Shown here in pieces: positions 1 to 64,000 of a stretch of 64,000 bases of DNA. The DNA is from Leptospira sp. (GTDB taxonomy: Bacteria > Spirochaetota > Leptospiria > Leptospirales > Leptospiraceae): NCBI GenBank assembly GCA_034439575.1, contig JAWXAQ010000022.1, positions 32,001 to 96,000 on the forward strand, in the 5' to 3' direction. The translations under genes and the position numbers were made by a program. Numbering within the stretch: position 1 is the stretch's first letter; each line of letters starts with the position of its first letter. The notes beneath the pieces are model-generated. The model did no database searches. It had not been told where the DNA came from and saw only the letters and a list, made by a program, of their open reading frames with translations.

Positions 1-1109
1 CCTATGATTCCGCCTAAAATCAAAAAATGAATAAAATCATGATGTGCATGACCTTTGGGTGTAATTAGTATTTCATAATAGAGATAGGGTTTTTTCTCGA
101 TTTGATCTATATAAGAGGTTTCAAAATATTTTGTATAATTGCCAGAACCTATACCAAATATTCGATTATTTTGAAATATTTCAACATTCGCTTTATGAAT
201 CCATACCCTTTGGTTTTCTAAAGTTTGTTTCGCAAACAATTGTTCAATGCTCCTTCGAAACAACCAATTTGTTTGAAAAATGACAGCAATCAAAAATATT
301 AAAATAGTAAATGAGAATATGAGAGTATACTTATGTTTTTTGAAAAGATTTAAACTTGATTTAGGTTTATATAATAATATATATGCGGTGATAAGGCCAA
401 TCCAGATAGATCGACTCTGGTTCAATAATAAAACAAGTAATCCTAAAATGGAGTATATTCCAAAAATAATTAAAGGAAATTTATTAAATTTTTTAGAATG
501 TAAATGTAGTCTTAACAATCGATAAAAATGAAACCAAACAGCAGGTAAAAATAAAGCGAGTAAACCCCCATATGTTAGGTGAGTATTTTGGATTCCAATG
601 GGAAGGTATATCGCTAAATCCCAGAAATCAAGAAAGGCTATTTGATGCGGTAATCTTCTACCAATCAAAAATTGGAATCCATCCATAACGAATGTCGAGA
701 TTCGATAAGGAAAAAAAATAGAAATACAACCGAAGGTGATAAGTAAGAGAGAAGCGAATTTTAGGTGTGTTTTTAATTTTGTTTTTTGGGCAATGGAAAA
801 TCCACTAGTGGGAAGTAAAATGAGTAACATCCAAATATCGCCAAATTCCGATTTTAACATCTTCTTCCCGAATGAATATGGACTTTCGCAAGACTGGAAA
901 GCTGAGGATATAAGGATTAAAATATAAAGACTAAAGCCTACCCAAAAAAGTCTGGGAAAGTCCTTGAAATTTGGTCTCTTGAAAATGAAATAGCAAAGTA
1001 TGGATAGAACGGCAAAAAACTGTGAAAGTGTGACGGAAAGGATCGCCGAATATACATATAGGACGAGCAATAAAAAATCAAAATTTTTAAACGAAATCTT
1101 ACTGCCCAT
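1..1109 (-). CDS. O-antigen ligase family membrane protein (3' end outside the window)
   Basis: Not in the ORF track because there is no stop in the window. Manual translation from ATG 1109 gives MGSKISFKNFDFLLLVLYVYSAILSVTLSQFFAVLS..., very hydrophobic, with FGIGSGNY and PKGHAHHDFIHFLILGG (WaaL-type GxG and HAH motifs) near the left edge. Confidence 0.8.
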   Translation of the reverse strand, partial: MGSKISFKNFDFLLLVLYVYSAILSVTLSQFFAVLSILCYFIFKRPNFKDFPRLFWVGFSLYILILISSAFQSCESPYSFGKKMLKSEFGDIWMLLILLPTSGFSIAQKTKLKTHLKFASLLLITFGCISIFFPYRISTFVMDGFQFLIGRRLPHQIAFLDFWDLAIYLPIGIQNTHLTYGGLLALFLPAVWFHFYRLLRLHLHSKKFNKFPLIIFGIYSILGLLVLLLNQSRSIWIGLITAYILLYKPKSSLNLFKKHKYTLIFSFTILIFLIAVIFQTNWLFRRSIEQLFAKQTLENQRVWIHKANVEIFQNNRIFGIGSGNYTKYFETSYIDQIEKKPYLYYEILITPKGHAHHDFIHFLILGGII

Positions 1110-1129
1110 AGCTACAATAGAAATCGAAG

Positions 1130-1966
1130 TTGGTCTCTGTGTCCACTAAAGGTACAAAAAAACTTTCTGTTGCCATCATTACTTTCAATGAAGAAAAAAA
1201 TATCAAAGATTGTATATTATCGGTAGAATCAATTGCAGATGAAATCATCATTTTAGATTCTTTTAGTACTGACAAAACTAAAGAAATTTCTTTAAAGCAT
1301 AACAAAGTTAAGTTTTTTGAAAATCCCTTTTATGGTCATGTAGAGCAAAAAAATAAGGCAATTTCACTTTGTAAAAATGAATGGATACTTTCTCTTGATG
1401 CTGATGAAAGAGTAGATAAAGAATTAAATGCAGAGATAACAAAATTTTTATCTGAACCAGAGAATCATGAAATACAAGGATTTTTAATTTCTCGTCTAAC
1501 ATTTCATCTTGGTCGATGGATTCGTCATAGTGGATGGTATCCACAAAGAAGGTATAGATTGTTCCAAAAACAATTTGCAAAATGGGTTGGCGAAAATCCA
1601 CACGATTTTATAGAAATCCAAGAGGCAAAAAAAGGTAAAGTAATCAACGGAAATATTTTACATTATAGTTTTTCAGACTTCTCTCACCAAATAACAACGA
1701 TCAATCAATTTTCATCCATAGTCGCATACTCACGTTATTCGAAGGGAATTTCTTTTTCCCTGATAAAATCTATTTTAAAACCTATAGGAAAATTTTTTGA
1801 AATTTATATATTCAAACTTGGTTTTCTAGATGGAATTCCTGGGCTCTATATTGCTCTTGCTTCTAGTTTCTCCACTTTTCTTAAATATGCGAAAATATAT
1901 GAATTACAAAATGGTTCAATAGAAAGACCATCAAACATTAGAAAAGACTATGGCAAAAAAAAATAA
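1130..1966 (+). CDS. Glycosyltransferase family 2 (WaaE/KdtX-like LPS glycosyltransferase)
   Basis: LSVAIITFNEE, LDSFSTD, WILSLDADE (DxD), LGFLDGIPG motifs. Confidence 0.9.
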   Translation: MVSVSTKGTKKLSVAIITFNEEKNIKDCILSVESIADEIIILDSFSTDKTKEISLKHNKVKFFENPFYGHVEQKNKAISLCKNEWILSLDADERVDKELNAEITKFLSEPENHEIQGFLISRLTFHLGRWIRHSGWYPQRRYRLFQKQFAKWVGENPHDFIEIQEAKKGKVINGNILHYSFSDFSHQITTINQFSSIVAYSRYSKGISFSLIKSILKPIGKFFEIYIFKLGFLDGIPGLYIALASSFSTFLKYAKIYELQNGSIERPSNIRKDYGKKK

Positions 1967-2711
1967 ACCTTCTTTATTTAAGCGTATTTTACAATTTTTC
2001 TGGAAGAAAAAAAATCCTGCTATCTCCATAAATGCAGAGATCCCGAAACCTAAGTCTTTAGACATGGAATGGAAAAAAGCGCAATTAAAATGGAATCAGT
2101 TATTATTGACTAAGAGCGTAGAACAAGGTTTGGTTGTGGAAAGATCTGGATATAAACTTCACAAAACAAATGATAAACTATTTCGATTAGAAGGAAATGA
2201 TTTTTCAATTCTAATTGCCACTGGAAATACGATTTATACAAATAAAGACGGAAAGTTAGCGGGGATCATTTTTGTCGAAGAAGGAAATCTCAACCAAGCC
2301 ATTCAATCAGATTATTCAAAATTAGAAGACTTTTTAACAAGGCTAAATTTGCCAAAAGCTGATTTGAATTTTGAATTAGGAAAATTAGAAAACTGGAAGA
2401 TCATTCTGAATTGGGAAAGGTTTTGGAAAGAACAACTGTTACTTCAACTTTCCGCCAATACGACCGCCATTCTTTTGTTAGCATTGGGTGATGAAATGAA
2501 TGATTTTTTTACTTCTGTAGCGACAGATCGCCAAAAAACACTAGTTAGAGATGAATTCTTTTTTTTGAATTCTGGAAAAACGGGTGAGGCAAATTATCCA
2601 CATGGAAAAAATAAGAATTTCTTCGGATTTTCAGGTGCTTTGAGCGAATTTTCAAATAAAATTGACTTAATCCAAAAGAAGAGAGATAAAGAAATTGGAA
2701 TACCAAAATAA
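1950..2711 (+). CDS. Hypothetical protein with a possible FliG C-terminal-like domain
   Basis: 253-aa ORF overlapping both neighbours; C-terminal helical pattern resembles FliG-C (see findings). Confidence 0.6.
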
Positions 2712-3282
2712 AATCAAACAAACCATACAAGAATCCATTGATGTAAAAAAACAGGTTTCTGAAAGACTAGCACCTGACATTGAAAAGGCTGGCAAACTTT
2801 GCGTAGACGTTCTCAATTCAGGCGGAATGTTATATTTTTGTGGAAATGGTGGTTCTAGTTGTGACGCCTCACATATTGCCGCCGAGCTCGTCATACGTTA
2901 TAAAGGTGGAAACGAAAGAAAGGCCATACCAGCAATCGCACTTAACTCAGATCAGGCGGTTCTGACTGCTTGTTCAAACGATTATGGTTATGAACATGTT
3001 TTTCGCAGACAACTCGAAGCTTTCGGAAAACCAAATGATTTATTTGTGGGCCTTACCACATCAGGCAATTCTCAAAATATTTTACTGGCTCTAGAAGAAG
3101 CAAATTCTATCGGTATGAAATCATTGTTATTGTTAGGTGGCGATGGTGGCAAAATAGCAGGAAAGGGAACACTCGAATTGATCGTGCCATCTTCTGTCAC
3201 AGCTCGCATTCAAGAATCTCATATATTGATCGGACATATCCTATGTAGCATTATTGAAAAAGAGCTTTTCGGGTTGGACTAA
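2695..3282 (+). CDS. gmhA: D-sedoheptulose-7-phosphate isomerase
   Basis: [30 protein letters not shown]-domain motifs. Confidence 0.95.
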
Positions 3283-3286
3283 TATT

Positions 3287-4060
3287 TTGGAACCCTTGAT
3301 TCGGATTGCGCATGCTAACTTACAATCAGGGGAAGGTAAATTCATTTGGAAAGATCTTTCCTTTCAATTGTTACCAAATGAGATACATGCGATCATTGGT
3401 GAATCTGGTTCCGGAAAAACAACACTTGCCACTTCAATTTTTGGCATCCTACCAAAATCTTGGGATTTAACATTTGAGACTTGGGATGTAGCGGGATTGT
3501 CCTGGCAGAAAATGATTGATCAACGATTCCAAAAAAATCTTGTCAATAATGTCTTTCTTGTGCCGCAAAATCCGAATTTGGCGTTTCATCCTTACAGGGA
3601 TTTACTTTCACAAATTCAAGATTTTTATACGTATGGCTTGAAAGCAAAGTTTCAAAAGGAAGAAATCCTCTCTTTGTGGCAAGATATGGGTATAGAAGGC
3701 GGATACAATTTATTGAAACGGATGCCAAGGAATCTTTCGGGTGGAGAAAAACAAAGAATTTGTTTGTCTCTGGCAATTTTGGCAAATCCGAGAATCCTCA
3801 TTTTGGATGAGCCGACAACGGGTTTGGATGCATCGACTGAACTTTGGGTGTTACGTCGCATCAAAGAAATAGCTTCCGTATCTGGTCGTGGAGTGATTTT
3901 TATTTCCCATGACCTTCGCATTGTCGAAAGTCTAGCCTCCCAAGTTACGATAATGAAAGAAGGGCAAATTGTAGAAAGCCAACCGATCAAGGAAAGAAAA
4001 ATTGAACTTCACTCACCTTATGGCCAGGCTTTGGAAAATGCGCATAAACTTTTCGTTTAA
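3287..4060 (+). CDS. ABC transporter ATP-binding protein (OppD/DppD-like)
   Basis: GESGSGKT, LSGGEKQR, LILDEPTTGLD, ISHDL. The start is placed at the TTG just after the gmhA stop. Confidence 0.9.
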   Translation: MEPLIRIAHANLQSGEGKFIWKDLSFQLLPNEIHAIIGESGSGKTTLATSIFGILPKSWDLTFETWDVAGLSWQKMIDQRFQKNLVNNVFLVPQNPNLAFHPYRDLLSQIQDFYTYGLKAKFQKEEILSLWQDMGIEGGYNLLKRMPRNLSGGEKQRICLSLAILANPRILILDEPTTGLDASTELWVLRRIKEIASVSGRGVIFISHDLRIVESLASQVTIMKEGQIVESQPIKERKIELHSPYGQALENAHKLFV

Positions 4061-5513
4061 AAAGTTTTGTTTCCCTCTTTTTTACTTGTTACTCATATTT
4101 CCTATTTTTTCGGAGGATCGTTACCATATTTCCAGTTTTGATTCTAGTAAATACCCGATCCTAACCGTTGAACTTATTGCACGCGAAAATTTATTTGGAA
4201 AGGAAGGGGAATTGCTGATCTCGGAAGATATTGGTGAAGGTAAAAAAATTGCCACCGAATACAAATTATCCGAAAATACAGAACAAAATCCTCTACATGT
4301 TTATTTGTCTATCCCTAGTTATGCGAATTGGGAAGAGAAAAAATGGTTACTTCAATTTTCACATAACATTGCGACTCTAGTTGAACGTTCAAAAGGAAAA
4401 TTTTTCCTCAATGTCCAATCAGATGATAAATTTATTTTTTATGAAGGTTTACCTGCGATTAAATTGACACCTTCCTTCGCATTACCCAAAGAGAAAATGC
4501 CAAATTACCCACTACGAACTTGGGAAAAAGTGATAGGTAAAATGAAGGCAGATGAACATCCAAATAAAGTTTTCATTTCCCTTAGCTTTCAAAATGATTG
4601 GGAAGATAAATTTCGAATCGCCGACTTTGCCAAAAAAATTAACGAAGAAAAAATAAGATATTATGTTGCAGGCCATAATAGTCTCGAGACCACCAAACTT
4701 GCAAGTTATGTGAATGGTAAATTTTTTTCCATCGCAAGTGAAGAAGGAATCTCTGCACTTTTTAAAGAACTGAATGCTCTCGCTTTACCAAAAGTAAGCT
4801 TAGTCTATAAGTCCCCACTTGAATTATCTCCTTGGTCATATTTCGAAGCGGATGTTGAAATATCATTTGGGGAAGAAAAGAATTTAACGTATCAATACGA
4901 AGTTTCTCTGATTAAAACCATTTATTATAAATTTATAGATCCATTTATTTTTTATCCTGTTCTTTTTTTCTTTATCATTTTGTGTTTTTCAGTTCTATAT
5001 TATTTACGTGGGTATGAAGTTCCAAAATCAAAATATAATAAACCTAAGCGTTCAAATGAAAAAATAAGCATCATTTCTGAACTCTCCGAAGAAAATCAAA
5101 GAAATAAAAATGAATTAGAAGTATACGAACGAGTGTATGGTGAGGTCACAGGAAAAGCACGCGAAAATGAAATCGTATCACAGTTTCTCGAAAGGGAAGA
5201 AATTTATGGCGAAACCTATGCCACAGCGGTTCTTGTGATCAAAGAAGGCATTTCCCAAGGGGAAAAATATATTTTGAAATCGGATGAAACTTTGATCGGC
5301 AGGGGTGAAGATTGTGACTTGGTTTTGAATGATCCCTATGTAGATATATTGCACGCTAAAATCAAAAAAGTAAGGGGTCGACAATTGCTTTTTGATTGTG
5401 CATCTAGTGAAGGTGTGCTATTAAATGGTAAGAAACTTTTGCGACCGAAAGCTTTGCATGATTTAGATGAAGTGAAAATTGGCAAAACTGTATTTTCCTT
5501 TCGTGGTAGATAG
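4038..5513 (+). CDS. Membrane protein with an N-terminal exported (vWA-like?) region and a C-terminal FHA domain
   Basis: Signal-like N-terminus, central TM (FIFYPVLFFFIILCFSVLYYL), C-terminal IGRGEDCDLVLNDPYVDILHAKI...LHDLDEVKIG FHA fold. Confidence 0.8.
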   Translation: MRINFSFKKFCFPLFYLLLIFPIFSEDRYHISSFDSSKYPILTVELIARENLFGKEGELLISEDIGEGKKIATEYKLSENTEQNPLHVYLSIPSYANWEEKKWLLQFSHNIATLVERSKGKFFLNVQSDDKFIFYEGLPAIKLTPSFALPKEKMPNYPLRTWEKVIGKMKADEHPNKVFISLSFQNDWEDKFRIADFAKKINEEKIRYYVAGHNSLETTKLASYVNGKFFSIASEEGISALFKELNALALPKVSLVYKSPLELSPWSYFEADVEISFGEEKNLTYQYEVSLIKTIYYKFIDPFIFYPVLFFFIILCFSVLYYLRGYEVPKSKYNKPKRSNEKISIISELSEENQRNKNELEVYERVYGEVTGKARENEIVSQFLEREEIYGETYATAVLVIKEGISQGEKYILKSDETLIGRGEDCDLVLNDPYVDILHAKIKKVRGRQLLFDCASSEGVLLNGKKLLRPKALHDLDEVKIGKTVFSFRGR

Positions 5514-5522
5514 GAGTCGATT

Positions 5523-6323
5523 ATGTTGAGATTGTTACTTTCTATTTTTCTGATTTTGAGCGCATGTGGTGGCACAAAGTCCACAGATTCGACGACAGCA
5601 GCAGTTCTCCTTGCCAATGAGTCTGGCGCTGATGGTTGCACCATCACTGGTATCTCAAATCAGATTAAAGCTGGTTATACGGAAATCGCAACGACATCAA
5701 AAACTGTCAGCACACGCGCTGTCCAAGATACCTATTATGCCGTTGTACAGGTAAAAGGTGGTCAAATTGGAACCAATATAGTTTTTAATCAAAATTTAAC
5801 TCCCTATTTTTATAAATCAACAAGTTGCCCTTTGAAATTGGACACTGATGTATTAGCCGCAGAAGGAACAGATTATACAAAAACTCTCACAGAAACTAGT
5901 CTTACCTTTACCTTACTTAAGGCGAGTAGTTATCTCATTTACTTTTACAGCAAGACAAATTACGAAGCAAACGGATTAACGGTCGTTACTACGGGGACTG
6001 CCTTGCAAGCCGTGAGTGATGCTACTTTGACCGGTATATTGAACGGTAGTACAACTACGTTTCAATTTGCCTGCGACGACAGTGCCTCCACTGGAATTTG
6101 CCAAAACTATTATGGCAGTTTTACAAGTTGTCTAGCGGGCGGTACAAAACAAACTTCTAAGTGTACAGAAACAAATGTTGTCGGCTCATGCAAACTTTCT
6201 CAATCAGGTATCGGAACCATAGTCAGCGTTTACACTTCACCAACAATAGCGGATGCGACTGCGGCAAGTGCCAAATGTACTTCCGGAACATTTCAGAGCG
6301 GAAGCACCGTTCAAACTCCTTAA
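5523..6323 (+). CDS. Thr/Ser-rich lipoprotein with a Cys-rich C-terminal domain
   Basis: Lipobox ILSA-C, RBS AGGAG, six Cys in the last ~85 aa. Confidence 0.8.
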   Translation: MLRLLLSIFLILSACGGTKSTDSTTAAVLLANESGADGCTITGISNQIKAGYTEIATTSKTVSTRAVQDTYYAVVQVKGGQIGTNIVFNQNLTPYFYKSTSCPLKLDTDVLAAEGTDYTKTLTETSLTFTLLKASSYLIYFYSKTNYEANGLTVVTTGTALQAVSDATLTGILNGSTTTFQFACDDSASTGICQNYYGSFTSCLAGGTKQTSKCTETNVVGSCKLSQSGIGTIVSVYTSPTIADATAASAKCTSGTFQSGSTVQTP

Positions 6324-6401
6324 ACAAGCAAGTTTTTCTTTCAAATTCTCTGGACGATCTACCCCCAGTACGGGGTATGACTTAGATAAGGGAGAGTCCG
6401 A

Positions 6402-7796
6402 ATGAAAACGATGTTTGAAAAGATTTGGGAAGATCATTTGGTAGATGAGGAAAATGGAACTTGCATTATCTATATCGATCGCCACCTAGTTCATGAAGTC
6501 ACAAGCCCGCAAGCCTTTGAAAACTTAAAATTAACTGGTCGTAAGGTCAGACGTCCAGATGCTACTTTTGCGACTATGGATCATAATGTATCCACTCGTA
6601 CTAAGGATCTTTCCAAAATTGATCCCATTGCTGTTTTACAAATGCAAACTTTGGAAAATAATTGCAAAGAAAACCGTATTAGTCTATTCGATATCAATCA
6701 TCCAGACAATGGAATCGTACATGTTGTGGCTCCAGAACTCGGACTCACTCATCCCGGAATGACAATTGTTTGTGGGGATTCACATACAGCTACTCATGGT
6801 GCCTTTGGTGCCCTCGCATTTGGAATTGGTACTTCGGAAGTGGAACATGTGCTTGCGACTCAAACCTTAGTCCAAAGAAAACCAAAAACATTAGAAATCC
6901 GAGTCGATGGCAAACTCTCACCTCTAGTTTCAGCAAAAGACATCGTACTTGCTATCATTGGAAAAATTGGAACTGATGGTGCCACAGGTTATGTCATCGA
7001 ATTTACGGGCGAAGCGATTCGTGCCTTGTCTATGGAAGGTCGCATGACAATCTGTAATATGGCGATTGAGGCTGGGGCAAGAGCTGGCCTAATCTCTCCA
7101 GATGATACTACAATCTCTTATATCAAAGGCAGAGACTTCGCACCAAAAGGTGCCGAATTTGAAATTGCGGAAAAGAAATGGCGAGCCTATGCTACGGATC
7201 CTGGAGCGAAGTATGACAAAACAGTCGTACTCAATGCCAATGAAATTGCACCTATGGTGAGTTGGGGAACTTCTCCAGGTCAAGTTGTTCCTGTAACAGC
7301 TGTTGTGCCAGGGCCAAATGATTTTTCAGATCCGATCCAAAAAAAATCAGCTGAATCAGCATTGTCCTATATGGATTTGAAAGCTGGTCAAAAAATTTCT
7401 GACATCAAAGTAAATAAAGTTTTTATCGGTTCTTGTACAAATTCAAGGATCGAAGACCTTCGTGTTGTGGCGGAAACTGTGAAGGGTAAAAAAGTTAATT
7501 CCGCAGTTGAGGCGATCATCGTCCCAGGATCTGGAAGGGTAAAACGCCAAGCTGAACTAGAAGGTTTGGATAAAATTTTTATCGAGTCTGGATTTCAATG
7601 GAGAAACCCAGGTTGTTCGATGTGCCTTGCGATGAATGATGATGTTCTCTCACCTGGAGACAGATGTGCCTCTACCTCCAATCGTAACTTTGAAGGTAGA
7701 CAGGGGAAAGGTGGCAGAACACACCTAGTTGGTCCGGCGATGGCAGCAGCTACTGCTATTGAAGGTCATTTTGTAGATATACGTGATTGGAAATAA
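6402..7796 (+). CDS. leuC: 3-isopropylmalate dehydratase large subunit
   Basis: [44 protein letters not shown]. Confidence 0.98.
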
Positions 7797-7806
7797 GGAA
7801 TAAAAT

Positions 7807-8433
7807 ATGAAATCTTTTACAACACTCACTGGGATCGCCGCACTTCTTGATAAGGCAAATGTGGATACGGACCAAATCATACCAAAACAATTTCTTAGAA
7901 AAATAGAACGATCTGGATTCGGCCAACACCTGTTTCACGATTGGCGTTTTTTAGATGATGCAGGGCAAAAACCAAACCCTGATTTTATTTTAAATGCTCC
8001 TCGTTATGCGAATGCAAATACTCTTTTGACGCGAGATAATTTTGGCTGTGGTTCCTCTCGGGAACACGCACCTTGGGCTTTAGAAGATTATGGATTTCGT
8101 TGCATCATTGCACCTTCCTTTGCGGATATTTTTTACAACAATTGTTTTAAAAATGGAATGTTACCAATTGTACTCCCCGAAAATCAGGTCGAAGAATTAT
8201 TCAAATCCATATCAGCAAAACCAGGTGCCAAATTAACCATCGATTTAGAAAAACAAGAAATTCTTTCAGAAGAAGGCAAAAGTTATAAATTTGAAGTGGA
8301 TAGTTTTCGCAAGTACTGCCTTCTGAATGGTTTGGATGATATTGGTCTAACAATGAAAAAGGCAGATAAAATAACAGAATTTGAAGCCAAAAATAAAAAA
8401 GAAGTGCCTTGGCTTTATAAAGGTGTAGTCTAA
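7807..8433 (+). CDS. leuD: 3-isopropylmalate dehydratase small subunit
   Basis: [28 protein letters not shown]. Confidence 0.98.
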
Positions 8434-8439
8434 TTCATT

Positions 8440-8820
8440 ATGAAACATTTTATATTTATTTCCCTTTTGTTTTTTACGAGTGTCGGGTCACTAATCGCTG
8501 AGGATCTTTTGATCCAAGATACCAAAATCGGTAACGGAAAAGAAGCTGCCCGCGGAACAAATGTTACGGTTCATTATACGGGTAAACTTACCAATGGCAA
8601 AATATTTGATTCTTCCTTAGATCGAGGGGAACCATTCCGTTTTGATTTAGGTGCCGGCCAAGTGATTCAAGGTTGGGAAAAAGGAATCGTCGGTATGAAA
8701 GAAGGTGGCAAAAGAAAATTGACCATCCCGCCAAATCTTGGATATGGGAATAGACAAGTAGGACCCATTCCTGCAAATTCCACATTGATATTTGATGTAG
8801 AGTTATTACGCGTAAAATAA
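8440..8820 (+). CDS. FKBP-type peptidyl-prolyl cis-trans isomerase (exported)
   Basis: VHYTGKL, FDSS, VIQGWEKG, IPANSTLIFDVEL; signal peptide. Confidence 0.95.
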   Translation: MKHFIFISLLFFTSVGSLIAEDLLIQDTKIGNGKEAARGTNVTVHYTGKLTNGKIFDSSLDRGEPFRFDLGAGQVIQGWEKGIVGMKEGGKRKLTIPPNLGYGNRQVGPIPANSTLIFDVELLRVK

Positions 8821-8823
8821 CAA

Positions 8824-9825
8824 ATGTTTGATCCTATCTCTAAAGGTATAGATGATTTTGGCAATAGCCTTCTCCAAGCCTTGAACAATGTGCAGGGTCT
8901 TTTTGGGAAGGAATTGTCCGTTGCCAATCCAATAAAAGATAATATCTTACAATTGGTTGGAAACACGCCACTCATCCGATTGAATCGAATTGGATCAGAG
9001 TTTTCAGGCATCCATTTTTACCTTAAGGCAGAATTTTTAAATCCTACTGGTTCCGCCAAAGACCGCACAGCGCTTGCTATGTTTATAGACGCAGAGAGGC
9101 GAGGGCGCCTTAAGCGCGGTATGTCAGTGGTACTAATCGGTGCTGGATCTTCGGCGATTAGTTTTACTTGGATTGGAAAAATTAGACAATATCCTGTATT
9201 TTGTTTGGTGCCAATTGGTACCTCCTCAGAAAGGATTCAGGCACTGCGAGGTTATGGAGCCGAGGTAACAGTTGCAAGTAAGTCCGACGAACAATCGTTA
9301 ATGGAATTAGCAAATGTTAAAGCTCAAAAAGTAAATGGATGGATTCCTGATGAATCAGAAAATCCTGCCAATCCAAATTTTCATTTTAAGACTACTGGGC
9401 CTGAAATTTGGAGAGATTTACAAGGGAAAGTGGGAGCCATCGTTTCTGCCCCTGGTACTGGGGGTGCGATCACAGGCATCGGAAGATACTTGAAATCTCA
9501 AAATTCTAAAATCAAAGTAGTCCTTGCCGGAAAGCCAAATTCGTCTTATGTGAATTATGCGAAGGAAAAAGATAAAAAAAAGCAAGAGTCAATTTATCTG
9601 CCACCTGTTTTTGATCCTAAATTGATAGATTATACTTTTCCTATAAGTTCAGAAGAAGCCCTACATTTACAATCTGATCTTTATGAAAAAGAAGGAATAT
9701 TTGCTGGTTTAACAACGGGCACTGTCATCACGGGCGCTCTAAGATACTCGGAAACATTGCAAGAAACAATGGCAAATGAGAGAGAACCTTTTAATATTGT
9801 GATTCTTTCCCCAGATAGAGATTGA
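8824..9825 (+). CDS. PLP-dependent cysteine synthase-like protein (atypical)
   Basis: VGNTPLIRL, KAEFLNPTGSAKDR (PLP Lys), TTGPEIW, GTGG. The substrate loop is degenerate. Confidence 0.85.
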   Translation: MFDPISKGIDDFGNSLLQALNNVQGLFGKELSVANPIKDNILQLVGNTPLIRLNRIGSEFSGIHFYLKAEFLNPTGSAKDRTALAMFIDAERRGRLKRGMSVVLIGAGSSAISFTWIGKIRQYPVFCLVPIGTSSERIQALRGYGAEVTVASKSDEQSLMELANVKAQKVNGWIPDESENPANPNFHFKTTGPEIWRDLQGKVGAIVSAPGTGGAITGIGRYLKSQNSKIKVVLAGKPNSSYVNYAKEKDKKKQESIYLPPVFDPKLIDYTFPISSEEALHLQSDLYEKEGIFAGLTTGTVITGALRYSETLQETMANEREPFNIVILSPDRD

Positions 9826-9830
9826 GATTT

Positions 9831-11690
9831 TTATAATTCCACTAACAAAACAGTAATATCATCTGATATAGGTGAGCGTTTTTTGTTTAAAGAATTTATA
9901 ATCTCAGTTATATAATTTTCTGATGATTTGTTTTTTAGTTCTCGCATTACTTCGATTAGAACTTCGGTAGAAGTGTTTTCTATACTGATATCATCATTTA
10001 ATCCATCCGTATAAAATAAGAGTTTATCACCTTTTTCTAAATTTAAAGTATAAAGATTATAATCTACATGGGTTATAAATCCCAATAGAAATCCTTCTGA
10101 TTCTAAAGGAACAATTTGATCCTTGCGAATCAATATAATCGGCGGATGACCAGCAGTCGCGAAGGTCATTTTCCCATTCTGTAAATCTATATATGAATAT
10201 ACGGCACTCACAAACCTTTGGTCTAGAGTTTCCAATAGAAATTGATTCATATTGGATAGTAATTTGTTTGGTGAATGCATCCATTGTTTCTCATTTCGAA
10301 ATGCAATTTTGACAGTTGATGAGTCCATAGCTGCACTCACTCCGTGACCTGTTACATCGGCGAGTAATATCCCGAGTTTATTCTCATCAAATTCATGGAA
10401 GTCATAAAAATCTCCTCCGACTGCATGTAGCGGAAGATAGGTGACAGAGATTTTGGCATCAAAAACTTTAGGTATATGTAATGGTAAAATTCGATTTTGA
10501 ATTTTTCTTGCTACATCCAAATCTTTTTCGATTAATAAAAGTTTGGCGTTTACTCTTTCTTTTTCTAGAGTAAGACTTTTGATCCTTCGACCAATTGCTA
10601 TTGAGAATAATATCACTTCTAATAGTGAGGAGAGTTGGGTTCCAAATCGCCCAAGCCAGAATTCCATGGGAATATATCCCAAGTTAGTTAAAGTTTCCAG
10701 CAAAACACCAATTGTGACAATGATCCATGCCAGGAGAAAAAATTCAGATTGTTTGACTCCCTTATTGTAACCATAAACCGCACTAATGATCATCAATAAG
10801 GATCCCAATGGTAAAAATACATTCATTGATCGTACCATCAGCCCAAAGTCCAAGAAGGGAGAAATGATAGCCATACCTAATGAAAAGTAGGCGGAATAAC
10901 TTAGGATCTTGGCCCACCTGACATTGAATTTGGAAATTTCCAAAAATTCATTCGTAAATTGTAAAACCGAAAAAATTGTCAGATAAGATACTATAAATAA
11001 TCCAGGTTTTATAAAAAAAGTATGATTTGGTGTAAAGAATTGTTTCAAAAATCCACCTAATATCAAATAAACGAAAAAGACAGATAGAATATAAGAACAA
11101 TAGTATAAAAAACTCCTTTCCCTTATGGAATAATAGATAAATAAATTATAAAATAAGAGTGAGATCATGGCTCCAAAATATAAGCCATGGATGATATATT
11201 CACCTTGCGTTTTGTTGATAAAATCTGTTTCATTCCAGATTCGGAGTGGGGCAGTGAGGAGTCCTGAGTTCGAAAGTTTAAAATAAATATCAGTGATTTC
11301 TTTAGGAGCTAGTTTGATTCGAAAACAGGGATTTCTATGAAAGATTTGGTTATTTTTGGGATTTGAAAATACTCCTGACTTTTCTTTAAAAATTAAATTT
11401 CCATTCGTCACTTGGTAGTATTCTATATGATCCAAATAGGAAACGCCCAATTCTAAAATGAATACCTGCTCTAAGTTAGTTGTATTTTCTAGTTTTGTTT
11501 TGACCCAAAGCGGAGGACGACTCGTTCCAAAATTTTGTATACCTTTTCCCACTTCCACCCAATCATTTTCGAATGTGGAAAGTTTTTCAAATGGGATATC
11601 CATATCTAATATCGATAGGTTCGGTCGATTTATATTTGCATTGCACTGAAATAAAAATAAGGAAATGAAAAGGCTAAATAATAATTTCAT
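9831..11690 (-). CDS. 7TM-DISM sensor fused to a SpoIIE/PP2C phosphatase
   Basis: DISMED2-like exported domain, seven hydrophobic helices (GLYFGAMISLLFYNLFIY...), coiled coil, then GGDFYD, ADVTGHG, AGHPP, YTDGL, DDIT. Confidence 0.9.
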   Translation of the reverse strand: MKLLFSLFISLFLFQCNANINRPNLSILDMDIPFEKLSTFENDWVEVGKGIQNFGTSRPPLWVKTKLENTTNLEQVFILELGVSYLDHIEYYQVTNGNLIFKEKSGVFSNPKNNQIFHRNPCFRIKLAPKEITDIYFKLSNSGLLTAPLRIWNETDFINKTQGEYIIHGLYFGAMISLLFYNLFIYYSIRERSFLYYCSYILSVFFVYLILGGFLKQFFTPNHTFFIKPGLFIVSYLTIFSVLQFTNEFLEISKFNVRWAKILSYSAYFSLGMAIISPFLDFGLMVRSMNVFLPLGSLLMIISAVYGYNKGVKQSEFFLLAWIIVTIGVLLETLTNLGYIPMEFWLGRFGTQLSSLLEVILFSIAIGRRIKSLTLEKERVNAKLLLIEKDLDVARKIQNRILPLHIPKVFDAKISVTYLPLHAVGGDFYDFHEFDENKLGILLADVTGHGVSAAMDSSTVKIAFRNEKQWMHSPNKLLSNMNQFLLETLDQRFVSAVYSYIDLQNGKMTFATAGHPPIILIRKDQIVPLESEGFLLGFITHVDYNLYTLNLEKGDKLLFYTDGLNDDISIENTSTEVLIEVMRELKNKSSENYITEIINSLNKKRSPISDDITVLLVEL

Positions 11691-11713
11691 ATCAGGAAAA
11701 GAAAAGTTTTATA

Positions 11714-12760
11714 TTACCATTTTTCCTTTTCTTCTGCAAAACTAAACTGCCTCATAATATTAAATCCCAGACAAAATTCTTTTTTAGTGGTATCAAAATC
11801 GGCACCACGTAGCAGTTGTGTGTGGGCGAGACTTCGCGTATTGGCAACAAAGAATTGAAATACATGGCCACCTGTTTCCAGATCAATTCCTATACCAATG
11901 GGTATAAATTTATGTTTTACTGGTTCATCTAAAATGATGTTTTTAAGTATTACTTCCGTTAAGCTAATTGATCCATTTGTCAAACCTAGATTGATCTGGT
12001 CTGAGCTAAGTTGTGTGATGCTTGTTTGGCTCGTTTTTTGTGATTCAGTGGTATAGTTTTCTCCAAAATAATCTCTTTTGGGTGTGAGGATGGTACTGAA
12101 ACTAAAATCCAAACGATTCGTAATTTTAAATCTGCCACTGATATCTAAACCGACGCGGGCATTGCCTATTTTTTCCTGAGTGAAATTTCTATGAACATAC
12201 ATAGGGGATGCTTGCACAGTAAAAGAGTCGGTCCATTTTCTGGAAATAAGGAGGGAACTTAAATAAGACCTTTTATCCTGATCACTCAAGGTATAAGTGT
12301 TGAGATCTCCATTGAGTTTAGTATCTAATACAGAATTTCCCGTCCAATTACGATTGAAATAATTATACTTATAACTTTGATCCGAAGTTTCTTGGCCAAT
12401 GGCTCCGAAAAAACTAATGGTTAGAGGGAATGAATCTTGCGAGATGATTTTATATTTGGTTCTAAGTTCCCAGGTTTTATCAGCAGATGTTCGTGCTATC
12501 CCCACCATAAGATCATCTGTAATGCCATAATCGAGCGCGAGATGAGTGTTTGCTCCATCATCTAATCCATAAAAATTTTCAAAACCAGATTTCGCATTTC
12601 CAAATCTATGATTGAAACGAAAGACTAAATTTTTTGCGCCAATGTTTTCTGTGCTTGGCATAAAAATAAGGCTAGATCCCATGAAATGTGTGTTTGTTGG
12701 TGTTTGTGCGATCAAAACACAGGGAAAGAATAACAAATTAATAATTCTAAAAATTTTCAT
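11714..12760 (-). CDS. Outer-membrane beta-barrel protein, DUF5777-like
   Basis: Signal peptide; FRFNHRFG, FYGLD, LDYGITD, GIDLETGGHVFQ, LGFNIMRQF motifs recognised as DUF5777-type. Confidence 0.75.
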   Translation of the reverse strand: MKIFRIINLLFFPCVLIAQTPTNTHFMGSSLIFMPSTENIGAKNLVFRFNHRFGNAKSGFENFYGLDDGANTHLALDYGITDDLMVGIARTSADKTWELRTKYKIISQDSFPLTISFFGAIGQETSDQSYKYNYFNRNWTGNSVLDTKLNGDLNTYTLSDQDKRSYLSSLLISRKWTDSFTVQASPMYVHRNFTQEKIGNARVGLDISGRFKITNRLDFSFSTILTPKRDYFGENYTTESQKTSQTSITQLSSDQINLGLTNGSISLTEVILKNIILDEPVKHKFIPIGIGIDLETGGHVFQFFVANTRSLAHTQLLRGADFDTTKKEFCLGFNIMRQFSFAEEKEKW

Positions 12761-13293
12761 TCTTTACTCCAAATTAGATTCACCTTAACTTTTATATCTT
12801 GATTTACTTTTAGAAAAACCAATTTAGGGACTTCAATATTATATTCACTCAAACGTATCGTAAAATAAGAAGTTTGTTCAATATCTGCACCTAACTTACT
12901 CAAATTTCCTGTGATTTCAACGTTTTCTTTTTTAACACCGTGCAATTCTAAACTACCTACTGTTTTAACTTCTCCTTCATTTTTAATCTCTAAAACTTTA
13001 CCAATGAATTTTGCCGTCGGGAACTTTTGAATTTCGAAATAATTGTCATGTAAGTGAGATGTTTGTAAGTTGTTGCTTGTGCGAATGGAACCGAGTGTGA
13101 TTTCTATATATATTTCTTTGGTATCTAGATTTAAGGTCCCTTTGACACCTTGGCCATCACCGTAAATAGATTCTAAATCCGTTTCTGATTTGAAAAAAAC
13201 TTTTCCCGATTTGACTTTCCATTCTTTGCTTTCTGCATACAAAGTACTAAAAAAGAAGACTGGAATAAGGATGATAATACGAATCATTTTCAT
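12757..13293 (-). CDS. YceI family (lipid/isoprenoid-binding beta-barrel) protein
   Basis: Signal peptide; HLHDNYFEIQKFPTAKF, GSLELHGVKK, YNIEVPKLV. ATG at 13293 overlaps the upstream TGA (ATGA). Confidence 0.85.
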   Translation of the reverse strand: MKMIRIIILIPVFFFSTLYAESKEWKVKSGKVFFKSETDLESIYGDGQGVKGTLNLDTKEIYIEITLGSIRTSNNLQTSHLHDNYFEIQKFPTAKFIGKVLEIKNEGEVKTVGSLELHGVKKENVEITGNLSKLGADIEQTSYFTIRLSEYNIEVPKLVFLKVNQDIKVKVNLIWSKE

Positions 13294-13724
13294 GGATTTG
13301 CACCACCTTGGATCCAACAATAGAGTGCTGAATCAATTGTAGAGTTTGAATAAACGGCCATATTCCCTCTAGATTGGATGATATACAAAGTGGAACCAGA
13401 AGCATTGCCTGGACTCGTAAATCCTTTCACCTGTGTGTAGTTACTTGCTTGGTAGCGAGTCGTTCCATCGTGACAACCAGACCTGCCACAACTTGTCTCA
13501 AAACCAGCCGCTTTCAATGTGGAGAATGTGGGAGAAGCTGTTGTGCAATTGGGAGATGCGGAAGATGTTTGGGAATTGGAACTCCTGGTTGTGATGGCAG
13601 AAACCAAAAAAGATTGCCAGGCTATTTCTTTTTCTTTGTCGCTCGCGGATGTATAACTACAGTTAAATGAAAATAAGAAAATAATAAGTGATAATTGGAG
13701 GAGTTTTTGTTTGCGATTTTTCAT
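13290..13724 (-). CDS. Lipoprotein with a CX4CH putative heme-c motif (paralog A)
   Basis: Lipobox FSFN-C; CGRSGCH; GNMA; YCWIQGGA. Confidence 0.7.
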   Translation of the reverse strand: MKNRKQKLLQLSLIIFLFSFNCSYTSASDKEKEIAWQSFLVSAITTRSSNSQTSSASPNCTTASPTFSTLKAAGFETSCGRSGCHDGTTRYQASNYTQVKGFTSPGNASGSTLYIIQSRGNMAVYSNSTIDSALYCWIQGGANP

Positions 13725-13743
13725 TTGATTCTATTTCGAATTT

Positions 13744-14199
13744 TTATTGTTTAGTCCCACCTAATATCCAACAATAAATCGCTTTATCAATGGATTGTGT
13801 GGTGTGAATTGCCATGGAACCAGTAGACTGAGCTGTGTACAATTTAGAAGTCGTCGGCGATGCACTTTGTGTTTGTGTGAGAACTTCTGAAATTACACTC
13901 GCACGATAGATACTCGCACCAGAACCACCTGTTACATGACAGCCAGAGGCACCGCAAGTAGACTCAAAGCCAGCATCCTTTAACGTGGAGAATGTGGGTG
14001 CTGAAACTTCACAAGTAGGAATTGGAAATTTTCCTGTTTGGCCCGTTGTATTTGTAGTAGAAGTTGCACCCGAAGAACGAGCCAAAACAAGAAGCCCAAG
14101 AAGAGTCTCATCATTTGATTCATCTTTCGGACTTATGAGATCGCATTGAAAACCGAAGAGGATCAAAACTAAAAATAAGTGTTTGTAAAAAAATTGCAC
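13744..14199 (-). CDS. Lipoprotein with a CX4CH putative heme-c motif (paralog B)
   Basis: GTG start after AAGGTAGG; lipobox FGFQ-C; CGASGCH; GSMA; YCWILGG. Confidence 0.7.
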   Translation of the reverse strand: MQFFYKHLFLVLILFGFQCDLISPKDESNDETLLGLLVLARSSGATSTTNTTGQTGKFPIPTCEVSAPTFSTLKDAGFESTCGASGCHVTGGSGASIYRASVISEVLTQTQSASPTTSKLYTAQSTGSMAIHTTQSIDKAIYCWILGGTKQ

Positions 14200-14294
14200 T
14201 TTGTAACCTACCTTATGTTTGTAAAATTTGGGATTAAATAAAACTTAAGACACAAAATACTGGTTCAATATTTTCTTAACAAGAAATTTTAATT

Positions 14295-16019
14295 TTAGTT
14301 AGCTGTTCTTTCAAATAATTTCTTGATATCGGGTAGCGAATCTCTTGTTACTTGTTCTCCCAATTTGATAAATTCGCTAGATCGCCAAAATTCAAACCAA
14401 TTGGAATTAGGTAAAATTGGGTTTAGATAAACATCTGCATCTTGGGCTGAATATTTCCCGATCCGGTATTGTAGTGAATAAAGGCTATTGACTATGATAT
14501 CCAAAACATTCAGGTTCAATAATTTGTTCGTTGCCATTTGGTCTTTAGAAGAGGGCATTGAATTCACAGCGATGATTCGCTCGACACCTTCGTGAGTCAA
14601 GGGTGACACAGGCAATGGATTCACTATCCCTCCATCCACATAGATTTTTCCGTTTTCTTGGGCTTGTGGAGAAAAAACACCTGGGATCGAAATACTTGCC
14701 ATAAGTGCGTCTAAAACCTTTCCTTCAGAAAGAACGATTTCTTTTCGATTTGTAATATCACACGTGATCAATCGTAGTTTGATTGGCAATTCTTCGAAGG
14801 TAAGATCACCTAAGTATTTTTCTAATAGATTTCTGACTTGTTTTCCGTGAAGTAATCCTTGGCCTGGAAAAGATAAATCTACTAGTTTGAACATTTTAAA
14901 AATCGAATCGATTTCATTTAACAGAGGTAATATGCCTTTATAACCTAAACCACTGGCCCAAAATGCACCAATCACTGCACCAATACTCGTACCTGAAATG
15001 ATATCAACTGTTAGGCCTTCTTCTTCCATAACCTTCATGATGCCTACTTGTGCCAATCCAAGTGCGGCACCTCCACCAAGGGCAATCCCAACTTGGATGC
15101 CTGAAAGTTCTCTCGCTTTACGGGTGATATGTGTATAGAACTTATTGTCACTTACACTAAAATCAATTTTTGTTTCACAATACATGGTATCATTTGATCT
15201 TTTTTCTTCGGAAAGAAATTCCATGTTCTGAATATCATTTTTATTAAATTCATTACCTACCAAATGATCAATGTTATCTGATTCATCAATCAATGCTTTT
15301 TTCAGATCTATAGGATCTTCTGGAAAAATTTCTAAAAAAATAAAAGAGTGGGTTGGATAATGTCGACCTAAAGTTTCTTTGATTCGATCCAAATCTCTAA
15401 ATCGATACGATTTAACTAAATCTGATTTATATTCATCTGGCATGGAACGCTGGTTAAAGCGGAGGATAATTACTTTTTTACCTGATTCTTTTTCGATTGA
15501 TTCTGCTAATTTAATAGAATAATAATTTGCCGCTAGTTCTGAATTATGGACAAAACAAATGACAGAGTTTTTAAAATACTCTCTGCTTCCTAGAAGTTCA
15601 TTTCGCAGAGTTTTTGTTAACATACGAGAAAAGGTAATGGATAGAAAGGGAATTTTACGAATTAATTCTTGGAATTCTCTTTGGTTTAAAACTAAAAAGC
15701 GGGATTCTGTAAGAGTTCGTACAGAATGAGAATGTTCTTCGCCAGTCAGTAGGGAATGGATGCCAAAGTATTCCCCTTTTTTTAAAATTTGAAGTTCCTC
15801 TTCTTTTGTTTCCCCTTTGGAAGGCAGAAATACGGATACAGAACCCGATAGAATCAAATATAAACTGTGATCTTTTCCGCCTTTTTTATAGAGCAATTCG
15901 TCTCGTTTAGCTTCCACAATTTGAACGGATTCGGCGATCCAAACCAATTCCTTTCTAGATAAACTACGAAATAATGGTAATCCAGAAACTAGGTGAATTT
16001 TGCCTTCGAGGTCTTTCAT
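14295..16019 (-). CDS. cNMP-binding domain plus patatin-like (NTE family) phospholipase
   Basis: N-terminal cNMP fold (LYLILSGSV, GEYFG); GGGAALG, GTSIG, DGG patatin motifs. Confidence 0.92.
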   Translation of the reverse strand: MKDLEGKIHLVSGLPLFRSLSRKELVWIAESVQIVEAKRDELLYKKGGKDHSLYLILSGSVSVFLPSKGETKEEELQILKKGEYFGIHSLLTGEEHSHSVRTLTESRFLVLNQREFQELIRKIPFLSITFSRMLTKTLRNELLGSREYFKNSVICFVHNSELAANYYSIKLAESIEKESGKKVIILRFNQRSMPDEYKSDLVKSYRFRDLDRIKETLGRHYPTHSFIFLEIFPEDPIDLKKALIDESDNIDHLVGNEFNKNDIQNMEFLSEEKRSNDTMYCETKIDFSVSDNKFYTHITRKARELSGIQVGIALGGGAALGLAQVGIMKVMEEEGLTVDIISGTSIGAVIGAFWASGLGYKGILPLLNEIDSIFKMFKLVDLSFPGQGLLHGKQVRNLLEKYLGDLTFEELPIKLRLITCDITNRKEIVLSEGKVLDALMASISIPGVFSPQAQENGKIYVDGGIVNPLPVSPLTHEGVERIIAVNSMPSSKDQMATNKLLNLNVLDIIVNSLYSLQYRIGKYSAQDADVYLNPILPNSNWFEFWRSSEFIKLGEQVTRDSLPDIKKLFERTAN

Positions 16020-16095
16020 TTTGCCTACTTATATAACCAAATTCTAGAATCTTTGGTCTATGAAATTTTGTTTTTAATTTTTTTATGTTTTTTTC

Positions 16096-16137
16096 TTGAC
16101 TAATTATTTGTTAAGTAGTTATCGTATGTATAGTAAA
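16096..16137 (+). promoter_or_regulatory. recN sigma70-like promoter with a candidate LexA (SOS) operator
   Basis: TTGACT(16096)-N18-TATCGT. TATGTATAGTAAA at 16125-16137 (revcomp TTTACTATACATA) resembles the leptospiral TTTG-CTATA-CAAA box. Confidence 0.5.
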
Positions 16138-16149
16138 CAGGAGACACGT

Positions 16150-17859
16150 ATGATTACTCACCTTAAAATTCGAGATTTTGCCCTTCTAGAATCCTTGGAT
16201 CTGGATTTAAAAACAGGCCTAGCCGTATTTACTGGAGAATCAGGCTCCGGTAAATCTTTAGTTTTTGACTCCATTGCCTCTTTACTCGGAGGCAGGTGCA
16301 CGACTGCGAACATCCGAACTGGGAAAGAAAAGTATTCAATCCAGGCCATCATCAATTTGACAGAACACCCCGTGGCAAAAGAATATTTGGAAAAACAAGG
16401 CTTTCAAAGAGAAGGAGAAGAAATCATTCTCACAAAGGAATTATATAAAGATGGTAAGGCGCGAGTTAAAATTGGGGATTCCTTAGCATCCACAGCACAC
16501 TTAAGAGAGTTTGGAAAGTGCATAGCAGAAGTCCATAGCCAAAACGAACAATTATTCTTACTCGAAAAATCTCACCAATTGGAGTTTTTAGATCGCTTTG
16601 CTCACTTAGAGTCAATGCGTGCTAAAGTTAAATTATCCTTACAAAACTTTCGTCATTGGAAGGAAAAATTGAACGGCTTTGACGAAACACTTTTATACTC
16701 AAAAAAACGTAGGGAAACTCTTAATTTTGAGATAGATGAGATCGAATCCATTTCCCCCAAGGAAGGCGAAGATGAGTCCTTGTTACGTGAAGAACAATTT
16801 TTGGCCAATGGGGAAAAGTTAGCTGAGAACTATCGTTATATACTCAACGAGATGATTGAAAAGGAAAATTCTATCCTCAAAGTTTTTCCGAGCCTCCTTC
16901 ATTCTGTAGAAAAAATTTCACAACTCCTTCCTGAAAAACAAGCCTTACGTGAAGAATGGGAAGATATATATGACAGGTTAAAAATACTAAAAGCGACGAT
17001 TCGCGAAGAGGAGGAAGAGCTATTTTTTAGTCCAGACAGACTTGATATGGTACAAACTCGTCTCCAAGAATTGAACAAACTCAAAAAAAAATATGGAGCA
17101 GAAGTTCCAGAAATTCTTACCCAATTAGAAGAAAAAAAATCGGAATTGGAAAAGTGGACTATGGAGGCAGGAGATAGAGATTTCCTTTCTCAGAAATATG
17201 ATCAGTCACTAATCGAATTGAAAGAACTTGTTTTCCAATTATCACGTGCTAGACGAAATGCATTGTCCTCATTTGAAGACGAGGTCCAAAAGGAATTGAT
17301 GGATCTCGGAATGGAAGGTGCAAAATTGCAAGTTGTGCTTCGTTGGGAAGAAAACCCAGAAGGTGAAGTCGAAGAAGGATCCAAACTCTATTATTTAAGT
17401 GAGACGGGTCTAGACCAAATTGAATTTTATTTTAGTGCCAATGTGGGTGAAAAACCTCGACCTCTGCGTAAAGTTGCTTCAGGAGGAGAACTTTCTAGGG
17501 TGATGCTCGCGCTACGGAGTGCTCTTGGCAAATTGAGCCCTGCACCTCAGATTTTGATTTTGGACGAAATTGATACAGGCCTTGGAGGGGAAGCAGCGAC
17601 ATCTCTTGCCTCAAAAATCAAAAAACTATCTAGATCTTCACAGATTCTTCTCATCACTCATACCCAGCAAATTGCGGCAGTCGCCGATGAACATGTTAGA
17701 ATTGAAAAACAAACGGCCAATGGGAGAACCACCGCTTTTGCAAAAATTTTATCATTTGAGGAAAGAAAACGGGAACTCGCTAGAATGATCGGAGGCAAAC
17801 AATTAACGCAAGGAGTACTTAAGGCTGCCACTGATCTTTTACAGAAAAAAGCGGTCTGA
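16150..17859 (+). CDS. recN: DNA repair protein RecN
   Basis: MITHLKIRDFAL, TGESGSGKS, coiled coil, KVASGGELSR, LDEIDTG, ITH. RBS AGGAG precedes ATG 16150. Confidence 0.95.
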   Translation: MITHLKIRDFALLESLDLDLKTGLAVFTGESGSGKSLVFDSIASLLGGRCTTANIRTGKEKYSIQAIINLTEHPVAKEYLEKQGFQREGEEIILTKELYKDGKARVKIGDSLASTAHLREFGKCIAEVHSQNEQLFLLEKSHQLEFLDRFAHLESMRAKVKLSLQNFRHWKEKLNGFDETLLYSKKRRETLNFEIDEIESISPKEGEDESLLREEQFLANGEKLAENYRYILNEMIEKENSILKVFPSLLHSVEKISQLLPEKQALREEWEDIYDRLKILKATIREEEEELFFSPDRLDMVQTRLQELNKLKKKYGAEVPEILTQLEEKKSELEKWTMEAGDRDFLSQKYDQSLIELKELVFQLSRARRNALSSFEDEVQKELMDLGMEGAKLQVVLRWEENPEGEVEEGSKLYYLSETGLDQIEFYFSANVGEKPRPLRKVASGGELSRVMLALRSALGKLSPAPQILILDEIDTGLGGEAATSLASKIKKLSRSSQILLITHTQQIAAVADEHVRIEKQTANGRTTAFAKILSFEERKRELARMIGGKQLTQGVLKAATDLLQKKAV

Positions 17860-17935
17860 ATTTAACTAAAATTGTATTTGGCGAAAAAGGGAAGAATGAA
17901 ATCCTTATTCTGTAATCCTGAATTGGGGCCATTTC

Positions 17936-18556
17936 ATGTTTTTTCCTTTCGCTAAATCAGACTCAGTTATTTCATCGGTTCCTCCGGAAACCATTCCAAT
18001 CATTATCATTTTCGTATCCATTGTTGGATTTACGATTATTATTGAACGTTTGGTTTACTTTTGGAAATTAAAACCGATTCCTTCGGACGACCTTAGAAAA
18101 ATTCGCGAGTATGCCCGCGAAAAAAAATGGGATGAAGCAAAAGACCTTCTTTTGCAAAAATCCCTTTCACCAGCTTCCGTTGTACTCCAATTGGCATTTG
18201 ACTTAAAAAGAAGAAATGTTGAATACCTTGAGGACGATGTCCGCCAAGAAGGTTTTCGCCAAATTTCTCTTATGGAAAAATACCTAACAAGCCTTGGAAC
18301 CATTGCTACCATAGCCCCTTTGTTAGGTGTACTTGGAACTGTGATTGGTATAGTTCGTTCCTTTGCGGAAGGTGCCGGAACCAAAGGTGCGGAAGTCGGT
18401 ATTTCAGAAGCTTTAGTGACAACAGCCATGGGACTTGGTGTGGCCATTCCTGCTTATGTGTTCTATAATTATTTTTCTCGTTCTAAAGAAGAGCGAACCA
18501 TAGAACTAGAAAATGCGACTGAACTTGTATTACCACATTTGGTAAAAAATAAATAA
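17936..18556 (+). CDS. MotA/TolQ/ExbB proton channel family protein
   Basis: LGTIATIAPLLGVLGTVIGI, GISEALVTTAMGLGVAIPA. Confidence 0.95.
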   Translation: MFFPFAKSDSVISSVPPETIPIIIIFVSIVGFTIIIERLVYFWKLKPIPSDDLRKIREYAREKKWDEAKDLLLQKSLSPASVVLQLAFDLKRRNVEYLEDDVRQEGFRQISLMEKYLTSLGTIATIAPLLGVLGTVIGIVRSFAEGAGTKGAEVGISEALVTTAMGLGVAIPAYVFYNYFSRSKEERTIELENATELVLPHLVKNK

Positions 18557-18559
18557 AGA

Positions 18560-18991
18560 ATGAAGTTTCGCAAGAAGCAAGAGTCATTTAATAAAATCGA
18601 ATTAGCTCCGCTAATCGATGTTATATCCTTTATAGTTATATATTTTTTAATGAATGCCACATTAGAAAAAAATACTGCCTTAAAAGTAGAACTACCTCGT
18701 TCTTCAAGTGTAGCGAAAGAGAAACAAAAAGACGAGTTAATCATCACTGTTGATAAATTGGGCAAAATATATTTGGATCAAAATACGGAAGCAGTGGCCT
18801 TAGAATCTCTGACCGATAAAATCAATGGATTCCTTGGACCAGAAAAAGAAAGAGATCCGAAAAAAAATAAAGTAATTATACGCGGAGATGGCGGAGCCTC
18901 ATACCAGGTCGTAGTTAAAGTCATAGACGCCGTGAACGCAGCAGGTGTTAGTCGATTTAACTTAGCAATGGTAAAAGGAACTTCGAAATAG
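18560..18991 (+). CDS. ExbD/TolR family protein
   Basis: [12 protein letters not shown] (conserved Asp), [19 protein letters not shown]. Confidence 0.95.
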
Positions 18992-18995
18992 TTCT

Positions 18996-21869
18996 TTGAA
19001 ACTTAAAAAATCACATTCTGGTATACTATTTGTACTCGGGTTAATTTTATTATCCGCGGTACAATGGTTTTCTTTGCATTCAAACAAATCTATTTATTTA
19101 GATAAAAAGATTACAAAGATAGAGTTTTCAGGAAATATCAATACATCTGGATCAGACATCCTAGATATAATGGATATGAAACCAACTATGGTTTTATCTC
19201 AGGATTTACTAGATTCAGATATGCGTGCTCTTTTTCAATCTGGGTATTTTTTCCAAATTGACATCCAAGGTGAGTTAGACGGTGAAGGCGTTAAAATCCT
19301 TGTTAAAGTAAAGGAAAGGCCTCGAGTAAAAGATATTGAATTTATTGGTGCAGATGAGGTTTTTCCTTCTGATTTAAGAGAAAAAATACCTCTAAAAGAA
19401 AATGAAGTCATAACACCCAAAAAAGTTCAATTATCCAAAGAAGTAATTCTCAAAAAATACCGTGATGAAGGATTTTTTCTCGCATATGTTAGGTTTGAGT
19501 TAGACCCTGTTGATACAGAAACCAATACCGTTAAAGTAAAATTTATTATTGATGAAGGGGAAGAAATCCCTGTTTCAAAGATCAATATTTTTGGTAATAA
19601 TGAAATCGATACATTTGAACTGCAAGGAATTCTCGATCTAAAAGAAAGTGGAATTATTGAATCTGGTGTTTTTAAAGAATCAGCATTTGAGACCGACAAA
19701 CAAAAAATAGTCGGTTTTATGAAATCGAAAGGTTATGTAGATGCAGAAATCAGCAATGATGGTACTAATTGGGAAATTAAATGGGAAAATCCCAAAAAGA
19801 AAGATAAACGAGTCGTCATAGTAAATTTCAAAGTCGTTGAAGGGGAGCAGTATTTTTACAACGGTTATACAACTGCACATGATATGACTTTGGCTCCCAA
19901 TAATATGCCTCTTTATTTAAACAAAGAAAGCAACCCAATAGGAACACCGGCTGAAGAATGGAAACCCGTTTATGATTTAAAATATCTAAAGAATTTATTT
20001 GAATTTTCGGATGAAGATATTGGTGAAGTTTTTGATGAATCTCGATTTCAAAAAGACAGAGGTTCGATAAACGAGGCTTATTCGGCAAAAGGATATTTGT
20101 TTGCCCAAGTGATTCCAAGGCGAAAAATTATTGAACTGAGCGAAGAGTCTTTGTCTCGCTATGAAAATTGTTCCAAACGAGCAAGCGCTGATGGAATAAG
20201 GGAATGCGAAGAAGAATTCGCTTTATTGAATATAGCAAAGTTAAGAAAAATTTATGATAAAAACAAAAAATACCATGGTAAAAAATTCATTCATGTGGAT
20301 TTCACCATTAGAGAAAACAACTTAGCTTTCGTTGAAAATATTATCATCAAAGGAAATAAAAAAACTTTAGATCGTGTTGTTAGGCGTGAATTATTGTTTA
20401 AACCTGGGGATCTTTTTAACTCCACTTTGGTGAATAGATCTAGAGAGCGTATCTTTAATTTAGGTTACTTTAAAGAAGTAAACTTTAATATGCGGCCGGG
20501 TTCTGACGAAACAAAAATGAATCTAATCATTGAACTCGTTGAACAACCTACGGGAACAGTTTCCATGGGTGGTGGTTATGGAACCATTACAGGTTTCTCA
20601 ATTTTTACTCAGTTAGGTGAAAATAATTTAAACGGAACAGGCCAACAAATCAACGGTAGAATTGAATTTGGACCTATAAGAAGGTATTTACAAATTTCTT
20701 GGACCGAGCCTTGGTTATACGATAAACCTTGGTCATTAACTTTATCTGCCTTTTATTCTTCCAGAACTCTATTTGTGGGTGCCACATCCATTACCGAAAA
20801 CAATAATCAAGGGATTAAGGAAGCCGCATCCTATGAAAGAGCAGGTGTCGGGGTTAGTGGGGGGGTTGGTCACAGATTTTTGATCAACTGGACTCACTTC
20901 CATAGATACTCTCCCAGTTTTTTTGCATCAACTAGACCATCTTCCCTTGTATCCGATCAGGTTTTGGCAGAGGTAAATCGAGGTTGGCAATTTCGATCGC
21001 AAGTTACAAATGGAATTGCTTACGATAACAGAGATAATGTTTTTAATTCCACACAAGGTTTCAATTTAGTTTTTTCTGTAGATAATGTGGGGCAATTTTT
21101 AGCTGGAGAAAGTCATTTCGATCAGTTTAGCCCGATTATGGAATACTATCAAACTTGGTTTGATTATACGTTTTTTGGACTCATTCGCAAAAATGCACTT
21201 AGGCGATGGCGAGTTGTCCAACAATTTAGAACCTCATCTGTCTTTACTTATGAACGGACGCCCAAATATGGAAGACAAGATAAGGAAAAAATTCCCTATA
21301 TTCAAGTGCAAGATAGATTGTTTTTGGGTGGTTATGAATCACTACGTGGTTGGTTTTTTGATGATAAATACTATCCAGATGAATGGAAAAATGGTGCAGC
21401 ATCAAGGATTCTATTTACTTCTGAGCTAAGATTTCCAATAGAGCCTTCACTCTTATGGTTTGTGGTTTTCTTCGATGCAGGTGCCATGTATGAAGAAGTG
21501 AACCGAGCCATAGGGGAAAGAAAAGAAACATTCAAAAATTATGATACCCTTGTACAAAATCAGCGTTATACGGACCCGAATGCATCATATATATTTGATA
21601 ATTTTAATAACAATGGTAAAAAGATTCCCATCTCTCCCTATGAGTTGAATGATCCTGATCGATTGGTTTTATCTGGAAAAAATATTTCATTACAAAATTT
21701 CAAATATTCCTGGGGTTTTGGACTCCGAATTCAGATTCCAGTGCTTCCCCTTCGGATTTATTTTGCTCAAAAGATTTTATATACAGGTTCTGGCGAACAT
21801 CCTTTCACCACCTATCCTGACACAAATGCATTCCAATTTGTATTCGGTATTGGAGATCTAAGATTTTAA
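18996..21869 (+). CDS. bamA: Outer membrane protein assembly factor BamA
   Basis: POTRA repeats, ENNLNGTGQ, LGGYESLRGW, FFDAG, C-terminal FQFVFGIGDLRF. Confidence 0.93.
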   Translation: MKLKKSHSGILFVLGLILLSAVQWFSLHSNKSIYLDKKITKIEFSGNINTSGSDILDIMDMKPTMVLSQDLLDSDMRALFQSGYFFQIDIQGELDGEGVKILVKVKERPRVKDIEFIGADEVFPSDLREKIPLKENEVITPKKVQLSKEVILKKYRDEGFFLAYVRFELDPVDTETNTVKVKFIIDEGEEIPVSKINIFGNNEIDTFELQGILDLKESGIIESGVFKESAFETDKQKIVGFMKSKGYVDAEISNDGTNWEIKWENPKKKDKRVVIVNFKVVEGEQYFYNGYTTAHDMTLAPNNMPLYLNKESNPIGTPAEEWKPVYDLKYLKNLFEFSDEDIGEVFDESRFQKDRGSINEAYSAKGYLFAQVIPRRKIIELSEESLSRYENCSKRASADGIRECEEEFALLNIAKLRKIYDKNKKYHGKKFIHVDFTIRENNLAFVENIIIKGNKKTLDRVVRRELLFKPGDLFNSTLVNRSRERIFNLGYFKEVNFNMRPGSDETKMNLIIELVEQPTGTVSMGGGYGTITGFSIFTQLGENNLNGTGQQINGRIEFGPIRRYLQISWTEPWLYDKPWSLTLSAFYSSRTLFVGATSITENNNQGIKEAASYERAGVGVSGGVGHRFLINWTHFHRYSPSFFASTRPSSLVSDQVLAEVNRGWQFRSQVTNGIAYDNRDNVFNSTQGFNLVFSVDNVGQFLAGESHFDQFSPIMEYYQTWFDYTFFGLIRKNALRRWRVVQQFRTSSVFTYERTPKYGRQDKEKIPYIQVQDRLFLGGYESLRGWFFDDKYYPDEWKNGAASRILFTSELRFPIEPSLLWFVVFFDAGAMYEEVNRAIGERKETFKNYDTLVQNQRYTDPNASYIFDNFNNNGKKIPISPYELNDPDRLVLSGKNISLQNFKYSWGFGLRIQIPVLPLRIYFAQKILYTGSGEHPFTTYPDTNAFQFVFGIGDLRF

Positions 21870-24055
21870 TGACCATAGAAGGTCTTAACCCTGAGCAAAG
21901 TTTAGCGGTCACAACAGTAGATGGTCCAGTTCTTATTCTAGCTGGCGCGGGTTCTGGAAAAACTAGAGTCATCACATATAGAATAGCAAATTTAATTAAT
22001 ACCCATAAAATATTTCCGAATCGTATACTCGCTGTTACATTTACAAATAAAGCAGCCCAAGAAATGCGAGAAAGGTGTAAGCACATATTAGGTGATATTA
22101 AGGAAGAACCATTTATTCGCACCTTCCACTCTTTATGTTTATATATCCTTCGTCGGGAAGGGAAACATTTAGGACTTGGTAATAATTTCACAGTTTATGA
22201 CAGTGATTTACAAGAATCCTTTATCAAAGAAATTTTAAAGAAAAAAGAATTGGATACTAAGGAATATCGGCCTAGCCAATTGGCGAATCTATTTTCCAAA
22301 TCTAAGGATTCTTTTCAGACTGCCGAAGAATTCGCCAATCAAAGCTCTGACGATACGTATGGAAAAACCATATCTCAAGTATTTTTAGAATATGAGAAAG
22401 AAAAGTTTCAGCGCAATGCAGTGGATTTTGGTGACTTGATATTACTATGTGTTATTTTGTTTCGTAATTTTCCGATGATTTTGGAGAGATACCAAAATTA
22501 TTGGCAGTATGTTATGGTTGATGAATACCAAGATACAAACAAAATTCAGTATCATTTGGTGAAACAATTGGCTTCAAAACATAAAAATATTTGTGTTGTT
22601 GGAGATGATGATCAGTCAATTTATTCATGGCGTGGCGCAGATATTTCGAATATTCTAAATTTCAATAAGGATTATCCCGAATCTTTAGTTGTTAAACTGG
22701 AAGAAAATTATAGATCTACACAAATCATAATTAATACCGCGGCAAAAATTATTTCAAATAACTCTAGAAGAACAGAAAAAACTCTATTTACAAATAATCC
22801 AGTCGGTGAAAAAATTCGCCTAACATCATATCAAAATGAAACAGAAGAGGCGAATGGAATATTGCAGAGAATATTAAAGCTCAAAAAACCAAATTCTAAA
22901 TTTTCTGAATATGCTATTTTTTATCGAACCAATAGTCAATCGCGGTATTTTGAGGAAGCTTTTCGAAAAAAAGGAATTCCTTATAAAATATTTGGTGGGT
23001 TTCGTTTTTTTGATCGTAAAGAAGTAAAAGATATAATCGCCTACCTTTCTGTGATTGTCAATCCTGTAGATTCGACTTCACTTTTGAGAATTATAAATTC
23101 TCCACCGCGTGGGATCGGGGATACGACGCTCGCACGCATTCAAGATTTTTCGATCAATAATGGAATCTCGCTATTGGAATGTTTGGCGAAGCCGATTCCC
23201 GAAGTAAAAAAAGGTACGGCAAAGAAATTATCTGACCTATCAAAATTTTTTGAAAACTTGATTTCAGAACACCAAAATCAAAAGTCACCATCCGAATTAA
23301 CTTATGAAGTATTGGAGAGGTCGGGATATAGGGAATATTTAGAAAACGAAGGCACAGAAGAAGCCTTTTCTAAATTAGGAAACTTAAATGAATTTGTAAA
23401 TGCACTGAAGGAATACGAAGAAACGACGGAAGATCCTTCCCTCGAAGAATATCTTGGAAATATTTCTCTTATCACAAGCGAAGAAGATAGCAAAAATCTA
23501 GCGGATTATGTGATTCTTATGACAGTTCATAATGCCAAAGGATTAGAATTCAAAAGTGTTTTTATGGCTGGTATGGAGGATGGAACCTTTCCTCATTTTT
23601 TGGCAAGAGACAAACTAGAAGAATTGGAAGAAGAACGCCGGTTATGTTATGTGGCCGTGACTCGTGCACGAGAACGATTAGAAATTTCTCTTTCAAGATA
23701 CACGCGAAAATTTGGTGAGGTCGAAGCACGAATTCCATCTAGATTTTTGGAAGAAATTCCATCAGAATGTTTGGTCGGGGATGTGATTGAAACGGCTTAC
23801 GGGATGAGAATGCCAGAAAGCGCACCAAAAGCCAGTGTTGCCAATGTAAAAATTCAGAATAAAGAGTCGATCCAAGGTAAAAATCCAAATGTAAGTTTCC
23901 AGGTAGGCAAAAGGGTGAAACACAAAGTTTATGGGGAAGGAAAGATTATTTCTATGAGTGGTACTGGGGATAATACGAAAGTTGAAGTACGATTCGGTGC
24001 TCATGTTGAGAAAAAATTTTTATTGGCATACACACCGCTTGAGTTAATATCTTAA
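21869..24055 (+). CDS. uvrD: ATP-dependent DNA helicase UvrD/PcrA
   Basis: AGAGSGKT, VDEYQDTN, VGDDDQSIYSWRGA, LEENYRS, TVHNAKGLEF, YVAVTRA. Confidence 0.95.
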   Translation: MTIEGLNPEQSLAVTTVDGPVLILAGAGSGKTRVITYRIANLINTHKIFPNRILAVTFTNKAAQEMRERCKHILGDIKEEPFIRTFHSLCLYILRREGKHLGLGNNFTVYDSDLQESFIKEILKKKELDTKEYRPSQLANLFSKSKDSFQTAEEFANQSSDDTYGKTISQVFLEYEKEKFQRNAVDFGDLILLCVILFRNFPMILERYQNYWQYVMVDEYQDTNKIQYHLVKQLASKHKNICVVGDDDQSIYSWRGADISNILNFNKDYPESLVVKLEENYRSTQIIINTAAKIISNNSRRTEKTLFTNNPVGEKIRLTSYQNETEEANGILQRILKLKKPNSKFSEYAIFYRTNSQSRYFEEAFRKKGIPYKIFGGFRFFDRKEVKDIIAYLSVIVNPVDSTSLLRIINSPPRGIGDTTLARIQDFSINNGISLLECLAKPIPEVKKGTAKKLSDLSKFFENLISEHQNQKSPSELTYEVLERSGYREYLENEGTEEAFSKLGNLNEFVNALKEYEETTEDPSLEEYLGNISLITSEEDSKNLADYVILMTVHNAKGLEFKSVFMAGMEDGTFPHFLARDKLEELEEERRLCYVAVTRARERLEISLSRYTRKFGEVEARIPSRFLEEIPSECLVGDVIETAYGMRMPESAPKASVANVKIQNKESIQGKNPNVSFQVGKRVKHKVYGEGKIISMSGTGDNTKVEVRFGAHVEKKFLLAYTPLELIS

Positions 24056-24070
24056 GTATCAAGAGGTTTT

Positions 24071-24499
24071 ATGAATAAATATATACTCATTTTTCTTTTA
24101 ATTGCCCTACAAAACACCTCTGCACAAACTAACTCCGGATTGGCGGAAGAGTTTTTGAAACTGGACAATTACTTAAAAAATGTAAAACAAAGTCCAGAAG
24201 AACGAAAAAAAATTCTAGAATCAAATATAATCAATTCAGTAAAAACCACACTCTCTCACAAATTCAATGATCCAAAAAAGGAATTGAAAGATCTAAAAAT
24301 ACAAGATATACAATCGGAAAGAAAAGAGGGAACAAACCAACTCTTTATAAAGTATAAAAACTTTTATATCGCTTATACTTTTTATTCTGATCCGGAAGTT
24401 TATCTCGCATCCCCCGTAGAAGAAAAAGTTTTAGAGAAACCTGCGAATGCCGATTTAAATGCGGCGCATGAAGAAAAACAATCAGTCATCGCTAAGTAG
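24071..24499 (+). CDS. Exported hypothetical protein
   Basis: RBS GAGG, signal peptide, 142 aa. Confidence 0.75.
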   Translation: MNKYILIFLLIALQNTSAQTNSGLAEEFLKLDNYLKNVKQSPEERKKILESNIINSVKTTLSHKFNDPKKELKDLKIQDIQSERKEGTNQLFIKYKNFYIAYTFYSDPEVYLASPVEEKVLEKPANADLNAAHEEKQSVIAK

Positions 24500-24508
24500 A
24501 ATTCAGGA

Positions 24509-25381
24509 ATGATAGATAGTGATTTCGAAAATGTTTGGCGTTGGGTATTAGAGATTGGCGATGAAATACTTTCCATTTATAATTCTGATTTTTTAGTTAC
24601 AGATAAAGGTGGCAACGATCCAGTCACGGAAGCTGATTTAAGAGCGAGTGAATTTTTATTCCAAAAAATAAATACACATTTTCCTGATCATGGTTTTTTA
24701 TCTGAAGAAAAAAAAGATAATGAATTGCGACTTTCAAAAGAATGGGTTTGGATTTTGGATCCTATTGATGGCACAAGAGAGTTTGTCAAAAAAAACAGTC
24801 AATTTGCACTGAGCCTTGGGCTTGTACGTTCAGGTGAACCGATTTGGGGAATCATATTTAATCCCTCCACGGGAGAATTTTTTTCAAAGAAAGAATTTGC
24901 ATTTAACACTAAGTTATCATCTCCATTCTTTACAGAGACTAATTTCCAAAAACTGAAAGACGCTTCGAAAATTCCATCTGAAATTTTGAAACAGGAATAT
25001 TCAATTCATCATAAACCAAATTTAACAGTCTCCGCAAATGAACTGAAAGAAGGGATGTTTGATGGAAACATTTGGAAAGATAATTTTTCGATTACAGCGA
25101 TTGGGAGTATTGCCTATAAACTTGGATTACTTTCTTCAGGGAATATCGACCTAATTGTTTCTTTGAAACCTAAAAGTGAATGGGATATTTGTGGTGGTAT
25201 CGCCTTGTTAGATGAGGAAAAATTTCGTTTTTTCCCACTAAAAGAAAGTTCAAAATATTCGTTTAACCAAACAAATACGCGTAGTTTCGGTCTTGTTGCT
25301 GGAAATAGAGAAGCTGTAGATTATTTAACAAATCTTATGCCACTTTCCAAACTGACATCGCAAGTAAAGGACCAGTGGTAA
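24509..25381 (+). CDS. CysQ/inositol monophosphatase family phosphatase
   Basis: PVTEAD, LSEE, WILDPIDGTREF, EWDIC. Confidence 0.9.
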   Translation: MIDSDFENVWRWVLEIGDEILSIYNSDFLVTDKGGNDPVTEADLRASEFLFQKINTHFPDHGFLSEEKKDNELRLSKEWVWILDPIDGTREFVKKNSQFALSLGLVRSGEPIWGIIFNPSTGEFFSKKEFAFNTKLSSPFFTETNFQKLKDASKIPSEILKQEYSIHHKPNLTVSANELKEGMFDGNIWKDNFSITAIGSIAYKLGLLSSGNIDLIVSLKPKSEWDICGGIALLDEEKFRFFPLKESSKYSFNQTNTRSFGLVAGNREAVDYLTNLMPLSKLTSQVKDQW

Positions 25382-26523
25382 ATCCTTATGCCATAGGTCT
25401 TGATGCAAGGCCTCTTTCCACACGTATGTCTGGTGTGGGACGACTGATTGGAGAAACACTAAAAGCATTTCCAAATTCTAATCAGTATCATTTTTTTTTG
25501 TTTTCCCATCTACCCATACATAGTGATCATAATGAAATTATAAAATTACCAAATGTAACAGTGGTTAATGGGGGTGGGGTTTTCCGATGGAAGGGTGGAT
25601 TATATTTCAATTTTTATTTGCCGATACGTCTTCGTTTTTTATCATTAGATCTTTTTTGGGGATCACAACAAGTGTTGCCTCCTTTATTGCCAAGTAAATT
25701 AAAGGCAGTCTTAACCTATTGCGATCTGGTTTTGTATTTGTATCCTGAAACAATGCGAAAATTAGCACGTATCCAACAAAGGCTTGTTCAAAGTTATTCG
25801 GTGCACAGAGCCTCATTTATACTTTCTATTTCTAAACAAACAAGTGAAGATATGTCCAATTTTTTTAAATTTGATAAATCAAAAACAGGAGTGTCTTATC
25901 CTGGAGTCAACCATAAAGAGATATTACGCTTACTCGAAAAACCAATTTCAAAACGATTTGCAGATTTGGGAGAAGGTTATCTCTTATCAGTTTCTACCAT
26001 TGAGCCTAGAAAAAATTATCCATTTTTGTTAGAAGTCTATAGAGCTTACAGACGAATGAACCCGAAAGATCATAAAGACTGGATCATCGTTGGAAAAATT
26101 GGATGGGAGACGAATGAATTTATAGAAGAAATTCGCACAGAACAATCATTATATGGTGATATACATATTCTTGATTCTATTGGTGATTCTGATTTACAAC
26201 ATCTCTATAAAAATGCTGGTTTGTTTTTATTTGCCTCCCATTATGAAGGATTTGGAATTCCAATGTTGGAAGCCTTATATCATGGAAAGTATTGTATGGT
26301 TTCAGATATCCCTACATTTCGAGAGATTGGTAAAGATGGAGTTACCTATTTACCCTTCCAAAAACCAGAAAATGCCAAGGAATGGGCGAATGAAATCTAT
26401 GCATTCTGTAAAAACCCAATCAAACCCAAAGTGGACATTTCTAATTTTACTTGGGAAAATACTGCCAAAATCACGGAAGAAGTTTTTTCTCAAATTCTTT
26501 TGGAATCGCCTAATCAAAAATAA
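25375..26523 (+). CDS. Glycosyltransferase family 4 (GT-B)
   Basis: LDARP...GVGR, STIEPRKN, SHYEGFGIPMLEAL, SDIPTFREI. Confidence 0.92.
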   Translation: MVNPYAIGLDARPLSTRMSGVGRLIGETLKAFPNSNQYHFFLFSHLPIHSDHNEIIKLPNVTVVNGGGVFRWKGGLYFNFYLPIRLRFLSLDLFWGSQQVLPPLLPSKLKAVLTYCDLVLYLYPETMRKLARIQQRLVQSYSVHRASFILSISKQTSEDMSNFFKFDKSKTGVSYPGVNHKEILRLLEKPISKRFADLGEGYLLSVSTIEPRKNYPFLLEVYRAYRRMNPKDHKDWIIVGKIGWETNEFIEEIRTEQSLYGDIHILDSIGDSDLQHLYKNAGLFLFASHYEGFGIPMLEALYHGKYCMVSDIPTFREIGKDGVTYLPFQKPENAKEWANEIYAFCKNPIKPKVDISNFTWENTAKITEEVFSQILLESPNQK

Positions 26524-26830
26524 ACATTAGTTCTTGCCAAAATTTAATTTTATTTATTATTCCTGAATATATAATTTTATTATTATTTAAAAGCGATGTT
26601 ATGTGCAAGTGAAACCGATTTTGTGTCATTGCTTGAATTTCGCATTGCCACTCTCCTCCAATGTCAAACAAAGTTAGTTTATCCGCATATACTTCTGAAG
26701 GATCTTTCCATATAATTGAAATGTTCTTTGAATTTCTTTTCAATTTAACTTTAGAAACTTTTTTTGATTCGTTCCATATAGCTCTTGTTAATAAGTTGTC
26801 TTCATATGGTTCTTTTTCTTGTATGATCAT
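26510..26830 (-). CDS. Hypothetical protein
   Basis: 106-aa ORF filling the gap between two + strand genes. The frame stays open upstream, so the start is uncertain. Confidence 0.5.
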   Translation of the reverse strand: MIIQEKEPYEDNLLTRAIWNESKKVSKVKLKRNSKNISIIWKDPSEVYADKLTLFDIGGEWQCEIQAMTQNRFHLHITSLLNNNKIIYSGIINKIKFWQELMFIFD

Positions 26831-26931
26831 GGAAATTCCATTGCCTTTCCATTTACCTATCGCATATTTTTTCCATTCATCAAGAGAAGAGAAATAGTTG
26901 TATTGATTCAGTGGTAAACCATCCTTTTCCT

Positions 26932-27441
26932 ATGAAATTATTATCAAAATCTCTTATCCTTTTTATTTTTTCTTTAAGCCTTAATTTTTGCGACCTTAAT
27001 TCGAATGATCCAAAAGTATCTCTTAGCTCTATCTCACTCAAGTCAATGGATGCGAATAATTCAGTAAGATTGACTGAGTTTAAAGGGAAAGTTGTGATTG
27101 TTGATTTTTGGGCTACTTGGTGTGAACCTTGTAGCAAAGCTGTTCCTGTTTTAAACGCATGGAAGAAACAAACCAATTCGAAAGAAATCGTTTTTATCGG
27201 AATCAACACCGACCAAGGTGAAGAATTAGCTAAAATACAAAATCACGCTAAAGACCTTAAAATGGAATATGAGAGTCTACTGGATCCCGAGTGGTATCTT
27301 TCAGAACTTTACGGGATCGAAGGAATTCCTTGCTTACTTGTCTTTGATAAAGAAGGTAAAATCATATTTCGACAGTATGGTTTAAATGCAAGTGACCTCC
27401 CGGGGCTAATCATTCGTTCCAATGTATGGATCCAACACTGA
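26932..27441 (+). CDS. TlpA/ResA-like thiol-disulfide oxidoreductase lipoprotein
   Basis: Lipobox LNF-C; VDFWATWCEPC; YGIEGIP. Confidence 0.92.
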   Translation: MKLLSKSLILFIFSLSLNFCDLNSNDPKVSLSSISLKSMDANNSVRLTEFKGKVVIVDFWATWCEPCSKAVPVLNAWKKQTNSKEIVFIGINTDQGEELAKIQNHAKDLKMEYESLLDPEWYLSELYGIEGIPCLLVFDKEGKIIFRQYGLNASDLPGLIIRSNVWIQH

Positions 27442-27580
27442 TTGTGCAATGCAAAAATAAACATTTGTTAGTCAAGTATTTGATTTCAATGTTATGATGG
27501 AAAATGTCTTGACTAGACTATGGCAGAACAGTCTCCTAAACTTACCTTTTTAATGTTACTGATCCAGAAAGGAGTCAAGA

Positions 27581-29518
27581 ATGCCATCGAATTTGCCCGA
27601 ACTCTTCCAGCAGAGTGCTGAAAAATTTGGGAATCGCCAAGCCTTTGTAAGCAAAGACGAGTCCAAAACATATAAACCTATAACTTTTAAAGAGCTTTAT
27701 GATCTAGGCTTAGATCTAGCTGAGGCTCTAGTTGATCTAGGTGTACAAGCTAGGGAAAACGTCGCCTTACTTGCAGATAATCGCCTAGAGTGGATCGTTG
27801 CTGATTACGGTATCCTTATGGCGGGCGCCGCCGATGTTCCTCGCGGAACAGATATTACAGATTCAGAAATAGTTTATATACTCAATCATTGCGAAGCGAA
27901 AGTCATTTTTATCGAAAATGATAAAATGTTAGAGAAATATCAAAAAAATAGATCTCAATTTGAACATGCAAAAACAGTCATAGTTATGGACAAAAAGTCC
28001 ACAGCGACGGGTGTATTAAAACTTTATGATTTACTGGCAAAAGGAAAAGAACTCCGAGCCAAAGGTAGTCGCAAAACAGAAGAAAGAATCAAAGGGATAA
28101 AACCTGATGATTTATTTACTATCATTTATACTTCAGGAACTACAGGAATGCCGAAAGGTGTTATGTTAATGCATTCCAATATGCTTCACCAAACAAGAGT
28201 CATTCTTTCGAACATGATCGACATTCGATCGGAAGAAAGAATGTTGTCCATACTTCCTGTTTGGCACGTTTTCGAAAGAGTATTTGAATACTTAGCGATT
28301 GCGGCGGGCTGTGCTACTTATTACACAAATGTCCGTGATTTGCGTGATGATATGAAAAAAGCGAAGCCTACGTTTATGGCATCGGCTCCAAGGTTATGGG
28401 AAAGTATCTATAACGGTATTTATACGAGAATTAGTGATCCTAAACAAACACCTGCTTTGCGCAGGGGAATGTTTAAGTTAGCATATTTTTTCTCAAAACA
28501 TTACCATCGCGCTCTTCGATTTGTTAAGGGCAATGAAGTTGATTACACTGGAAGAAATCCCATCGTATCACTCATTCTTGGCACTTGGTATGTGATCACA
28601 TTGATCCCACTTGCCCCATTAAATGCGCTTTTTGATATGATCGTATTGTCAAAAATACGTGAAGCTACAGGCGGTGCATTAAAGGCATCCGTATCTGGTG
28701 GTGGAGCATTACAAAAACATGTGGATGCATTCTTTAACGACATTGGTATTAATGTTTTGGAAGGTTATGGAATGACAGAAACTTCACCTGTGATTTCAGT
28801 TCGAACTTTTAAAAATTTAGTCCAAGGTTCTGTTGGATCTATCACTCCTGAAACGGAAATGCAGATTCGAGATGACCACAATAAAGTCCTGACCCATATG
28901 GATTCCAATCAAAAATTGATCGCTGGAAAATTAGGCCAACGTGGTGTCATCCATGTTCGTGGGCCACAAGTGATGAAAGGATATTACAAAAATCCTGAGA
29001 CGACAGCCAAAGTATTAAAAGACAATTGGATGGATACTGGTGATATTGGAATGTTCAATTTCAAAAAAACCCTTACGATCACAGGTCGTGCGAAAGATAC
29101 AGTGGTTCTTTTGGGTGGTGAAAACGTAGAACCGGTTCCTATCGAAAACAAATTGAGCGAATCTCCATATATCTTTCAAGTCATGGTTGTCGGCCAAGAC
29201 CAAAAAAATCTTGGAGCCATCATTGTTCCTGATTTTGAACAATTAGGTGCTTGGGCGAAAGAAAATGGAATCACCGAAAAAGAACCGGCCAAATTGATTG
29301 AAGATCCTAAGGTAATAGATTTCTACAAAAAAGAGATCAAGGCACTGAACAATACAAAGACAGGTTTTAAATCATTTGAGCAAGTGACACCGTTTTTTCT
29401 CATCACTAAACAATTTGAAGTTGGCGATGAGTTAACAAATCTCCATAAAATGAAAAGACATTTGATAACAGAGAAGTATAAGGCAAAAATAACTTCGCTT
29501 TATGCTGGTGATCTTTAA
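27581..29518 (+). CDS. Long-chain fatty acid--CoA ligase
   Basis: [44 protein letters not shown]. Confidence 0.95.
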
Positions 29519-29553
29519 AAATATTTTTTAAAATCTCACACAAAAATGTATAG

Positions 29554-29583
29554 AAAAACCGCCTGAAGGGGCGGTTTTTTTTT
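29554..29583. terminator. Rho-independent terminator after the acyl-CoA ligase (possibly bidirectional)
   Basis: AAAAACCGCCT-GAAG-GGGCGGTTTTTTTTT: GC-rich stem flanked by A and T tracts. Confidence 0.9.
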
Positions 29584-29619
29584 ACCCGCAAGAATTATGA
29601 TCATGCCGATATTTTTAAG

Positions 29620-30282
29620 GTGAATCCAACGGATGAAGCTTTAGATTCGAATGAAAGAGCCGTCTTTCATCCATACCAACACCATGATTTTTATGGAATG
29701 GATTCTCTTTTTCTTTCCCCCATACAAAATGGCGAGATTTGGAATTTTCAAAACATAACGTCCGTTCACCCATCTATATTGGCATTTTTGACTCTTCGCA
29801 GTTTTTTACTCAATGAAGAGAATCAAAAACCTTTAGAGGTAACAGGCCTTAATCGCATTTGGAAAACATACTTAGCTAAAAACAATTATTTTATTAAAAA
29901 TAAAAACTTAGTTACCGAACATTTTATACCAGGTTTAGTTTCTAATGAAGAGAATCCTAAAATTGATAATGATTTGGAATCTTCAGATTGGAAACATAGT
30001 CTAAGATGGGAATTCAAAGACGGACATAAAAAAACTGTATTTTTTGTCGCTTGTGGTAAAAAAGAGGGAGAAACTTCCAAAAATCTCTCAGAATTACTTT
30101 CTCAATTTTTGGTAGAATCTCAAAAGTACGACAGACTCACACGGGCTTATATTCGAAAAGAAACGTCATCGTATCTTTATTTACAAACAGAAGGACAAAT
30201 CCATCCGCGAGTTTTTTTCCGTGAGAATGCAAAAGAACTACCTGAATTTATATTATTTATAGCTGAACTAATCCCTGCTTAA
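29620..30282 (+). CDS. Hypothetical protein
   Basis: 220-aa ORF, GTG start, convergent with the next gene. Confidence 0.7.
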   Translation: MNPTDEALDSNERAVFHPYQHHDFYGMDSLFLSPIQNGEIWNFQNITSVHPSILAFLTLRSFLLNEENQKPLEVTGLNRIWKTYLAKNNYFIKNKNLVTEHFIPGLVSNEENPKIDNDLESSDWKHSLRWEFKDGHKKTVFFVACGKKEGETSKNLSELLSQFLVESQKYDRLTRAYIRKETSSYLYLQTEGQIHPRVFFRENAKELPEFILFIAELIPA

Positions 30283-30286
30283 AATT

Positions 30287-30895
30287 TTATTCTTTTAAAT
30301 TTAAAGATCTAACAATGTTTAATAGTTTGATTGCTTTGTCCATAGCATTTGTTGTGGAAAGTATATCTTGTTTTTGTTCATAATCATAGTTTAACATTGA
30401 TGCAATGAAATCTACTGGATAAAAGTGATTTTTAATATGATTCATTTTTAAAATTAAAGATTCATCAGCTCCTTCAGAAAGTAATATCCTCTTTGTTAAA
30501 AGTAAAATTTCATCAATAGACAATTGGTATTGCGGATTTGATTTTTGAGATCTGTCTTGTTCTATTTTTTTTACTGTCGCAATGATAAATGGTTCAGTTG
30601 AATTGAACTCGATGATTTCTGCTGTTCCCATACCTTCGAGAATGATGTTGGATCTGCCGTCTGGGAGTTGTTCTTTTTGGATCACATGTCCCCAGCCAAA
30701 AACTTTTTCAATTTGAGGAGCTTCAAAAGGTTTCCAGTTTTTTTTGTAAGGTGAGATTGCCATTTCATTTCCGTTTTCCAAGCAGTATTCCAGCATGGAC
30801 CTGTATCGTGGTTCAAATATATGTAAGGGCAAAAAAGTCCCAGGAAATAGGAATACTTCTGGAAGAGGAAAGATTGGCAACGTGAAGGTTGACAC
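30287..30895 (-). CDS. LON peptidase substrate-binding (LON N-terminal) domain protein
   Basis: LPIFPLPEVFLFPG, LHIFEPRY, LPDGRSNI. Confidence 0.92.
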   Translation of the reverse strand: MSTFTLPIFPLPEVFLFPGTFLPLHIFEPRYRSMLEYCLENGNEMAISPYKKNWKPFEAPQIEKVFGWGHVIQKEQLPDGRSNIILEGMGTAEIIEFNSTEPFIIATVKKIEQDRSQKSNPQYQLSIDEILLLTKRILLSEGADESLILKMNHIKNHFYPVDFIASMLNYDYEQKQDILSTTNAMDKAIKLLNIVRSLNLKE

Positions 30896-30948
30896 CTAGA
30901 AAGGAAAACGTTTTTCTGGAAACCTGTAAATCCAAAAAGGTTGAATCA

Positions 30949-31965
30949 TTGAAAATACAACTCTCAAAATTGAAGGAATCATTCGGTAAACTAAACCAAA
31001 TTAAAATCTTGGTGATAGGTGATTTGATTTTGGATGAATACCTGTTTGGTAGTGTCGATCGGATTTCACCAGAAGCCCCAGTCCCTGTCGTTTGGGTACG
31101 CAAAGAAAATCATACGCTTGGTGGCTCTGGAAATGTAATACAAAATTTGTCCGCGATCGGTGTATCTTCCATTGTAATGGGACGAGTTGGTACAGATAAT
31201 GCTTGTAATACGTTAAAATCACTCTTAAGTGAAAAAAACGTAAAATCAACCGACTTTGAACTTTTGGAATCAAAATCATATCCTACAACCTTAAAAACAA
31301 GAATCATTGCTTCCCACCAACAAATCTGTCGCGTTGATCGAGAAGAGACAAATCCACTCACTTTGGTAGAAGAAGATATGGTGATCTCAAGGCTTAAAAT
31401 TCGAATGAAAGATTGTCATGCCGTTATTATTTCTGATTATGATAAAGGTTATTTGACCGAAAGAGTTATTTCTGAATGTATCCGTTTGGCCGTGGAAAAC
31501 AAAGTGATTGTCACTGTTGATCCTCAAATCAGTCATTTTTTCTTATATGAAAAAATTGATATTATGACACCAAACCACCATGAGGCGGGAAAAGCACTCG
31601 GTCGAAAAATCAATTCAGAAAAAGAAATAGAAGATGCTTGCATTGAAATTTCTGAAAAAATCAAACCCACAGCCATGATGATCACTCGTGGGGAAAAGGG
31701 AATGAGCATCTATGAAACAAAGACGAAAGTATTTCATCATATACCAACAGTAGCTAAAGAAGTTTTTGATGTAACAGGGGCAGGTGATACGGTAATTAGT
31801 ATTTATACGGCATTTCTTGCATGTGGCCTTAGCATTTTGGAAGCAAGTCTTGTTGCCAATGCGAGTGCTGGTGTCGTTGTTGGAAAACTTGGTACTGCTA
31901 CTGTGAATTTGGATGATATCCAAGAAAGTTTAACAAAATTGGGAATATTGGAAATGAACAAATGA
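30949..31965 (+). CDS. rfaE1: D-glycero-beta-D-manno-heptose-7-phosphate kinase (RfaE domain I)
   Basis: GDLILDEY, RISPEAPVPVV, SDYDKG, DVTGAGDT. The TTG start is inferred. Confidence 0.93.
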   Translation: MKIQLSKLKESFGKLNQIKILVIGDLILDEYLFGSVDRISPEAPVPVVWVRKENHTLGGSGNVIQNLSAIGVSSIVMGRVGTDNACNTLKSLLSEKNVKSTDFELLESKSYPTTLKTRIIASHQQICRVDREETNPLTLVEEDMVISRLKIRMKDCHAVIISDYDKGYLTERVISECIRLAVENKVIVTVDPQISHFFLYEKIDIMTPNHHEAGKALGRKINSEKEIEDACIEISEKIKPTAMMITRGEKGMSIYETKTKVFHHIPTVAKEVFDVTGAGDTVISIYTAFLACGLSILEASLVANASAGVVVGKLGTATVNLDDIQESLTKLGILEMNK

Positions 31966-32450
31966 GTTTTTTATCTTTGTTAGCCGAAAAAATCATTCCT
32001 GAAGAAAGAATATTGTCTTTAAGAGATAAAATCGATGGGAAACGAATCGTTTTTACAAATGGTTGCTTTGATATATTGCATCCTGGCCATGTTGAATATT
32101 TAAGTCGGGCAAGGGATCTGGGAGATCTTCTTTGGCTTGGATTAAATTCCGATGCATCCGTCAAAAAATTGAAAGGAGAATCTCGACCGATTAACCGCTT
32201 CGAAGACCGAGCCAGTGTAATGGCGGGTCTTGCCTGCATCGATTTTATTTCTGGATTTTCGGAAGACACACCTTTGGAACTGATTAAAAAAATTCGCCCA
32301 AAGATCCATTGCAAAGGGGGAGATTATCAAAAGGAAAAATTACCAGAATACCCACTACTTGTCTCTCTTGGCGCAGAAGTGGTCATATTGCCATTTTTAC
32401 AAGGGAAATCCACAACTTCCATCTTGGAAAAAGCGAAGTTCACACTTTAA
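31962..32450 (+). CDS. rfaE2: D-glycero-beta-D-manno-heptose-1-phosphate adenylyltransferase (RfaE domain II)
   Basis: FTNGCFDILHPGH, GLNSDASV, KGGDY, STT. Confidence 0.95.
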   Translation: MSFLSLLAEKIIPEERILSLRDKIDGKRIVFTNGCFDILHPGHVEYLSRARDLGDLLWLGLNSDASVKKLKGESRPINRFEDRASVMAGLACIDFISGFSEDTPLELIKKIRPKIHCKGGDYQKEKLPEYPLLVSLGAEVVILPFLQGKSTTSILEKAKFTL

Positions 32451-32519
32451 ACGGTATTGATTTTGGGATAAACTCTCCCAAGCTGTAAAAAACATATCTT
32501 TTCCTAAGGGGTTTCTCTT

Positions 32520-34142
32520 TTGTCCAAGACCAAGTACATATTTATCACGGGAGGAGTATCTTCCTCACTCGGCAAAGGAGTTACTGTCGCAGCCCTCGGT
32601 TGTCTATTGGAGGCAAGAGGTTATACGGTATCCTTACAAAAAATGGATCCATATATCAACATTGATCCAGGCACGATGAGTCCCTACCAACATGGCGAAG
32701 TGTATGTAACAGAAGACGGTGCTGAAACGGATCTGGACCTTGGGTATTACGAAAGATTCACTCATAGTAAACTTTCCAGAAAAAATTCCGTTTCCACAGG
32801 TCAGATCTATCATGCAGTCATTGAAAGGGAAAGAAAAGGCGATTATTTAGGTCGCACTGTCCAAGTTGTACCTCATATAACAAACGAAATACGAAATCGA
32901 ATTTATACATTATCTAGGGATAACGAAACGGACTTCGTAATCGTTGAAATTGGTGGAACAGTCGGAGATATAGAGTCTGTTCCATTTTTAGAAGCGATTC
33001 GCCAAATGCGTTATGAACATGGACAGTCCCAGGTTTTATTTTTGCACCTAACTTTGGTTCCCACCATAACTGCGGCTGGTGAAGCGAAAACAAAACCTAC
33101 GCAACACTCCGTAAAAGAATTGTTAGCTTTAGGTATTCAGCCTGATGTATTAATTTGTCGTATTAATAAACCAATGACGAAAGAGATGAAAGGTAAAATT
33201 TCTCTTTTTTGTAATGTCAAAGATCAAAATGTGATCTCGGCTGTAGATATCACGACTTCAATATATGAAATTCCTATGATGTATAGGGAAGAAAAACTCG
33301 ACGAAGTGGTGTTAAACGCACTTGGAATGGATTTACGTAAACTTAGTTTTTCTCATTGGGAAAATTTAGTTAAAAGAATTCTAAATGCTAAACGTTCTGT
33401 AAAAATTGCAGTGATTGGAAAATATATATCCCTCCAAGATGCATATCGATCTGTATATGAATCTTTGGCACATGGTGGTATCGCAAACGATGTGGAAGTC
33501 GTTGTTGTAAAGATAAATCCAGAAGATATTGATGCTAAAAATGTGAAAGATCACCTAAAGGGTGTTCACGGGGTACTTGTGCCTGGTGGCTTTGGCGAAA
33601 GAGGGATTGAAGGCAAAATTCTTTCTATCCAATATGCCAGAACCAAAAACATTCCTTTCTTTGGGATATGTCTTGGGATGCAATGTGCGGTGATTGAATT
33701 TGGACGAAATGTTCTGGGATTTAAAGATGCCAATTCCACTGAATTTAATCCACAGTCTGGCCACCCAGTTATTTCAATGATTGAAGAACAAATGGAAATT
33801 GAACGTATGGGCGGAACGATGAGACTCGGTGCCTATCCTTGTGTTGTGAAAAAAGGAACATTGGCTTACCAAGAATACAAATCAGAAAAAATCTCCGAAC
33901 GTCATAGACATAGATTTGAATTTACGCTTCGATATAAAGAAGAATATGAAAAAAAGGGTATGAGCATTACCGGATATTCGCCTGATGAAAGTTTGGTTGA
34001 GATAGTGGAAGTTTCCACTCATCCTTGGTTTGTTGGTGTCCAATTTCACCCAGAATTTCAATCAAGACCTACGTCACCTCATCCACTGTTTGCTGGTTTT
34101 ATTAAGGCAGCAAGTAAACTTGCTAAAAAATCGGAGGATTAA
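32520..34142 (+). CDS. pyrG: CTP synthase
   Basis: GGVSSSLGKG, DPYINIDPGTMSPYQHGEV, GICLGMQ, QFHPEF. Confidence 0.98.
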   Translation: MSKTKYIFITGGVSSSLGKGVTVAALGCLLEARGYTVSLQKMDPYINIDPGTMSPYQHGEVYVTEDGAETDLDLGYYERFTHSKLSRKNSVSTGQIYHAVIERERKGDYLGRTVQVVPHITNEIRNRIYTLSRDNETDFVIVEIGGTVGDIESVPFLEAIRQMRYEHGQSQVLFLHLTLVPTITAAGEAKTKPTQHSVKELLALGIQPDVLICRINKPMTKEMKGKISLFCNVKDQNVISAVDITTSIYEIPMMYREEKLDEVVLNALGMDLRKLSFSHWENLVKRILNAKRSVKIAVIGKYISLQDAYRSVYESLAHGGIANDVEVVVVKINPEDIDAKNVKDHLKGVHGVLVPGGFGERGIEGKILSIQYARTKNIPFFGICLGMQCAVIEFGRNVLGFKDANSTEFNPQSGHPVISMIEEQMEIERMGGTMRLGAYPCVVKKGTLAYQEYKSEKISERHRHRFEFTLRYKEEYEKKGMSITGYSPDESLVEIVEVSTHPWFVGVQFHPEFQSRPTSPHPLFAGFIKAASKLAKKSED

Positions 34143-34144
34143 AG

Positions 34145-34993
34145 ATGTCAGATTTAATTGAAGAACGAGAATTTTTTGGTAAAAAAATTGGCGGAAGGAA
34201 TCCATTCTTTTTAATCTCCGGACCATGCGTAATGGAAAACAAAGATCTGTTAGATCGAGTTTGTGGAGAAATGAAAGCGATATGTGATGATTTAGGTATA
34301 GTGTATATTTTTAAATCTTCTTTTGACAAGGCAAATAGATCGTCTATCAATTCATATCGTGGACCTGGAATTGAGGAAGGAAGAAGGTTACTTGATTTTA
34401 TTAAAAATAAATATAATGTACCCGTACTCACAGATGTTCATGAAACGATTCAAATTGACCCATTAAAAGATACAGTAGATATTTACCAAATCCCTGCTTT
34501 TCTTTGTCGCCAAACAGATCTTATTGCGAAGGCCGCAGAAACTGGAAAATGGGTGAATGTAAAAAAAGGGCAATTTATGGCCCCACATGACGCGCGTCAT
34601 ATCAAAACAAAAATTCAAGAATCTGGATCTGAAAAGTATTTGGTTACCGAAAGAGGTGCAAGTTTTGGTTATGGAAATTTGGTCTTTGATACAAGAGCCA
34701 TACCTATGATTCATAAACATGGAATTCCTATTGTTTTTGATGGTACACACTCTGCCCAATTGCCTGGTGGTGCTGGTAATATTACTGGAGGTGTCCGGGA
34801 ATTTATACCTCATATGACGAGAGCTGCTATTTCTGTCGGAGTCGAGGGATTGTTTATGGAAGTGCATCCTGATCCAGAAAAGGCACTTAGTGATGCTACC
34901 ACACAATTTCCGCTCGCAAAAGTGGCAAAATTATTAAAGAATTTATTGGAAATTGATACTTTTGTCAAAAACAAAGTGCTTGGTTTTGATTAA
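34145..34993 (+). CDS. kdsA: KDO 8-phosphate synthase
   Basis: SFDKANRSS, QIPAFLCRQTD, KKGQF, ERGASFGY. Confidence 0.97.
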   Translation: MSDLIEEREFFGKKIGGRNPFFLISGPCVMENKDLLDRVCGEMKAICDDLGIVYIFKSSFDKANRSSINSYRGPGIEEGRRLLDFIKNKYNVPVLTDVHETIQIDPLKDTVDIYQIPAFLCRQTDLIAKAAETGKWVNVKKGQFMAPHDARHIKTKIQESGSEKYLVTERGASFGYGNLVFDTRAIPMIHKHGIPIVFDGTHSAQLPGGAGNITGGVREFIPHMTRAAISVGVEGLFMEVHPDPEKALSDATTQFPLAKVAKLLKNLLEIDTFVKNKVLGFD

Positions 34994-35002
34994 AAAAAAA
35001 TC

Positions 35003-35542
35003 ATGAGAAGATTGCTTTTTACAGTCATCTTACTTTTGTTAATTGATTGTAAACAAAAAAAGTATCTTCGTATCGATGAAGAAAAAGAATCAGGATCTAT
35101 GATCTCTATGAGAGACTTCTCAAGACTATCTTATACGAAAGAAGGTGGCTTGGAATGGAAATTACTAGGCAAAGAATCTTATATTTACCCAACAGATAAT
35201 CGAACGGTTGTTTATGGGTTCGAGTTTTACCAATACGAAAATGGAAAATATAAATCATATCTAACTGGTAAACGCGGAGAAATCAATCACACATCAAAAT
35301 CCGTAGTTTTAGAAGGTGATGTAAATTTAAAAACCGAAGAAGGTCGTATTCTCAAATCCGAAATTCTCAATTATAATTTGGATGAAAAAACTCTTTCCAC
35401 TGATGCTGAAGTTGTGATATATTCAGACGGAACAACGATTAGGGGTAAAGGATTACGAGCTGATCGTGGTTTAAATAAATACACGATTCTTAGACCAACT
35501 GCGATCACCGTTGGTGGAACTAGTCCTCTGAAAGAAAAATGA
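35003..35542 (+). CDS. lptC: LPS export protein LptC
   Basis: Beta-jellyroll pattern (LEGDVNL, LKSEILNY, GKGLRAD); lies between kdsA and lptA. Confidence 0.8.
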   Translation: MRRLLFTVILLLLIDCKQKKYLRIDEEKESGSMISMRDFSRLSYTKEGGLEWKLLGKESYIYPTDNRTVVYGFEFYQYENGKYKSYLTGKRGEINHTSKSVVLEGDVNLKTEEGRILKSEILNYNLDEKTLSTDAEVVIYSDGTTIRGKGLRADRGLNKYTILRPTAITVGGTSPLKEK

Positions 35543-36945
35543 AATTTTTAATCATCATTACAATTTGTATTTTGGGTAGCGGTCTTTTTGCTGATACTCT
35601 AGAACCTCTCATATTAATCGGGACGGATGATTTTTTGAAATCATACAATTTCAATACAAATGATATTAAAAAGGATACAAAGAAAAAAGACAAAACTCCA
35701 GTTATATGGGGAGGAAATACACTCACCCAAGAAGAAAGGCTTGTGAATGGATTTCAAATGAAAACTTTTATACTGGGTGGTGGGGCTTATATCACACACA
35801 AAAGTATACGATTGGGGGCCCGTGAAATTGAAATTATAGGGGAAGATGCACTTCAAGGTAATTTAAAAGGACAAGTCATTGTCGAAGACAAAGAAAATGG
35901 CGCTACCCTAATTGCAAATAAGGGAACCTACGATAAAATGGCTGGTACTGTTACCTTAGAAAATAAACCTACACTCATACATAAAAAAGATGGTAAAGTG
36001 GTTCGAATCCATTGCGAAAGTATAGTTCGGTATTTAGAAGAAGCAAAAACTATTTTAACGGGTCGAGTGATTGTCACTTCTCTCGATTTTAGGGTGTTTG
36101 GCGAAGATGCAGTTTATTATGAAAAAGAAGATCGAATTGATTTAGCAAATGAACCATTTTTGTTTTCTGAAAACCGCTTCCTTCAGGGAAAAAATTTATC
36201 ATATTTTGTAAAAGAAGGTAGTATTGTTCTGGATGGTGATGCATCAATATACCAAGTAAGTTTCGAAGCAGAGAAAAAAAAGTTAGAAGACAGAAAGAAA
36301 AATTCTCAAAAACCAGAAACAACTGAAAATCAAAAAAAAGAAAATTCCGAAAAACAAAAGTTACGCGTAATTACCATTTTTAGTGGAAATAAATTAGTTC
36401 ACAAAAATAAATCAGCAAATAAAGAAGCAATAACATCTATGAATGGCAAGGCATTTATGTTTAGAGAAGATTCTGAATTTAAAGCCGAAGAAATCCAAAG
36501 TCTTCAAAATAATAAATTGATTATATCAAAAGGGAATGTAAGTTTTTTGGATAAGGCAAATTCGTATAGAATGGAAGGGGGACTACTTGAATACAATAAA
36601 GAGCGTGGTTATTCCTACCTGACTGAAAAACCAAAAATTTTCTTTTTGGATGAAAAAACCTTAGAAGAAAAAGGAAATCTTTCTTCTGTGTTTATCGAAC
36701 GTTTTGATGAAAAAAAAGAGGCTGTGGCACGGGGTGATGTTTCGATTCAAACCCAAAGTTCTACAGCTCATGGAGAATATGCTACTTTCTTCGAAGAAGA
36801 GGACAAACTTGTATTAGAAGGTAATCCTTCTCTAACGCGTGATAACACAAAAGTATCTGCTGGAAAAATAATAATCTACCCAAATGAAGATAGAGCAATT
36901 TTGACCGATGGACTTAAGGTAATTGGAAATGACCAAAAGAAATAA
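35539..36945 (+). CDS. lptA: Extended LptA/OstA family LPS transport protein
   Basis: Repeated OstA-like beta-jellyroll segments ([16 protein letters not shown]); lies between lptC and lptB. Confidence 0.75.
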
Positions 36946-37699
36946 AAAGGAAATCGCAGTCGTAGATAACACACCCGTTAAAACTTTTCGAATGGAAAAT
37001 CTTGTTAAGGTTTATAACAAGAGAAAGGTGGTGGATGGGGTCAGTTTTTATATTCGAAAAGGTGAAATTGTCGGACTCCTTGGTCCGAATGGGGCTGGAA
37101 AAACGACATCATTTTATATGAGTGTGGGTTTTGTGACTCCCGATGAAGGAACTGTCTTTATAGATGATGAAGATCTCACAAAAGCCCCTATGCACATTCG
37201 AGCTAGAATGGGCGTTGGATATTTGGCACAAGAGGCTTCTATATTTCGAAAACTCACAGTTGCTGAAAATTTAGAAGCGATTTTAGAGACTATGAATTTG
37301 CCAGGTGATGAAATCATTCGCAGACGTGATGAACTTTTAATGGAACTACAAATTATGCGAGTCGCAAATCAAAAAGGCTATACCTTGTCAGGTGGTGAGA
37401 GACGTAGGTGTGAGATTGCGAGAGCGCTTGTAACAAATCCAGATTTCATATTACTTGATGAACCATTTGCTGGTGTGGATCCGATTGCTGTAAAAGATAT
37501 TCAAAATGTGATCCAAGCATTAAAAAACAGAGGCCTTGGAATTCTTATCACGGATCATAATGTTCGTGAAACTTTGAAAATTACAGATAGAGCTTATATA
37601 ATGTACAGCGGACGTATCCTGATTTCTGGATCTGCTGATGATTTGATCAATGACCCTGAAACGAGACGTATATATCTAGGGGAAGATTTTAAACTCTAA
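36929..37699 (+). CDS. lptB: LPS export ABC ATPase LptB
   Basis: [47 protein letters not shown]. Confidence 0.96.
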
Positions 37700-37701
37700 T
37701 T

Positions 37702-39123
37702 ATGAAATTAGGAAATTCCATATCTCAAAGACAAACGCAAAAATTGGTCATGACACATGACTTGCGTCAGTCGATAGAATTATTGTCACTTTCTACATTG
37801 GAACTATCTGACAAAATTCAAAATGAATTAATGGAAAATCCCATGTTGGATGAAGTGGGCCTCGATGAAAAACAAAAAATGCCGGAACTATTTTCTTTCG
37901 AAGAAGTGAAGCGAATAGAAAAATTAAATCATGAAAAAAGTACAGACATCAATTGGCAAGAAGCATATTCCTTAGAGGGTCCCAAAAGCTATAATCAAGA
38001 AGCAAGCGATAGAAATCAAAAATATATAGAATCATCCTCAAAAGGCATATCTCTAGAAGAACACTTGTTATCCCAGTTAAGGCTCATTGATTTGACGGAT
38101 CAAGAATACCGGATAGGTGAAGTTTTGGTTTCCATGATCGATGATAAAGGATTTATCAAGGAAGATTTAAGTATACTTTCCATCGAAATGAATTTTTCGT
38201 TACCAAAAATTCAAAAAGTATTAAAAATCATTCAGGAACTGGATCCAATTGGCATTGGTGCCAAAGATATCCAAGAAACATTACTTGTACAAGCTAAGAT
38301 TTTATTTCCGGAAAACAAAACATTACATTTGTTAATCAATGAATTTTTGAATGATTTAGAAAAAATTGATTATAAAAAAATTGCAAAAACTCTTCGTATC
38401 ACTGAAGACGAAGTTTCGCAATTAGCCAGAACAGTCAAAAAACTCGAACCCTATCCAGCTACTTTATACCAAGGGAAAAAAACTGACTATGTAGTTCCTG
38501 ATGTGGTAGTCAAACAAATCGGGAATGAATTTAACATTTTTATAAACGATGAATGGCTACCTAAACTTTCTATCCAAGATGAATATAAAGAATTATTAAA
38601 TACAAAATTACCACCAGCTGAAAAGGAATACTTTCAAACAAAATTTAGTTCTGCTCAATGGTTGATTCGATCCATTCAACAAAGAAGACATACTTTGCAA
38701 AGAGTGGTTAGCTCCATTATAGATTTCCAAGTGGAATTTTTTCGCGGTGGCATAACAAACATTCGTCCTTTGACTTTGAAAGAAATTGCTGAAAAATTAA
38801 ATTTACATGAGTCCACAATTTCCCGTATAACAACAAATAAATATATTCAAACTACTTGGGGTATTTTTGAATTAAAATGGTTTTTTTCTTCTGGAGTTAA
38901 ATCTTCAGAAGGTGGCAAAGAAAGTTCCAAAAAAATTCATGAATTCATTCGAAATTTGGTCAAAGATGAGGATGAACAAAATCCTCTTTCGGACCAAGAT
39001 ATTGTCGAACTTATGGAGAAAAAAGGTATTGAAATTGCTCGGCGAACGGTTGCAAAATATCGGAAAGTGCTTAAAATTCTGCCTTCCAATCAACGAAAAC
39101 GAATTAGTACTTTAAAGGGTTAA
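37702..39123 (+). CDS. rpoN: RNA polymerase sigma-54 factor
   Basis: LRQSIELL, HESTISR, RpoN box ARRTVAKYR. Confidence 0.98.
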   Translation: MKLGNSISQRQTQKLVMTHDLRQSIELLSLSTLELSDKIQNELMENPMLDEVGLDEKQKMPELFSFEEVKRIEKLNHEKSTDINWQEAYSLEGPKSYNQEASDRNQKYIESSSKGISLEEHLLSQLRLIDLTDQEYRIGEVLVSMIDDKGFIKEDLSILSIEMNFSLPKIQKVLKIIQELDPIGIGAKDIQETLLVQAKILFPENKTLHLLINEFLNDLEKIDYKKIAKTLRITEDEVSQLARTVKKLEPYPATLYQGKKTDYVVPDVVVKQIGNEFNIFINDEWLPKLSIQDEYKELLNTKLPPAEKEYFQTKFSSAQWLIRSIQQRRHTLQRVVSSIIDFQVEFFRGGITNIRPLTLKEIAEKLNLHESTISRITTNKYIQTTWGIFELKWFFSSGVKSSEGGKESSKKIHEFIRNLVKDEDEQNPLSDQDIVELMEKKGIEIARRTVAKYRKVLKILPSNQRKRISTLKG

Positions 39124-39126
39124 TGG

Positions 39127-40089
39127 ATGCCTGTACCGGGAATTACAGTCGAAACGATTCTGAAAGATCATGAGGACTTAAAACTTCAACTCGTTACAGG
39201 TGAGGAAGGCCTTGCCAATCGAATTAACAATGCAGAAATCAATCGACCAGGATTATCTTTAACAGGTTTTTTTGATTTTTTTGCTAATGATAGAATTCAA
39301 ATTTTTGGTAAAGGGGAATGGGCTTATTTAAATTCCCTCCCAGAAGAGCAGTTAGGTGAGATTACTGATAAGTTTTTCCAATTCCATTTAAATTGTATTA
39401 TTTATACTCATGGGAATGAACCACAAAATGATTTTGTAGAGATGGCAAAAAAGAAAGGCATACCGCTTTTTGTAACACCCATTTCAACTCATAGATTCAT
39501 TACACTTATCTCTCAAATTTTGGATCGTGCCTTAGCACCAAGGACTATGCGTCATGGAGTGTTAATCGAAGTATTTGGCATCGGAACCTTATTAACGGGA
39601 AGGTCCGGAGTTGGAAAAAGTGAAACAGCATTAGAACTTATTGAACGAGGACATCGTTTGGTTGCGGACGATATGGTTGAAATTCGTAGACTTAGCGAAA
39701 GTTATCTGATCGGTTCATGTTCTGATTTACTTAGGCATCATATGGAAATAAGAGGTCTTGGAATACTCAACATAAAAGACTTGTTCGGTGTTGGGTCTGT
39801 ACGTGATCACAAATTAATCGAACTGATAATTAGTTTAAAAGAATGGGAAGAAGAGGCTGACTATGAGAGAACTGGTATTGAACAGAGTACTGAAGAAATT
39901 TTAGGTGTCCCGATTCCACTGATCGAAATCCCAGTGAAACCAGGAAGAAATATTCCTATCATAGTCGAGACGGCTGCAATGAACCAAAGACTTAGAAAAA
40001 TGGGGAAAAACAGCGCAAAAGAATTTTCTAATAAACTAACTAATTATATCCAGCAGAGTAAAATTGAAACAAATCCAGTTAAAGATTAA
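39127..40089 (+). CDS. hprK: HPr kinase/phosphorylase
   Basis: NRPGL, GRSGVGKSETALEL, LVADD, HMEIRGLGI, PGRN. Confidence 0.97.
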   Translation: MPVPGITVETILKDHEDLKLQLVTGEEGLANRINNAEINRPGLSLTGFFDFFANDRIQIFGKGEWAYLNSLPEEQLGEITDKFFQFHLNCIIYTHGNEPQNDFVEMAKKKGIPLFVTPISTHRFITLISQILDRALAPRTMRHGVLIEVFGIGTLLTGRSGVGKSETALELIERGHRLVADDMVEIRRLSESYLIGSCSDLLRHHMEIRGLGILNIKDLFGVGSVRDHKLIELIISLKEWEEEADYERTGIEQSTEEILGVPIPLIEIPVKPGRNIPIIVETAAMNQRLRKMGKNSAKEFSNKLTNYIQQSKIETNPVKD

Positions 40090-40342
40090 TGAAGATAGTA
40101 CGGGTTTACATGCAAGGCCTGCTTCACTCTTTGTAAAAGTTGCAGCAACGTTTCCTTGCGAAATTTTTGTGATTAAAGACGATATTGAAGTAAATGGAAA
40201 ATCCATAATGGGACTCATGATGTTGGCCTTAGGTGCTGGTGTGGAATTTCAAGTAAAAGCTGATGGCAAAATGGAAGAAGAGGCACTACTTGCATTAGAA
40301 AAACTTGTAGTAAATAATTTTGAAATTGATGTTCCTAAATAA
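40064..40342 (+). CDS. ptsH: HPr phosphocarrier protein
   Basis: GLHARPAS (His15) and GKSIMGLMML (Ser46). Confidence 0.93.
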   Translation: MKQIQLKINEDSTGLHARPASLFVKVAATFPCEIFVIKDDIEVNGKSIMGLMMLALGAGVEFQVKADGKMEEEALLALEKLVVNNFEIDVPK

Positions 40343-42158
40343 TAAAAACTATAAACCAAAACTATCGGAGGAAACTAGATATTATTTAAGAGATGTTTTG
40401 ATTTTTCTTTTGACCATCTCCATTTCGGTAACTCTTGCTGAACTTTTTATTTTTCCAACAGAGGAAGATATCCCATTTTCAGCAAAATTTGAAACATATT
40501 TATTACTTTTAATCCCATTTTTTATTATTTCCCTAATTTTAAGTTATATATACCGAAATCGAAGAAATATTGAAACAGGGAAAATTCGAAGTTCGATTCG
40601 TTATCGTCTAACACTTGCTTTTCTATTTGTTGCATTACTACCATCAATCCCGATTTTTATATTGTCTTCCAATTTAACGGGAAGACTAATTGAAGGATTT
40701 TACAGAGTTGATATTTCAAATGCCTTAAAGTCATCCTTAAATCTGATTTCATTAACAGAAGCCGAAGCACATGAAGATTTAAAACAAAAATCTGATATTT
40801 TTGTAAATTCAGTGATGAAAGAACCAAATGATAGTTATTTGGTTTTTAAAAAAGCGGTCCAAAGTGGGCTTTTTGAAAAAGACAAATATTATTTAGGATA
40901 TATTGAAGGCAACATCGTAAAATTCGAATCAAAGGGACTATATAAATTTATATCCAATGCTGAATTTTCAGAGAATCTGAGTTCTGGAATTCCAAGAGAA
41001 GAATATAAACTCTACCAAGAAGATAGAGCGTATTTTTTATTAAAATATAAATTAAAAAATGATATAACCCTTGTTATTGGTCAAAGAATCCACTATGGAT
41101 ATGAATTGGAAGTCTATAATATCGTAAATGCCACTTCTACATATGATACTGTCAAATTATGGAAAGAAAAAATTCCGTATAGCATACGTCTCACAATTGG
41201 ACTTTTTTCTTTGAGTATGTTTCTTGTTGCCATCATGTTTTCCTTTATATTTGCCAGGAAAATTTCTAGACCAATAATCAATCTGGCAAATGCGACAAAG
41301 AAAGTTTCGTTAGGTGAATCTGATGTAAAAATAGAAATGACAGAAGACGGCGAAATGGGGATTTTAATTGAATCATTTAATCAAATGGTATCTGATTTAA
41401 AATCTAAATCGGAAGAATTAATGCATACACAACGAATCGCGGCATGGAAAGAAGTGGCGCAACGTATGGCGCATGAAATTAAAAATCCTCTGACACCGAT
41501 TCAATTGTCTGCAGAACGTATCCAAAGAAAATTTCAAAATCCGAAATCTGAAAATTTAGACGTCGTTATAAAAGATGCAACAGAAACGATTATCGGTCAA
41601 GTTCGAGTTCCTGAACATTTAGTTAAAGGATTTAGTGAATTCGCAAGAATGCCAGTACCTGTGCTTATCAACCAAAAAATAAATCCAATCTTAGAAGAAG
41701 CAACTCTGCTTTTTAAAGAATCAACAGATATTGATTTTGAATTAAAATTAACTGAAAATTTGCCTGAAGTTTTTGTCGATAAACGTTTGTTTCTTGGTGT
41801 TATTAATAATTTATTAAAAAATGCTGTAGAGGCTATCCAATCTGAAGACACTATGTTAGATGAACCAAATATTTGGAAAACTAGAAAGAAAAAAATTCGT
41901 ATATCGAGTAAAATGCAAAGAAAAGCTCTGCGAAGATTTATAATTATTGATATTGAAGATTCGGGACCAGGATTAAATCCAGAGTTAAGAGATAAAATTT
42001 TTGAACCTTATTTCTCGACAAAAGAAAATCATGGTTCTGGAATTGGGCTTGCTGTAGTCCAAAAAACTATTATTGATCATCATGGTCATATATCAGTTGA
42101 TGATTCTAGGTTAGGTGGCTGTAGATTCAAAATAGAATTGCCCTTAGGTCAGTCATAA
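40329..42158 (+). CDS. NtrY-like membrane sensor histidine kinase (HAMP)
   Basis: TM helices, HAMP, AWKEVAQRMAHEIKNPLTPIQL, NLLKNA, DSGPG, FEPYFSTK, GIGL. Confidence 0.92.
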   Translation: MFLNNKNYKPKLSEETRYYLRDVLIFLLTISISVTLAELFIFPTEEDIPFSAKFETYLLLLIPFFIISLILSYIYRNRRNIETGKIRSSIRYRLTLAFLFVALLPSIPIFILSSNLTGRLIEGFYRVDISNALKSSLNLISLTEAEAHEDLKQKSDIFVNSVMKEPNDSYLVFKKAVQSGLFEKDKYYLGYIEGNIVKFESKGLYKFISNAEFSENLSSGIPREEYKLYQEDRAYFLLKYKLKNDITLVIGQRIHYGYELEVYNIVNATSTYDTVKLWKEKIPYSIRLTIGLFSLSMFLVAIMFSFIFARKISRPIINLANATKKVSLGESDVKIEMTEDGEMGILIESFNQMVSDLKSKSEELMHTQRIAAWKEVAQRMAHEIKNPLTPIQLSAERIQRKFQNPKSENLDVVIKDATETIIGQVRVPEHLVKGFSEFARMPVPVLINQKINPILEEATLLFKESTDIDFELKLTENLPEVFVDKRLFLGVINNLLKNAVEAIQSEDTMLDEPNIWKTRKKKIRISSKMQRKALRRFIIIDIEDSGPGLNPELRDKIFEPYFSTKENHGSGIGLAVVQKTIIDHHGHISVDDSRLGGCRFKIELPLGQS

Positions 42159-42159
42159 T

Positions 42160-43518
42160 ATGCAAAAATTAATCTATATTGTCGATGATGAGAAAGAAAT
42201 TCGAAAGTCTCTCAGAGCTATTTTAGAAGATGAAAATTACATTGTAGAAGATTTTAGTAATGGAAAAAATTTATTAAAAGCACTTTCAAAAGACAGGCCA
42301 GCTTTGATACTATTGGATGTGTGGATTGGGAAGGAAGATGGACTCCAAATCCTTGCCGAATGTATGAAAATATATCCAACATTGCCAGTCGTTATGATTA
42401 GCGGTCATGGAACCATTGAACTCGCAGTAAGTGCTACGAAAAAGGGTGCTATAGATTTTTTAGAAAAACCTTTATCCATTTCCAAAGTGATTCAAACAAT
42501 TGAAGATGCCTTAGAAAAAACCAAAGATATAAATAATGAAATCCCAGCATTCAAATTAGAATATGATGATATTCTAGGTATGTCTCAGGTAATGAAAAAA
42601 GTAAAATTTTCAATTTATCAAGCGGCGCAAACAAATGCACGGGTTTTTATATACGGTGAAAATGGTACAGGAAAAGAATTGGTCGCGAGGGCTATTTTTC
42701 AAAATTCAAAACGAAGAGATAATCCTTATGTAGAATTAAATTGTGCTGCGATTCCAGAAGATTTAATCGAATCAGAATTGTTTGGTTATGAAAAAGGAGC
42801 ATTCACGGGAGCCAATGAACGTAAAATTGGAAAATTTGAACAAGCGAACAATGGCACATTGTTATTAGACGAAATATGTGATATGACTTTGGCTACTCAA
42901 GCAAAAGTTTTACGCGTGTTACAAGAACAAAGATTTGAAAGAATTGGTGGAAATGAATCGATTACAGTTGATGTTCGAGTGATTGCAGCTACAAATATAA
43001 GTGTAGAAGATGCGATCAGAGAGGGCAAATTTCGCGAAGATCTTTATTATCGATTGAATGTGATTCCCATTGAACTACCTCCACTTCGGGAAAGAAAACA
43101 AGATATACCTATGCTTGTAGAACATTATTTAAAGAAATCTATTAAGGATAATGATTTAGAATCAAAGACAATCGAAAGAGATGCTTTAGACTTATTAGTA
43201 AGTCATTTTTGGCCAGGTAATGTTCGTGAATTGCGAAATATATTAGAACGATTGTCCATATTAGTTCATGGGGATACCATACGTGCCAAGGATGTAAAAG
43301 ATTCTTTGTTAGGTTTTAAAAAAGCAAATGAAATGGCGGAGCGTGGTGATTTAAAACATGCTAAAGATGAATTCGAAAGACAATACATTATTCGTACTCT
43401 TCAAAACTTCGAAGGGAATGTTAGTCGCGCATCCAAAGCTCTTGGAATTGAAAGAACACATTTATATCGAAAACTTAAGTCTTTAAATATTCAAGTGGAT
43501 CAAACAAACGAAGGTTAA
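42160..43518 (+). CDS. NtrX/NtrC-like sigma54-dependent response regulator
   Basis: Receiver domain (VDDE, LLDVW), GENGTGKE, GAFTGA, WPGNVREL, Fis-type HTH. Confidence 0.95.
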   Translation: MQKLIYIVDDEKEIRKSLRAILEDENYIVEDFSNGKNLLKALSKDRPALILLDVWIGKEDGLQILAECMKIYPTLPVVMISGHGTIELAVSATKKGAIDFLEKPLSISKVIQTIEDALEKTKDINNEIPAFKLEYDDILGMSQVMKKVKFSIYQAAQTNARVFIYGENGTGKELVARAIFQNSKRRDNPYVELNCAAIPEDLIESELFGYEKGAFTGANERKIGKFEQANNGTLLLDEICDMTLATQAKVLRVLQEQRFERIGGNESITVDVRVIAATNISVEDAIREGKFREDLYYRLNVIPIELPPLRERKQDIPMLVEHYLKKSIKDNDLESKTIERDALDLLVSHFWPGNVRELRNILERLSILVHGDTIRAKDVKDSLLGFKKANEMAERGDLKHAKDEFERQYIIRTLQNFEGNVSRASKALGIERTHLYRKLKSLNIQVDQTNEG

Positions 43519-43524
43519 TCGAAA

Positions 43525-44352
43525 ATGACACAGAAAGAAATTTTTGAAAAGTTAATCGATTTGTTTGAAGAAACTAAGTTTTTTATAAAAACAAATGCTC
43601 TTCCCATTCGTGCCTTACAAACAGAGCCTGATCCACAGGATATTCAGTTTATTTGGATACCATTAACTGTAAAATCAAAAGAACAAAAGCAAAAAGATAA
43701 TCAAGCTAAACTTCGCGCAAATAAAGAAATGGTCAATTTTCCATGTTCTTTATGCCCGAATAAAACAACTGGAATTAAAAACTTTTTTTATCCAGGAAGA
43801 TTTCCCATATTAGTACTTCATTATTCTGGATCAAGTTCACCAAAGGAAAAACCATTTATTAAAAAAAATCCTAAACAAATTTTTAAGGATGAGATCACAG
43901 GAAAAGTATGGAATGATTTGATTCAAAATGTGTATCAATTTTCAGCAGAGGAATTGTATTATCAAGAATATCCTGCCTGTAATTTTAATACGACTCTTTC
44001 AAAAGATTCAGATTGGAAATTTAGAATTGATACTTGTCGAAGTTTTGTTGAAGAAAATGTTCGCGATTTTGGGATCAAAGGAATCATACTTTTGGGTTCC
44101 TCCGCCAAGCATGTATTTGGCGGTGAAATGGCAAAACAAATGCTAGGTAAAATTTCAATGTGGGATTTCTCAGGGACAAACATTCCTGTGATGACCTTGA
44201 GGTCCCCGGAAGCATTGGTTGTTCTTGATGAAAGATCAAAACAAAAAAATGAAGAAAAAACTTTATTTCATTATGCCGAAGAAAAATTGAATTTAGAAAA
44301 CTCGTTTAAGGAACATCTGAACGAACTTTTTAAACAACTGAAAGATACTTAA
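43525..44352 (+). CDS. Hypothetical protein with a uracil-DNA glycosylase family-4-like fold
   Basis: CSLC...PAC...TC..F, GIILLG, LRSPEAL. Confidence 0.55.
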   Translation: MTQKEIFEKLIDLFEETKFFIKTNALPIRALQTEPDPQDIQFIWIPLTVKSKEQKQKDNQAKLRANKEMVNFPCSLCPNKTTGIKNFFYPGRFPILVLHYSGSSSPKEKPFIKKNPKQIFKDEITGKVWNDLIQNVYQFSAEELYYQEYPACNFNTTLSKDSDWKFRIDTCRSFVEENVRDFGIKGIILLGSSAKHVFGGEMAKQMLGKISMWDFSGTNIPVMTLRSPEALVVLDERSKQKNEEKTLFHYAEEKLNLENSFKEHLNELFKQLKDT

Positions 44353-44353
44353 G

Positions 44354-46309
44354 ATGATTCAATATGCAGAAGTTTCGCTCAATTTGAGCTGGAATCAAAG
44401 TACCTTAACTTACCAATACCCAGATTCGATAACCAAAATTGAACCAGGTATTCGCGTTTTAGTAGAGTTAAATGGCAAATCTTTTGAAGGCGTTGTCATT
44501 AGTAGTCATCACAATGAGCCGAATTATCGAACTGAAAAAATTTCTAAAATCATTGATCAATTTCCTGTTTTGACAAAAGAACAATTGGATCTCGGTCAAT
44601 GGATGGCTGACACATATTTATCTTCCTTAGGTGAATCTTTGTTTAAGATGGTGCCTAAGGGAAAATCAAAAAAAATCAATAAACAAACTCAACTCTTTGT
44701 GCAGGAAAATCTTTTATTTTCTTTGAATGAAGAACAAAATAATGCAGTTACAAAAATTAAAGACTCTGGCTTGGAAGAAATTGTACATTTGTTATATGGT
44801 ATCACTGGCAGTGGCAAAACCGAAGTCTATATAAATTTGATTCGAGATACCTTGCAAAAAGAAGATAGCGATGTACTTTTACTTGTACCCGAAATCAGTT
44901 TAACTTATCCTACGATCAAACGAATCGAAGCCGTTTTCCCAAATCAAATTGCAGTTATACATTCATACCTCAGAACCAAAGAACGATTTCAGAATTATTA
45001 TGATATTTTATCAAAATCAAAGCGAATTGTAATCGGTACGCGTTCAGCTATTTTTGCTCCGTTTCACAATCTGAAACTAGTCATCATTGATGAGGAACAT
45101 GATACTTCTTATAAAGAAAATGCAAGTCCCAGATATCATGTGCGCCAAATCGCCTTACATAGATTATCTTTAACAAAAGGTAAGCTCGTATTAGGTAGTG
45201 CGACTCCTAGTTTAGAAATTTATCACCAAGGCATAATTGGCAAAATTGGGTTTCATAAATTATCTAAACGAGCAAATCCTGAAGCCACATTGGCTAAAAT
45301 TGAAATTAATCGTAAGGTGGATGATAAAAATTTAATTTCCGGTGATTTACAATTTAAAATTCAAAGTCGTTTGAAAATTAAAGAACAAGTATTGATACTA
45401 TTGAATCGAAGAGGGTATAGTCCTTTTATATATTCGAGAAATCAAAAAGAATTCATTCAATGTCCCAAATGTTCATCTAATCTATGTTATCATAGTAATG
45501 GTGTAGTTAGGTGCCATCTATGTGGATTTAAAGAATCGATGAAATCTATAAGTGATGCAGAGAATGGTGAAGTGGAACTTGTGGGTGCAGGTACACAAAA
45601 ATTAGAAGAGAATTTACTTTATTTATTTCCGCAAGCTAAAGTGGAAAGATTGGATCAGGATTCAACTAAGAATAAAGAGATTATCGCGGAAGTATTGAAT
45701 CGACTAGAAGCCAAAGAACTGGATATATTAACTGGTACGCAAATGGTTGCAAAAGGATTGGATTATCCAAATGTCACTTTAGTCGGTATACTAAATGCTA
45801 ACCATGGTTTGGGAGTACCTGATTTTAGAAGTGCGGAGAGAACGTATTCTTTGATTTCGCAAGTGGCGGGTCGGGCTGGTCGGGGAAAAATCCCAGGTGA
45901 AGTTTTCATACAATCATCCGATCCAGACCATCCGGTGATCCAATTGGCATTAAATCAAAATTATAATGAATTTTATGAATGGGAAATTCAATTTAGAAAA
46001 TCTTTAAACTATCCTCCATTTTGTAGACTGGCACGTTTAGTGTTTCGATCAAAAGATGAAGATCAAAGTAGCAAAACCGCAATTCTTTATAAGGAGATAA
46101 TAGAAAGGCATAGTAATGAAACACTTCAGATATTAGGACCGTCGCCATGCCCCTTTTATAAAATTGATGAAAATTTCCGTTATCATATACTTTTAAAATC
46201 AAATAAATTACAAACCATACGCGAAATTTTAAAAAAGGTGAAGGAAGAAGCAAAAAATAATCCTCGTTGTTATGTGGAGTATGATCTTGATCCTATAGAA
46301 ATGATTTGA
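44354..46309 (+). CDS. priA: Primosomal protein N' (replication restart helicase)
   Basis: GITGSGKTEVY, IIDEEHD, LGSATPS, LNRRGY, Zn-Cys motifs, QVAGRAGR. Confidence 0.96.
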   Translation: MIQYAEVSLNLSWNQSTLTYQYPDSITKIEPGIRVLVELNGKSFEGVVISSHHNEPNYRTEKISKIIDQFPVLTKEQLDLGQWMADTYLSSLGESLFKMVPKGKSKKINKQTQLFVQENLLFSLNEEQNNAVTKIKDSGLEEIVHLLYGITGSGKTEVYINLIRDTLQKEDSDVLLLVPEISLTYPTIKRIEAVFPNQIAVIHSYLRTKERFQNYYDILSKSKRIVIGTRSAIFAPFHNLKLVIIDEEHDTSYKENASPRYHVRQIALHRLSLTKGKLVLGSATPSLEIYHQGIIGKIGFHKLSKRANPEATLAKIEINRKVDDKNLISGDLQFKIQSRLKIKEQVLILLNRRGYSPFIYSRNQKEFIQCPKCSSNLCYHSNGVVRCHLCGFKESMKSISDAENGEVELVGAGTQKLEENLLYLFPQAKVERLDQDSTKNKEIIAEVLNRLEAKELDILTGTQMVAKGLDYPNVTLVGILNANHGLGVPDFRSAERTYSLISQVAGRAGRGKIPGEVFIQSSDPDHPVIQLALNQNYNEFYEWEIQFRKSLNYPPFCRLARLVFRSKDEDQSSKTAILYKEIIERHSNETLQILGPSPCPFYKIDENFRYHILLKSNKLQTIREILKKVKEEAKNNPRCYVEYDLDPIEMI

Positions 46310-46350
46310 AAGAACCTTGCCAAAAAATTAGAGATTAATAAATTCTATTT

Positions 46351-47304
46351 ATGTCAATATCTATAGGTTACTTTGGATCACCAACGTTTTCAGCATCTCT
46401 CCTTGAAGAAATCATTTCTTCGGGTATTAAAGTAGATTTTGTTGTGACTAACATTGAAAAACCGGTAGGCAGGAAAAAAGAATTAACACCTACACCTGTG
46501 AAACAAATGGCCATCAAATATGGTATTCCTGTTTTGCAATCGGAAAAACTTCGTTTGGATTTAGAAATCCAAAACCAAATCCTTACGTATCCATCTGCCT
46601 TACATGTCGTTTTTGCGTATGGTTCCATCATACCTGAAAATGTATTCAATGCACCTAAGTTTGGGAGTATCAATTTACATGGAAGTTTACTTCCCAAATT
46701 TCGCGGAGCCTCTCCTGTTCAATCTTTTTTGTTAAGTGGTGAATCAAATACTGGTTATACGATTCAGTTCTTAGCCAAAGAAGTTGATTCGGGCGATATA
46801 ATATTTAAAGAATCTTGGGAAATCAATCTGAATGATACAACAGAATCTCTATTGAAAGAAATCACAAACAAAGGTGGAAAAAAAATAATATCTCTTGTCC
46901 AAGGATTACCAGAAAAAACATTTACCGGCACACCTCAGAATCATTCCGAAGCGACTCATTGCAAAAAAATAACATCATCGGATCGCCCTGTTTCTTTTCT
47001 TGAGAGTGCGAAACAAATACACGATCGCATTCGAGCCCTCTATCCCGACCCATTAGCGATAACTACTTTTCGTGAGAAACGAATCATTTTGCTTACTTCC
47101 CATTTGGATACAGACGGAGAAATGATTCCTGCCAATTTGGGAGTGGGAAGCTTTTTCCTTGGTACTAAAAAAAGACTTTTCTGCCTCTGTGGTGACGGAA
47201 ATCTGCTAGGTATAGACTTGATCCAGCCAGAAGGCAAAAAACCAATGAGTGGATTTGATTTTTTTAACGGAGCTCGGGCATTGCCTGGAGAAACATTCTT
47301 GTGA
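46351..47304 (+). CDS. fmt: Methionyl-tRNA formyltransferase
   Basis: YFGSPTF, INLHGSLLPKFRGASP, VDSGD, QPEGKKPM. Confidence 0.96.
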   Translation: MSISIGYFGSPTFSASLLEEIISSGIKVDFVVTNIEKPVGRKKELTPTPVKQMAIKYGIPVLQSEKLRLDLEIQNQILTYPSALHVVFAYGSIIPENVFNAPKFGSINLHGSLLPKFRGASPVQSFLLSGESNTGYTIQFLAKEVDSGDIIFKESWEINLNDTTESLLKEITNKGGKKIISLVQGLPEKTFTGTPQNHSEATHCKKITSSDRPVSFLESAKQIHDRIRALYPDPLAITTFREKRIILLTSHLDTDGEMIPANLGVGSFFLGTKKRLFCLCGDGNLLGIDLIQPEGKKPMSGFDFFNGARALPGETFL

Positions 47305-48320
47305 AAGATAAATTTCTAAAAATACTTCCTTACAGCGGTTATGTTCTTTTTTTAAGTTTAGGATTGTTACTTTTTTTTGTTGCCGCATTTCTTGTGGTGG
47401 TTGTTAGAACCAAGGATGAACAGAAGATCACGATGCCACTTGTCATTGGCAAAAACTATGTTGAAGTTCATAACGAATTACAAAGGTTACAATTAAAGGT
47501 AAAATTAGAAACTTTACGTATCCCTGAAAAAACCGATGGTATCATACTTTCTCAATCAATAGATCCTGGGAAGGAAGTGGAAGCTGGTTCAAAAATTTAT
47601 CTAACGGTAAATATCGGATTTGATCGCGTTACTATTCCAGAATTGAAAGGCCAAGACTTAAAAAGAGCAAAAGGTATCTTAGAAAAAGTATTATCTGGTG
47701 ATATCTATGTACCTCTTATAATTGGTGGTGTCACTTATGTTCAGGCAGTAGGGGATGAGCCTGCGGATACTGTCATTGATCAAATTCCAAAGGCTGGAAA
47801 AGAAACACACTCTGGTGAAAAGATATATCTGCTTGTGACAGAATCTTCCAATGAAAAAAAAATAAGTCAAACAAACGATTTTAAATCGTATGAAACATCT
47901 CTCGTAGGAAGCCCGGTCCCTTTTGCTATTGATACATTGCAACGTAAAAAAATTCCATACCAAATAACGGAAGTAAAACGAGCAGATATCAGAGAATCAT
48001 CAGGGCTTGTTGAAAAAATTTCTATTTCAAACAAAGGAGCCACTTTAGTAACCTCGATTCATAAATCGGATGAAAAATTAAAATATGATTATGAAACAGT
48101 GAGTTATGAAATAGATGATGACGATAGTTATTCTGCAGTCTTAACTTATTTTGATGCAAAGAATGGATCAGAAGTGAAAAAAGAAATATTAACTTCGCAA
48201 GTTTATAAAGAAGATCAAATATTGAATTTATTCTTTTATCGAGGTGAGGCTGTAACTTTATCTTTAATTGGCCAAACTACAGGTTTGGCAAAAGTTTGGA
48301 AATTCGAAGGGAAATATTAA
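47301..48320 (+). CDS. Membrane-anchored PASTA domain protein
   Basis: N-terminal TM; MPLVIGK...ILSQSIDPG and IPELKGQ...[14 protein letters not shown] repeats. Confidence 0.85.
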
Positions 48321-48321
48321 T

Positions 48322-48969
48322 ATGAAAATATCTGCTTCCATCCTTGCTGCTAAGTTAACAAATCTCACTTCGGAGCTTCCTACATACAAAAAAGAGAGTA
48401 TTGATTATATACATATGGATGTTATGGATGGAAACTTTGTTCCTCAAATTTCCTTTGGGGAAGCCTTCACAAAAGAAGTCAAAGCTCTGACCGATATCCC
48501 GCTTGATGTGCATTTGATGGTAAATCGGCCTGAAGACCATGTGAGTAAATATTTTGAGTTCAATCCGTATTGCATTACCTTTCATATTGAAACCACAAAT
48601 TTTGCGGTTCGCCTAGCTGAAGAGATTAAAAAGTCTGGAAGTAAAGTAGGGGTCTCACTCAACCCACAAACCCCTCCAGAAGTCATTTCTACATTGCTCC
48701 CTTACTTAGATTTGGTTCTTTTGATGACAGTCGATCCCGGTTTTTATGGACAAAGTTTTATCAAATCTGGTTTTGAAAAAATTGAAAAAATTCGTAAAAT
48801 GACAAAAGACTACGGAATTGAGTTGGAAGTAGATGGTGGCGTGAATGAATCCAACATCAAACAATTGGCCTCCCTAGGTGTGGATTTATGTGTTGTCGGT
48901 TCTGGTCTCTATAAAACTGGAAATCCAAACGAACAAGGCAAAAAATTAAAGGAACTTTCAAGGTCATAA
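48322..48969 (+). CDS. rpe: Ribulose-phosphate 3-epimerase
   Basis: [34 protein letters not shown]. Confidence 0.96.
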
Positions 48970-49030
48970 GAAACCCCTCTTGACAGAGAGGCCTAGTTTC
49001 TAAAACCTGTTGCAAAAGAGGTATTTTTTC

Positions 49031-49291
49031 TTGGTTAAGTTAAGATTACAAAGAACTGGAACGAAAGCTGATCCCCATTATCGTATCGTTGCCGCAGACA
49101 TCCGTGCTCCACGTGATGGTCGTTTTATCGAGGCAGTGGGTCACTTCCATCCGAGCGCACATGTTGCGAGCCAAAAATCTATTTTCAATGAAGAGAAGAC
49201 TTTATCTTGGTTAAAGAAAGGCGCACAGCCTACAGATACTGTCCTTGCTCTTTTGAAAAAAGATGGAATTTGGGCAAAACACAAAGGATAA
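49031..49291 (+). CDS. rpsP: 30S ribosomal protein S16
   Basis: [34 protein letters not shown] start after GAGGT. Confidence 0.96.
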
Positions 49292-49301
49292 ATCCTGATT
49301 C

Positions 49302-49532
49302 ATGGAATCACTTGTAAAATATATTGTCCATTCACTTGTCGACCAGCCTGACCAAGTTTCTGTGACTCAGATTCCTGGTGAGGAAGAATCAGTCATCGAG
49401 TTAAGAGTGGCTCAAAAAGATTTAGGAAAGGTGATCGGTAAAAATGGTAGGATTGCAAAATCCCTTCGTACCGTTCTGCAAGCCGCAGGCACCAAACAAG
49501 GCAAAAACTACACTCTAGAAATTGTCGACTAA
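49302..49532 (+). CDS. khpA: KH-domain RNA-binding protein KhpA
   Basis: [19 protein letters not shown]; lies between rpsP and rimM. Confidence 0.9.
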
Positions 49533-50064
49533 CAACTCACTCATAAAGGTGGGTACCTTTGGTGCAACGCATGGCATCAAAGGGAACATTAAAATTCACA
49601 CTAGTGGTGACGCGCTCGCGTCCCATGCGTTCCCCATTCCTTGTGATACCATTCTGACGGATGGCACAGCTAAAAAAGTTGAAATTCTTTCCCTAACTCC
49701 ATCCGGTTCCTTTTTTATTGCAAAGGTCAAAGGTTTTGATACACCCGAAGCTGTTGTTTTGCTTCGCAATGCCGTCATTTTTTTACCAAGAGAATCACTA
49801 CCCGAGATTGATTCAGAAGAAATTTATGTAATGGATTTAATTGGACTTGCCGCAACGATTAAGTTAGGCGAAAGTCCTCTGAATTATACAATCACAGAAG
49901 TTATAGATAATCCTGCACATCCCATCCTTCGCTTTTCTAGCAATGATGATATCAGTGAACCTAAGGAAATTCTTGTCCCCTTTCTACATTTATATATTGG
50001 GGATTGGGATTTGAATTTAAAACAAATCGAAGTTAGGTCTTGGGAGCTTTGGTTTGAGGTTTAA
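49522..50064 (+). CDS. rimM: Ribosome maturation factor RimM
   Basis: [21 protein letters not shown]; synteny. Confidence 0.9.
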
Positions 50065-50707
50065 TTTTATCACACTTTTTCCAGACAAAATTGAATCCTA
50101 TTTTTCAACAGGAATTCCAGGTAAAGCTCGCACCAATCAGGTAATCGATATTCGAACAGTTCATTTGAGAGAATTTGCAGGCAACAAACATAATAAAGTG
50201 GATGATACGATTTATGGCGGTGGACCAGGCATGTTGATTCAAGTGGGACCCGTTTACCGGGCCTTGGAATCACTTGGTGAAAACAAAGGTCATGTCATTT
50301 TACTCAGTCCTTCCGGAGAACTTTTCAACCAACAATTGGCAAATGAAATTTATTCGAAAAATACCTCGATTACATTGATTTCAGGTTACTATGAAGGGAT
50401 TGATCATCGAGTGACTGAGCATCTAATTGACAGGGAAGTGGCCATTGGAAATTATGTAATTTCATCGGGTGATTTAGCCTCTCTCGTTGTGGCGGATACG
50501 ATTTCCAGACTGGTTCCAGGATTTCTTGGAAAAGAAGAAAGTCTAGTGGAAGAATCCCACAATACTGAGGAAGAGTTAGAATACCCGCAGTACACAAAAC
50601 CTTTTGATTTTATGGGGTGGACTGTTCCGGAAATCTTAGTGAATGGCAATCACGAAGAAATTCGAAAGTGGCGGCAGAAAAACCGCAAAATAAGAAATCA
50701 TCCTTAG
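50054..50707 (+). CDS. trmD: tRNA (guanine-N1)-methyltransferase
   Basis: [36 protein letters not shown]. Confidence 0.96.
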
Positions 50708-50715
50708 AGGAAGCC

Positions 50716-51150
50716 ATGAATCACATACTAGAAAAGGCACTCGAAAACGAGCCTAAGAACGAACTAAATTTTGAAATTGGTGATACTGTTAAGGTTCACT
50801 ATAAAATCGTTGAGTCTGGAAAAGAAAGAATCCAGGTTTACGAGGGTATCGTGATTTCTATTGCCAATAAGTCGCATAGCAAAACATTTACGGTGAGACG
50901 AATATCTTATGATATCGGAGTGGAAAGAATTTTCCCTCTTCATAGCCCTCGCATTGCAAAGATAGAACTTGTTCGTAAGGGTAGTGTTCGTCGTGCGAAA
51001 CTATTCTACCTTCGTGAGAAGAAAGGTAAGTCTGGACGTATCAAAGAACGTAAAGGTGGCCAAGCTATCGTTGCGAAAGATAAAAAACGTCAAGACGAAG
51101 CGGCTAAAAAAGCAGCACCGGCTGCCGTCGCTGAAGCCCCACAAGCATAG
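50716..51150 (+). CDS. rplS: 50S ribosomal protein L19
   Basis: [39 protein letters not shown] before ATG 50716. Confidence 0.97.
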
Positions 51151-51839
51151 AACTTTCTTTCGAAAGAACTCCGAAAAGACCATACTTTCCGGAGTTCTTA
51201 TTAGAACCCTCCATACCCATTTTATCCTTTGACGAAGCTGGACGTGGTGCCCTTGCGGGACCTGTATCCATTGGTGTCGTCCAATTCACTAAAGAAATTT
51301 TATTAGAAATCCAAAATGGAAAGGTTTTAAATGGGATTCGAGATTCCAAAAAACTAACTTTAGTAAAACGATTGGAATATGAAACTGAAATCAAATCCAT
51401 AGCGAGTTTTTATCGTGTTGTTTTTGTCTCACATAAATGGATTGATAAGGTTAATATCAATCAGGCTATTTTTTATGGAATCAATAGAGGGATCACCAAA
51501 CAAGAGTCAAATCTTCCTTTTTTATTTATAGATGGAAATTATAAAATTAAAATTTCAAAACCATATTTAGGTTATTATTCTTTACCTAAGGGTGATGATT
51601 TAATGCCAAGCATATCAGCGGCATCTATCCTCGCGAAAACTGCCAGGGACCGTTATATGGAGGCTATGGACCTCAAATACCCAGGTTACGGGTTTGCCAA
51701 ACACAAAGGTTATGGCACTGAAATTCATAGATCACAGATTCAAAAATTGGGAATTTCTCCGATCCATAGATTGAGTTTTTTGAAATTCCTCCGACATTCG
51801 GAAGAGGACACACTCTTTTCTCATGGTGAATCTTTATGA
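51147..51839 (+). CDS. rnhB: Ribonuclease HII (start codon uncertain, non-canonical)
   Basis: [11 protein letters not shown] at 51231 is in frame with the 51372 ORF ([27 protein letters not shown]). No ATG/GTG/TTG lies between the in-frame stop at 51132 and this motif. Confidence 0.9.
51164..51199 (+). terminator. Stem-loop after rplS (terminator or attenuator-like)
   Basis: AAGAACTCCGAAAAG-accata-CTTTCCGGAGTTCTT: 15-bp stem with one mismatch; poor U-tract. Confidence 0.55.
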
Positions 51840-52458
51840 ACCTATCCTTTTATTGTTACATAAACACAAACAGCAATCTGGCGTGTTCGAAAAAATGGAT
51901 ATGGGAAAAAACCATACTCCTACAATTTTAAACAGTAAAGAAGCTCAGCGCTTAAGGAATGCGGGAGAGATACAGAAACAAGAAATCTTGCCCAAAATCG
52001 GCATCCAAAACACCTTATTTTCCGAAGAAAAAACCCGCCACTGGTTTGAGATCCAATCCCAAAAAAATTTAGAAACCAAAGATTTAAAGAACCATTGGAA
52101 TTTTATTTTTCCTGAAATGCCTTGGACAAAAGAAACGATACACTGGGAAGATCAAAACGCAAATCGCAAACTCATTGCCAATTTTGGTAAATCCAAAGAT
52201 CCTTTTCGTTTATTAGTTCTATTTGATTCCATAAAAACTGGAAAGATATGGATTTATTTGACATATCACTCAGGTAAAAATTCTTCTTGTGAAATTATTT
52301 TTCAAACAGAGAAGGAAAATAGTTTTCGCATGATTAGGCGAGATGAGTCTACATTACAAAAACAATTGGAAAGTCTAGGCCGCGTTAAAATTCGTATAAC
52401 AAAAATTATAGAAAAAGATGAACCATATCTATCTTCAATGAATGGGATATTTGTTTGA
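51823..52458 (+). CDS. Hypothetical protein, possible FliK/YlqG-like C-terminal domain
   Basis: Lies between rnhB and an FlhB-like gene; C-terminal beta/helix pattern FRLLVLFDSIKTGKIWIYL...LQKQLESLG. Confidence 0.55.
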   Translation: MVNLYEPILLLLHKHKQQSGVFEKMDMGKNHTPTILNSKEAQRLRNAGEIQKQEILPKIGIQNTLFSEEKTRHWFEIQSQKNLETKDLKNHWNFIFPEMPWTKETIHWEDQNANRKLIANFGKSKDPFRLLVLFDSIKTGKIWIYLTYHSGKNSSCEIIFQTEKENSFRMIRRDESTLQKQLESLGRVKIRITKIIEKDEPYLSSMNGIFV

Positions 52459-52715
52459 AAAAAAAAGCGGTGGCACTTAGTTATTCACCCTCAAGTGATG
52501 TTGCTCCCAAAGTCATCGCTACGGGGACCGGTGCGATTGCCATGAAGATATGTCAAATTGCAGAAATGAATGAAATTCAAACCATATCTGATGAAGCCTT
52601 AGTGGAATCATTAGTAAAACTCCCCATTGGTTCCGAAATTCCTCGAGAAATGTATGACTCAGTTGCCATAATCTTTCGTTATCTACTTTCTGCTTCGACT
52701 AAGAAAAACAATTGA
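52455..52715 (+). CDS. FlhB C-terminal-like (EscU/YscU/YlqH family) small protein
   Basis: KAVALSY, APKVIATG, LPIGSEIPREMYDSVA. Confidence 0.9.
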   Translation: MKKKAVALSYSPSSDVAPKVIATGTGAIAMKICQIAEMNEIQTISDEALVESLVKLPIGSEIPREMYDSVAIIFRYLLSASTKKNN

Positions 52716-52743
52716 TCGCTTTCGGGACTTTAGTAGTATTCAC

Positions 52744-53937
52744 TTGGCTATGCGAAAAATACCAGTTTACGATTTAGTTCCCGGCTCAAAGTTTACAAAA
52801 TCTGTCTACCTCGATAAAGACACTGTTCTTGTGTCAGCTAGGCAACCTATCACCCAACAAGACTTGGATCGCTTAAAACAATTTGGGATTTCCTTTGTTT
52901 TAACAGAAGGAGAGCCAGTTTTAGGTATAGAAGAAGATAAATCTTCGGGTGGTGCAAACACTGGCTATTTTGATACGAATCTGCCTCTCTTGCAAGATGA
53001 TGAACATTCTGCTCGTTACAAATATATATTAGAAAAAGCAAATACGAATAAGGTGGAGTTTTCTGCCGTGTTTAAAGATGCTTTTGAACTAGTCCAAAAA
53101 ACATATCGATCTGCTTCCGAAGGCAAATATACGGAAATTCGAGAGTTCCGTGAAATAGCCGAACGGATCGCAGACCATGTGAAAGGAAATCCCCAGCTTC
53201 CTATATTGCTCTTGTCTCATTCTCATTCTGGGTATTATCTATATACACACATTTGTTATGCGACCTTCTATGCCGTATTACTCGGAAATTATTTAGAGTT
53301 TTCACGTCCAAAATTGATAGATCTTGCCCTTGCTTCCCTTTTTGCCGATATGGGAATGGTAACAGTTCCAGAAGAAGTTTCTGAGAAAAAAGGAACCTTG
53401 ACGGAATTAGATTTAAAAACAATCAAAAGGCATCCTGTAACTGGGTATCAAATTTTAACACAAAGGTTAAAATTAAAAAATTCATTGGCCATCGTTTCAT
53501 TGCAACACCATGAGGCTGTTGATGGATCAGGTTATCCGCAAAAAATATTAGCCAATCAAATCGAAGAACTCACTAAAGTGTTTATGATCGCAGATCAATT
53601 CGCCGCGATGATCATGCCAAGGCCCTATCGTCAAGCTATTTTACCTTATGATACTATGAAGATCATGATCAGTGAGAATGTAAACCGTTACGACCTAAAA
53701 ATGGTTAGGTTGTTTTTGAATAAACTTTCTATGTTTCCTATTGGTTCTGGAGTCTGCCTGAGTGATAACCGTATTGGTATTGTCATCGACTCAAATCGGG
53801 ACAAACCCCTAAGGCCTGTCATTCGGATTACAAAAGATGATCTCGGGAATCGGATGAAATTATTGGAATTTGTGGATTTGATGCGAGACCTAAACACTTA
53901 TATCCAAAAAGCTGTGCCTTTTTCTCAGATTTACTGA
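52744..53937 (+). CDS. HD-GYP domain protein (degenerate HD)
   Basis: HPVTGY, QHHEAVDGSGYP, IADQFAAM..PRPYR; FADMG at the HD position. Confidence 0.88.
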   Translation: MAMRKIPVYDLVPGSKFTKSVYLDKDTVLVSARQPITQQDLDRLKQFGISFVLTEGEPVLGIEEDKSSGGANTGYFDTNLPLLQDDEHSARYKYILEKANTNKVEFSAVFKDAFELVQKTYRSASEGKYTEIREFREIAERIADHVKGNPQLPILLLSHSHSGYYLYTHICYATFYAVLLGNYLEFSRPKLIDLALASLFADMGMVTVPEEVSEKKGTLTELDLKTIKRHPVTGYQILTQRLKLKNSLAIVSLQHHEAVDGSGYPQKILANQIEELTKVFMIADQFAAMIMPRPYRQAILPYDTMKIMISENVNRYDLKMVRLFLNKLSMFPIGSGVCLSDNRIGIVIDSNRDKPLRPVIRITKDDLGNRMKLLEFVDLMRDLNTYIQKAVPFSQIY

Positions 53938-53944
53938 TTTTTTT

Positions 53945-54289
53945 TTGAGAAAAGTTGACCTAGGAAAACTAGGCGAGTCTTTAGCTCTCACATTTTTGTT
54001 GGATACGGGACATTCCATACTTTTTACAAATTATAGAAATTCCTTCGGAGAAATTGACATAATCAGTTTATGTAAGGAAGTCCTTTATTGTACGGAAGTT
54101 AAGTTTCGCACAACGAATGAGAATTTCCACCCACTTCAGGTATTTAATGAGACAAAACAAAATAGGATGAAGAAGTTATATTATTATTTCATAAAAGAGT
54201 ATCCTCTTTACTCTCACCTAACGGTGTCATTCTCTTTGGCCCATATAGATGAAAAAAGGGAAGTTCACTTTTATTCCCATCTCTTTTAA
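53945..54289 (+). CDS. YraN family putative endonuclease
   Basis: LGKLGE, NYR...GEIDII, EVK.R. Confidence 0.9.
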   Translation: MRKVDLGKLGESLALTFLLDTGHSILFTNYRNSFGEIDIISLCKEVLYCTEVKFRTTNENFHPLQVFNETKQNRMKKLYYYFIKEYPLYSHLTVSFSLAHIDEKREVHFYSHLF

Positions 54290-54298
54290 AATAGTTCA

Positions 54299-54392
54299 TC
54301 AAGGGATTTTTCTTAGTAACCGATGTCTTCAATATCCCACAAGTTGGGAATACTCTCAAGGATGAGAGTGTAATGTTACAAGGAAGTAACTC
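54299..54392 (+). promoter_or_regulatory. Sigma28-like promoter and 5' leader with two GGA-loop hairpins (CsrA-like sites)
   Basis: TCAAG-N15-ACCGATGT; hairpins ACTCTCA-AGGA-TGAGAGT (54352-54369) and GTTAC-AAGGAA-GTAAC (54375-54390). Confidence 0.55.
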
Positions 54393-54593
54393 ATGAGACA
54401 AATAAGTGTTATAGGAAATTTAGCAGAGACTGATGAATTTGGTCCTGATCCAGTACTTCTTCGAAAAAGAGGCATGTCCGGAACGATTCAAAAGAAGTTT
54501 ACCAATTACAAAAAAAAGGTAGATGATCCTGCTTATATGGATTATGCGATAAATAAAATTGCAATGGAAATTTCACATTTTATATCTAAGTAG
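54393..54593 (+). CDS. Small hypothetical protein (66 aa)
   Basis: AAGGA RBS correctly spaced; fills the gap before convergent comM. Confidence 0.75.
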   Translation: MRQISVIGNLAETDEFGPDPVLLRKRGMSGTIQKKFTNYKKKVDDPAYMDYAINKIAMEISHFISK

Positions 54594-54595
54594 TG

Positions 54596-56074
54596 TTAAT
54601 TGATTTCCTCAAAAAATAATGAGTTTGAAGAGTAATCAAGCGCTTCAAGAATATGCCTTTCTAAAACAATCTCGGACAATTCAAAATCCGCAATTGTTCT
54701 GGTTAGTTTTATGAAATTTTGTTTTCGTCTAAATGAGAATTTTCCCAAATCTAATTTGGAAAAATTGTTATTACTGAATTGATCTAAGATATCTGATTTT
54801 TTATATTTTTTTTCTTCAACAAACCTGTGCGCCTGAAATATTTTGGCGCGGTTCATACGTTCTTTAAATTCCTTTTGGTAAATGATGACTGATCTGGATT
54901 CTTCTTTATCAAATAAACGAAGATGGATAGAAATTCGATCCAAAAAAGCTCCACTAAATTTACGTAAGTAGTCTCTGATTTGTTTTTTGGAACAAGGGCA
55001 ATTTTTAAACCCTAAATAATTTCCGCAAGGGCAGGGGTTCGTAGCCCCAATGATGACACAATCTGCGGGTAGGGATTTATGATTATGTAATCTAGATACA
55101 TTGATTTTTTTTTCTTCCATAGGTTCACGTAAAACTTCCAAAGATCGTTCTTTGAATTCTGAAAGTTCATCCAAAAAAAGTATGCCACCATGGGCTCTTG
55201 TGACTTCACCTATTTCAATTGGATATCCGCCACCAACAAGCGCTTGTTCTGTTGTGGTATGGTGAGGAGCTCGAAAAGGTCTTGGACCAATTTCGCCTAG
55301 AGCATACTCATTGTTTGAATGATTGTATAAATGGCCATTTATTATTTCATTCTCTAACCAATTGGCTTGGATATCTTTTAGCATTTTTACCAATTTAGTT
55401 TTCCCATTTCCAGGGTTACCAAGAACTAGGGCATGATGATTGCCGAGACTCGCATAACAAAGACCTTGAAAGACTAACATTTGGTCTGGAGTGAGAGTCA
55501 TTTGATCCCATTCAGGAGGAAGTTCAATTTGAGTCCCTTGTTTGGAAATGGAATGTACAATTTTGTAATTTTCTTGCACTAAATCTTGCAGTGAACTGAG
55601 GAATCTATACTTTGCTTTGGGCAGGTTTTTATCCTTTAATTCTTCGGGTAAAAGAAATGTTTTTGAACTGCTATCTGGATATCTCCAGAGTAACTCCAGA
55701 AGTTCTTCGGAGCCTATGACAGTTCCAGAAAGACTAAGAGAACCCAGAGCAACTAAATCCTCTACAGATGGCAGAGAGACTTGTCCTGTGGCCTTTAAGA
55801 TACAGATGGCAATGGGCAAATCAAAAAAGGATGATTTCTTTTGGATATGGTTTGGGTGGAGGTTGATGATAATCGAATCGAAGGGAAATTGAAACCCAGA
55901 AGTCTCTATGGAAATTTTAATTCTGTCTTTTGACTCTTTCGTATTTTGAGAAGCCAGACCCAGGATTTGGAACATGGGAAGGCCTCGCCTGACGGCAACT
56001 TCCACTTGGACCAATTGGACATCACGTGCAAACATCGACATACTTAAGATTTCTGAAAGAAGAGGAACTGACAT
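54596..56074 (-). CDS. comM: YifB/ComM family Mg-chelatase-like AAA+ ATPase
   Basis: GLPMFQILGL, ESKDRI, FDLPIA, GNPGNGKT, RPFRAPHH, FLDELSEF, NPCPCG, RTIAD. The ATG 56074 start is inferred. Confidence 0.88.
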   Translation of the reverse strand: MSVPLLSEILSMSMFARDVQLVQVEVAVRRGLPMFQILGLASQNTKESKDRIKISIETSGFQFPFDSIIINLHPNHIQKKSSFFDLPIAICILKATGQVSLPSVEDLVALGSLSLSGTVIGSEELLELLWRYPDSSSKTFLLPEELKDKNLPKAKYRFLSSLQDLVQENYKIVHSISKQGTQIELPPEWDQMTLTPDQMLVFQGLCYASLGNHHALVLGNPGNGKTKLVKMLKDIQANWLENEIINGHLYNHSNNEYALGEIGPRPFRAPHHTTTEQALVGGGYPIEIGEVTRAHGGILFLDELSEFKERSLEVLREPMEEKKINVSRLHNHKSLPADCVIIGATNPCPCGNYLGFKNCPCSKKQIRDYLRKFSGAFLDRISIHLRLFDKEESRSVIIYQKEFKERMNRAKIFQAHRFVEEKKYKKSDILDQFSNNNFSKLDLGKFSFRRKQNFIKLTRTIADFELSEIVLERHILEALDYSSNSLFFEEIN

Positions 56075-56192
56075 TTTTAGATTTAAGAAGCAGGGTAAAA
56101 ATAATCCCGAATTGGTTTTGAAAAAATAATTTGCTTTTCTTTTTAACAATTTATGTTCTTTTTTTCCTAAGAATTCGCTTAAGGTAGGTTGG

Positions 56193-56573
56193 TTGTTTCG
56201 CTTCTTTCAAATTCTATTGCTTCTCACTATATGTCACTGCTCGCAAAGGCTAATCGAAAAAGAGAAATTGCGCGAAATGAACCAGTATTATGATGAGAGA
56301 GTGTACCAATTAAAAGAAGATGTAAAAATTTCTCAAGATGAGGTTTGGAAAAAAGGAACACTCGTGCGCCTTTATGTAGAATCAACTCCCTCACTTTTGA
56401 AAATTAAAATCTATCCAGCGAAAGATTCGAGGGAAAACTCAACGGGCAAATTGGCTTCCTATCTGATCAATGATAATGTGAAAAAAAAGAAGTATGGATT
56501 TAGTGATGTAGAGGAATGGGTGAATTCCAAGTTCCAAGTCGCAGATCCAAAAAGTATAAAAACAAAGAAATAA
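56193..56573 (+). CDS. Lipoprotein associated with the T2SS locus
   Basis: Lipobox-like TICH-C; first gene of the gsp-oriented run. Confidence 0.7.
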   Translation: MFRFFQILLLLTICHCSQRLIEKEKLREMNQYYDERVYQLKEDVKISQDEVWKKGTLVRLYVESTPSLLKIKIYPAKDSRENSTGKLASYLINDNVKKKKYGFSDVEEWVNSKFQVADPKSIKTKK

Positions 56574-56672
56574 ATTAGGTTTGGAATGCTATTGCTGTTT
56601 CGTATTTTTCAATTAAGGTCTTTATTATATTTACATTCAAGAATTGGGTTTTCACAGTCCGATAAAATTAGA

Positions 56673-57593
56673 GTGGGAACTGTTAAGTATTTAACCTTCA
56701 TTACTTTTTTGTTTTTCTCTGCGAATCTTTCAGCAAATCCCTTTGCAAGATTCAACGATGAAATCGAAAAATCCATGAGTCCTACTTCAACGTCCGTATT
56801 TAAAATCTTTTCAGGTCCGAGTAAAGATTCAGATATCCAAAAACTCTTTGAACAGGGCGTCAATGCTCAAAGTGACGAGGATGATGCCGAAGTGGCTTCC
56901 CTTGATTTGCCAAAATACATCAATATTTCACCCGTGGTGAGTAATACTGTCGTACATGAGTCTGGCATAGTAATCAAAAAATACATTATCCAAAAAAAGG
57001 ACACTTTGTCTCGTATTGCCCGTAATTTTGCGACCAATTTGGCAAAAATCAAAAAACACAATGCCCTTAGTTCTAGTGCTTTAAAGCTTGGACAGGTTCT
57101 TGAGATTCCTGTCCAAACTAAAAACGCTTCTTCTTCCCGAGTCATCAAAAGGAAAGTTTTTATACTTCCTGTGCCCCAAAGCAAAGTGACTTCCCGATTT
57201 GGACGGAGAGTGGATCCATTCAATAAATACAATCGTGTATACCATACAGGTCTGGATTTGGCCGCAAAAGTGGGAACCCCCGTCGTCTCTGCTGCCGAAG
57301 GTGAAGTAATGTTCACTGGGCGAAACGGTGGGTATGGAAATTCTGTGATCATCCAACATAAAAATGGATATAAAACAGTTTACGCACATTGTTCACAGAT
57401 TTTAGTTGAGGTGGGAGAAACAGTAAAAATGGGAAGGGTGATTGCCGCAGTCGGAAGAACTGGTTCTGCGACGGGAGCTCATTTGCATTTTGAAGTTTTT
57501 CGAAATGGTAAAATAATGAATCCAGAAACTGCACTTAACTTGACTGAAAAATCGGTTACCAAACTCCCTAAGTCGGAAATTGCTGGGATTTAG
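56673..57593 (+). CDS. LysM + M23 family peptidoglycan endopeptidase
   Basis: LysM (YIIQKKDTLSRIA...LKLGQVLEIP), HTGLD and HLHFEV Zn motifs. GTG 56673 gives a clean signal peptide; the ORF track start is 56586. Confidence 0.9.
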   Translation: MGTVKYLTFITFLFFSANLSANPFARFNDEIEKSMSPTSTSVFKIFSGPSKDSDIQKLFEQGVNAQSDEDDAEVASLDLPKYINISPVVSNTVVHESGIVIKKYIIQKKDTLSRIARNFATNLAKIKKHNALSSSALKLGQVLEIPVQTKNASSSRVIKRKVFILPVPQSKVTSRFGRRVDPFNKYNRVYHTGLDLAAKVGTPVVSAAEGEVMFTGRNGGYGNSVIIQHKNGYKTVYAHCSQILVEVGETVKMGRVIAAVGRTGSATGAHLHFEVFRNGKIMNPETALNLTEKSVTKLPKSEIAGI

Positions 57594-57624
57594 TTAGGGG
57601 ATGTTCCTCTAGGGAACAAATCTG

Positions 57625-58539
57625 ATGAATTCTATCGTCAACCAAGTTCAGAATAATAAGTTCCTTACACTTATTCCCCCTGTCATACTATTCTCATTTT
57701 CACTTGCCTATCTTTCTCGTTTGATGCTCCTTTTGCTCTTTAGTACTGAAACGGGAAGTATGCAATCCTCGCTCCCCAGACCGAAACTGGCCAAACAAGA
57801 AATTGTCCTCGCGATTAATACTTACGAAGAAATGGTCACTGGCAATTTAGTTCGTGGTGTTTATTATGATCCAAACCAAGTGGATAAAAAATCTTTGGAT
57901 GGCTCTAGTTTAGATCCAGAAATTGCAGCAGATAATGGTGATGTCGACCAAATGCTCGTGACAGGAACTTTATCTGGTCACTGGTCTTTTGCTCGCGTGA
58001 CAGTAAGGGAAAAATCTGCGAATGATTCGGAAGAGTTTGCCATTGGGGAAATGGTCGGTGGTTATAAAGTCCAATCCATTGAACCACATTACGTCGTGCT
58101 AAAAAAAGGCGGTTTGGCATTACGAGTCAATATTGGGGAAACTCCGGCGCAAGCCAAAGAACGAATTCGCCCTAAAGGTGAAGAGGCCCCTCTACCAGCA
58201 TTGAACTCTTCGCAAACGGTTCAAAAAGTCCTTTCCAGAGAGGATGTGAATCGAAAACTGAAAGATCCGAATACAATCTATAAAAATGCTAGATTTGGTC
58301 CGCATTTGGTGGATGGAAAAATTGAAGGCTATAAATTATATCAAGTTTCAAAGGAACATGTTTTCTATGCATTGGGCGCAAGAAGTGGTGATATCATTCG
58401 TCGCGTAAATGGAATGCCTCTCAATGAAACAGAAAAAATGTTAGAAATTTGGTCTTCAGTGAAACAAGCACCTAAAATTACAGTAGATTTAGAGAGACAA
58501 GGCAAGATTATCACATATGAATTTATTATCCGGAACTAA
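57625..58539 (+). CDS. gspC: Type II secretion protein GspC
   Basis: TM + HR domain + PDZ (GDIIRRVNG); precedes gspD. Confidence 0.85.
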
Positions 58540-58540
58540 A

Positions 58541-60322
58541 ATGAAACGAAACTTTGTTTTTCTCGTATTGTTTGCGTCCTTTTATTTACTTCTAACGCCT
58601 GCTTATTCAGAAGATAAGGTAAAACCAAAAACAAAGTCTAGTTCTGGAACGGAATCCTCTACATTTACAGCTGACTGGCGTGATACGGAATTAAAAGATT
58701 TTTTGATGGGCATGAGTGCTATCATCAAAAAAAATATTTTAATCGATGATGCTGTCAAAGGCAAAAAAGTAACTATCATTTCTCAAAAAAGAATCAAAGT
58801 CGAAGATGCCTTTGGTTTTATGAAATCAGTTTTGGAATCACAAGGTTTTGGACTCATTGAAGAGAACGATTTAATCAAAGTCGTAAAGATCAAAGATGCC
58901 CTCGCAAAATCTCCGTTAGTCAGAATTGGTAAAGAACCAGTTTCTGAAAGTGACATTAGTCTTAGTAAAACAATTACACAAATTGTTCCACTGGAATTTG
59001 CCAATGCGAACGAATTAGAACCTATATTAAAACGAGTCACTTCGCCTGATACAGATATCATTATACCAAAAAATCAAAATACTTTACTCATGTCTGGATC
59101 ATCAGCAGATATAAATAAATTATTAAAATTAATTGATAACTTGGATGTGAAATTAGAAGGTCCAGGTGCCATCTCTTCCGCAGGTGATATTCATATTTAT
59201 ACTTTAGAATATAATGAAGCTGAAAAATTAGCAGCTATATTAGTTAAACTAGATATGCCTGAAGTGCCAACAGCACCTGCGACTACAACGACACCAGGAG
59301 TTGAGGGTGCCCAACCTATTGAACAACCCAAAGCGATCACACCTCCTCCTCAACAAGGGCAAGGGATTCGTCCTGGTGGAAAACAAGAAAAAATCAAAGC
59401 TGTTGCACATAAAGAATCAAATTCCCTTATTGTAACGGCACTTCCTCAAGAATGGGAAGAGATTAAAAAAATAATCAAAATCTTGGATTCAGCCAGAAAA
59501 CAAGTGTTACTCGAGGTTTTGATTGTTGAATTAACTTCAACAGACTTAAATGACTTCGGTATCGACTGGCGTTACCAACAGGGTGCCTACAGTCAATTTA
59601 ACACTGGTCTTGCGGCTCAAGGTGGAGTTCTAGATAAAAATGGCAGACCAACAAACGTAAATACATTGTCCGGTTTCTCTCTTGGTTTTATCCAAAGAGG
59701 TGGGGAACAAATAATCGGTATTTTAAATGCGAATTCTACAAATGAAAATTTTAATGTACTTTCTGCGCCACAAATATTAACCTTGGATAACCAAGAAGCG
59801 GAGATCAATGTTGGTCAAGACGTTCCCGTGAGAACTCAAAATAGAAATGCGGGAACTGGCGGGGACAATGCTGTTACTGTTGCCAATTTTGAATACCGAC
59901 CAACAGGGATTAAATTAAAGTTCACTCCTCATATCAATAAAAACAATCGCATCACACTTGATTTGTACCAAGAGATTAAAAACGTAGCGGGGATTTCTTC
60001 GGAAGCCACGGGCGGAAACCCAACTTTCAATAAAAGAGACATTAAGACCACTATTGTAGTTGATAATATACAAACAATCGTTATAGGGGGATTGCTTTCT
60101 AATGATAAACAAAAGAAAGTGCAAAAGATCCCGATTTTAGGTGAAATTCCATTGATTGGAAATTTATTTCGTAGAACCACAAATCAACTGCGTAAAACAA
60201 ATTTAATGGTTTTTTTGACTCCTCATATTTTAGAAGATCGAGAAAAATCAGATCGTATGACGATTCAAAAAAAGAACGAACAAGAAAGAATGTCGGAAGA
60301 GAGAGAAAAGAGACTTAGATGA
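58541..60322 (+). CDS. gspD: Type II secretion secretin GspD
   Basis: N0 domain, [49 protein letters not shown]. Confidence 0.95.
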
Positions 60323-61995
60323 GAAAAAGCCTTGCGCAAATTCTTTTAGAAGATGGGATTCTTACTCCTAAAGATTTAGAGGATATTTCCAAACAACAGG
60401 AAAAGACAAATCTTCCTTTAACGCATATCATTCAAAAAAAGGGCCTAGCATCTGAGATAGACATACTAAAGGCCTTATCTAAATTACATCGTATGGACTT
60501 TATTGAAAAATTAGAGTTCCAGGCAAATGACGCCCTTTATTCAAAAATTCCACTCAAACTAATCCAACGTTCTAAAATCGTTCCCTTCCATGTGAACAAA
60601 AATGTGATACGAGTTGCGACAAGTGACCCAACAGATCTGCATCCTATGGATGATATACGTGCCTTCTTAAATGGATATGATATTGAGTTTGTTTTAACGC
60701 CAGAACAAGAAATCATGCGCATCGTACATTCGCAGTTTGATAAAACAACTGCCGAAGCCAAAGAGATGATGGATGAGATGGATGGGTCTTTTGATGATCT
60801 CAATGATGCATTTGAATCCGATGCTCTAGATTTATCGAACGAAGCACCTATCATTAAGATGGTGAATGTGATATTATCACAAGCTGTTTCTGAAAGAGCT
60901 TCCGACGTACATATTGAACCGTTTGAAAAAACTTTAATTGTTCGTTATCGAGTGGATGGAATTTTGCAAAAAGTTTTGTCTCCACCTAAATCATATTTGG
61001 CTGGAATTTCGACACGTATAAAAATCATGTCAAACCTCAATATAGCCGAAAACAGATTGCCGCAAGATGGACGTATCAAACTTAGGTTAGCTGGGAAAGA
61101 CGTCGACATTCGAGTATCCATAATTCCTTGCCAATTTGGTGAAAGAATCGTTATGCGACTCTTAAATAAAACGGATCAGAAATATTCAATTTATAGCATG
61201 GGTTTCAATGACGAGATTTTAAATGGATTTAAAGAATTAATTTATAAACCATATGGAATTATATTAGTCACAGGCCCTACGGGTTCTGGAAAATCCACGA
61301 CACTTTATTCTGCATTAACAGAAATCAATACGGAAGAGAGAAATATCATCACTTGCGAGGATCCGGTGGAATACCAAATCGATGGGATTTCACAGATGCA
61401 AATGAGTGATAAAATTGGTCTGACATTTGCGGCTGGCCTTCGCTCTATTCTTCGTCAAGACCCTGACGTTGTGATGGTAGGGGAGATTCGAGATGAAGAA
61501 ACGGCCAGGATTTCCATCCAAGCATCGCTAACAGGACACTTGGTGTTTTCAACACTTCACACAAACGATGCCGCATCTGCTGTCACTCGTTTGGCAGATA
61601 TGGGAATTGAGCCTTATTTGATTACCTCAACGGTTCTCGGTTTTATGGCTCAGCGCCTTGTGCGCGTTATCTGCAAATCATGCAAAGAATCATATAAACC
61701 AACCGACAAAGATTTGGCTGGACTTGGAATCCATAGAAAAGAATTAAAAAATGGTGTTTTGTATCGAGGTAAAGGTTGTACAGCCTGCTTAAATTCTGGT
61801 TATAAAGGCAGGACAGGCATTTACGAATTGTTAATCATGGACGATGATGTAAAAAAAGTCGTTTTGCAAGGTGCAGATGCCAATAAAATTCGTGAAATTG
61901 CCTTAAAAAACGGACTTAGACCACTTCGTGATTATGGAAAACTTAAGGTCATTGATGGTGTTACTACCCCTGATGAAGTGATTCGGGTCGCATAA
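60319..61995 (+). CDS. gspE: Type II secretion ATPase GspE
   Basis: [43 protein letters not shown], CxxC pairs. Confidence 0.96.
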
Positions 61996-61997
61996 CA

Positions 61998-63224
61998 ATG
62001 CCACTCTTTACTTACGTTGCATTTAACAAAAAAGGTAAGGAAGAAAAAGGCATAGTAGATGCCAATAATGTCCAAGCTGCACGTAATAAATTAAAGACCA
62101 AAGGACTTTACGTTCGTTCTATCCAAGAAGATAGAGAAAAAGAAGAAAGAGATCTTTTTCCTTTTTTATCAAAATTTCTTTATCGCATTCCCAGGAAAGA
62201 TGTCGGTTTGTTTTCAAAAATGTTAGGAACATTACTTGGGGCGGGCATACCACTTGACCGTTGTTTGTTGTCCATCATTGACCAAGTAGATAATATTTAT
62301 TTGAAAAAAGTCATCATTGAAATGAGAGCCGATATCACCGAAGGGCTTTCATTATCCGAATCAATGAAAAAACATCCTACTGTATTTCCTGACCAATACC
62401 CCTCACTTATCGCCGTGGGTGAGTCAACAGGGAATTATGAGGACACATTACATCGTTTAGCTGACCTAGAAGAAAAATCAGCTGAATTAAAATCCAAAGT
62501 GCAAGTAGCTATGATTTATCCTGTGATTATGGGAACTCTTTCCCTAGCAGTTTCTGTATTTTTACTCATTGTTGTGATTCCACAGATTGAACAGCTGTTT
62601 GCTTCTTTTAATGCCACACTACCCTTAATTACTAGAATTGTAATTGGACTCTCATACTTTTTGACAAACTATTGGTGGCTAATTATACTTTTTGTTTTGG
62701 GTGGATCTTTTGCTTTTGCAAAATGGAAAAGTACAGAAAACGGTCGCAAAACTTGGGATAGAATTTTAATTAAACTTCCTGTGATTGGCTCTTTATTAAA
62801 GAAAGTTCTCGTTTCAAATTTTGCACGAAATCTTTCCATACTTCTAATGAATCGTGTTCCTTTAATCACTTCCTTAAATATAGTTTCAGATGTCGTGGAC
62901 CATACTGTATTTAGAGAAGAAATTTCGGCTGCGATTATCAAAATTAAAGAAGGGGGAAAACTTTCAGATTCACTGCAAGGTTCACAAATCCTTTCCCAAA
63001 TGGTACTCGGGATGCTAAATGCAGGTGAGGCATCTGACAAAGTCCCTGAAATGATGACAAAACTCTCAGAAATTTATGAAAGTGAAGTCGATACAGCAAT
63101 AAAATCTTTGACCCAATCCCTTGAACCGATTATGATTTTGGTTATGGGTGGTATCATTTTTACAATCATGGCGGCCATTATGACTCCCATGTACAAACTT
63201 ACTCAAGAAATTCAAAATATGTAA
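61998..63224 (+). CDS. gspF: Type II secretion inner-membrane platform GspF
   Basis: AGIPL, GESTG, AMIYP, SLEPIM. Confidence 0.94.
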   Translation: MPLFTYVAFNKKGKEEKGIVDANNVQAARNKLKTKGLYVRSIQEDREKEERDLFPFLSKFLYRIPRKDVGLFSKMLGTLLGAGIPLDRCLLSIIDQVDNIYLKKVIIEMRADITEGLSLSESMKKHPTVFPDQYPSLIAVGESTGNYEDTLHRLADLEEKSAELKSKVQVAMIYPVIMGTLSLAVSVFLLIVVIPQIEQLFASFNATLPLITRIVIGLSYFLTNYWWLIILFVLGGSFAFAKWKSTENGRKTWDRILIKLPVIGSLLKKVLVSNFARNLSILLMNRVPLITSLNIVSDVVDHTVFREEISAAIIKIKEGGKLSDSLQGSQILSQMVLGMLNAGEASDKVPEMMTKLSEIYESEVDTAIKSLTQSLEPIMILVMGGIIFTIMAAIMTPMYKLTQEIQNM

Positions 63225-63247
63225 CCGTCGAAAGAGGCAAAAAAGAT

Positions 63248-63721
63248 ATGAAACGAATGGGAAAAAACAGAAAGTATAGAGAAGGATTGACATTAATCGA
63301 GCTAACGGTCGTTATCTTGATCATTGGTTCACTAATGGGAATTCTATATGCAGGTTTTAAGAACTTTGGAAGTGGTAACGATAGCCAAGCAAAATTAAAA
63401 GTACAAAACGACAGTCGTATCCTTGAAATAAAACTGCGTGAATACTTTGATAAATTTGCAAAATATCCTACCGAAGAACAAGGCTTACGCGCTCTTATCG
63501 AACGTCCAGATGATGAAGAAATCGCGGCTGACTATGAACCATTGATTCGTGATAAGTCGGTAATGAAAGACCCTTGGGGAACTCCATACCAATTAAAATA
63601 CGATGAGAATAATACGTATCAAATACTTACGCTTGGTGCTGATAAAAAAGAAGGTGGCGAAGGTAGAAATAAAGATTTTAATATTTTAGATACGGAAGAT
63701 TATCCGACCGCATTAAAATAA
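63248..63721 (+). CDS. gspG: Type II secretion major pseudopilin GspG
   Basis: Prepilin G|LTLIE, YPTEEQGLRAL, DPWGTPY, GADKKEGGEG. Confidence 0.93.
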   Translation: MKRMGKNRKYREGLTLIELTVVILIIGSLMGILYAGFKNFGSGNDSQAKLKVQNDSRILEIKLREYFDKFAKYPTEEQGLRALIERPDDEEIAADYEPLIRDKSVMKDPWGTPYQLKYDENNTYQILTLGADKKEGGEGRNKDFNILDTEDYPTALK

Positions 63722-64000
63722 ATGTCAAAACTTGGCCGAAGATTGGCCAAAAGAAAATCAGTTCGATCAGGTTTAACTTTGGTCGAACTGGTGATTGTAA
63801 TTTTTATAGTTGGGTTCCTAATGGTTTTTGTAGGCGGGATACTTCGCAATCTCGTAGTACCAACAACTGAAGATGTATCCGCCAAATTATCTGAAGCATT
63901 TAAATTTGGTGCAGATAAAGCGCAATTAACTAACCAAACCGTTGTTTTTCGCTATAATTTTGAAACAGCCGAATACCAATTTTTTTCTTTGAAACGAGAA
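63722..64000 (+). CDS. Minor pseudopilin (GspH-like), truncated by the window edge
   Basis: Manual translation MSKLGRRLAKRKSVRSG|LTLVELVIVIFIVGFLMVFVGG: type IV prepilin N-terminus directly after gspG. Confidence 0.8.
   Translation, partial: MSKLGRRLAKRKSVRSGLTLVELVIVIFIVGFLMVFVGGILRNLVVPTTEDVSAKLSEAFKFGADKAQLTNQTVVFRYNFETAEYQFFSLKRE

Follow-up and report, generated by a model that had tools for sequence, protein, structure and literature searches.

On the minus strand of the 64,000-nucleotide stretch of Leptospira DNA analysed here (the window), positions 11714–14199 hold four tightly packed open reading frames. These encode a putative monohaem c-type cytochrome lipoprotein with a GTG start, which we term lipoA (13744..14199; 151 aa), a second such putative cytochrome belonging to the LIC11213 lipoprotein family, lipoB (13290..13724; 144 aa), a YceI protein (12757..13293; 178 aa counted from the ATG) and an outer-membrane barrel of the DUF5777 family with 12 predicted strands (11714..12760; 348 aa). 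The original prediction described four exported minus-strand genes with two ATGA stop/start overlaps, and the reading frames and coordinates bear this out: the lipoB stop overlaps the YceI start at 13290–13293, and the YceI stop overlaps the barrel start at 12757–12760. The two lipoprotein genes are separated by 19 nt. Shine-Dalgarno-like purine runs precede lipoA (AAGGTAGG), YceI (AAGGTGG) and the barrel (GGAG), and the one before lipoB is weak. A consensus scan placed a weak promoter-like site (TTGAAA-17-TAAAAT; 14286..14314, minus strand; 10/12 consensus matches) about 85 nt ahead of the start codon of lipoA, and gave no terminator-like site inside the four-gene set or after it, though overall the scan is not above shuffled sequence (28 sites, against 24.5 +/- 4.5 in shuffles). 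We put at about evens the chance that the four genes are one operon-like unit, putatively co-transcribed, that forms a conserved outer-membrane redox module. Overlaps of the ATGA kind are, by themselves, ordinary in operons, and the feature that stands above chance is the linkage conserved across other genomes.

We examined this linkage at 80 DUF5777 loci, two from Leptospira and 78 others spread over many genera, mostly of Bacteroidota. These are the best 80 of at least 598 DUF5777 matches, so that the sample is biased and its members phylogenetically related. Within four genes of the barrel there is a YceI gene at 67 loci, a cytochrome at 53 and a Rieske protein at 28; 72 loci have one or both of a cytochrome and a Tat-like Rieske protein, and 64 have YceI together with a redox protein. 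The neighbourhood comparison proposed with the original prediction thus finds a strongly conserved association, and the gene set recurs in Leptospira and in many Bacteroidota. Gene order around DUF5777 differs among the 80 loci, and YceI is absent from 13 of them, which suggests that the pair of barrel and redox protein may be the true core. Two natural fusions (P0159 and P0229) join a DUF5777 barrel to a C-terminal LIC11213-like cytochrome domain. Closer to the window, the order cytochrome–YceI–barrel is kept in all seven same-genus genomes that hold DUF5777.

DUF5777 is present in 64 of 114 Leptospiraceae genomes, including 22 of 22 in one genus, and the named matches listed include the pathogens L. 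borgpetersenii, L. santarosai and L. weilii. Between Leptospira clades the flanking genes vary while the core set keeps together. Two neighbours were considered as further members and set aside: a 7TMR-DISM/SpoIIE gene (9831–11690) is missing from that position in the four closest syntenic relatives, and a cNMP-patatin gene is placed upstream only in the clade of those same four relatives. We also rejected the idea that the module replaces superoxide dismutase (SOD; searched as the Fe/Mn type), as the 114 genomes show no clean complementarity. The window's own genome has no Fe/Mn SOD match. One genus has DUF5777 throughout and no SOD (g11; SOD in 0/22, DUF5777 in 22/22), another has many genomes without either (g12; 1/24 and 8/24), and several genera carry both (for instance g136, with 2/2 and 2/2, and g139, with SOD in 4/4 and DUF5777 in 3/4). 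Within the window's genus the barrel is found in 4 of 6 SOD-negative genomes compared to 12 of 35 SOD-positive ones; the four SOD-negative bearers are probably one clade, and one of the two SOD-negative genomes lacking the barrel is 67% complete.

The lipoproteins are paralogues (38% identity), with lipobox cysteines at residue 19 in lipoA and residue 22 in lipoB. As had been proposed, each carries one CX4CH motif followed by a later methionine. In lipoA the motif is CGASGCH (residues 82–88; 13936..13956, minus strand), whose columns are invariant in a narrow alignment (A1), and the proposed distal ligand is Met129 (13813–13815, minus strand); in lipoB these are CGRSGCH (residues 79–85; 13470..13490, minus strand) and Met122 (13359–13361, minus strand). 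Both methionines lie in a GSM or GNM context. Besides the lipobox and motif cysteines, each protein has exactly two more, and in lipoB these (Cys60 and Cys136) may form a disulfide. LipoB scores as a member of the NCBIfam family LIC11213_lipo (NF047812; 119.8 bits, cut-off 100), while lipoA, at 94.3 bits, falls below the cut-off and so ranks as a diverged paralogue, outside the scored membership. Pfam gave no family for either at E <= 1, and PSCyt1 (PF07635) had no match at E <= 1 anywhere in the genome.

A LIC11213-family profile found 629 representatives at E <= 0.001, and motifs were counted in 167 proteins (18, plus 149 more from this search), giving 186 occurrences of CX2CH, 102 of CX4CH and 3 of CX3CH. 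At the aligned haem site, same-genus orthologues have CSNCH in three genomes, CX4CH in four and CX3CH in one second copy, and other relatives have spacers up to CX7CH or a single cysteine. Cytochrome surveys accept both CX3CH and CX4CH as haem-binding motifs, as stated in the available text of one such survey (PMC10734462). Relatives with several domains exceed the PSCyt1 and Cytochrome_CBB3 cut-offs. In an alignment of 77 single-domain lipoproteins (A4; mean column identity 24%) the lipobox cysteine, both motif cysteines, His85 and Met122 are invariant; this alignment omits three single-cysteine variants, all of which keep the histidine and the methionine.

The lipoproteins were also compared with solved proteins. 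The narrow profile built from A1 found nothing in PDB sequences but a chance antibody match, and Foldseek gave no useful match to the PDB for the whole lipoB model (pLDDT 89.7). The broader family profile has one significant sequence match, the cytochrome FoxE (5mab; E 9.4e-5). With an exhaustive structural aligner, residues 63–144 of the lipoB model match PccH (4rlr; Z 6.4, rmsd 2.5 A over 74 residues) and residues 59–144 match FoxE (Z 5.3); these are the only structural matches that span the cytochrome domain, and both are modest, as a Z below 8 may mean just a common arrangement. For maturation, the genome carries the Ccm (System I) genes CcmF and CcmA/B/C, and no ResB or other System II gene was found in it; the two Cytochrom_C_asm matches turned out to be CcmF and CcmC, both System I. 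We consider lipoA and lipoB to be putative divergent monohaem cytochromes c of the FoxE/PSCyt1 type, with haem attachment predicted from sequence and model.

The third protein matches the YceI family (PF04264; 57.5 bits against a cut-off of 23.7; E 2.7e-15), as had been proposed, has a Sec-type signal without a lipobox, and finds distant matches among solved YceI structures. It is one of four YceI genes in the genome and the only one with redox neighbours, none of the other three having any. These neighbours are the lipoproteins and the barrel, with no adjoining cytochrome b561 gene; indeed the genome, which is 99.98% complete, has no match to cytochrome b561 (PF01292). YceI proteins are described as lipid binders (PMC9113575, in the portion available), and in the available part of a second paper a YceI-like domain binds ubiquinone-8 and is found together with c-type cytochrome domains in Cbp2D (PMC8981238).

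The barrel matches DUF5777, also named in the original prediction, over the full length of the profile (PF19089; positions 1–247; 210.3 bits against a cut-off of 23.1; E 3.4e-62), and is modelled confidently with 12 strands (pLDDT 92.9). Four residues are invariant (His51, His190, Asn192 and His299), although the strand-periodicity analysis leaves the histidine positions ambiguous. Positions in the inward phase hold conserved Arg, Lys, Asp, Glu and Gln, and a segment ahead of strand 1 is both conserved and confidently modelled. The closest structures are other 12-stranded barrels. FapF is at the top (Z 17.7), and the matches include the solute channels KdgM (Z 17.6) and NanC (Z 16.3), the COG4313 channel 4rl8 (Z 16.5) and several autotransporter barrels at Z 13–16. 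No mention of DUF5777 was found in the literature searched, in keeping with the earlier statement that no functional description of the system is known in spirochaetes. The L. interrogans orthologue is probably LIC11211, to judge by locus numbering, and in the available portions of two papers this protein appears solely as a vaccine candidate, modelled on FadL, TbuX and TodX (PMC5406399, PMC9586249).

Our preferred reading, to which we give roughly even probability, is that the set relays single electrons at the outer membrane to a lipid of the quinone type; the parts played by haem, docking, ligand and direction of flow are conjectural, as is the role itself. Each lipoprotein would carry one haem with His and Met as ligands, attached at the widened CX4CH motif by Ccm (System I), and would face the periplasm, lipid-anchored beside the barrel. 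The YceI protein would act as a soluble lipocalin in the periplasm, belonging to the type that binds isoprenoid quinones. A cytochrome would dock on the barrel from the periplasmic side, much as the natural barrel–cytochrome fusions have it, and swap single electrons with a lipid of the quinone type, which YceI would bring to, or fetch from, the outer membrane where the barrel sits. The likeliest purpose would be to keep a lipid-soluble carrier in the right redox state at the outer membrane, for instance for quenching lipid radicals. There is a parallel in the Burkholderia pair of BcnA (a YceI protein) and LcoA (a cytochrome b561), for which the available text proposes that the cytochrome re-reduces a YceI-bound quinone in the detoxification of envelope lipid peroxyl radicals (PMC9113575); here c-type cytochromes or Rieske proteins would replace the b561, with an outer-membrane partner added.

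Cytochromes c with His/Met ligation and Rieske centres are often too high in potential to reduce quinones, which makes it uncertain which way electrons would move and whether a quinone takes part at all.

A bolder form of the relay, which we regard as doubtful, takes the DUF5777 barrel with its docked one-haem lipoprotein as a minimal new outer-membrane redox device, unlike the large conduits. A YceI-held quinone would be its mobile partner, and the passage of single electrons would link the pool of cytochromes in the periplasm with the outer leaflet or the cell surface. The invariant histidines would then sit near both barrel rims, if placed by strand order, and a possible use would be the disposal of superoxide or lipid peroxyl radicals outside the cytoplasm.

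Unlikely, though the most probable of the alternatives, is a redox gate for a small solute, with Fe(II) as the leading candidate. The solute would cross a narrow polar barrel and be oxidised or reduced at its periplasmic mouth by a FoxE-like cytochrome (a Rieske protein in other phyla), making the set a miniature split counterpart of Cyc2. FoxE, a dihaem protein that oxidises Fe(II), is both the one significant solved sequence match and a top structural match, and as the closest solved sequence relative it favours a metal substrate; this homology is, however, at the level of a domain family and does not carry function. The charged and polar inward-phase residues, the three invariant histidines, the closeness of KdgM and NanC among 12-stranded structures and the barrel–cytochrome fusions all agree with a gate of this kind. 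Against it, YceI would be left without a role despite its presence near 67 of the 80 barrels, and the set has no inner-membrane permease or oxidase.

Uptake or export of a hydrophobic compound, which seems to us quite unlikely as the core activity, would have a plugged barrel of the FadL/COG4313 type pass a lipid, isoprenoid or aromatic to the YceI carrier, the cytochromes just modifying or sensing the cargo. The match to 4rl8 and weaker ones to FadL-family chains (Z 10.4–12.4) are consistent with this, their alignments taking in the N-terminal segment of the barrel from residues 30–33; so are the conservation and confident modelling of the segment before strand 1, the modelling of LIC11211 on TbuX and TodX and the lipid binding of YceI proteins. 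However, the FadL-type barrels are outscored by plain 12-stranded ones (Z 15–17.7), and the inward-phase residues are charged, not hydrophobic. A redox protein stands beside the barrel at 72 of the 80 loci, with cytochrome and Rieske interchangeable, which argues for electron transfer as the core activity.

If the lipoproteins held no haem, their Cys-X4-Cys-His motif and two further cysteines might bind a metal or form disulfides in a metal-handling or thiol-redox module. We think this very unlikely: the motif is non-canonical, relatives have still wider spacers and single-cysteine forms, and the window proteins lack a Pfam cytochrome match, but same-genus orthologues have a canonical CXXCH, the histidine and methionine are invariant, relatives score as PSCyt1 and Cytochrome_CBB3, and the sequence match to FoxE and the fold matches to PccH and FoxE are to cytochromes. 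Finally, it is highly improbable that the barrel is a secretion pore exporting unfolded YceI or another neighbour to the surface in the manner of FapF and the 12-stranded autotransporter barrels, for although FapF is the top match and secretion is described for BcnA, the YceI homologue of Burkholderia (PMC9113575, available text), these matches tie with solute channels through a shared 12-stranded topology, a holo-cytochrome could not traverse such a pore, and the fusions place the cytochrome at the barrel C-terminus, presumably periplasmic by usual barrel topology, which points to docking rather than export.

A relay or a related redox function would matter for several reasons. The DUF5777 set is core in one Leptospira genus (22/22 sampled genomes), and LIC11211, whose function is not known, has already been tried as a vaccine candidate, going by the available text of the papers cited above. 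A function would give roles to a DUF, a lipoprotein family and one class of YceI proteins, and would show outer-membrane handling of electrons or quinone-type lipids in bacteria without known conduits. The widened haem sites, from CX2CH to CX7CH and single-cysteine forms, are a natural series with which the limits of cytochrome c maturation could be probed. Were the minimal-device form true, Leptospira and a large share of Bacteroidota would possess an envelope defence, or a side-branch of respiration, so far undescribed.

Several known systems share parts of this arrangement. In the BcnA–LcoA and yceI–yceJ pairs, described in the available text as widely conserved in bacteria, the gene for a YceI-family protein is coupled to one for a haem protein that transfers electrons (PMC9113575). 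In the present set a c-type cytochrome lipoprotein (Rieske in many Bacteroidota) takes the place of the inner-membrane b561, and a dedicated outer-membrane barrel is added. A similar case is found in Cbp2D and Cbp2E of Cellvibrio japonicus and the X158 domain of Saccharophagus, which in the available text are secreted and built of several domains, carbohydrate-binding modules included, and feed polysaccharide monooxygenases (PMC8981238); in the window each part is a small protein of its own, none has a carbohydrate module, and an outer-membrane barrel is among them. Of solved proteins, those most closely related to the lipoprotein domain are FoxE of Rhodobacter ferrooxidans and PccH of Geobacter. 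The available description of FoxE gives Fe(II) oxidation, His/Met ligation and a disulfide holding the C-terminus (PMC10654088). FoxE, which is no lipoprotein, contains two CXXCH domains and is encoded in foxEYZ without a barrel or YceI, whereas the window proteins have one CX4CH each.

MtrCAB, Pcc and Cyc2 likewise couple an outer-membrane barrel genetically to c-type cytochromes, and some relatives of the present set are fused. Porin–cytochrome conduits of the MtrAB/Pcc type have a wide barrel able to enclose a multihaem cytochrome. The DUF5777 fusions differ in carrying their cytochrome at the C-terminus. In the window the barrel has 12 predicted strands and would be too narrow to sheath a cytochrome, each cytochrome has one haem site, and no extracellular cytochrome is encoded in the set. 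For these reasons the trans-outer-membrane conduit suggested in the original prediction is not upheld, and redox handling of a hydrophobic substrate is a better fit to the evidence. On the preferred reading the set is closer to the YceI–cytochrome b561 pairs and to Cbp2D than to the large porin–cytochrome conduits.

The four genes of the set lie on the minus strand of the window: lipoA (13744-14199; 151 aa, GTG start), lipoB (13290-13724; 144 aa), a YceI gene (12757-13293; 178 aa; Pfam YceI, 57.5 bits) and a barrel gene (11714-12760; 348 aa) that matches Pfam DUF5777 over its full length with 210.3 bits. ORF calls and coordinates bear out this arrangement as originally observed, with ATGA overlaps between lipoB and the YceI gene (13290-13293) and between the YceI and barrel genes (12757-12760); lipoA and lipoB are 19 nt apart. 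This spacing, and the lack of terminator-like sites within the set in a consensus scan that as a whole did not rise above its own shuffles, only suggest that the four are co-transcribed. Directly upstream, in the same direction, is a gene for a cNMP-binding patatin-like phospholipase (14295-16019, minus strand), and the same holds for G004, G016, G020 and L. ilyithenensis, the window's four closest syntenic relatives; it is not at that place in other Leptospira clades. A 7TMR-DISM/SpoIIE phosphatase gene (9831-11690, minus strand) begins 23 nt past the barrel stop. It is missing here in the same four relatives, where the barrel gene abuts a cysK-like gene and the set lies between this and the patatin gene. 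The phosphatase gene appears to have been inserted only in the window's lineage, and by now it may share a transcript with the set.

The association extends well beyond Leptospira. Searching species-representative genomes with a DUF5777 alignment gave at least 598 confirmed stretches, from which we kept the best 80. Of these, 2 come from Leptospira and nearly all of the other 78 from Bacteroidota, spanning many genera and several orders. Neighbours were counted within four genes of the barrel, using our own HMMs and gene calls. The co-occurrence that had been anticipated was found among these 80 loci, with YceI near the barrel in 67 (71 at the ORF level) and a LIC11213/PSCyt1-like cytochrome in 53, LIC11213 being the NCBIfam lipoprotein family. 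A Rieske [2Fe-2S] protein with a Tat-like leader (PF00355, 31.5 bits) is present in 28, a cytochrome and/or Rieske protein in 72, and YceI together with a redox protein in 64. Just 5 loci have none of the three, and in 3 of these the contig ends less than 350 bases from the barrel. The genes occur as cytochrome-YceI-barrel, Rieske-barrel-YceI, cytochrome-barrel-YceI, YceI-cytochrome-barrel and divergent pairs, and such varied order argues for selection on the linkage, beyond inherited synteny. Beside the barrel, cytochrome and Rieske proteins also take each other's place, the Rieske protein often standing in for the cytochrome, and this interchange suggests that the activity they have in common is one-electron transfer. 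The small Rieske protein (e.g. L031:5428-5865) also has a lipobox-like cysteine, and its gene is directly upstream of the barrel in 25 loci. Two further neighbours were seen. One is a membrane-anchored OB-fold protein (tRNA_anti-like, PF12869; e.g. L033:7345-7773), present in about 22 of the Bacteroidota loci and absent in Leptospira. The other, a T9SS-sorted Reeler-domain protein with CXXCH (e.g. L046:2208-2981), is found in 7 loci, in 4 of them immediately upstream of the barrel, and could be a surface partner.

Within the Spirochaetota, DUF5777 is found in 31 of 301 genomes, 23 of them Leptospiraceae, namely the window's genome and 22 of the 45 sampled; matches outside the family are weak. 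Across Leptospiraceae it occurs in 64 of 114 genomes, the window's included: 15/40 in the window's genus (its own genome not counted), and 22/22, 8/24 and 7/8 in the genera g11, g12 and g14. When 24 same-genus genomes were first sampled, 7 had the barrel, and these same 7 carried a LIC11213 gene beside it, always in the order cytochrome-YceI-barrel; a second tandem lipoprotein was seen only in the window's genome, G020 and G024. Since the three- or four-gene set persists while its flanking genes vary among Leptospira clades, it behaves as a unit. As a separate observation, Fe/Mn superoxide dismutase (PF02777) has no match in the window's genome (99.98% complete), is present in 35 of 40 same-genus genomes and occurs in 0 of 22 g11 genomes.

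No Pfam family was found for lipoA or lipoB. The LIC11213 model matches lipoB with 119.8 bits, above its cut-off of 100, and lipoA with 94.3, below it. Both lipoproteins contain five cysteines, of which one belongs to the lipobox and two to CX4CH. A profile built from 19 members (E <= 0.001) retrieved 629 representative proteins, many with two to four tandem domain copies; in 167 fetched relatives the motif counts are 186 for CX2CH, 102 for CX4CH and 3 for CX3CH. Multi-domain relatives exceed the cut-offs for PSCyt1 and Cytochrome_CBB3, and PSCyt1 aligns to their CX4CH domains too. At the same operon position, three genomes of the window's genus carry CSNCH and four carry CX4CH, with CX3CH in one second copy; L. 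weilii has CATCH. System I tolerates CX3CH and CX4CH, and the genome encodes CcmF and CcmA/B/C; ResB was not found in it. Both spacings are listed as accepted haem motifs in PMC10734462.

Aligning 77 single-domain lipoproteins (mean column identity 24%) shows that the lipobox Cys, the two cysteines of the motif, His85 and Met122 never vary. Three rows without the two-Cys pattern, single-Cys forms (CxxHH or xxxxCH), were excluded; they too keep His85 and Met122. The resulting profile matches FoxE (5mab) over the entire domain at E 9.4e-5, and nearly all weaker matches are cytochromes c. The AlphaFold model of lipoB (pLDDT 89.7) gave no useful matches with Foldseek; in an exhaustive structure search the sole rows covering residues 59-144 were PccH (Z 6.4, rmsd 2.5 A, 74 residues) and FoxE (Z 5.3), both with modest Z values. 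In the protein Atlas, PSCyt1 is annotated on 36% of the LIC11213 cluster, whose structural neighbours are PSCyt1-type cytochromes. The motif, the FoxE match, the PccH and FoxE folds and the Ccm genes favour the original view of two cytochrome-c-like lipoproteins; the missing Pfam family counts against it. Judged by sequence and predicted fold, lipoA and lipoB are most likely real c-type cytochromes; that they are non-haem proteins is less likely. Some relatives, Bacteroidota neighbours among them, have CX5CH, CX7CH or single-Cys motifs with His and Met retained (L062, L083, L094, L099, L013; P0046, P0052, P0084), and are candidates for unusual haem-attachment sites. Another same-genus genome has, elsewhere, a second but incomplete reading frame resembling LIC11213 and interrupted by an in-frame TAG (G001:C6:40970-41170, L028), probably a pseudogene remnant.

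The barrel model (78 sequences; pLDDT 92.9, pTM 0.85) has 12 long strands, with short turns on one side and long, helix-bearing loops on the other. Its best structural matches are 12-stranded barrels, among them FapF (Z 17.7), KdgM (17.6), the COG4313 channel 4rl8 (16.5), NanC (16.3) and LpxR (15.0); autotransporter barrels score 13-16 and FadL-type barrels 10.4-12.4. A barrel as small as the predicted one has no room to enclose a cytochrome, which makes the MtrAB model inapplicable and with it the original comparison with porin-cytochrome conduits; the four-gene observation and its conserved linkage stand. Invariant residues include Phe26, His51, His190, Asn192, Thr296, Gly298, His299, Phe333, Asn334 and Arg337, and conserved positions in inward phase are mostly Arg, Lys, Asp, Glu and Gln. 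As a rule the short turns of outer-membrane barrels face the periplasm; with the strand order, this would put His51 and His190 on the outer rim, and His299 in one of the periplasmic turns. In two natural proteins, P0159 (434 aa) and P0229 (438 aa), a LIC11213-like domain containing CXXCH, GSM or GTM, and CWI is fused C-terminally to the DUF5777 barrel; this cytochrome would sit where the last strand ends on the periplasmic side. In other relatives the same domain is joined to cytochrome b561 (P0145; one Atlas cluster), linking it to quinone-coupled modules. One metagenomic protein, P0240 (606 aa), has two whole DUF5777 barrels in tandem in one chain.

We propose that the lipoprotein cytochrome docks under the barrel and would there swap single electrons with a quinone-type lipid, which YceI may handle at the outer membrane. 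YceI proteins are binders of isoprenoid quinones repeatedly coupled to haem proteins: PMC8981238 has YceI-like X158 domains binding ubiquinone-8 and co-occurring with c-type cytochrome domains in Cbp2D, and PMC9113575 proposes that the BcnA-LcoA pair quenches lipid peroxyl radicals, b561 returning the quinone held by YceI to its reduced state. We favour this relay because such couplings are known and because the genome has four YceI genes and no detectable cytochrome b561, with redox neighbours only at the operon copy. Its general mechanism has roughly an even chance of being right; a protective role is far less probable. The main rival is a gate for a small solute, with Fe(II) the best candidate, as FoxE, the closest solved relative of the lipoprotein domain, is an Fe(II)-oxidising dihaem cytochrome. 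A channel for hydrophobic compounds is less likely; LIC11211, probably the L. interrogans barrel by its locus number, has been modelled on TbuX (PMC5406399 and PMC9586249). A pore for YceI export is also less likely.

In the literature searched we found no mention of DUF5777 and, among LIC11210, LIC11211, LIC11212 and LIC11214, only LIC11211, which occurs in three papers; LIC11213 is named in one reverse-vaccinology paper. The set is a real, conserved and unstudied envelope redox module. It has parts in common with the YceI-b561 systems, with Cbp2D/E and with porin-cytochrome systems, yet corresponds to none of the three, and is a further form, of putative function, of the known envelope electron-transfer sets.
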